Shown: positions 1-16,031 of the stretch, one piece after another | How the letters are laid out: every line of letters begins with the position of its first letter | Position numbering within the stretch: the first letter of the stretch is position 1 | UHGV virus genome: UHGV-0259371 | DNA length: 16,031 nucleotides | Source of the DNA: a virus | Reading direction: 5' to 3' (one strand) | Made by a program: the position numbers and the translations under genes | Notes under the pieces: model-generated | Told to the model about the DNA's origin: nothing | Database searches by the model: none | Seen by the model: only the letters and a program-made list of their open reading frames with translations

Positions 1-26
1 AATCCGTATCAGTAGTTGATAGTTGT

Positions 27-56
27 ATAGTACCACGGTCCTTGTGGTATGTAAAC
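27..56 (-). promoter_or_regulatory. T4-type early promoter (minus strand): -35 GTTTAC, 18-bp spacer, -10 TACTAT; transcribes leftward out of the window
   Basis: Minus strand reads GTTTAC-ATACCACAAGGACCGTGG-TACTAT with an A/T-rich upstream element (TTTTTTCACAAAAC). Same architecture recurs at five other intergenic sites. Confidence 0.6.
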
Positions 57-74
57 CGTTTTGTGAAAAAATTT

Positions 75-632
75 TTAAATGGAAAGATACCATCCGTTGT
101 AGTTGCTTTTTCTTACAACCTTACGAAGGTCTTCTCTGTCACCGATGAACTTCGGAGTGTACTGGATGACACCTGGATGAATTTCTTTAGTGTTGAATAT
201 AATTATACAGTCAGCGACTTGATGATTTAGAATGGGCCCTAAATTTATTCCAGAACCATATGGATACTCTCCGCTGCATCCCGTTGTTACCGAAATCCAA
301 CGCGAGTCAGTTTGATGTGTTTTGACTTCTACACGAAGCCCGCAATATTTTGGATGCGCTAAAACATCCCATGCATACGTGTACGGATCATCGACATTTT
401 CTTGGCCTTTATTGACATATCCGCTTAGCCAATCTGCCACAAAAAACTCTGCGTACACAGCGATACGGCATCTTTCGATAACTTCTGCTTTATCCTGGTT
501 CGGGTTTTGTTTTAAAGAGTATCTTGCTGTATCAGCAATTTTGACCTTCATTTCACTAGTCAAGTCACTGTTCGATAGGGTAAATGTCGGAATCTGAAAT
601 AGTCTCTGTAAACCCGGATTCGTTTTCTGCAT
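75..632 (-). CDS. denB: Endonuclease IV (DenB)-like protein, 185 aa
   Basis: 185-aa ORF immediately downstream of rIIB on the same strand; length and position match T4 denB as I recall it. RBS AAGGAAAG before the ATG. No catalytic motif verified by eye. Confidence 0.55.
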   Translation of the reverse strand: MQKTNPGLQRLFQIPTFTLSNSDLTSEMKVKIADTARYSLKQNPNQDKAEVIERCRIAVYAEFFVADWLSGYVNKGQENVDDPYTYAWDVLAHPKYCGLRVEVKTHQTDSRWISVTTGCSGEYPYGSGINLGPILNHQVADCIIIFNTKEIHPGVIQYTPKFIGDREDLRKVVRKSNYNGWYLSI

Positions 633-676
633 TTAAACTTTCCTTTATGTCGGAATCATAATTTCTCTTAAAACAA

Positions 677-692
677 AAGGGCCGAAGCCCTT
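677..692 (-). terminator. C(UUCG)G tetraloop hairpin (AAGGGC-UUCG-GCCCUU) directly after the 64-aa ORF stop; terminator or RNA-stabilising element
   Basis: 6-bp GC-rich stem with UUCG loop on the minus-strand transcript, followed by UUUUGUUUU. Identical 20-mer recurs at 909-928. Confidence 0.6.
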
Positions 693-695
693 ATT

Positions 696-890
696 TTATT
701 TGAATTGTGCGATTCTTTTCTCTAGACACTCAGCATAAGATTTCATTGAGATGAACTGCGAAAGTAGCAGTTCTTGCTCAACTGCGTTAACTGTTAGAAA
801 CTTTGCGCTTTCTAAAAATTTGCTCAGTGCATTAATTTTGAGCATTAATTGATCGTATTCTTCTTTTACTCGTGCTTGATAACCTAACAT
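696..890 (-). CDS. Hypothetical small protein, 64 aa, between rIIB and denB
   Basis: ORF with ATG start and RBS AAGGAAAAUUAUG; flanked on both sides by identical UUCG hairpins. No recognisable motif. Confidence 0.5.
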   Translation of the reverse strand: MLGYQARVKEEYDQLMLKINALSKFLESAKFLTVNAVEQELLLSQFISMKSYAECLEKRIAQFK

Positions 891-908
891 AATTTTCCTT
901 AATATGAT

Positions 909-924
909 AAGGGCCGAAGCCCTT
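909..924 (-). terminator. C(UUCG)G tetraloop hairpin overlapping the rIIB stop codon
   Basis: Same AAGGGCUUCGGCCCUU hairpin as at 677-692; sits between the rIIB stop and the RBS of the 64-aa ORF. Confidence 0.55.
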
Positions 925-1861
925 ATTTAAATTGTTCAGTAACGTCTTCAACTACTTCGTATTGGCAGGTACGCATTTTAGCATCGTTGTAATCAATCGG
1001 AATTGATACTACATCACGTGGATGTACTTTAACTTTTACAACTCGGCTGGTTGAACTGCCAAAGTGACGAATATAAGATTTAGAACATACATGCAGACCA
1101 CGAGAACAAGTTTGTGTATCATCGTCATTCACACGAGTACGCGGCATTTTAACTACTTTACCAGGACTGTTATCAAAGGTGTTTGAGTGACAGTCAAAGT
1201 AGTTGTCACGAACTACTTTCCAAGCATAGAAGTAACCATCTTCTGTAATTTCAATATCGTTTGCTACCAAGAAATCAAAGAGTCGAGATACCGCTTTCTG
1301 GCTTGGGTTTTCCAGCAGATTTTCCAAGAACGGAAAATAAAATTCAAAGTTTTCACCTTTTTCCATCGAATCGAGAATACGATCAACTAAACCAGACCGT
1401 AATTCGATATTTTGATAGAACAAGCTTCCGCCTTCAATTCGAACATCGCCGGAAATATATTTTTCAACAGCGCGACGAACATTAATTTTTTGTGCCGCTT
1501 CTTCCAACTTATCTGCTACAAGCAGATTAAGAATTTCCTGGAAGTTTGAATGAGTATTAGGAGTTGCGTTATAAGTTACACCGTCAACAGTAATTGAAAT
1601 GAATTTTTTAGATGCATTCCAAATAATGTCAGATTTAGCAACTGGAGCAATAACTGCATCGCTATTAACTTTAATTGTAATATCACCGCTAATAGTAACT
1701 TTAGAGCGTTTAGCTTCTTCAGCATTTTTCAAAACACGACGAATTGTGTCAACCGATACACCTTGCCAATCAGCCAATTCCTGTTGGGTGTAATTACCAC
1801 TTGAATACAGCTTAACAATTTCAGCTTGTTCGTTTTTGGTCAGGCATTTAATATTGTACAT
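923..1861 (-). CDS. rIIB: rIIB protein, 312 aa
   Basis: 312 aa (the T4 rIIB length), immediately downstream of a 725-aa rIIA ORF with an 11-nt junction; classic AAGGAAAAUUAUG initiation region. Confidence 0.85.
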   Translation of the reverse strand: MYNIKCLTKNEQAEIVKLYSSGNYTQQELADWQGVSVDTIRRVLKNAEEAKRSKVTISGDITIKVNSDAVIAPVAKSDIIWNASKKFISITVDGVTYNATPNTHSNFQEILNLLVADKLEEAAQKINVRRAVEKYISGDVRIEGGSLFYQNIELRSGLVDRILDSMEKGENFEFYFPFLENLLENPSQKAVSRLFDFLVANDIEITEDGYFYAWKVVRDNYFDCHSNTFDNSPGKVVKMPRTRVNDDDTQTCSRGLHVCSKSYIRHFGSSTSRVVKVKVHPRDVVSIPIDYNDAKMRTCQYEVVEDVTEQFK

Positions 1862-1872
1862 AATTTTCCTTA

Positions 1873-4050
1873 TTAGGCCGCAAGGGCCTTCATAGTTTTA
1901 GCGATTTGGGAAACTTCATCATCACTTAAAGAGTTGCGATAACCGATGAAGTCGGAAACAATACGGAATTTCTTGGTAAACTCAGCAACCATTTTATCAC
2001 TATTTTTTGAAGCATTACGTGATAATTCATCAAAGAGATTAGTTACTGTCCAGATATCATGACCGATGGTATCTTTTCCACCATTGAAATACACACCGCG
2101 TAATGAACTAACCATATTACCAAGTCGTGTATATTCTTCAGAAACTTCATCTGTACTGAAGTACTTCATCATAAAATCTAGTTCAGGATACTTGATAATT
2201 TTATCAATATATCGTTGAGCTGAACTTGAATAACCTACATACTTATCATAATCTACATCATCAAAAGCATCTACATATAAATCACGCAAAGCTTCAAAAA
2301 TACATTGGCACTGACCGAGTTCTTTTACCTTTTTCTGTAAAAGCGGACGAATAACATAAAATTCATTAATGCCAATAAGATTAGCCATACGAATCAAAAT
2401 ATTCATAGATGGATGACAAAGTGATGTAGTACCATCCATAGAGAAAATATCAGAACGATGCATATACGCTACATAACCAGTAATTTCATCTGCTTCTGAC
2501 GTAAGTGTAAATAATTCCTCTTTTTCCCAACGCCCATCTTTAATTTCAAACTTAAATGCTGTAGCAGCTTTAGGACGAGGAGCTTTACTTTTAACTACCT
2601 TTGGAATATAACTTTTTACTAAAGCTTCAATTTCTGACAAATAATGAATGTTAACTTCATCACTTTCAAACATCGCCATAATATCAGGAAGTAAATCAAT
2701 CTGCGATTCTATTTCTGGGTTAATAAACAAAAGGCGTTCGTTATGATGAATATTCAAAGTGTTATTAAATTCACTATCATCTAACGCACGTGCTAATCCA
2801 CGAACAATATTAACACGATTTTTAATATTATCAATAACGATATTAATTTTTGTTGTATTAATACCAAACAGACGATAACTTGATGCAACGGCTGAAGTTT
2901 CATGGCTTTGCTTAATGCGTTTCAGTCGAGGGTCAAGATTTACTTCATACACAACTCCTGCATTGCATAACTTACTGTCAGGTTCAAACATGCTCTGCAT
3001 CTTTTTATATGACAGATTTTTAGTCGTGAATTTGACTGAATTACTAATCATATAATCTCGAGCAGAATACCCCATCTTCATTAATTCGCGATATGTGTGA
3101 CGAGGAGATGTAGATTCTTTAAATCGTTTTACATCTTCATTAAATGCTTTCTCACTGAGTTCTTTAACTCGTTCAATGATATTTTTACGAGTGCGATCAT
3201 CTAGTGAAAGAGCCTCGCGAGATGGAGCAATATCAAGTGAACCCATTGGAAACTTAATGTAATTCACTTCATTGCGAATGCTTAGCCAGTTACGGTCTCT
3301 AATAACACCATCGATAGGATAAACAATACCGCCATAGATAGCATATAATCCACCACGATCAGGCCAGTATCTTTCTGGATTTACACCATAATAATCATCA
3401 AAATCAGGAAAATAATCAATTTCGCGGTCAAGACCATTAATGATAGCCAAATCTTTGAACGGTCGCATGATATAAGAAACTTCATAAGCAAAGTTTCTAA
3501 AGTCTTTTTCTTCAACTGGAACTACGATTTCAATACCAGTTTTATCATCTGGACCCATTTCTTTTACGAATGTAGGTTTAATCTGTGGGCCATCACCATC
3601 CATGTAAGCTACATAACCACGAATTTCACCTTTATGATACGAAGTAATACTAAACGTATCAGTATAACTAAACGGAGATTTAGAACCTAAACCAAATCCG
3701 CCAATAAAGTCATTAGATTCAGCCTTAGATGAACTGAAGTATGAATTATACAGCCCAGGAGAATTATCATCACCCTGAATATCAAAATCACTCATACCCG
3801 GACCAAAATCTCGACAAACAAATCGTGGATCTAATCGTCCTGGAACTTGAATGATAAATTTTTCAGGATTTCCATTAAGTGCATGAGCATCAATCATGTT
3901 AGTAATCAATTCACGGACTACTGCGCGAATCTTGTTTGTATACAAATCAGATGACAGAATTTTAAATACTTTAGGATTTGCTGCGATGCTAAATGCTTTT
4001 GATTTAGAACCATTGCCAAGAATTGTTTCTTTTTCAGTGGTGATAATCAT
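1873..4050 (-). CDS. rIIA: rIIA protein, 725 aa, with N-terminal GHKL-type ATPase motifs
   Basis: 725 aa (the T4 rIIA length). N-terminal motifs ELITNMIDA (ExxxNxxDA), RDFGPGM (DxGxG), GGFGLGSKS (G-rich loop) are readable. Synteny rIIA.1-rIIA-rIIB. Confidence 0.85.
1876..1890 (-). other. GC-rich hairpin (AGGCC-CUUGC-GGCCU) encoded by the last codons of rIIA, just upstream of the rIIB RBS
   Basis: 5-bp GC stem seen directly in an otherwise AT-rich region; overlaps rIIA codons ...KALAA-stop. Confidence 0.45.
1990..2014 (-). promoter_or_regulatory. Candidate MotA-dependent middle promoter for rIIB, inside the 3' end of rIIA
   Basis: Minus strand reads ATGCTTCA (MotA-box-like TGCTTCA), 11-nt spacer, TAAAAT, about 130-150 nt upstream of the rIIB start. 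T4 rIIB is known to have middle promoters in distal rIIA. Confidence 0.35.
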
Positions 4051-4060
4051 AATTTCCTCA

Positions 4061-4264
4061 TTAATTCATATTACGCTTAATAACTTCAGCAACTTCTAGT
4101 AGTTCATCTTTAGTTGCAGTGTCGGATTGAATTTTATCTCTAATATCTTTAAAGCGGTTTTTAAATTCTTCGGCTTCTCCCATATCGAAAAAGCGTTGAA
4201 TGATTCTATATTCTCGATGAACTGCTTTATCAAAAAGTTCTAAATTTACTCTATATGATTTCAT
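4061..4264 (-). CDS. Small early protein, 67 aa (position of T4 rIIA.1)
   Basis: ORF directly upstream of rIIA with RBS GAGGA and an early promoter immediately upstream. Confidence 0.6.
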
Positions 4265-4289
4265 TTCAATATCCTCATTTGCCCAATTA

Positions 4290-4319
4290 ATTATACCACA
4301 TCCTTGTGGTAAAGTAAAC
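4290..4319 (-). promoter_or_regulatory. T4-type early promoter for the rIIA.1-rIIA-rIIB unit
   Basis: Minus strand: GTTTAC-TTTACCACAAGGATGTGG-TATAAT. The G of the gene 39 stop codon TAG is the first base of GTTTAC. Confidence 0.7.
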
Positions 4320-6139
4320 TACTGGCTCATCCATTCTTTACGAAGGTCAGCATTATCTCCCATGAGCATTTCAAAAAGCTCTTTCCAATTCTCAGGAAGT
4401 TTAACAACATCATATACTGGATTTTGAATCATCTCACGATATTCAGATTTTTCCAAAGAGCCAAGTCCCTTAATATAACGGATGCTATGTTTAGGTAGAG
4501 CATCTTTGGCACTCTCATATTCAGCGACTGTATAAAACCATTCTTGTTTTTTACCGACCTGAGCGATGATTACAGGAGTTTTGACAAAGCGAATTCGTCC
4601 TTGCTCAAACAATTCTGGCCAATTACTAAAAAATCCGAGCAGAGAAGGATAAATGCTTCCTAGACCATCATGGTCAGCATCAGTCATAATAGCAATATTG
4701 CGATAATTCAAGTTTTCAGCTTTTTCACCAAGAACTAGACCAGTGATTGCGCAAATATCAAATAGTTCTTTGTTTTTAAGCATATCGGCATATGACATAC
4801 CCCAGCTATTAAGAACTTTACCGCGCAATGGATAACCACCATGAAGTTCTTTATCGCGAACATCAATAAGATATCCGATAGCTGAATCACCCTCAGTCAA
4901 GAACAATGTAGTGTCAGCATCTTTACCGCAAAGATTCGCTTTGATATGTTTATGAACCTTAGCTTTAGAAGCCTTTTTAGCTGCTTTAGTTTCTGCTGCT
5001 TTTTCTGCTGCCAATTTACGAGCTAATGCTGCTTCAATAATTGGCATCAAAATTGCTTCATTATTTAGAATAGCGCGTGAAATCTTTTTAGCATCAAGTT
5101 GAATATGACTACGGATTTCACCAAATGGAGAAGTCAAACGCTCTTTAGTTTGAGAATCAAATCGCATGTTTTTCATATCACGAACAAACATAACGATAGT
5201 CAAACATTCTTTGACACGTGCTTTAGTTACATCAATTTTGAACTTACGTTTGATTTGTGGAATAAGGTCTTCACAAATATCATCCATAACACAGTCAATG
5301 TGATGGCCACCATTCTTAGTGTGAATGTTATTGACGTACGTCAACTGACGAAAACCATCCGGTGAACGACCAACCGCAATAGAACAATTTTCTTGTTCTT
5401 GAACAATAGCATGTTCATCATACTGTCGTGCATATTTCTTAAAATTGCCCTGAACCTTTTTACCATTAAAGGTAAATTGAATATCAGGATAAACAACAGC
5501 AAGTGTTTGGAGACGATCTAGTGTAATGTCAAGATAAACTTGGGACAGCTCATTAGTTTCAAATGACATAAAATCAGGAATGAAAGTAACACGGGTTCCT
5601 TTCCATTTTCCAGGAATATCTTCCCATGATTTATTTTCCATGCCGTTTGAACAACGAACTACAATATTATTTTGACCATCACCAGTTTCACCGACAAACA
5701 TCACAGAAAAAATGTTTGTCAAACTAGAACCAACACCATTCATACCACCGGTGACGCGTTCTTTATCATCACCGAAGTTACCACCTGCTTTTGGAATAGT
5801 CCACGCAGCAACAGGACCAGGAATTTCTTCACCGGTAGGTGTTTTAACCATCGCTTGTGGAATACCGCGACCGTTATCTTCAACTGTTACTTGATTGTTT
5901 TTAATAGTAACATTAATTTTATTTGCGAATTTAAACTTAGTACGAATACCTTCATCTACTGAGTTATCGATAATTTCATCAATAAGCTTAACAAGACCAG
6001 GTACATACTGAACACTTTCCCATTTACCAAACAGAAAGCGCTCATGCATTTCATTAGCAGAAGAGCCAATGTACATGCCGCTACGCTTTTTGATATGTTC
6101 AATATCGCTCAGAATTTTAATTTCATTCTTAATCATCAC
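4319..6139 (-). CDS. 39: DNA topoisomerase II large subunit (GyrB-like ATPase + TOPRIM), 606 aa, unsplit
   Basis: GHKL motifs IDEIIDNSVDEG, EDNGRGIP, GGMNGVGSS; TOPRIM motifs LTEGDSA and MTDADHDG. Sits upstream of rIIA.1/rIIA as in T-even phages. Confidence 0.9.
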   Translation of the reverse strand: MMIKNEIKILSDIEHIKKRSGMYIGSSANEMHERFLFGKWESVQYVPGLVKLIDEIIDNSVDEGIRTKFKFANKINVTIKNNQVTVEDNGRGIPQAMVKTPTGEEIPGPVAAWTIPKAGGNFGDDKERVTGGMNGVGSSLTNIFSVMFVGETGDGQNNIVVRCSNGMENKSWEDIPGKWKGTRVTFIPDFMSFETNELSQVYLDITLDRLQTLAVVYPDIQFTFNGKKVQGNFKKYARQYDEHAIVQEQENCSIAVGRSPDGFRQLTYVNNIHTKNGGHHIDCVMDDICEDLIPQIKRKFKIDVTKARVKECLTIVMFVRDMKNMRFDSQTKERLTSPFGEIRSHIQLDAKKISRAILNNEAILMPIIEAALARKLAAEKAAETKAAKKASKAKVHKHIKANLCGKDADTTLFLTEGDSAIGYLIDVRDKELHGGYPLRGKVLNSWGMSYADMLKNKELFDICAITGLVLGEKAENLNYRNIAIMTDADHDGLGSIYPSLLGFFSNWPELFEQGRIRFVKTPVIIAQVGKKQEWFYTVAEYESAKDALPKHSIRYIKGLGSLEKSEYREMIQNPVYDVVKLPENWKELFEMLMGDNADLRKEWMSQ

Positions 6140-6163
6140 TTATCCTCGTTTGGTTTCGGGAAT

Positions 6164-6188
6164 ATTATACTCCGGTAATCATAAAGCT
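6164..6188 (-). promoter_or_regulatory. Candidate middle-type promoter upstream of gene 39 (MotA-box-like AGCTTTA, 12 nt, TATAAT)
   Basis: Minus strand: TTTAGCTTTA-TGATTACCGGAG-TATAAT, then GAGGA RBS and ATG. Box differs from consensus TGCTTTA at one position. Confidence 0.4.
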
Positions 6189-6190
6189 AA

Positions 6191-6206
6191 AGGCCCGAAG
6201 GCCTTT
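6191..6206 (-). terminator. C(UUCG)G hairpin (AGGCC-UUCG-GGCCU) between the lipoprotein gene and gene 39
   Basis: GC-rich stem with UUCG loop on the minus transcript, overlapping the lipoprotein stop codon. Confidence 0.5.
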
Positions 6207-6475
6207 TATTTAAAACGAATAGTTGAATCCTTAAAGAACAGCCCAGAACATACTGTTCCTTCTACTTTCTGCCCGGTAGGTCCAATAGCACGAAATCCAG
6301 TATGTTGGAAATCATTTTCAGAGCAACCGAACCAGTTATATCCAGTGATTTCAATATTAGTAAAACCACTTGAAGATAAAACTTTGGTTGCATTATCAGC
6401 ATCAGTACATCCTGCTAAAGACACTGCTAATACTAATGCTGCGATAGAACGATTAATATATTTCATAATTTTCAC
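6206..6475 (-). CDS. Predicted lipoprotein, 89 aa (signal peptide plus lipobox LAGC)
   Basis: N-terminus MKIMKYINRSIAALVLAVSLAGC: basic n-region, hydrophobic h-region, lipobox L-A-G-C with Cys at ~23; Thr at +2; two further Cys in the mature part. Track start is GTG; ATG three codons in is an alternative. Confidence 0.6.
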   Translation of the reverse strand: MKIMKYINRSIAALVLAVSLAGCTDADNATKVLSSSGFTNIEITGYNWFGCSENDFQHTGFRAIGPTGQKVEGTVCSGLFFKDSTIRFK

Positions 6476-6849
6476 TCAAATTTAATGGCTTGAAGAAGAC
6501 TAATAATTCTCAAGCGACTTCTTTCATCTTTAACTGTAAAAGAAAGAGGGTCGCCAGATTTCATGGTAATAGTGCATTCAAAATCAAAATCTTCTGTGAC
6601 TTCTTCGAAGAAGTCAAATTCTTCATCATAAATTAGAACATTACTCTGAAAACTGTGAAGAATTTTTCCATCATTTCCGGATGCTGTACTAATCATTGTA
6701 ACATTATGACCTTTCATATCTTCAACGATAAATTCGCTTGTAGATATTACAGCATTAATAGAACCATTCCTATAAATAGCAGACATTAGATATTTCTTTT
6801 CTTCGCCTTCGCGAATACGATATTTCTTACCGATTTTAAACATAATCAC
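6472..6849 (-). CDS. Hypothetical protein, 125 aa
   Basis: ORF in the early operon, overlapping neighbours by 4 nt on each side; GTG or downstream ATG start. No motif recognised. Confidence 0.5.
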   Translation of the reverse strand: MIMFKIGKKYRIREGEEKKYLMSAIYRNGSINAVISTSEFIVEDMKGHNVTMISTASGNDGKILHSFQSNVLIYDEEFDFFEEVTEDFDFECTITMKSGDPLSFTVKDERSRLRIISLLQAIKFE

Positions 6850-7022
6850 CCTTTAAGTAAATCGTAAAAACCACCATTCACATGCTTAGGAGCAGAAGGC
6901 CGACGAGTAGACAAACGATGACATTTAGGGCAAACATCATTTTCTCGTTCAGAAATCTTTTTAATTTTTTCATATTCATGCCCGCAATCTTTAGATTGGC
7001 ATTTATAATCATACATCGGCAT
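6846..7022 (-). CDS. Small zinc-ribbon protein, 58 aa (FmdB-family-like), absent from the ORF track
   Basis: Hand translation: MPMYDYKCQSKDCGHEYEKIKKISERENDVCPKCHRLSTRRPSAPKHVNGGFYDLLKG. Two Cys pairs (C-x4-C ... C-x2-C); RBS AAGGAA before ATG; fills the gap between the 141-aa and 125-aa ORFs exactly. Confidence 0.6.
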   Translation of the reverse strand: MPMYDYKCQSKDCGHEYEKIKKISERENDVCPKCHRLSTRRPSAPKHVNGGFYDLLKG

Positions 7023-7024
7023 AA

Positions 7025-7450
7025 TTATTCCTTAAAATGTGCTTTCAACATCTGATACAAGGACCATGCCTGTTCATTATTTTCAATAGTAACTTTCATG
7101 ACTGGGAATTCTGTGAAATCTTCTATTTGTTCTTGCTCTTGCTCTTCCTGCTCTTGCTCTTCAGCTGCCTGATATGGATTTTCCACTTCATCAAAGAACT
7201 CGGCTTCGTTAGTAGAGAGCCAGATAAAGTTTTCGTCAAGGATATCACCATGTGTTGCATATCCAATTGTGCCAGTAAATGACATAATTTTAGTAGGACG
7301 ACCAAGATGGTCAACATCTAAAATTTTAAAAGGATGCATACCTAAACGTCGTGCATAAATTCCGTTATCAGTATGGTCTTTAATAAAAGCTTCTTGAGCT
7401 TGTTTATTTTTAAATTGATACCATTTATTAACTTCAAATTTAATAGCCAT
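7025..7450 (-). CDS. Acidic early protein, 141 aa, with an [12 protein letters not shown] tract (possibly the goF equivalent by position)
   Basis: ORF between the zinc-ribbon ORF and a 71-aa ORF. Length and position fit T4 goF as I recall it, but this is not verified. Confidence 0.5.
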
Positions 7451-7665
7451 TAATAAATTTCCTTCCAGTAAGTTGTACCGTCTTCAGTGATTTCACGGAA
7501 TACACCATAAATCGGTTGTTTATCACCAACCTTTTCATACACATAAACCGAAGTCAAGTGAGTAAACTTGATGGTGTGTTCCTTTTGAACTACTACCAAA
7601 TCTGGATCGAATAATACATCTTCAAATTCGTCATTAGTGCAATTCTGAACAATTTTACGTTTCAT
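7450..7665 (-). CDS. Small early protein, 71 aa (possibly the cef equivalent by position)
   Basis: ORF with 1-nt start/stop overlap with the 141-aa ORF. Assignment is positional only. Confidence 0.45.
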
Positions 7666-7678
7666 TACAATTTCCTCA

Positions 7679-7960
7679 TTAATTGAACAGTGGAGCGATG
7701 CGTTTCAGAAGAGTAGCAGCACCTTTGGCAAATTTTACATCATGAAAAACAGTTTCTTCTTCCGTTACAACACGAGCTTTAATGTTTTCACAATCCCAAT
7801 TTTTGCGAACAATCTTCAAAAGCTGCAGTAAATCTTTACATTCAGCAATATCGATAACACATCCACGAGAATCTTCCATTATCGCACGATAACCATAAGC
7901 CATACCATAATCATTGAAAGATTGCTCGATGATAATTAAGTTTTCCATTTTATTCTCCAA
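7679..7960 (-). CDS. Hypothetical early protein, 93 aa
   Basis: ORF immediately downstream of the promoter-like repeat region at 7961-8045. Confidence 0.5.
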   Translation of the reverse strand: MENKMENLIIIEQSFNDYGMAYGYRAIMEDSRGCVIDIAECKDLLQLLKIVRKNWDCENIKARVVTEEETVFHDVKFAKGAATLLKRIAPLFN

Positions 7961-7970
7961 GTTGTTTTCT

Positions 7971-8044
7971 ATATCAGTAGTTGATATTGATATAGTACCA
8001 TAATCAACTACTGATGTATATAGTTTTATGAAAAAATTTTAAAC
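7971..8044 (-). promoter_or_regulatory. Promoter-like intergenic module containing a 13-bp inverted repeat; homologous to the promoter region at 1-90
   Basis: Shares ATCAGTAGTTGAT, TATAGTACCA and TTTTATGAAAAAATTTT with positions 6-85. Minus strand has -10 TACTAT with weak -35 ATATAC, or GTTTAA/TATACA. Inverted repeat arms ATCAGTAGTTGAT at ~7973-7985 and ~8003-8015. Confidence 0.45.
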
Positions 8045-8045
8045 T

Positions 8046-8534
8046 TTATGCATAGAGAGCATTGCTATAGTGTTTAATCCAACTTTCAGGAATGACTTTG
8101 TATGTTCCTAAAAATACCACGTTGTACAACTTAACGCCATCTTCTACCCATTGATCGGTAATGTATCCACACATAGCGCGAGTATAAGCAGCCTTTCCAT
8201 CATCTTTGATAAATTTAAATTCGCAAGGAGCAATGAACTTAATAGCCTGACCGAGTTTCCACTTAAAGTCTACACCTACATGCGAAGTATCAATCGTTTC
8301 AATTCCTTTAGCAGGAACAGCTTTCAAAAACGCAGATTCAAGAAATTTCGCGCGAACATAACCAAACTGAGGTTTAGACTTTCCATCTTTAGGAATGATA
8401 CGAACTTTTACTTCAGAATCTTCATCTTTAACGCCATGTTTAAGCTGAATGCTTACAATTTCGACCAATTTTCCTGCTGCTTTAGAACGGGATTTATCAG
8501 ACACACGAGCAATTTCACCAATATTAATAATCAT
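8046..8534 (-). CDS. motB: MotB-like basic early protein, 162 aa
   Basis: 162 aa, lysine-rich, own early promoter, located between the cef-like ORF and dexA as on the T4 map. Identification is by length and position only. Confidence 0.5.
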   Translation of the reverse strand: MIINIGEIARVSDKSRSKAAGKLVEIVSIQLKHGVKDEDSEVKVRIIPKDGKSKPQFGYVRAKFLESAFLKAVPAKGIETIDTSHVGVDFKWKLGQAIKFIAPCEFKFIKDDGKAAYTRAMCGYITDQWVEDGVKLYNVVFLGTYKVIPESWIKHYSNALYA

Positions 8535-8578
8535 AGTTATCTCTCACTTGTTAAAAAGATTTTATACTCCACGGGACC

Positions 8579-8608
8579 ATTATACTCTGGTCCCAAGAGT
8601 TTGTAAAC
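8579..8608 (-). promoter_or_regulatory. T4-type early promoter upstream of the motB-like gene
   Basis: Minus strand: GTTTAC-AAACTCTTGGGACCAGAG-TATAAT-GGTCCC; -10 lies in the loop of a 7-bp inverted repeat GGGACCA/TGGTCCC; -35 shares its G with the upstream gene's TAG stop. Confidence 0.7.
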
Positions 8609-9045
8609 TAGCTTACACGAACATTAATCACTGCGCTACGAGGAACTACAGAGTATTCTCCAGCATGAACTACGTTCAGAAGTTCAACGCCATCTTCAAT
8701 CCACTGATCAGTCACCCATCCACCCACAGGATTCGCGAATGGACGACGAATATAAACTGCCTTACACAGCAGATCAGTTGGATCTTCAGGTTTTTCAATT
8801 TCTGTCAATAGACTAAAATCTTTTTCATAAATAATAAGCGGTGATACCATTCCATAATAGTTTCTAATTTCAATATACATCATACCGATAAGAATTCCGC
8901 TATTAACGCTAATAACAGTAAAAGGATATCCGCCAGTTAAACCAAGAAGTTCACAAAACTTATTATGAGCTGTATTAGACAGTACCGAAAAATTCTTAAT
9001 TTCATCAAATTTTTTCAATTGATAAACAGCATTATTTTTAATCAT
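8608..9045 (-). CDS. Hypothetical protein, 145 aa, sharing a C-terminal module with the motB-like protein
   Basis: C-terminus GGWVTDQWIEDGVELLNVVHAGEYSVVPRS aligns with the 162-aa protein's GYITDQWVEDGVKLYNVVFLGTYKVIPES. Confidence 0.55.
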   Translation of the reverse strand: MIKNNAVYQLKKFDEIKNFSVLSNTAHNKFCELLGLTGGYPFTVISVNSGILIGMMYIEIRNYYGMVSPLIIYEKDFSLLTEIEKPEDPTDLLCKAVYIRRPFANPVGGWVTDQWIEDGVELLNVVHAGEYSVVPRSAVINVRVS

Positions 9046-9055
9046 GATTTTCTCT

Positions 9056-9559
9056 TTAATTTAAAGTAATAAAGCCTTTTAATTCGGCATGTGATTTGCG
9101 GAACATTACTTGGTGCCCGCCAATGATAACTTGATCATCTGGAACTTCGTATACAGCGAGATAAAATCCTTTAGAAGATAATTCTTCACGCTCTTCTCGT
9201 GTGAACCATCTCATCATATCATATTCACTAGCGAAAGCAAAATGATAAAGAGCTATAAACCATCCAGGAATATAATGATCTACGCCTACATATTCTTCTT
9301 TCTCAAAGTTAGTATTAATTGCTATATTAGCATTTTTAACTAATAATTTGTCTTCGCGCGGAAGAGGAATTCTTTTGTTATCATTACTATGATGCATAAA
9401 ATTAGGTCTATCATAACCTACGTGTAATAACCACTCTTCGCTCCATGAATCTATTATACTCCTGTATGGCGTTATTTGAACACAAAGATCTCGACGTATT
9501 GTTATAGCATCTTCATAATTAAGAATACTAAACGATGATTCAACACGATAAATTTTCAT
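9056..9559 (-). CDS. Hypothetical protein, about 167 aa (track ORF 9056-9598 shortened to the ATG at 9559)
   Basis: The track start lies upstream of the early promoter -10; internal ATG (MKIYRVESS...) is preceded by RBS GAGGAUAAUAAA and lies downstream of the promoter. Confidence 0.5.
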   Translation of the reverse strand: MKIYRVESSFSILNYEDAITIRRDLCVQITPYRSIIDSWSEEWLLHVGYDRPNFMHHSNDNKRIPLPREDKLLVKNANIAINTNFEKEEYVGVDHYIPGWFIALYHFAFASEYDMMRWFTREEREELSSKGFYLAVYEVPDDQVIIGGHQVMFRKSHAELKGFITLN

Positions 9560-9586
9560 TTTATTATCCTCAGTAGCTATGGTGTT

Positions 9587-9616
9587 ATAGTACCACAACT
9601 AACCGAGGAAGTAAAC
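9587..9616 (-). promoter_or_regulatory. T4-type early promoter downstream of dexA
   Basis: Minus strand: GTTTAC-TTCCTCGGTTAGTTGTGG-TACTAT, 18-bp spacer. Confidence 0.6.
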
Positions 9617-9622
9617 AACTTT

Positions 9623-10306
9623 TTATCGTTTTATTGGAAGAGATAGAGGATCGCAATCTTCCTCTGACGGAGCATCTTCAAGACCCATAGCATATCGCAA
9701 AGCATACTTCATCATCAGGATGTCTTTCGCACAATCATGAATAGAATCATGTGCAACGAATCCATCTAAAGTTCCCTTTGGAAGAGGACATGTAGTCATA
9801 TCACGAACAAGCAGAAGTGCTTCAATTCTGGTACGAATATCACGTTGATTCCAGAATTTACATGGTTCTAACTTAAATGTGTCAAGTTCATTCTCAGAAA
9901 CGCCATTAAGACGTTGAATATCGCGAATGAGATCGACTAAAATTGGAAAATCAAACGACATTCCACGGCACCAGCCTTGAGATTTCCAAGGATCGATATT
10001 ATGTGCATTGATGTAATCATTAAATTTTACAATACCATCGATAGTGCTTACATCTTCATCTGACGGTGCAATATTTTTTCGAGCTTCAGGAGACTGATTT
10101 TTCCACCATTCGATAGTGCTTTTAGTAAAAAGACGATGTCCTTTTTGGCTTTTTAAATCAAACTTGATTTTAATGCCGCGTGAAACTAATTCATCAAATG
10201 TTTCAACAACTTCTGGGTTAGGGTCAAAAGCAATAACAGCCAAATCAATAACAGCTGCCTTTTCACCGCTTCCCATTGTTTCAAAATCTATAATAAAATC
10301 AAACAT
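9623..10306 (-). CDS. dexA: Exonuclease A (DnaQ-like 3'-5' exonuclease), 227 aa
   Basis: 227 aa (the T4 DexA length); N-terminal DFET (Exo I acidic motif) and C-terminal HDSIHD (Exo III-like); located just downstream of dda as in T4. Confidence 0.75.
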   Translation of the reverse strand: MFDFIIDFETMGSGEKAAVIDLAVIAFDPNPEVVETFDELVSRGIKIKFDLKSQKGHRLFTKSTIEWWKNQSPEARKNIAPSDEDVSTIDGIVKFNDYINAHNIDPWKSQGWCRGMSFDFPILVDLIRDIQRLNGVSENELDTFKLEPCKFWNQRDIRTRIEALLLVRDMTTCPLPKGTLDGFVAHDSIHDCAKDILMMKYALRYAMGLEDAPSEEDCDPLSLPIKR

Positions 10307-10548
10307 TAAATTTTCCTCGCTAAATCGCGAATTTGACCTACAGTATAATCTTGGATATAAACTTTATTAATGGGCTCATCAATAAATTTTGCCATAGATT
10401 CAATATCTTTTTGTATCTCTTCAAGACTGTATACTATCTTTAAAGCTTTTTCGCGAATAGTAACATTATCAGGTCCTGAATTTTCTTGAATGACAGCTTT
10501 AACATTTGCCATAAGAGATTTAAACTGATGCAAACTTAATTCAATCAT
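10306..10548 (-). CDS. Small early protein, about 80 aa (track ORF 10306-10581 trimmed to the ATG at 10548); paralog of the next ORF
   Basis: ATG with RBS AAGGCGG; the track start is a GTG without an RBS. Shares motifs LEEIxxD and IxDYxxGxIxxL with the ORF at 10541-10786. Confidence 0.5.
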   Translation of the reverse strand: MIELSLHQFKSLMANVKAVIQENSGPDNVTIREKALKIVYSLEEIQKDIESMAKFIDEPINKVYIQDYTVGQIRDLARKI

Positions 10549-10786
10549 TAATAACCGCCTTATAAAGATGGCTAATTTCACCTAAAACATAATCACTGAT
10601 TGTAACAGTTTTCACTTCACCGCAAAAGAATTCTAATGCAATCAAATCTCGTTCAATTTCTTCCAATTGAAGCATTAACTTGCCTGATTCAATTTTCACG
10701 TTTTTGCGATTTTTACTATAAGCTATTTCATAAATTTCACTCACTTTATCTTGAAGCAGATAAAACTGATCTTTAGTTATTTCCAC
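10541..10786 (-). CDS. Small early protein, about 81 aa (track ORF 10541-10801 trimmed to a GTG with strong RBS); paralog of the previous ORF
   Basis: Track start is TTG; a GTG five codons in is preceded by GAGGAAG at 6-nt spacing. Confidence 0.45.
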   Translation of the reverse strand: MEITKDQFYLLQDKVSEIYEIAYSKNRKNVKIESGKLMLQLEEIERDLIALEFFCGEVKTVTISDYVLGEISHLYKAVIND

Positions 10787-11033
10787 GAATAGCTTCCTCA
10801 AATTTAATCAGCAGCTTACAGACACTTTCATCTAGCGTAATTACCGTGTCTGTATTACTGTGATATGATTGTTTTTCAATTCGTTTAATTGCTAGTATAG
10901 TATCACTTATAAGATTAAGCTTATAAAGGAGCTCAGCTCCTGTTACCATAACACTGAGGTTATCTTGCTTATCAGTGTGCTTCTTTATACCATCTATTAG
11001 ACGATTTAAATATTTTGAATTGATGTTAATCAT
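10773..11033 (-). CDS. Small early protein, 86 aa, immediately downstream of dda
   Basis: ATG start with RBS GAGGA; begins 7 nt after the dda stop. Confidence 0.55.
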   Translation of the reverse strand: MININSKYLNRLIDGIKKHTDKQDNLSVMVTGAELLYKLNLISDTILAIKRIEKQSYHSNTDTVITLDESVCKLLIKFEEAIRGNN

Positions 11034-11039
11034 ATATCC

Positions 11040-12359
11040 TCACACATAAAACACATCATAACGACCACGAGTGACACCAACATAAAGAAGCTGCTGAGCC
11101 AATTCAGCGTCTGCATAATGAATACAAGGCGTATAGATGAAAGCACGGTCTACAGACATACCCTGTGCTTTATGGAATGTTGATGCAGGAAGTGCTTTCA
11201 CTTTACTAAACTGTGATTTAGCATCCCAAAAATCACTCCACGGAGCTTTTCCACCTTTATTCCAATTTTTATAAGTTTCCGCCGTTTTACCTAAAAATAA
11301 GTTAAACTTATACAGCTCTTCATCAGATGAAATTATTTTAATCTTTTCACGATAATATTCATCATCGCCGTAAGTTTCTACTGTTAAATCCCAATGACGA
11401 ATTAGATATTCTCCAGAAACACCACGAGCTTTAACAAATGTTGATGTATACTCTGCTTCTATAATACGAACTAATTGTCCGTTATTAAAAATAATTTCTG
11501 ACACAGGCTTTCCATCAATTTTATATGTTTTAATTAATGGTTCCTGCATTACAATAATTTCACCAACGATAAAATCTTTATCAGTTTCAAAAATCTTTTT
11601 GCGAATAATGCTATTTAACTTGTCAACGGATTTATTCGTAAATGCCATTACGCGATTTTCAAACAAATCATCTAGCGATTTGACGATTGAAAAATAATTT
11701 ACCATAAAATCGCGTAAAGCGGTATCACCAGTAAATCCACGTACTCCATGCCCGTCAACAATTTTATCATAAATCCACTTACCATTACGAACATCAGTAG
11801 CTACATCAATAATAGGAGCATTACTGCGTTTAACTTCAGTAAGTTCACACTGATAAAAATCTTTGTGTGTAAAGAATGGACTGATATAAGCAGTATTTTC
11901 TCCTGGGTCAACAGGTCTAATTTGCTTATTATCGCCTATTCCAATTATAGTACACCACGGTGGGATAGTTGAAAGCAAAATTTTGAAGAGCTTTCTATCA
12001 TACATTGACACTTCGTCGCAGATTAATACCCTGCATTTAGCTAAATCTGGTACTTCTTTTTGTTCAAAAAGAACGTTTTCTTCATACGTAACTGGGTTAA
12101 TTTTAAGAATACTGTGAATAGTACTCGCTTCTTTCCCCGACAGTTTTGAAAGAATCTTTTTAGCTGCATGAGTAGGAGCTGCTAAAATAATACCAGTTTC
12201 ACCCGTAGATATTAAAGCTTCAATGATGAATTTTGTAAGAGTAGTCTTACCAGTACCAGCAGGTCCATTAATAGTTACATGATGTTTCTTTTCTTTAATA
12301 GCCCTCATAACGATGTTAAAGGCATTTTTCTGGCCTTCTGTCAAATCATCAAATGTCAT
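11040..12359 (-). CDS. dda: Dda DNA helicase (SF1B), 439 aa
   Basis: 439 aa; Walker A GPAGTGKT near the N-terminus, C-terminal VGVTRGR; sequence matches T4 Dda as I recall it. Confidence 0.9.
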   Translation of the reverse strand: MTFDDLTEGQKNAFNIVMRAIKEKKHHVTINGPAGTGKTTLTKFIIEALISTGETGIILAAPTHAAKKILSKLSGKEASTIHSILKINPVTYEENVLFEQKEVPDLAKCRVLICDEVSMYDRKLFKILLSTIPPWCTIIGIGDNKQIRPVDPGENTAYISPFFTHKDFYQCELTEVKRSNAPIIDVATDVRNGKWIYDKIVDGHGVRGFTGDTALRDFMVNYFSIVKSLDDLFENRVMAFTNKSVDKLNSIIRKKIFETDKDFIVGEIIVMQEPLIKTYKIDGKPVSEIIFNNGQLVRIIEAEYTSTFVKARGVSGEYLIRHWDLTVETYGDDEYYREKIKIISSDEELYKFNLFLGKTAETYKNWNKGGKAPWSDFWDAKSQFSKVKALPASTFHKAQGMSVDRAFIYTPCIHYADAELAQQLLYVGVTRGRYDVFYV

Positions 12360-12667
12360 CGGAAAGTCCCTGCAATTGGAATACTAACAATACGCCCAGT
12401 ATCTAGAATTCGTTGATATAATCTTTGTGTATCTACATCAGGCTTAACATGTTTAACTTCTATTTTATTAAACCAAAACTTGCGTGGAGTCTCAACTAGT
12501 CTTGGAATTCCCATACCTAAAGCTAGTCGATATTGGTCTTTGAGAGTAGTAAAAACTCTATCAGCAATCTCTCTTTCAAAAAACACAGCAGGACGATGTT
12601 CATCAAGTGGAACTGGCGCCGTAAATCCGTCTTTGTCTCGGTAAACTATCGCATATACATAAACCAT
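12356..12667 (-). CDS. Hypothetical protein, 103 aa, translationally coupled to dda
   Basis: Stop overlaps the dda ATG by 4 nt; its own ATG lies 1 nt after the upstream srd-like stop. Confidence 0.55.
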   Translation of the reverse strand: MVYVYAIVYRDKDGFTAPVPLDEHRPAVFFEREIADRVFTTLKDQYRLALGMGIPRLVETPRKFWFNKIEVKHVKPDVDTQRLYQRILDTGRIVSIPIAGTFR

Positions 12668-12668
12668 A

Positions 12669-13415
12669 TTATCCTCGGATAAGTTTAAAAATTGAACAAT
12701 TTAGCGGGTATCCTCTTTTCAGTTTAAGTTTATCAATAAAAGACAAGTTTTGATACCGCTCTACACCTTGAATAATTTTATCACACATATCATATTGCAT
12801 TTCTGCTTCTGACAACTTTTTCACAATTTTCCAATCCGAGCCTTTAAGAAGAACGTTCAGTTTAACAACTTCAGCGCCTTCTGCTATGCGAGAACCATCA
12901 ATACGAGCTTTAAGCGCTATAATTCTTAGCTTAATGTCAGAGGTCTGTTTTGATTTAGAAAGCTGAGAAATGTGTTCAATTCGGTTTTCACGTTTTTTCT
13001 GTATAGCTTTAATTTGATTATAAGTCTTTTTGATTTTAGCCCATTTCTTTTCATCTAAATTTAGTTTATGAACTTTTTTCGCAGATGAACGACCAATTCG
13101 CAAAGCAAACAAATCACGTTTTTCAATTAACTCCTCTAAAGTATAATCAGAACGAAATGTATTATACTTTTTCTTTACTGCAATAACGTTCCCTTTAATG
13201 TATCCAATGTTATTATCAAAACGTTCTAATGATAATTTCTCTCCTTCAATACGATTATCAAAAGGTTCTCCCGAGTAAGCACAAACTTTTTGATCTAAAA
13301 TGTTCTTAATGTAATTGAAGTCTAAGTTAAAATCTTTAGAACGTCTTTTTGCAGATGCCTGAGTATGCTCTAAACGACGTTTAATTTTACGAATTTGGTT
13401 ATTAGACAGCTTCAT
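12669..13415 (-). CDS. srd: Basic early protein, 248 aa (srd-like by position and size)
   Basis: First gene after the early promoter at 13452-13481; lies between dda and modA as T4 srd does. Highly basic, K/R-rich. Assignment by synteny and length only. Confidence 0.45.
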   Translation of the reverse strand: MKLSNNQIRKIKRRLEHTQASAKRRSKDFNLDFNYIKNILDQKVCAYSGEPFDNRIEGEKLSLERFDNNIGYIKGNVIAVKKKYNTFRSDYTLEELIEKRDLFALRIGRSSAKKVHKLNLDEKKWAKIKKTYNQIKAIQKKRENRIEHISQLSKSKQTSDIKLRIIALKARIDGSRIAEGAEVVKLNVLLKGSDWKIVKKLSEAEMQYDMCDKIIQGVERYQNLSFIDKLKLKRGYPLNCSIFKLIRG

Positions 13416-13451
13416 ATTTTTCTCACATCTTACGGACGGTTAACTACTTAT

Positions 13452-13481
13452 ACTATAACATTTTTACTTTAACTTGTAAAC
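13452..13481 (-). promoter_or_regulatory. T4-type early promoter for the srd-like/dda/dexA unit
   Basis: Minus strand: TTTTTCATAAAGTT-GTTTAC-AAGTTAAAGTAAAAATGT-TATAGT. Confidence 0.6.
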
Positions 13482-13495
13482 AACTTTATGAAAAA

Positions 13496-13520
13496 TGCTT
13501 TAAAACTTTCATGGTATAAT
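13496..13520 (+). promoter_or_regulatory. Consensus MotA-box middle promoter on the plus strand, pointing antisense into modA
   Basis: Plus strand: AAAAA-TGCTTTA-AAACTTTCATGG-TATAAT (12-nt gap; TGGTATAAT is an extended -10). Confidence 0.45.
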
Positions 13521-13537
13521 GAATCTAAGTCCTTCCA

Positions 13538-14140
13538 TTATAGATTAAATCCTTCAAAATCAAGAGTATAGATAGTGTATGTTGAATACTTTTTATACTC
13601 GTATCTATCCGCAATTCTAAATACACTTCCAGCTGGTATCATTACTTCCTGTTCATCTGAAACTAATTCCATATTACGATAACGATGGCTATCCGGAAAT
13701 TTAAAACTCGGACTATATTCTTTACAGCGTAGAGCTTTTATAGCATACTCCTGGAAATTGAATACCATAGGAGCTTTGAATTCAAAAATAACTTGTGTGT
13801 TGTATTCTAATCCAGAAGCAAAATGCAGAGCTATATTTTTATCATATGAAGCTGATACGACTTTATCAAATGTAATAATATCAATTCCTTGATTTAATAT
13901 TTGTTTAGTCTCAGCTGGAACACCTCTCCAAAGAGGTTTATTGTTTGGAACCAAACGAGATTTGATTATTTCATTTAACCAAGAATGATCGTCTGGCTTA
14001 TTAGTAATACAATGAATTAAAAGTTCAATTTCAGATAAATTAAATCCTTCGGAAAGTAATTCTTCACGAATAGAAGCACGCACCGATGCATCCATTGATT
14101 TGATTTTAAAATCTTTTAATTGCATTGCTGAATATTTCAT
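13538..14140 (-). CDS. modA: ADP-ribosyltransferase ModA, 200 aa
   Basis: 200 aa (the T4 ModA length); R-S-ExE-type motifs readable (LWRGV, SASY, DEQEV); in tandem with a 207-aa paralog, 4-nt overlap. Confidence 0.75.
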   Translation of the reverse strand: MKYSAMQLKDFKIKSMDASVRASIREELLSEGFNLSEIELLIHCITNKPDDHSWLNEIIKSRLVPNNKPLWRGVPAETKQILNQGIDIITFDKVVSASYDKNIALHFASGLEYNTQVIFEFKAPMVFNFQEYAIKALRCKEYSPSFKFPDSHRYRNMELVSDEQEVMIPAGSVFRIADRYEYKKYSTYTIYTLDFEGFNL

Positions 14141-14760
14141 TCAACTACCTCAATATCATACACTTTAAATGTTCCAAACGAATCGTGTAATTTTTCTTTT
14201 GAAATAGAAGTTATTTTATACTTTCCAATTGGAATCATCCATTCTTGTTCACGCACAATCATCATTAAGTTATCAGTACGTTCTGAATCTAATCCATCAG
14301 TATCTTCATATGTATACTTAAACTCAGTATTAGGAGAAGAAAGTATAATATCGCTGATATGGTCAGAATAATTAAAAGCTTTATCAGTTTTTAAACGAAG
14401 TATTGTTTCAGTGAAATATTCAGCATAAGAAAAAGAACACGCTGTATGCAAACTAGTAGTAAATGAATCTACCCTGTTCGTTGAAAACACTTCTCCAACT
14501 TGTAAATCTTTAATAAGTTCTTTTGTCGATTTTGATATACCACGATATAACTGATAAGGCGATTTAGTTAAATGCTTTTTAATGATTTTATTCAACTGCC
14601 GATGAAGAGCTTCATTCTTTTTGGCTTCCATACATTGCCAAAGAACAGACTGCTCAAAGTCAGTAAATTTTTCACAGACTTTTTTATACATATCATATTG
14701 AAAATCAACGCTTTCAGCTTTTATAGATAACTGTTCAACATCTGCAGGATTAATAATCAT
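14137..14760 (-). CDS. modB: ADP-ribosyltransferase ModB, 207 aa
   Basis: 207 aa (the T4 ModB length); motifs LYRGI, FSTN, REQEW; strong RBS GGAGG; own early promoter upstream. Confidence 0.75.
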   Translation of the reverse strand: MIINPADVEQLSIKAESVDFQYDMYKKVCEKFTDFEQSVLWQCMEAKKNEALHRQLNKIIKKHLTKSPYQLYRGISKSTKELIKDLQVGEVFSTNRVDSFTTSLHTACSFSYAEYFTETILRLKTDKAFNYSDHISDIILSSPNTEFKYTYEDTDGLDSERTDNLMMIVREQEWMIPIGKYKITSISKEKLHDSFGTFKVYDIEVVE

Positions 14761-14786
14761 GATAGCCTCCGTATACTTCAGAAGCT

Positions 14787-14816
14787 ATCATATCATCGTT
14801 AGAAAGGAAGGTAAAC
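14787..14816 (-). promoter_or_regulatory. T4-type early promoter upstream of modB
   Basis: Minus strand: GTTTAC-CTTCCTTTCTAACGATGA-TATGAT, 18-bp spacer. Confidence 0.6.
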
Positions 14817-14827
14817 AACTTTTTGAA

Positions 14828-15010
14828 TTATTTTGCCCAGGGAGCCCAAGGCGGAGGGTCAAGATGGTATGAAGCTAGTTCTTCTAGAAGAGCATCTGGG
14901 GCTTCAATTCCATAATTCTGTAATACTATACGGTACTCTTTCTTATAATCACTAGAATCATTCTGGTTATTCGTAGAATGATTATCTTCTAACATCTCAA
15001 ATAAATCCAT
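14828..15010 (-). CDS. Hypothetical small protein, 60 aa
   Basis: ORF in the early operon; acidic N-terminus and C-terminal PPPWAPWAK. No motif recognised. Confidence 0.4.
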   Translation of the reverse strand: MDLFEMLEDNHSTNNQNDSSDYKKEYRIVLQNYGIEAPDALLEELASYHLDPPPWAPWAK

Positions 15011-15018
15011 ATTAATTC

Positions 15019-15489
15019 CTAGCGATAAAAACCAAAGTGACGATTAGCTTCAATGATCTTTCTTTCTTCTTCGGACATTCTCCAGCGTAGTCCAACATCA
15101 AAATGAGCCCAGACCATCCTAACAAATGCATTTATATCTTTAATATCTTCAATAATGAATGTTTTACTTTTAGAAGGTTGACTCGCTAATTTAACTTTAT
15201 CGTCTTCAAACATGTCAAAAAGACCATATTCGTGAGCTCTTTTATAGCCTTTAATAGTTAAAGCTTCAGAAGAAGAAAATGGTGAATCTGTATTCTGCAA
15301 AATATCTTCAGTATGCTTTATAATTAGAATAATATTTTCTGGATATTTTCTTTCTTTTATATCTTTAATTAAAATATCCGGATTTTCTGCTAAAGGAATA
15401 ATTAACGAGCAATTTTTATCAAGTGTATTTACTGATTTACCTTCTTTAGACATAAATTCTATTGAATAATGTTTTGCTACTTCAATCAT
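15019..15489 (-). CDS. Hypothetical early protein, 156 aa
   Basis: ORF with ATG start overlapping the stop of the upstream 50-aa ORF. Confidence 0.5.
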
Positions 15490-15634
15490 GTGATTTCCTC
15501 TTGCCTACTAATGGACCATCAGGAATTTTGTTTTCCTGGATATACTTCTCATTTTCTTCCATCATTTTACTTCCAATTTTAAGAAGCAAATCTAACGCTT
15601 CATTTGCTTTAGCCTTAGCCTCTTCTAACGTCAT
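15482..15634 (-). CDS. Possible small protein, 50 aa, absent from the ORF track
   Basis: Hand translation: [50 protein letters not shown]. Exactly fills the gap between the 67-aa and 156-aa ORFs with start/stop overlaps; RBS is weak. Confidence 0.35.
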
Positions 15635-15642
15635 ATTCTTGT

Positions 15643-15846
15643 TCACGATTTATCCCCATAGATGTCTCTCATCAATTTAAGCGCTGAGCGTTCTAATTTC
15701 TTTTCTTTCTCAGCGCTAATCATTGATTTCATCCATTCTTCTGATTCGTTCTGCATTTCTTTATTTGCCTGTTCAACCCAACCATCATCAATATACATTG
15801 AGTTTGGTCTACTGAACCATTCAAGCATCTTCTTCAGAACTTTCAT
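15643..15846 (-). CDS. Hypothetical small protein, 67 aa
   Basis: ORF with ATG start; upstream is a non-coding region containing the large inverted repeat. Confidence 0.45.
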
Positions 15847-15934
15847 TCGTTTTACCTAAAACAATAGTAGGAGCATCATCAAATTCATGAATTTTTAGCA
15901 AATTAGGATTTAAATTGTTCCATACATAATAAAT

Positions 15935-16031
15935 AAAGTATGATAAAGCATCTTCACTCGCAATTATAAATTTATTTCCTTTATCTATTTTCCAGTCATA
16001 TACTGCGAGTGAAGATGCTTTATCATACTTT
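15935..16031. repeat. Perfect 28-bp inverted repeat (arms 15935-15962 and 16004-16031) around a 41-nt AT-rich loop, in non-coding DNA at the window edge
   Basis: Arm 1 AAAGTATGATAAAGCATCTTCACTCGCA is the exact reverse complement of arm 2. Each arm contains ATGCTTTA (MotA-box-like). No ORF longer than about 13 codons on the minus strand across 15850-16031. Confidence 0.8.

Follow-up and report, generated by a model that had tools for sequence, protein, structure and literature searches.

The unlisted 58-codon reading frame upstream of gene 39 in a T4-like phage is an ortholog of T4 early gene 39.2

The open reading frame of 58 codons at positions 6846..7022 (minus strand, stop codon included) of the 16,031-nucleotide stretch of viral DNA analyzed here, UHGV-0259371 (the window), is the ortholog of the T4 early gene 39.2 (NwgI). 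This assignment draws on the sequence itself, on profile hidden Markov models, on orthology, and on the pattern of selection. The product is a small zinc-ribbon protein of the FmdB family, and we consider it likely that, as in T4, it is made early and acts on the host chaperonin GroEL. The gene is already known, annotated, and characterized in T4, so that the finding, though correct, is no new one. Many sequence records already carry the frame as either a "zinc ribbon domain-containing protein" or an "FmdB-like transcriptional regulator". The first-pass annotation, made from the letters of the window, was right about both the gene and its family, but missed the identity with T4 39.2, the existing annotation, the published function, and the unusual spacing of the first cysteine pair.

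The window belongs to a Tequatrovirus, that is, to a T4-like phage. Around 39.2, the sequence shares 98.5% identity with Escherichia phage Kelasse and has matches in 663 phage records.

The reading frame and its neighborhood

The frame runs from an ATG at 7022-7020 to a TGA at 6848-6846 and translates into MPMYDYKCQSKDCGHEYEKIKKISERENDVCPKCHRLSTRRPSAPKHVNGGFYDLLKG. It had been proposed that the frame went unlisted because of a cutoff of 60 residues, that it is preceded by a good ribosome-binding site, and that it exactly fills the gap between its neighbors, and all of this is borne out. With 58 residues the product falls just short of the cutoff; a Shine-Dalgarno-like AAGGA (7029..7033, minus strand) lies 6 nt 5′ of the ATG, within the last codons of goF; and spacers of 2 nt separate the gene from the goF stop codon TAA (7027-7025) on one side and from the ATG of the next frame (6843-6841) on the other. 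The start-site junction, GAATAATTATG, is the same in T4 and in T4T. A listing cutoff of 60 residues conceals genuine functional phage genes, and here an unlisted frame turns out to be a gene that has a name and, in the literature, a target in the host.

All of the surrounding genes lie on the minus strand. Following transcription, the series comprises motB (8046-8534), in the 5′ part of the run; a frame of 93 codons; cef (7450-7665), next upstream of goF; goF (7025..7450, 141 residues), which adjoins 39.2 upstream; 39.2 itself; a frame of 123 codons (6472..6843), which adjoins it downstream; a frame for a lipoprotein-like product of 89 residues, the counterpart of T4 39.1 (6206-6475); and gene 39 (4319..6139), which encodes the large subunit of DNA topoisomerase II as an unsplit protein of 606 residues and is the conserved anchor of synteny downstream. 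The 39.1 homolog has a signal peptide with the lipobox LAGC and is therefore probably a lipoprotein. Gene 39 is likewise unsplit in RB69 and Dhakavirus, whereas in T4 the mobA/60.1 insertion divides it into genes 39 and 60, the latter with a translational-bypass element. The 123-residue protein is present in RB69 (38% identity) and absent from T4. Both it and GoF match phrog_622, which makes it possible that 39.2 is flanked by two very distant paralogs, but a duplication of goF was rejected as its origin, because a direct BLASTP comparison is non-significant (E = 0.28) and the two are at most distantly related. A scan for sigma-70-like promoters and terminators gave no excess over shuffled sequence and nothing convincing directly 5′ of 39.2, which would fit an early transcript spanning several genes but is uninformative.

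Conservation and selection bear out the first-pass view that the frame is a real small gene. A tblastn search recovered it from 880 phage records, 852 of them with at least 80% query coverage. Among 21 distinct close coding sequences, the variable sites number 12, 11, and 40 at the first, second, and third codon positions, respectively; dN/dS relative to the window sequence is 0.05-0.15, the median for 151 pairs is 0.04, and the frame is under strong purifying selection. The overlapping frames at 6878..7012 (minus strand) and 6882..7055 (plus strand) have acquired stops or lost their start codon in relatives. One could still regard so short a frame as non-coding spacer or a chance occurrence in an early region rich in AT, especially as the T4 protein went undetected in one proteome, but conservation and selection refute this reading, and with family-model scores above the curated cutoffs and a published deletion phenotype in T4 also against it, we give it practically no weight.

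The orthology with 39.2 is equally direct. Gp39.2 from modern T4 records (MT984581 and HM137666) is identical at 48 of 58 residues (83%) over its full length, shares the four cysteines and the C-terminal SAPKHVNGGFYDLLKG, and is likewise encoded between goF and 39.1/39; the ten substitutions fall mainly at residues 14-15 and 38-42, and the window phage differs further in having the 123-residue gene between 39.2 and 39.1. The homolog in RB69 (ORF006c; Mosigvirus) is closer still, with 52 of 57 aligned residues identical (91%) and the same flanking genes, including a homolog of the 123-residue frame, but is 59 residues long and ends in ...LLKKG. Close orthologs measure 57-59 residues. T4, RB69, Dhakavirus, and Moonvirus share the order goF-39.2-(39.1)-39, and in the Krischvirus JSE a gene annotated as gp39.2 lies immediately upstream of gene 39.

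The T4 reference sequence itself is misleading at this locus. In NC_000866/AF158101/M89919, 39.2 is annotated with 45 residues (NC_000866 5702-5839), because the sequence carries one extra T (GCTTCCTAAG versus GCTCCTAAG in the DNA alignment) together with several base differences, which we attribute to sequencing errors of the 1990s. The 11 independently sequenced T4 records that we compared, among them T4T HM137666, MT984581, KJ477684-6, and OZ209023, are free of these differences and 96.1% identical to the reference over 206 bases; only entries from the 1990s match it at 99.5-100% over the same length. The re-sequenced genomes encode a Gp39.2 of 58 residues, the length given in the literature. 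The truncated reference protein can mislead both homology transfer and proteomics searches. The reference is probably wrong at 39.1 as well, since that gene, which reads ...SLINSTDAD before its stop and is annotated there from an internal start with 65 residues, is annotated with 86 residues in modern T4 records.

Zinc-ribbon domain and C-terminal tail

The suggested membership in the FmdB zinc-ribbon family was checked against profile models, and the protein scores above the curated cutoffs of both Pfam PF09723 (Zn_ribbon_8; 45.8 bits versus 34.4) and TIGR02605 (FmdB family zinc ribbon protein; 45.0 bits versus 31.3); it also matches phrog_1076. The zinc-ribbon domain comprises residues 1-41 (6900..7022, minus strand), as delimited by these matches, an AlphaFold2 model, and cysteine conservation. 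It begins with MPMYDYKC, which fits the family pattern MPxYxYxC from the initiator methionine onwards. The first knuckle, C8-x4-C13 (codons 7001-6984, minus strand), and the second, C31-x2-C34 (codons 6932-6921, minus strand), are separated by 17 residues. The first-pass annotation had named conservation of the four cysteines in homologs among the points to check, and loss of the frame or its cysteines in related phages as grounds for giving up the proposal; frame and cysteines are both conserved, as is the N-terminal pattern. Across an alignment of 81 family sequences, Y4, Y6, C8, and C34 never vary, and C13 and C31 reach at least 90% conservation. The C-x4-C form of the first knuckle is common to the orthologs from Tevenvirinae (10 of 56 distinct proteins). 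In Krischvirus-type homologs, for example that of JSE, the first knuckle reads C-E-E-H-G, that is, C-x2-H, with the second zinc ligand replaced, so that the putative zinc site would be of the Cys3-His type or use a shifted set of ligands.

Beyond the ribbon, both the alignment and a profile-profile alignment that reaches through this part delimit a C-terminal motif, S43-A-P-K-H-V-N-G-G-F-Y-D53 (6864..6896, minus strand), which is the counterpart of "KGSGFYxTD" in cellular FmdB proteins. Alignment A1 has A44, P45, and G51 of this motif invariant, along with P2, Y4, Y6, and C8 at the N-terminus. We considered the tail sequence "GGFYDLL" as a mimic of the GroES mobile loop and dropped the idea, because the motif is merely the "GSGFY" found throughout the family.

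AlphaFold2, run with the 81-sequence alignment, predicts four β-strands with a pLDDT of ~80 over residues 1-40, a model compatible with a zinc ribbon, in which the four cysteines would be the putative zinc ligands. In the tail the pLDDT is 56-61, and the conserved segment SAPKHVNGGFYD is probably flexible. Prediction from the single sequence was unusable (pLDDT 50.6). Searches of the PDB by sequence and with Foldseek turned up neither a structure of the 39.2 protein, alone or bound to GroEL, nor a significant relative: the best sequence match was the zinc finger of Fpg (E = 0.059), and the Foldseek matches were all generic small zinc ribbons, the best with E = 0.45. Such fold matches tell nothing about the function of the protein.

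The cellular members of the family share with the phage protein the N-terminal MPxYxYxC, the two cysteine knuckles ~17 residues apart, and a G-F-Y element after the ribbon. They differ in having a CxxC first knuckle instead of C-x4-C, FQxxxDxPL instead of KIKKISERE in the linker, and GxGIIFKGSGFYxTDY instead of SAPKxxNGGFYD in the tail, as well as a low-complexity C-terminal extension rich in Ser, Lys, and Cys that is missing from the phage-encoded 39.2 protein.

Action on GroEL and the alternatives

Our own analyses concern the reality of the gene, its family, orthology, synteny, and the selection acting on it; for the effect on GroEL we depend on the literature, namely on two secondary summaries of the mechanism, both from the original laboratory. 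According to one of them, T4 39.2 is a peptide of 58 residues that, on genetic and biochemical evidence, shifts GroEL to an open, GroES-binding state, and its deletion is wholly blocked on specific groEL hosts; the genetics described in this summary are specific to groEL and groES alleles (PMC5153855, summarizing Ang & Georgopoulos 2012, Genetics 190:989). Suppression of groEL/groES alleles by the gene is likewise known from the T4 literature. The suggestion made from the window alone, that of a host-takeover or regulatory factor, was thus right in spirit, the T4 ortholog being a published modulator of host GroEL. Its designation as an early gene agrees with a multi-omics study of T4, in which the 39.2 transcript was classed as early and the protein went undetected by mass spectrometry. 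Non-detection is unsurprising for a protein of 58 residues whose reference sequence is truncated.

Ang and Georgopoulos reportedly first selected 39.2 from RB69, and the homologs from T4, RB43, and RB49 are said to have behaved alike. The RB49-type protein, which is Krischvirus-like, is reportedly still active on GroEL. Transferred by analogy from T4 to the window phage, whose protein differs at 10 of 58 residues, the effect on GroEL suggests the following mechanism. The gene would be transcribed early as part of a leftward polycistronic goF-39.2-39 region, and, with such tight packing, its translation may be coupled to goF translation. The 39.2 protein, a zinc ribbon with four cysteines (residues 1-41) followed by a conserved and probably flexible tail, would shift GroEL toward the open form that binds either the host GroES or the phage Gp31, and GroEL-dependent phage proteins could then fold even where the chaperonin function of the host is marginal. 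Ribbon and tail may each contribute to the action on GroEL. Gp31, encoded by a gene outside the window, offers a functional analogy, in that both T4-type proteins adapt the host GroEL to the phage. Gp31 is a GroES-like heptameric lid that replaces GroES, and its fold is unrelated to that of Gp39.2, with which it has no sequence relationship.

The label under which the protein is often found in databases would instead make it a regulator of transcription, with DNA or RNA polymerase as its binding partner. The name "FmdB-like transcriptional regulator" is indeed attached to phrog_1076 and to many RefSeq records, the neighboring early genes motB and goF act on transcription or mRNA, and the weak, non-significant fold matches include RbpA and subunit P of RNA polymerase (E ≥ 0.45). 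However, among the Pfam and NCBIfam families, no helix-turn-helix or other DNA-binding family exceeds its cutoff, and the zinc-ribbon model is the only one that does. The label is unsupported for the 39.2 protein, given that no DNA-binding domain is detectable. The name FmdB itself is said to derive from adjacency to the formamidase gene in Methylophilus and not from any regulatory assay. Since the sole functional data on an ortholog concern GroEL, we regard a regulatory role as improbable; the available evidence favors modulation of the chaperonin, against the standard database label.

Somewhat less improbable, though still unlikely, is that the 39.2 protein is a general cofactor of the chaperone network, with DnaK/DnaJ/GrpE, or Hsp70 and Hsp60 together, rather than GroEL specifically as its main target. 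By the same reading, to which we assign the same low likelihood, the GroEL phenotypes seen in T4 would be one aspect of a broader ancestral function of FmdB proteins. What speaks for it is that cellular FmdB genes occur within or directly after dnaK/dnaJ/grpE operons, and that homology between the phage group and the cellular group is clear (hhalign probability 98.9%, E = 1.5e-17, 52 columns). Against it stand the bias of the sample toward relatives of a single operon-linked protein, the paucity of linkage among homologs chosen in another way (both detailed below), and the allele specificity of the T4 genetics as summarized from the original laboratory; moreover, gene adjacency is no proof of mechanism. 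We retain modulation of GroEL as the preferred reading.

Cellular FmdB genes and chaperone operons

A profile search yielded 1641 members of the family. The gene for a member from Omnitrophota, P0074, lies 19 nt after hrcA-grpE-dnaK-dnaJ. We inspected one cellular locus from each of 80 species, taking those that best matched P0074-like sequences; this sample is biased toward relatives of an operon-linked protein and contains many loci of shared ancestry. In this biased sample, chaperone genes are found in the flanks of 27 of the 80 FmdB loci, in every case on the same strand; the distance to the closest chaperone gene is below 500 nt in 22 of the 27 linked loci and below 150 nt in 17. GrpE is encoded nearby in 23 of the 80 loci, DnaJ in 21, GroEL in 13, and DnaK in 9, whereas each of the controls RecA, EF-Tu, and FtsZ is encoded in none of the same 80 flanks. 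The arrangement is groEL-groES-groEL-dnaJ-grpE-[fmdB] in 13 loci from Planctomycetota, some of them cut by the end of the contig; hrcA-grpE-dnaK-dnaJ-[fmdB] or grpE-dnaK-[fmdB] in Omnitrophota; and grpE-dnaJ-[fmdB]-dnaK, dnaJ-[fmdB]-dnaK, or [fmdB]-dnaK in other phyla. No chaperone link was seen in the loci from Verrucomicrobiota, Spirochaetota, and Bacteroidota among the 80. When homologs were picked with a profile derived from the phage proteins, one of five cellular ones was chaperone-linked; a sixth looked-up homolog, P0015, lies on a phage-like contig.

The location of the cellular homologs in chaperone operons provides independent support for the link of 39.2 with chaperones. In the literature searched, we found incidental mentions only and no connection between FmdB and chaperones, and T4 Gp39.2, which acts on GroEL, is the sole functionally studied member of the family that we found. 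The operon link is a lead that fits the chaperonin role of the phage protein and may hint at what this large, functionally uncharacterized family does. If the link holds up, these tiny and widespread proteins would gain a function that can be tested. We tentatively propose, as a possibility that we hold to be less likely than its negation, that FmdB/Zn_ribbon_8 proteins are, in several bacterial phyla at least, accessories of the Hsp70/Hsp60 systems, and that Gp39.2 is a captured and streamlined member that retunes GroEL.

Distant 39.2-like zinc-ribbon genes also occur in other phages and phage-like DNA, none of them near a topoisomerase gene. In the Vequintavirinae A73 (2501-2677 of the extracted locus) and PcCB7V (2501-2680 of its locus), they lie two genes downstream of the gene for DNA ligase, and on a phage-like contig of 306 kb (6001-6270 of the extracted locus) such a gene is directly upstream of the DNA ligase gene. 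The frame in PcCB7V is unannotated and has ATT, not ATG, at the aligned start position.

What the first reader, a model, noticed from the sequence alone, without database searches (positions are those of the whole stretch)
8046..9045. Adjacent proteins share a C-terminal module (Y/W-x-TDQW-x-EDGV-x-L-x-NVV ... Y-x-V-x-P)
The motB-like 162-aa protein and the neighbouring 145-aa protein have unrelated N-termini but a clearly homologous C-terminal stretch of about 35-45 residues. The similarity is also visible in the DNA (aacgccatcttc...cca.tgatc) at ~8110-8160 and ~8670-8720. This suggests domain shuffling or a tandem duplication with N-terminal replacement, and the module may be a shared binding domain.
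Basis: seen in the sequence. Interest (0 to 1): 0.5.

Follow-up and report, generated by a model that had tools for sequence, protein, structure and literature searches.

The report
Shared C-terminal barrel of MotB and MotB.1
Two neighbouring early genes of a T4-like phage, motB and motB.1, do share a homologous C-terminal mini-domain behind different N-terminal domains, but this was published in 2021, so the finding is correct and ordinary.

Summary
The window is a Tequatrovirus (T4-like phage) early region. The 162-aa protein is MotB and the 145-aa protein is MotB.1. Their C-termini align at 51% identity (BLASTP E 8e-12). That score was reached by 0 of 2000 shuffles (z about 19), and profile-profile comparison gives E 1.7e-14. 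The N-termini show no sequence or profile similarity.

It is a whole small domain of about 52-64 residues, with an 11-13-residue hairpin insertion in MotB.

Relatives show the module always at the C-terminus, behind KOW-like or one to three LSm-like barrels. This fits duplication followed by N-terminal replacement.

All of this was essentially published (Patterson-West et al. 2021, PMC7827196; Kim et al. 2025, PMC12152347), and Pfam PF17613 already covers it.

The module's function is unknown. It is acidic in most members, so I favour a partner-binding or targeting role over direct DNA binding.

Side note: the T4 reference motB.1 carries a 1-nt frameshift inside the module.

The parts
8046..8534 (-). 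motB gene (162 aa plus stop); the product is basic, with net charge +7 and pI 9.3
   Evidence: ORF. Pfam PF17613 scores 365.8 bits over positions 1-162. PHROG 1671 'MotB-like transcriptional regulator'. 97% identical DNA in Tequatrovirus genomes annotated as motB. Charge.
8608..9045 (-). motB.1 gene (145 aa plus stop); the product is acidic, with net charge -3 and pI 5.35
   Evidence: ORF. PHROG 2333 at 229 bits. Pfam PF17613 scores 32.7 bits (cut-off 25), matching model positions 118-153 only. Same position as T4 motB.1, between motB.2 and motB. Charge.
8049..8267 (-). Shared C-terminal module in MotB (residues 90-162). The core homologous to MotB.1 is residues 93-156. It contains a longer beta1-beta2 hairpin of 11-13 extra residues.
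   Evidence: hhalign, alignment A3, hmmsearch of the window's six frames at 119.5 bits. AF2 strands 97-109, 115-131, 134-141, 144-149, a 3-10 turn at 150-152, then strand 153-156; block-mean pLDDT (10-residue blocks) 87-94 for residues 91-160.
8611..8784 (-). Shared C-terminal module in MotB.1 (residues 88-145). The core homologous to MotB is residues 92-143.
   Evidence: hhalign, alignment A3, hmmsearch of the six frames at 83.6 bits. AF2 strands 96-99, 107-117, 120-127, 130-135, a 3-10 turn at 136-138, then strand 139-141; block-mean pLDDT (10-residue blocks) 87-91 for residues 91-140.
8331..8534 (-). MotB N-terminal KOW-like barrel (residues 1-68), net charge +5. It carries the family-invariant motif V-S-x-x-S-x-S-K-x-x-G.
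   Evidence: AF2 gives five strands at 8-11, 23-30, 41-46, 56-61 and 65-67. Invariant columns. Charge. The KOW assignment was published from HHpred (PMC7827196).
8268..8330 (-). MotB inter-domain linker (residues 69-89), predicted disordered and variable in length among homologues
   Evidence: pLDDT below 50 for residues 70-83. Insertions of up to about 40 residues occur here in relatives.
8794..9045 (-). MotB.1 N-terminal barrel with helical insertions (residues 1-84). It has no detectable sequence relationship to the MotB N-terminus.
   Evidence: AF2 strands 7-10, 42-49, 55-61, 67-73, 80-83 and helices 19-22, 26-37, 74-79. No similarity to the MotB N-terminus. Published as an LSm-like/SH3-like fold shared with GoF and Frd.2 (PMC12152347).
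8116..8176 (-). DNA core of the module in motB that resembles the motB.1 core (about 74% identity)
   Evidence: Local DNA alignment.
8669..8729 (-). DNA core of the module in motB.1 that resembles the motB core
   Evidence: Local DNA alignment.
8579..8607 (-). Sigma-70-type promoter-like site (TTTACA-17-TATAAT) in the motB.1-motB spacer, which would give motB its own early promoter
   Evidence: Consensus scan, 11 of 12 matches, the best in the region. The spacer is 100% identical to T4. A consensus match only; function not tested.

Best explanation
The two ORFs are motB and motB.1 of a T4-like (Tequatrovirus) phage. They are early genes in the dispensable dexA-goF region.

Structure. Both products are predicted to be two small beta-barrels joined by a linker. 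The C-terminal barrel is homologous between them: about 52 residues in MotB.1 and about 64 in MotB. Its signature is [ILV]-[TS]-D-x-W-x-E-[DE]-G-x-x-L-x-N-V-V...G-x-[YF]-x-V-x-P. It is predicted to be an SH3-like barrel of the Tudor/KOW/chromo type, with four strands, a 3-10 turn and a fifth strand. The N-terminal barrels differ: KOW-like and basic in MotB, LSm-like with helical inserts in MotB.1.

Origin. The most economical history is an ancestral gene with a KOW domain plus the module, still present as a single copy in Klebsiella T4-like phages. That gene was duplicated in tandem. One copy (MotB) kept the KOW domain, lengthened the beta1-beta2 hairpin and became basic. The other copy kept the ancestral-looking module and had its N-terminus replaced by one or more LSm-like barrels.

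Function (inferred, not shown; my confidence in this step alone is about 0.35-0.4). The N-terminal barrel supplies nucleic-acid binding: DNA for MotB, which is experimentally a tight, non-specific DNA binder that alters H-NS binding. The shared C-terminal barrel supplies a common partner-binding, self-association or targeting surface. That surface would be built around the invariant exposed D-x-W-x-E stripe and would not be the main DNA-binding surface.
For: - Identity of the genes.
- Homology of the module.
- Same predicted element order in both copies, at high confidence.
- Foldseek against viral models links the MotB model to MotB.1-type proteins, for example Sf25 A0A2K9VM13 at E 6e-6.
- Architecture. 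The module is always C-terminal. The MotB-type core is found only with a KOW N-terminus. The MotB.1-type core is found with KOW, with the MotB.1 N-terminus, or with one to two LSm-like barrels by a crude pattern count (three in some ~250-aa proteins by inspection). The most divergent members are all KOW plus module.
- Copy number: usually 2 places per phage genome, 1 in Klebsiella phages, and T2 has motB only.
- Charge. MotB.1-type modules are all acidic (net -2 to -5, pI 4.4-5.4), MotB-type modules range from -4 to +3, and the MotB N-terminus is +5.
- Invariant residues of the module are D, W, E, G, L, N and V, with no basic residue.
- Published support for the shared C-terminus, for duplication, and for MotB binding DNA and affecting H-NS: PMC7827196 and PMC6070864.
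Against: - The functional split between the domains is inference only. No domain of MotB has been mapped experimentally.
- I could not superpose the two models directly.
- The direction of evolution (KOW plus module as the ancestor) rests on distribution and identity levels, not on a rooted tree. The module is too short for a robust tree.
Confidence: 0.8

Rival explanations
1. The shared module is itself the nucleic-acid-binding domain. In the published proposal it is an OB-fold or cold-shock-like DNA-binding domain. On this view both MotB and MotB.1 bind DNA through it, and the N-termini only modulate.
Confidence: 0.25
2. The similarity is recent: gene conversion or recombination between neighbouring genes copied a short patch, rather than an old duplication of a whole domain.
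For: The genes are adjacent, and the best-conserved stretch is also visible at the DNA level.
Against: DNA identity is only about 74% over 61 nt and vanishes outside the core. The two subtypes of the module (core x-K-L-Y against x-E-L-L) are each conserved across hundreds of phage genomes and stay distinct. The profile-level homology covers the whole barrel.
Confidence: 0.03
3. The similarity is a chance or compositional match between two unrelated small beta-rich proteins.
For: None beyond the short length of the first alignment.
Against: 0 of 2000 shuffles reach the observed score, z about 19-20. BLASTP E 8e-12. hhalign E 1.7e-14. Pfam and PHROG profiles of each family hit the other.
Confidence: 0.01

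Closest known systems
Bacteriophage T4 MotB (Pfam PF17613 'motB, modifier of transcription'; Patterson-West et al. 2018 PMC6070864 and 2021 PMC7827196)
   Same: The 162-aa protein is an orthologue. It matches the Pfam model over its full length at 365.8 bits and sits at the same locus between motB.1 and cef. The 2021 paper already states that MotB and MotB.1 share a conserved C-terminal domain, have different N-terminal domains and probably arose by duplication.
T4 MotB.1 and the GoF/MotB.1/Frd.2 'LSm-like fold' family (Kim et al. 2025, PMC12152347)
   Same: The 145-aa protein is the MotB.1 orthologue, 78-80% identical to T4 and T4T MotB.1. Its N-terminal barrel with helical inserts matches the published description.
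   Different: This window encodes an intact module. The T4 reference protein used in that study (119 aa, 13.8 kDa) is cut inside the module by a 1-nt insertion. I could not reproduce the GoF link at significance with the window's single GoF sequence (hhalign E 0.067).
SH3-like small beta-barrels: KOW domains of NusG/Spt5 and 'Royal family' Tudor, PWWP and chromo domains
eIF5A/EF-P-like layout of a KOW domain followed by an OB-fold (the closest HHpred hits reported for the MotB C-terminus)
   Same: A small N-terminal KOW-like barrel followed by a second small barrel.

Membership tests
Pfam PF17613 (motB) | Whole-protein HMM score at or above the curated gathering cut-off of 25 bits | tested here: met
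   MotB scores 365.8 bits over model positions 1-162. MotB.1 scores 32.7 bits, but only over model positions 118-153, which is the core of the module. All 23 isolated modules in A3 match this family and no other.
MotB proper (DNA-binding, nucleoid-associated-protein-like) | KOW-like N-terminal domain with the invariant V-S-x-x-S-x-S-K-x-x-G motif, and an overall basic protein | tested here: met
   Met for the 162-aa protein: the motif is present, pI is 9.3 and net charge +7. Not met for the 145-aa protein: the N-terminus is different and pI is 5.35. MotB.1 therefore shares a domain with MotB but is not a MotB.
MotB proper (DNA-binding, nucleoid-associated-protein-like) | Tight non-specific DNA binding and an effect on H-NS binding or silencing | not testable with these tools
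   Known for T4 MotB from experiments (PMC6070864, PMC7827196). It is inferred for this orthologue from the full-length Pfam match and about 97% DNA identity of the region to annotated Tequatrovirus genomes. Nothing is known for MotB.1.
OB-fold / cold-shock DNA-binding domain (published assignment for the C-terminal domain) | Five-stranded barrel with the order beta1-beta2-beta3, helix, beta4-beta5, and structural neighbours that are OB-fold proteins | tested here: not met
SH3-like small beta-barrel (KOW/Tudor/chromo/PWWP class) | About 50-60 residues in the order beta1, loop, beta2-beta3-beta4 meander, 3-10 turn, beta5, with structural neighbours of that class | tested here: met
Tudor / 'Royal family' readers | Aromatic cage that binds methylated lysine or arginine | not tested
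   Conserved aromatic positions exist (an invariant W in the D-x-W-x-E stripe, [WYF] before it, and [YF] in beta4).
GoF/MotB.1/Frd.2 LSm-like N-terminal domain family | Detectable homology or structural match of the N-terminal barrel to GoF and Frd.2 | tested here: inconclusive

The most novel reading that the evidence does not exclude
The shared C-terminal barrel could be a Tudor/chromo-like 'reader' module. Its invariant Asp-x-Trp-x-Glu stripe, together with conserved Asn and aromatic residues, would form a ligand pocket for one common target. Candidates are a host nucleoid protein such as H-NS or StpA, or the glucosyl-hydroxymethylcytosine of T-even DNA, since Trp flanked by acidic residues is typical of sugar-binding sites. 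The module would then deliver different N-terminal nucleic-acid-binding barrels (KOW for DNA, LSm-like for RNA) to the same place in the infected cell. Nothing here excludes this, and nothing here supports it beyond the fold class, the conservation pattern and the module's restriction to T4-like phages.
Probability: 0.1. Interest if true: 0.55.

Novelty: already known. Interest (0 to 1): 0.2.

Why it matters
As stated, the finding adds nothing new. The shared MotB/MotB.1 C-terminal domain, the different N-termini and the duplication hypothesis are in the literature, and Pfam PF17613 already covers the module.

Three refinements here are useful to people working on T4 early proteins:
- The module is better described as an SH3-like barrel (Tudor/KOW-like) than as an OB-fold. 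It is acidic in most family members, which argues against it being the DNA-binding surface of MotB.
- KOW plus module appears to be the ancestral layout. MotB.1 and the 180-250-aa relatives then look like products of N-terminal domain replacement.
- The T4 reference MotB.1 (119 aa) is truncated inside the module by a single extra G. Resequenced T4 strains and this window encode the intact protein of 143-145 aa. The only functional tests of MotB.1 so far probably used a protein with a broken C-terminal barrel.

Tried and rejected
- Third copy of the module in the window: none. hmmsearch of all six frames with the module profile found only motB and motB.1.
- Hidden homology between the two N-termini, or between either N-terminus and the module (an internal duplication): none. 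hhalign gave E 0.037-0.48 and probabilities of 1.4% or less. The weak second BLASTP segment (E 0.25) is noise.
- Sequence links of the module to solved structures or other Pfam families: none at E up to 10.
- Link of the MotB.1 N-terminus to the window's GoF: not significant.
- Exhaustive profile search of 1.84 billion representatives: 36 hits. The 9 long ones (361-1544 aa, several short stretches each) are spurious matches; the one I read, P0245, matches through a repeated motif of the type 'SGYATEQWVLDKNYITGVDLS'. I discarded these.
- Gene conversion as the source of the DNA similarity: rejected.
- My regular-expression classification of N-terminal types is crude. It misses the MotB.1-proper N-terminus, so I use it only for the qualitative pattern.

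Full report
**What the region is.** The window carries a run of minus-strand ORFs. The stretch 7600-9700 is 97% identical to many Tequatrovirus (T4-like) genomes. Against an annotated relative and against T4 itself, the transcription order is dexA (9623-10306), motB.2 (9056-9598, 180 aa), motB.1 (8608-9045, 145 aa), motB (8046-8534, 162 aa), an 89/93-aa ORF (7679-7960), cef (7450-7665) and goF (7025-7450). The "neighbouring 145-aa protein" is MotB.1 (PHROG 2333).

**Checking the observation.** The motif is present exactly as described.
- BLASTP aligns MotB 114-151 with MotB.1 95-137 at 51% identity, E 8e-12.
- The Smith-Waterman score is 110. For 2000 shuffles of MotB.1 the mean is 27.8, the sd 4.3 and the maximum 53, so no shuffle reaches it and z is 18.9. 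For the C-terminal halves alone z is 20.1.
- The N-terminal halves score below the shuffle mean (z -0.6).
- The Pfam motB model hits MotB.1 above its curated cut-off (32.7 against 25 bits), but only over model positions 118-153. Each family's PHROG profile hits the other protein over 63-74 residues.
- I collected homologues, built family alignments (A1, A2) and compared them profile to profile. The result is probability 98.3% and E 1.7e-14, with MotB 93-156 aligned to MotB.1 92-143. MotB has an 11-13-residue insertion between the first two strands.

The homologous unit is therefore a whole domain of about 52-64 residues, not 35-45. It is the footprint of the conserved peptide core and not a separate DNA element. 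A profile search of all six frames finds only these two copies in the window.

**Structure.** AlphaFold2 with the family alignments gave usable models. MotB has mean pLDDT 80.4, with 10-residue block means of 87-94 over residues 91-160. MotB.1 has mean pLDDT 84.3, with block means of 87-91 over residues 91-140.

Both proteins are predicted as two small beta-barrels. In MotB the linker (residues 70-83) is disordered. The two C-terminal modules have the same order of elements:
- MotB: strands 97-109, 115-131, 134-141, 144-149, a three-residue helical turn at 150-152, then strand 153-156.
- MotB.1: strands 96-99, 107-117, 120-127, 130-135, a turn at 136-138, then strand 139-141.

**Distribution and architectures.** A profile of the isolated module (A3) was searched against 1.84 billion representative proteins. 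It found 36 hits. About 26 are genuine, all 100-250 aa with the module at the extreme C-terminus. The 9 long ones (361-1544 aa) match only through several short stretches; the one I read, P0245, is a repetitive protein, and I treat all of them as spurious. In the phage collection 782 of 50,697 records carry the module. There are usually two places per genome, one in Klebsiella T4-like phages, and T2 has motB only.

The architectures fall into these groups:
- A KOW-like N-terminus with a "K-L-Y" core. This is MotB.
- A KOW-like N-terminus with the "E-L-L" core typical of MotB.1. Examples are P0119 from a Klebsiella phage, and P0230-P0241 among the hits of the exhaustive search, whose source organisms are not recorded. 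P0119 aligns with MotB over its full length (E 3e-15), while its module is 75% identical to that of MotB.1 and much less similar to MotB-type modules (which are about 32-42% identical to the MotB.1 module).
- The MotB.1 N-terminus with the E-L-L core.
- One, two or three LSm-like barrels with the E-L-L core (proteins of about 180 and about 250 aa).

The most divergent members all have a canonical KOW N-terminus. Some KOW/E-L-L proteins carry the long beta1-beta2 hairpin seen in MotB. I read this as an ancestral KOW-plus-module gene, duplicated in tandem, with the N-terminus replaced in the E-L-L lineage. This scenario is inferred from distribution and identity levels, not from a rooted tree.

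**What is already known.** Patterson-West et al. [quoted passage not shown] They say one gene may have arisen by duplication of the other, and that further categories of proteins have the same C-terminal domain with other N-terminal motifs. From HHpred they predicted a KOW N-terminal domain and an OB-fold C-terminal domain. Kim et al. 2025 (PMC12152347) describe the MotB.1 N-terminus as an LSm-like/SH3-like barrel shared with GoF and Frd.2, and report no phenotype for a motB.1 deletion. MotB itself binds modified and unmodified DNA tightly and without specificity, copurifies with H-NS and StpA, is toxic to E. coli and doubles burst size (PMC6070864). From my own knowledge, Son et al. (Nucleic Acids Res. 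2021) further describe MotB as a nucleoid-associated protein that compacts DNA. I did not read that paper here.

**How it probably works.** No experiment has assigned DNA binding to either MotB domain. My calculations bear on this:
- MotB has net charge +7 and pI 9.3, with +5 of that in the KOW-like N-terminal domain.
- The module is +3 in this MotB but ranges from -4 to +3 among MotB homologues.
- The module is acidic in every MotB.1-type protein (net -2 to -5, pI 4.4-5.4).
- Whole MotB.1 has pI 5.35.

The invariant module residues are D, W, E, G, L, N and V. None is basic. I therefore favour a division of labour. The N-terminal barrel binds nucleic acid, and the shared C-terminal barrel provides a common protein-binding, self-association or targeting surface around the D-x-W-x-E stripe. 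This step is inference, with confidence about 0.35-0.4. The rival view, that the module is the nucleic-acid-binding domain, remains possible at about 0.25, because several SH3-like barrels bind DNA or RNA.

**Side observations.**
- The T4 reference genome (NC_000866.4) has one extra G in motB.1 (GGATTGGAAGATGG against GGATTGAAGATGG here, at window ~8697/8698). This shifts the frame inside T-D-Q-W-I-E-D-G and yields the annotated 119-aa "13.8 kDa" protein. The rest of the module is intact in the next frame. The intact 143-aa form (UniProt D9IE42_BPT4; accessions from resequenced T4 strains, by my reading) occurs on 256 contigs, the truncated form on 2. Kim et al. had their expression plasmids made by gene synthesis, cite NC_000866.4 coordinates for their T4 sequences, and report a 13.8-kDa MotB.1 that was mostly insoluble. 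That would fit a half-barrel.
- T4 also carries a 208-nt internal deletion in the ORF between motB and cef, which is intact here.

**Verdict.** The interest lies only in the refinements: the fold class, the charge argument, the direction of domain replacement and the T4 reference frameshift.

Noticed in passing
window ~8697/8698 (motB.1); L002 (T4 NC_000866.4) 1492-1851: The T4 reference motB.1 (NP_049627, 119 aa) has one extra G inside the module core (TDQWI|EDG), which truncates the C-terminal barrel. The window, and the T4-identical 143-aa form (P0017 = D9IE42_BPT4, on 256 contigs against 2 for the truncated form), are intact. The only published functional tests of MotB.1 (PMC12152347) report a 13.8-kDa protein, which was mostly insoluble.
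   Followed up: yes
window 7679-7960 (-); L002 684-853: The 89/93-aa ORF between motB and cef (PHROG 3720, function unknown) is intact here. In the T4 reference it is reduced to a remnant by a 208-nt internal deletion; only its first bases and its last ~60 nt remain.
   Followed up: partly
window 7970-8018: An inverted repeat with 23-nt arms (83% complementary, 3 nt between the arms) lies between the motB stop codon and the next ORF. It is conserved almost base for base in T4. Its function was not examined; it could be a transcript-end or processing hairpin.
   Followed up: no
window 8535-8607: The motB.1-motB spacer is 100% identical to T4, although the flanking coding DNA is not. It holds the best sigma-70-like site of the region (TTTACA-17-TATAAT, 11 of 12 matches). 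A GGGACC...GGTCCC hairpin overlaps the -10 hexamer.
   Followed up: partly
relatives P0004, P0025, P0027, P0028, P0030, P0031, P0119; window MotB residues ~79-89 (8268-8300): A short motif, h-D-[FMT]-D-[VIL]-x-S-[MT]-Y-x-x-P..., recurs just upstream of barrel units in many relatives. The window's MotB.1 lacks the 22-aa segment carrying it that is present in the 167-aa variant P0004. MotB has a possibly equivalent 'IETIDTSHVGVD'. It may be a docking strand or a short linear motif.
   Followed up: no
P0243 (43 aa), compared with window motB.2 start (~9560-9598) and motB.1 module (8611-8700): A 43-aa predicted protein fuses the N-terminus of MotB.2 (MKIYRVESSFSIL.YED) directly to the second half of the module (GVELLNVVHAGDFSVVPRS...). 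It looks like a deletion remnant spanning motB.2 and motB.1 in some phage, similar to the 29-aa RB69 peptide mentioned in PMC7827196.
   Followed up: no
window 7025-7450 (goF) and 8794-9045 (MotB.1 N-terminus): goF, whose N-terminal barrel is published as a structural relative of the MotB.1 N-terminus, lies about 1.2 kb downstream in the same transcription direction. With the single window GoF sequence the profile comparison is not significant (E 0.067), although the aligned blocks look plausible.
   Followed up: partly

What the first reader, a model, noticed from the sequence alone, without database searches (positions are those of the whole stretch)
13496..13520. Consensus MotA-box promoter on the plus strand, antisense to modA/modB
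Every gene here is on the minus strand, yet the srd-modA intergenic region carries a near-perfect T4 middle-promoter signature on the plus strand (TGCTTTA, 12-nt gap, TGGTATAAT). It sits back-to-back with the minus-strand early promoter and points into modA. No plus-strand ORF of 60 aa or more follows it, so any transcript would be antisense RNA to the ADP-ribosyltransferase genes. This could be a middle-mode switch that shuts off ModA/ModB, which are early and toxic when cloned.
Basis: partly seen in the sequence, partly recalled or inferred. Interest (0 to 1): 0.6.

Follow-up and report, generated by a model that had tools for sequence, protein, structure and literature searches.

The report
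Conserved antisense MotA middle promoter at modA
Between the T4-type genes srd and modA sits a textbook-perfect "middle" promoter pointing the wrong way, into modA; it is kept in seven related phage genera and is missing in a relative that lacks the activator MotA, so it is almost certainly real and probably makes an antisense RNA, although no transcript data were available.

Summary
TGCTTTA (13496-13502), a 12-nt gap and TATAAT (13515-20, preceded by TGG) lie on the + strand. They sit back-to-back with the minus-strand early promoter of srd and 11 nt from the modA stop codon.

The motif is not chance. A matrix built from 55 mapped T4 middle promoters ranks this site first in the whole T4 genome. 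No shuffled genome reaches its score. The site is absent from the published list of 58 mapped middle promoters.

It shares 27 of 29 nt (-15 to +14) with PuvsY, the oriF promoter. A third copy lies antisense between T4 genes 3 and 2.

An antisense MotA-type promoter occupies the mod-srd spacer in seven Tevenvirinae genera, although the rest of the spacer has turned over. Only GCTTT and G..TATAATG stay invariant. A MotA-less Krischvirus with the same gene order has none.

No ORF, RNA family, stable fold or conserved terminator follows the promoter.

Best reading: a real MotA/AsiA-dependent promoter that drives non-coding antisense transcription into modA and modB. Silencing of these early genes is plausible but untested. 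An origin-like R-loop role is the main rival.

The RB69 ortholog was already listed, without comment, in a 2006 supplement.

The parts
13493..13502 (+). MotA box AAATGCTTTA (core TGCTTTA 13496-13502), centred about -30
   Evidence: Read. Full match to the consensus (a/t)(a/t)(a/t)TGCTTtA quoted. GCTTT is invariant across six genera.
13503..13514 (+). 12-nt spacer between MotA box and -10; its last three bases, TGG (13512-13514), form an extended -10 (TGn)
   Evidence: The published spacing rule is 12 +/- 1 bp. One spacer position varies C/A among Tequatroviruses.
13515..13520 (+). sigma-70 type -10 hexamer TATAAT
   Evidence: 0 of 9 positions of TGG+TATAAT vary in 17 Tequatrovirus sequences. 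TATAAT is invariant across genera.
13521..13540 (+). Discriminator and initial transcribed sequence GAATCTAAGTCCTTCCATTA. The predicted start is A at 13527. Together with 13512-13520 it forms the 29-mer that matches PuvsY at 27 of 29 positions.
   Evidence: The start is inferred from the mapped PuvsY start at T4 115371, which is the seventh base after the -10. 1 of 17 positions is variable.
13452..13480 (-). Early (sigma-70) promoter of srd: TTTACA, 17 nt, TATAGT with TG. It lies back-to-back with the + strand promoter.
   Evidence: A promoter feature is annotated at the same place in phage DalCa. The hexamers are conserved.
13538..14140 (-). modA (RNA polymerase ADP-ribosyltransferase, 200 aa). 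This is the first gene covered by the antisense transcript; its stop codon lies 11 nt from the predicted start.
   Evidence: ORF. T4 annotation.
14137..14760 (-). modB (ADP-ribosyltransferase, 207 aa). It would be covered only if the antisense transcript runs more than 610 nt.
12669..13415 (-). srd (248 aa), the gene served by the neighbouring early promoter
13922..13947 (+). Weak terminator-like hairpin (6-bp stem, poor U tract) about 400 nt downstream of the predicted start. It is a possible 3' end but not a convincing one.
   Evidence: Most Tequatroviruses have TTTATCGTTTGG after the stem, with dG about -7.8. No counterpart in other genera.
12775..12802 (-). Homolog of the experimentally mapped middle promoter Pdda.1 (start 12768). 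It served as a positive control for conservation.
   Evidence: Table 1 of PMC2988021 gives the T4 start at 11138. PWM 15.2 bits. Conserved in the same loci at 15-17 bits.

Best explanation
This is a genuine MotA/AsiA-dependent ('sigma appropriation') middle promoter on the strand opposite to all neighbouring genes.

Proposed sequence of events: from about 2-4 min after infection, MotA binds the box at 13493-13502. AsiA-remodelled sigma-70 RNA polymerase uses TGGTATAAT and starts at about 13527. It then transcribes a non-coding RNA antisense to modA, and to modB if it is not stopped earlier, probably by Rho.

The most likely consequence is that expression of these early, toxic ADP-ribosyltransferase genes is curtailed once the middle period begins. 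Two routes are possible: head-on collision with polymerases reading modB-modA, and pairing of the antisense RNA with the 3' part of modA mRNA followed by RNase III-type decay.

Shown here: the sequence, its rank, its relatives and its conservation.
Inferred: that it fires in vivo (I put this at about 0.8), and that silencing of modA/modB is its purpose (about 0.4).
For: 1. Every defining sequence feature of a T4 middle promoter is met.
2. A PWM trained on 55 mapped T4 middle promoters, which did not include this site, ranks it first genome-wide at 22.7 bits. 0 of 20 shuffled genomes reach that score. Of the 23 best sites, 20 are mapped promoters (46441 appears as 6440 in the review's table, which looks like a misprint). 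The three exceptions are this site, its twin at T4 76000(+), and a sense-strand site at 132780, 59 nt from Pcd.
3. It shares 27 of 29 nt with PuvsY, a mapped and strong MotA promoter, including the start region.
4. In 17 Tequatroviruses the -10 and start region is the least variable part of the spacer: 1 of 26 positions varies, against 18 of 31 in the srd leader.
5. An antisense-strand MotA-type promoter lies in the mod-srd spacer of Mosig-, Gapriver-, Dhaka-, Karam-, Gelderland- and Jiaodavirus. It is present in all 21 IMG/VR loci at 14-23 bits, and it scores highest in 12 of those loci. The rest of the spacer is not alignable, and only GCTTT and G..TATAATG..T are invariant. The chance of a site of at least 14 bits per 150 bp on the antisense strand is 0.002-0.009.
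6. Krischvirus GEC-3S has the same mod-srd-dda.1-dda order. No MotA or AsiA homolog was found in its syntenic region, and it has no such site (best 8.3 bits). RB49-type phages lack motA according to PMC1524935.
7. The start always lies 10-50 nt from the mod gene's stop codon and points into the gene, whichever side of the srd early promoter it sits on.
8. ModA synthesis is highly toxic to E. coli and is an early product (PMC2988021; PMC9697503).
Against: There is no experimental evidence of a + strand 5' end here. The site is not among the 58 mapped middle promoters, and nothing relevant turned up in ten full-text searches.

No conserved intrinsic terminator, RNA fold (z = -0.03) or Rfam family defines a discrete antisense RNA.

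Synonymous variation in the 3' part of modA is not reduced.

The twin promoter between genes 3 and 2 points into late genes. Early-gene shut-off cannot be the purpose there.

According to PMC2988021, deleting modA does not change the shut-off of early transcription, so tight control of ModA may matter little.
Confidence: 0.45

Rival explanations
1. Origin-type promoter. The transcript forms a persistent R-loop just downstream. The R-loop primes rightward leading-strand DNA synthesis or marks a recombination hot spot, as at oriF (PuvsY) and oriG (P34i). The antisense orientation would then be incidental.
For: The site shares 27 of 29 nt with the oriF promoter, including the first 14 transcribed bases. 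The only mapped antisense middle promoter, P34i, is an origin. Minimal T4 origins are a middle promoter plus a downstream unwinding element (PMC3016281). This site and its gene 3/gene 2 twin both point toward origins whose priming is poorly understood and which lie 3-5 kb away: oriA near soc/56, and oriE at T4 79355.
Against: The GenBank record and the review attribute oriA priming to the minus-strand P56/69 transcript at 16.8 kb, and oriE to an early promoter. A nearest-neighbour helical-stability scan did not single out this site, and it did not single out the known origins either, so it has no discriminating power. No replication data exist for 11.9 kb. The initial transcribed RNA is pyrimidine-rich, which does not favour stable RNA-DNA hybrids (my own inference).
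Confidence: 0.13
2. The promoter is real, but its job is to control the adjacent srd early promoter. MotA and polymerase bound here would compete with, occlude or block the srd promoter or leader. The antisense RNA would be a by-product.
For: In every genus the site lies within about 6-60 bp of the srd early promoter. In Tequatro-, Mosig-, Gapriver- and Dhakavirus the MotA box falls in the UP-element zone of that promoter. In Karam-, Gelderland- and Jiaodavirus it sits inside the srd leader, face-to-face with the early promoter.
Against: The spacing to the -35 element varies from 6 to 15 bp, and the order is reversed in three genera, so no fixed overlap is conserved. Alpha-subunit ADP-ribosylation already abolishes UP-element use after infection (PMC2988021). 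UP elements are A/T tracts and would not explain the invariant GC of GCTT.
Confidence: 0.08
3. The promoter is active but has no function. It would be a copy of a PuvsY-like promoter cassette spread by recombination and tolerated because antisense RNA is cleared by Rho and RNases.
For: Three to four T4 promoters share the same -10 and start module. No downstream feature is conserved.
Against: The site is retained at the same position and orientation in seven genera whose spacers are otherwise unalignable. Invariance is confined to the promoter elements. The site is lost where MotA is absent. A neutral site would have decayed like the srd leader, where 18 of 31 positions vary within one genus.
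Confidence: 0.12
4. The site is not a promoter in vivo. The sequence would be conserved for a minus-strand reason, such as the modA 3' UTR, RNA processing or the srd UP element, and the + strand match would be coincidental or silenced.
For: The site is never reported among mapped promoters. Some consensus-like boxes are silent on modified T4 DNA, for example the GATT boxes described in PMC2988021.
Against: The box has the canonical GCTT core, not GATT. The conserved positions are exactly those that define MotA promoters, on the + strand, in seven genera. In three of those genera the site lies on the other side of the early promoter, which rules out a fixed 3'-UTR or UP-element role. Its probability by chance is very low.
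Confidence: 0.1

Closest known systems
T4 PuvsY, the middle promoter of uvsY and of replication origin oriF (start at T4 115371)
   Same: MotA box (TGCTTCA versus TGCTTTA). Identical TGGTATAAT. 27 of 29 nt are identical from -15 to +14. PuvsY has the third-best PWM score and this site the best.
   Different: PuvsY is in the sense orientation, has a 13-nt spacer and serves a gene (uvsY). It is experimentally mapped and is shown to form the oriF R-loop. The site studied here is antisense, has no gene downstream and is unmapped.
T4 P34i, the promoter of oriG (start at T4 153011)
   Same: A MotA-type promoter that points against the surrounding genes. This shows that antisense middle promoters exist and function.
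   Different: P34i lies inside a late gene (34) and its known role is replication priming. Its start region is unrelated, and its PWM score is lower (18.2 bits).
RB69 predicted middle promoter Pm:12081 (+ strand), Nolan et al. 2006, Additional file 4 (PMC1524935)
   Same: It is the positional ortholog. RB69 12081-12122 is the modA-srd spacer, on the + strand, and reads aaaATGCTTTA...gtgtTATAATggttctgag.
   Different: It is only a low-scoring line (7.9) in a supplementary table. It was not discussed, not tested, and not connected to T4 or to antisense transcription.
Unmapped + strand site between T4 genes 3 and 2 (predicted start at T4 76000; RB69 Pm:79256)
   Same: Perfect consensus, second-best PWM score, the same -10 and start module, antisense orientation, placed next to the stop codon of the upstream gene, and conserved in Mosigvirus.
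   Different: It points into late genes 2 and 4, and beyond them toward gene 53 and oriE. It lies outside this window.
Phage lambda OOP RNA, antisense to cII (from general knowledge; not tested here)
   Same: It works in a similar way. A promoter just past the 3' end of a regulatory gene fires back into it. The RNA pairs with the 3' part of the mRNA and triggers RNase III-dependent decay.
   Different: OOP is a discrete 77-nt RNA with its own terminator and is made by unmodified sigma-70 polymerase. At the site studied here no terminator or structure is conserved, and the promoter is activator-dependent.

Membership tests
T4-type MotA/AsiA-dependent middle promoter (sigma appropriation) | MotA box (a/t)(a/t)(a/t)TGCTT(t/c)A centred near -30 | tested here: met
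   AAATGCTTTA at 13493-13502. Consensus as quoted from PMC2988021.
T4-type MotA/AsiA-dependent middle promoter (sigma appropriation) | sigma-70 -10 element TAtaaT placed 12 +/- 1 bp after the box; TGn is present in about half of the members | tested here: met
   TATAAT at 13515-13520 after a 12-nt gap, with TGG just before it.
T4-type MotA/AsiA-dependent middle promoter (sigma appropriation) | No sigma-70 -35 hexamer in place of the box | tested here: met
   The sigma-70 scan lists no + strand promoter ending at 13520. The hexamers 16-18 bp upstream (AATGCT, AAATGC, AAAATG) match TTGACA at no more than one position.
T4-type MotA/AsiA-dependent middle promoter (sigma appropriation) | Overall similarity to mapped members | tested here: met
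   PWM from 55 mapped promoters gives 22.7 bits, rank 1 of the T4 genome on both strands. 0 of 20 shuffled genomes reach this score.
T4-type MotA/AsiA-dependent middle promoter (sigma appropriation) | The phage encodes MotA and AsiA | tested here: inconclusive
   motA and asiA lie outside this window. T4, which is about 97.5% identical across the 2.2-kb srd-modB segment and identical in the intergenic region, encodes both. The MotA-less relative GEC-3S lacks the site.
T4-type MotA/AsiA-dependent middle promoter (sigma appropriation) | A transcript 5' end that appears in the middle period and depends on MotA and AsiA | not testable with these tools
   No RNA data are available. The site is absent from the table of 58 mapped promoters.
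T4 R-loop replication origin (oriF/oriG type) | A middle-mode promoter | tested here: met
   As in the rows above. In addition, 27 of 29 nt are identical to the oriF promoter.
T4 R-loop replication origin (oriF/oriG type) | An A+T-rich DNA unwinding element just downstream | tested here: inconclusive
   The least stable 50-bp window downstream has dG -53.7, which is within the range of ordinary middle promoters. The same measure does not distinguish PuvsY (-54.7) or P34i (-55.1).
T4 R-loop replication origin (oriF/oriG type) | Persistent R-loop, autonomous plasmid replication during infection, and origin arcs on 2D gels | not testable with these tools
   These are experimental criteria described in PMC3016281.
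Discrete cis-antisense regulatory RNA | A promoter that directs transcription across the target gene on the opposite strand | tested here: met
   The predicted start at 13527 lies 11 nt from the modA stop codon at 13538-40 and points into modA.
Discrete cis-antisense regulatory RNA | A defined 3' end (a conserved terminator) | tested here: not met
   The only candidate is a weak hairpin at 13922-13947. Mosig-, Gapriver- and Dhakavirus have no counterpart.
Discrete cis-antisense regulatory RNA | Conserved RNA structure or a known RNA family | tested here: not met
   Fold z-score -0.03. No Rfam match at E <= 1. No drop in synonymous variation.
Discrete cis-antisense regulatory RNA | An effect on the target's mRNA or protein | not testable with these tools
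   This needs promoter mutants and measurements of expression.

The most novel reading that the evidence does not exclude
This promoter and its twin between genes 3 and 2 could be origin-type promoters like their close relative PuvsY/oriF. Their rightward transcripts would form R-loops that prime replication toward oriA (near soc/56) and oriE (gene 5). The priming of both origins has remained unclear, and oriE has been said to have no middle promoter nearby. If so, the PuvsY-like start module (TATAATGnnTCTAAGTCC.TCC) would mark a class of replication-priming promoters conserved across Tevenvirinae.
Probability: 0.1. Interest if true: 0.85.

Novelty: new member of a known kind. Interest (0 to 1): 0.6.

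Why it matters
T4 transcription is one of the best-mapped systems in biology. Even so, the best match to the middle-promoter consensus in the whole T4 genome is not among the 58 mapped promoters, apparently because it points the 'wrong' way.

If it fires, it would be a conserved, activator-timed antisense transcript in T4. A 2010 review states that no small trans-acting regulatory RNA had been functionally characterised in T4 (PMC3014915). It would also give a concrete mechanism for confining the toxic ADP-ribosyltransferases ModA and ModB to the early period.

Alternatively, it could bear on the open question of how origins other than oriF and oriG are primed.

Either idea can be tested directly. 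The site is intergenic, so point mutations in the -10 element or the MotA box change no protein.

Tried and rejected
Literature. None found any mention of a + strand promoter, antisense RNA or 5' end at modA/srd. Several key papers are not held: Miller 2003, Tiemann 1999 and 2004, Brister & Nossal 2007, Brister 2008 and Vaiskunaite 1999. Prior mention in those papers therefore cannot be excluded.

T4 GenBank record. It carries no promoter features here.

Coding target. There is no + strand ORF of 60 aa or more. The ORFs of 21-44 aa in 13575-14190 lack any support; the one checked (13575..13682) has no ribosome-binding site. The 27-aa ORF at 13488 starts upstream of the predicted transcription start.

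Known RNA family. No Rfam hit.

Structured RNA. Fold z-score -0.03.

Discrete terminator. None is conserved.

RNA-level constraint on modA codons. None was seen.

Unwinding-element test for an origin. It was uninformative, because it does not separate the known origins from other promoters.

Concerted evolution of the start module. The Dhakavirus 17-mer TATAATGAATCAAGGAC occurs only once per Dhakavirus contig, so PuvsY there does not share it.

UP-element explanation for the conserved box. Rejected, because the spacing to the -35 element varies and the order is reversed in three genera.

Full report
OBSERVATION

The + strand reads gaaaaaTGCTTTAaaactttcaTGGTATAATgaatctaagtcc. TGCTTTA is at 13496-13502 and TATAAT at 13515-13520, with a 12-nt gap between them. 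TGG directly before the -10 gives an extended -10. AAA before the box completes the 10-nt MotA-box consensus. The coordinates are right.

The strict pattern TGCTTTA-N11-13-TATAAT occurs once in the window against 0.03 expected.

On the other strand lies a good early promoter for srd: TTTACA 13480-13475, 17 nt, TATAGT 13457-13452, with TG. The two promoters are therefore back-to-back, with starts about 82 bp apart.

All genes in the window are on the minus strand. No + strand ORF of 60 aa or more follows the site.

CONTEXT

The window is a Tequatrovirus segment running from rIIB past modB. It is 97.5% identical to T4 over srd-modA-modB, and 503 phage records match. In T4 the intergenic sequence is identical. 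Window coordinate minus 1630 gives the T4 coordinate, so the predicted start 13527 corresponds to T4 11897.

The genes are:
- srd, 12669-13415
- modA, 13538-14140
- modB, 14137-14760

All three are on the minus strand. The predicted start lies 11 nt from the modA stop codon.

HOW GOOD A MIDDLE PROMOTER IS IT?

The review PMC2988021 lists 58 mapped T4 middle promoters. The nearest to this site are Pdda.1 (11138) and P56/69 (16813). None lies near 11897.

I assembled the T4 genome and aligned 55 of the mapped promoters by their published starts. From these I built a matrix for box, spacing and extended -10, and scanned both strands. The results were:
- This site ranks first in the genome at 22.7 bits.
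- A second + strand site at T4 76000 ranks second (21.7 bits).
- PuvsY ranks third (21.3 bits).
- Of the 23 best sites, 20 are mapped promoters. One of them, 46441, appears as 6440 in the review's table, which looks like a misprint. The three exceptions are the two + strand sites and a sense-strand site at 132780, 59 nt from Pcd.
- No Markov-shuffled genome (0 of 20) reaches the candidate's score.

The strict consensus occurs three times in T4: at P45.2 and at these two sites. On the sense strand a high score is thus an almost perfect predictor of a real promoter. This makes it likely that the two antisense sites were simply never tested.

TGn/-10 contacts are unaffected by sigma appropriation (PMC2988021). 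The site may therefore also have some activity without MotA; this is my inference.

A PROMOTER FAMILY

The 29 nt from TGG to +14 (TGGTATAATGAATCTAAGTCCTTCCATTA, 13512-13540) match PuvsY at 27 of 29 positions. PuvsY is the uvsY promoter and the oriF promoter. Its mapped start at T4 115371 is the seventh base after the -10, which is the basis for placing the start here at 13527.

The T4 76000(+) site lies between genes 3 and 2 and reads TAATGCTTTAtaactgttggTGGTATAATgggtctaagtcccttccatt. It carries the same module. PnrdC.7 carries a weaker version.

The gene 3/gene 2 site is also antisense and also sits next to the stop codon of the upstream gene. A 45-aa ORF lies downstream of it, but that ORF's ATG is ACG in RB69, so it is probably not coding.

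CONSERVATION

Within Tequatrovirus, ten diverse genomes were aligned and 17 sequences were counted. The variable positions were:
- TGG+TATAAT: 0 of 9
- The next 17 nt: 1 of 17
- The srd leader: 18 of 31
- modA coding windows: 7-17%

Variants of the box are TGCTTCA (PE37), which still fits the consensus, and TGACTTTA (RB18).

Beyond the genus, BLAST no longer aligns the spacer. Yet the antisense strand of the mod-srd spacer carries a MotA-type promoter in each of these genera:

| Genus (phage) | Antisense-strand sequence |
|---|---|
| Mosigvirus (PhAPEC2, NBG1, RB69) | aaaATGCTTTAattttttatgtgtTATAATggttctgag |
| Gaprivervirus (TH57; Yersinia phage P8 carries the same sequence) | taaCGCTTTTAtttttactgtgTATAATggttctaag |
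| Dhakavirus | ttTGCTTTAaattttcgacggTATAATgaatcaagg |
| Karamvirus | taTGCTTTTgcgaaagtagcggTATAATggtttcaagg |
| Gelderlandvirus | 18.8 bits, the best site in the locus |
| Jiaodavirus | aaATGCTTTCgtcttacggacggTATAATgggtctagg, 15.6 bits, the best site in the locus |

All 21 IMG/VR loci found with a ModA profile carry the site 14-139 nt past the mod gene. In those same loci the experimentally mapped Pdda.1 is conserved at similar or lower scores, which serves as a positive control.

In a six-genus alignment the only invariant columns in this half of the spacer are GCTTT and G..TATAATG..T.

The chance of a site of at least 14 bits on the antisense strand per 150 bp is 0.002 in shuffled sequence and 0.009 in real T4 sequence.

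In Karam-, Gelderland- and Jiaodavirus the site lies on the srd side of the early promoter, face-to-face with it. In the other genera it is back-to-back. What stays constant is the orientation into the mod gene.

Krischvirus GEC-3S has the same mod-srd-dda.1-dda order. It has no site in the spacer; the best hit is 8.3 bits. Its syntenic t-gene 52-rIIB region has no MotA or AsiA homolog. This agrees with PMC1524935 for RB49. The element therefore tracks the presence of MotA.

WHAT FOLLOWS THE PROMOTER

- No supported ORF.
- No Rfam family.
- No stable fold: the first 174 nt give z = -0.03.
- Only one weak hairpin, at 13922-13947, with a poor U tract.
- No corresponding terminator in other genera.
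- Third-codon-position variation in modA is flat along the gene.

The conserved entity is therefore the promoter and its first 15 nt or so. It is not a structured RNA.

MECHANISM

Shown: a conserved, MotA-linked, top-scoring promoter signature aimed into modA.

Inferred: MotA plus AsiA-modified polymerase starts at about 13527 in the middle period and makes an untranslated antisense RNA of undefined length, probably ended by Rho.

The most economical purpose is to curtail modA/modB expression after the early period, by convergent-transcription collisions and by RNA duplex formation. ModA is an early product and is highly toxic. I put the probability of promoter activity in vivo at about 0.8 and of silencing as its main role at about 0.4.

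Points against the silencing role:
- The twin promoter aims at late genes.
- modA deletion does not alter early shut-off.
- There is no RNA-level constraint.

RIVALS

(a) Origin-like R-loop promoter. This is supported by the near-identity to the oriF promoter, by the precedent of antisense P34i/oriG, and by the definition of T4 origins as a middle promoter plus an unwinding element. Both + strand sites point toward poorly understood origins 3-5 kb away. However, oriA and oriE are currently attributed to other transcripts, and my unwinding-element test was uninformative.

(b) Control of the srd early promoter by competition or occlusion. This is weakened by the variable spacing and the reversed order in three genera.

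(c) Active but functionless copy of a promoter cassette. This is contradicted by conservation across seven genera and by loss of the site where MotA is absent.

(d) Not a promoter in vivo. This is unlikely given which bases are conserved.

COMPARISON AND NOVELTY

By sequence the site qualifies as a MotA-dependent middle promoter. The experimental criteria could not be tested.

Antisense middle promoters are known (P34i). The RB69 orthologs of both + strand sites appear as lines Pm:12081(+) and Pm:79256(+) in Additional file 4 of Nolan et al. 2006. I verified them on RB69 sequence. They are not discussed in that paper.

I found no report of the T4 site, of its conservation, of its kinship with PuvsY, or of any antisense RNA to modA. 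Several key papers were not available to me, so earlier mention cannot be excluded.

I rate the site a new member of a known kind. The possible function, either an activator-timed antisense control of modA/modB or a new origin promoter, would be new for T4.

VERDICT

Interest is 0.6.

Noticed in passing
T4 (AF158101.6) 75965-76013, + strand = L004 25965-26013; RB69 79256-79296 = L065 857-897; PhAPEC2 L022 about 6224: A second orphan antisense middle promoter lies between genes 3 and 2. It reads TAATGCTTTA-N13-TATAATgggtctaagtccc. It has the second-best PWM score in T4, is conserved in Mosigvirus, and points into late genes 2 and 4 and toward gene 53 and oriE. It is not among the 58 mapped promoters.
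   Followed up: partly
window 13512-13540; T4 115386-115358 (PuvsY); T4 53340 (PnrdC.7); PhAPEC2 L022 44186 and 39030 (minus strand): A subset of middle promoters shares the -10 and start module TGGTATAATGnnTCTAAGyCC(n)TCC. In Mosigvirus, PuvsY and the gene 3/gene 2 site share a slightly different version (GGTTTTAGGTC). This hints at a common constraint or at gene conversion. The function of the conserved first 15 or so transcribed bases is unknown.
   Followed up: partly
window 13428-13440 (minus-strand RNA CCGTCCGTAAGAT, in the srd 5' leader): The motif CGTCCGTAAGA, just upstream of the srd ribosome-binding site, is conserved in Tequatro-, Mosig-, Gapriver-, Dhaka- and Jiaodavirus, while the flanking leader varies. 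It could form a tiny hairpin or be an operator or processing site. It remains unexplained.
   Followed up: no
Table 1 of PMC2988021 versus T4 46441 and 165227: Two start coordinates in the review's table look misprinted. PnrdD+ is given as 6440 but the PWM hit is at 46441. P52 is given as 65227 but the hit is at 165227. No motif is found at the printed positions.
   Followed up: partly
window 4319-6139 (minus strand): The window has a single 606-aa ORF where T4 has gene 39 (516 aa), the mobA pseudogene, 60.1 and the split gene 60 with its translational bypass. This phage appears to carry the unsplit topoisomerase large-subunit gene.
   Followed up: no
window 12775-12802, 1991-2017, 2245-2272, 4131-4159, 6164-6191 and 11696-11724 (all minus strand): Homologs of the mapped T4 middle promoters Pdda.1, PrIIB2, PrIIB1, PrIIA, P39 and Pdex.2 are all present in the window at 15-19 bits. 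Further unmapped sense-strand candidates lie at 15926-15953, 15564-15591 and 10897-10924.
   Followed up: no
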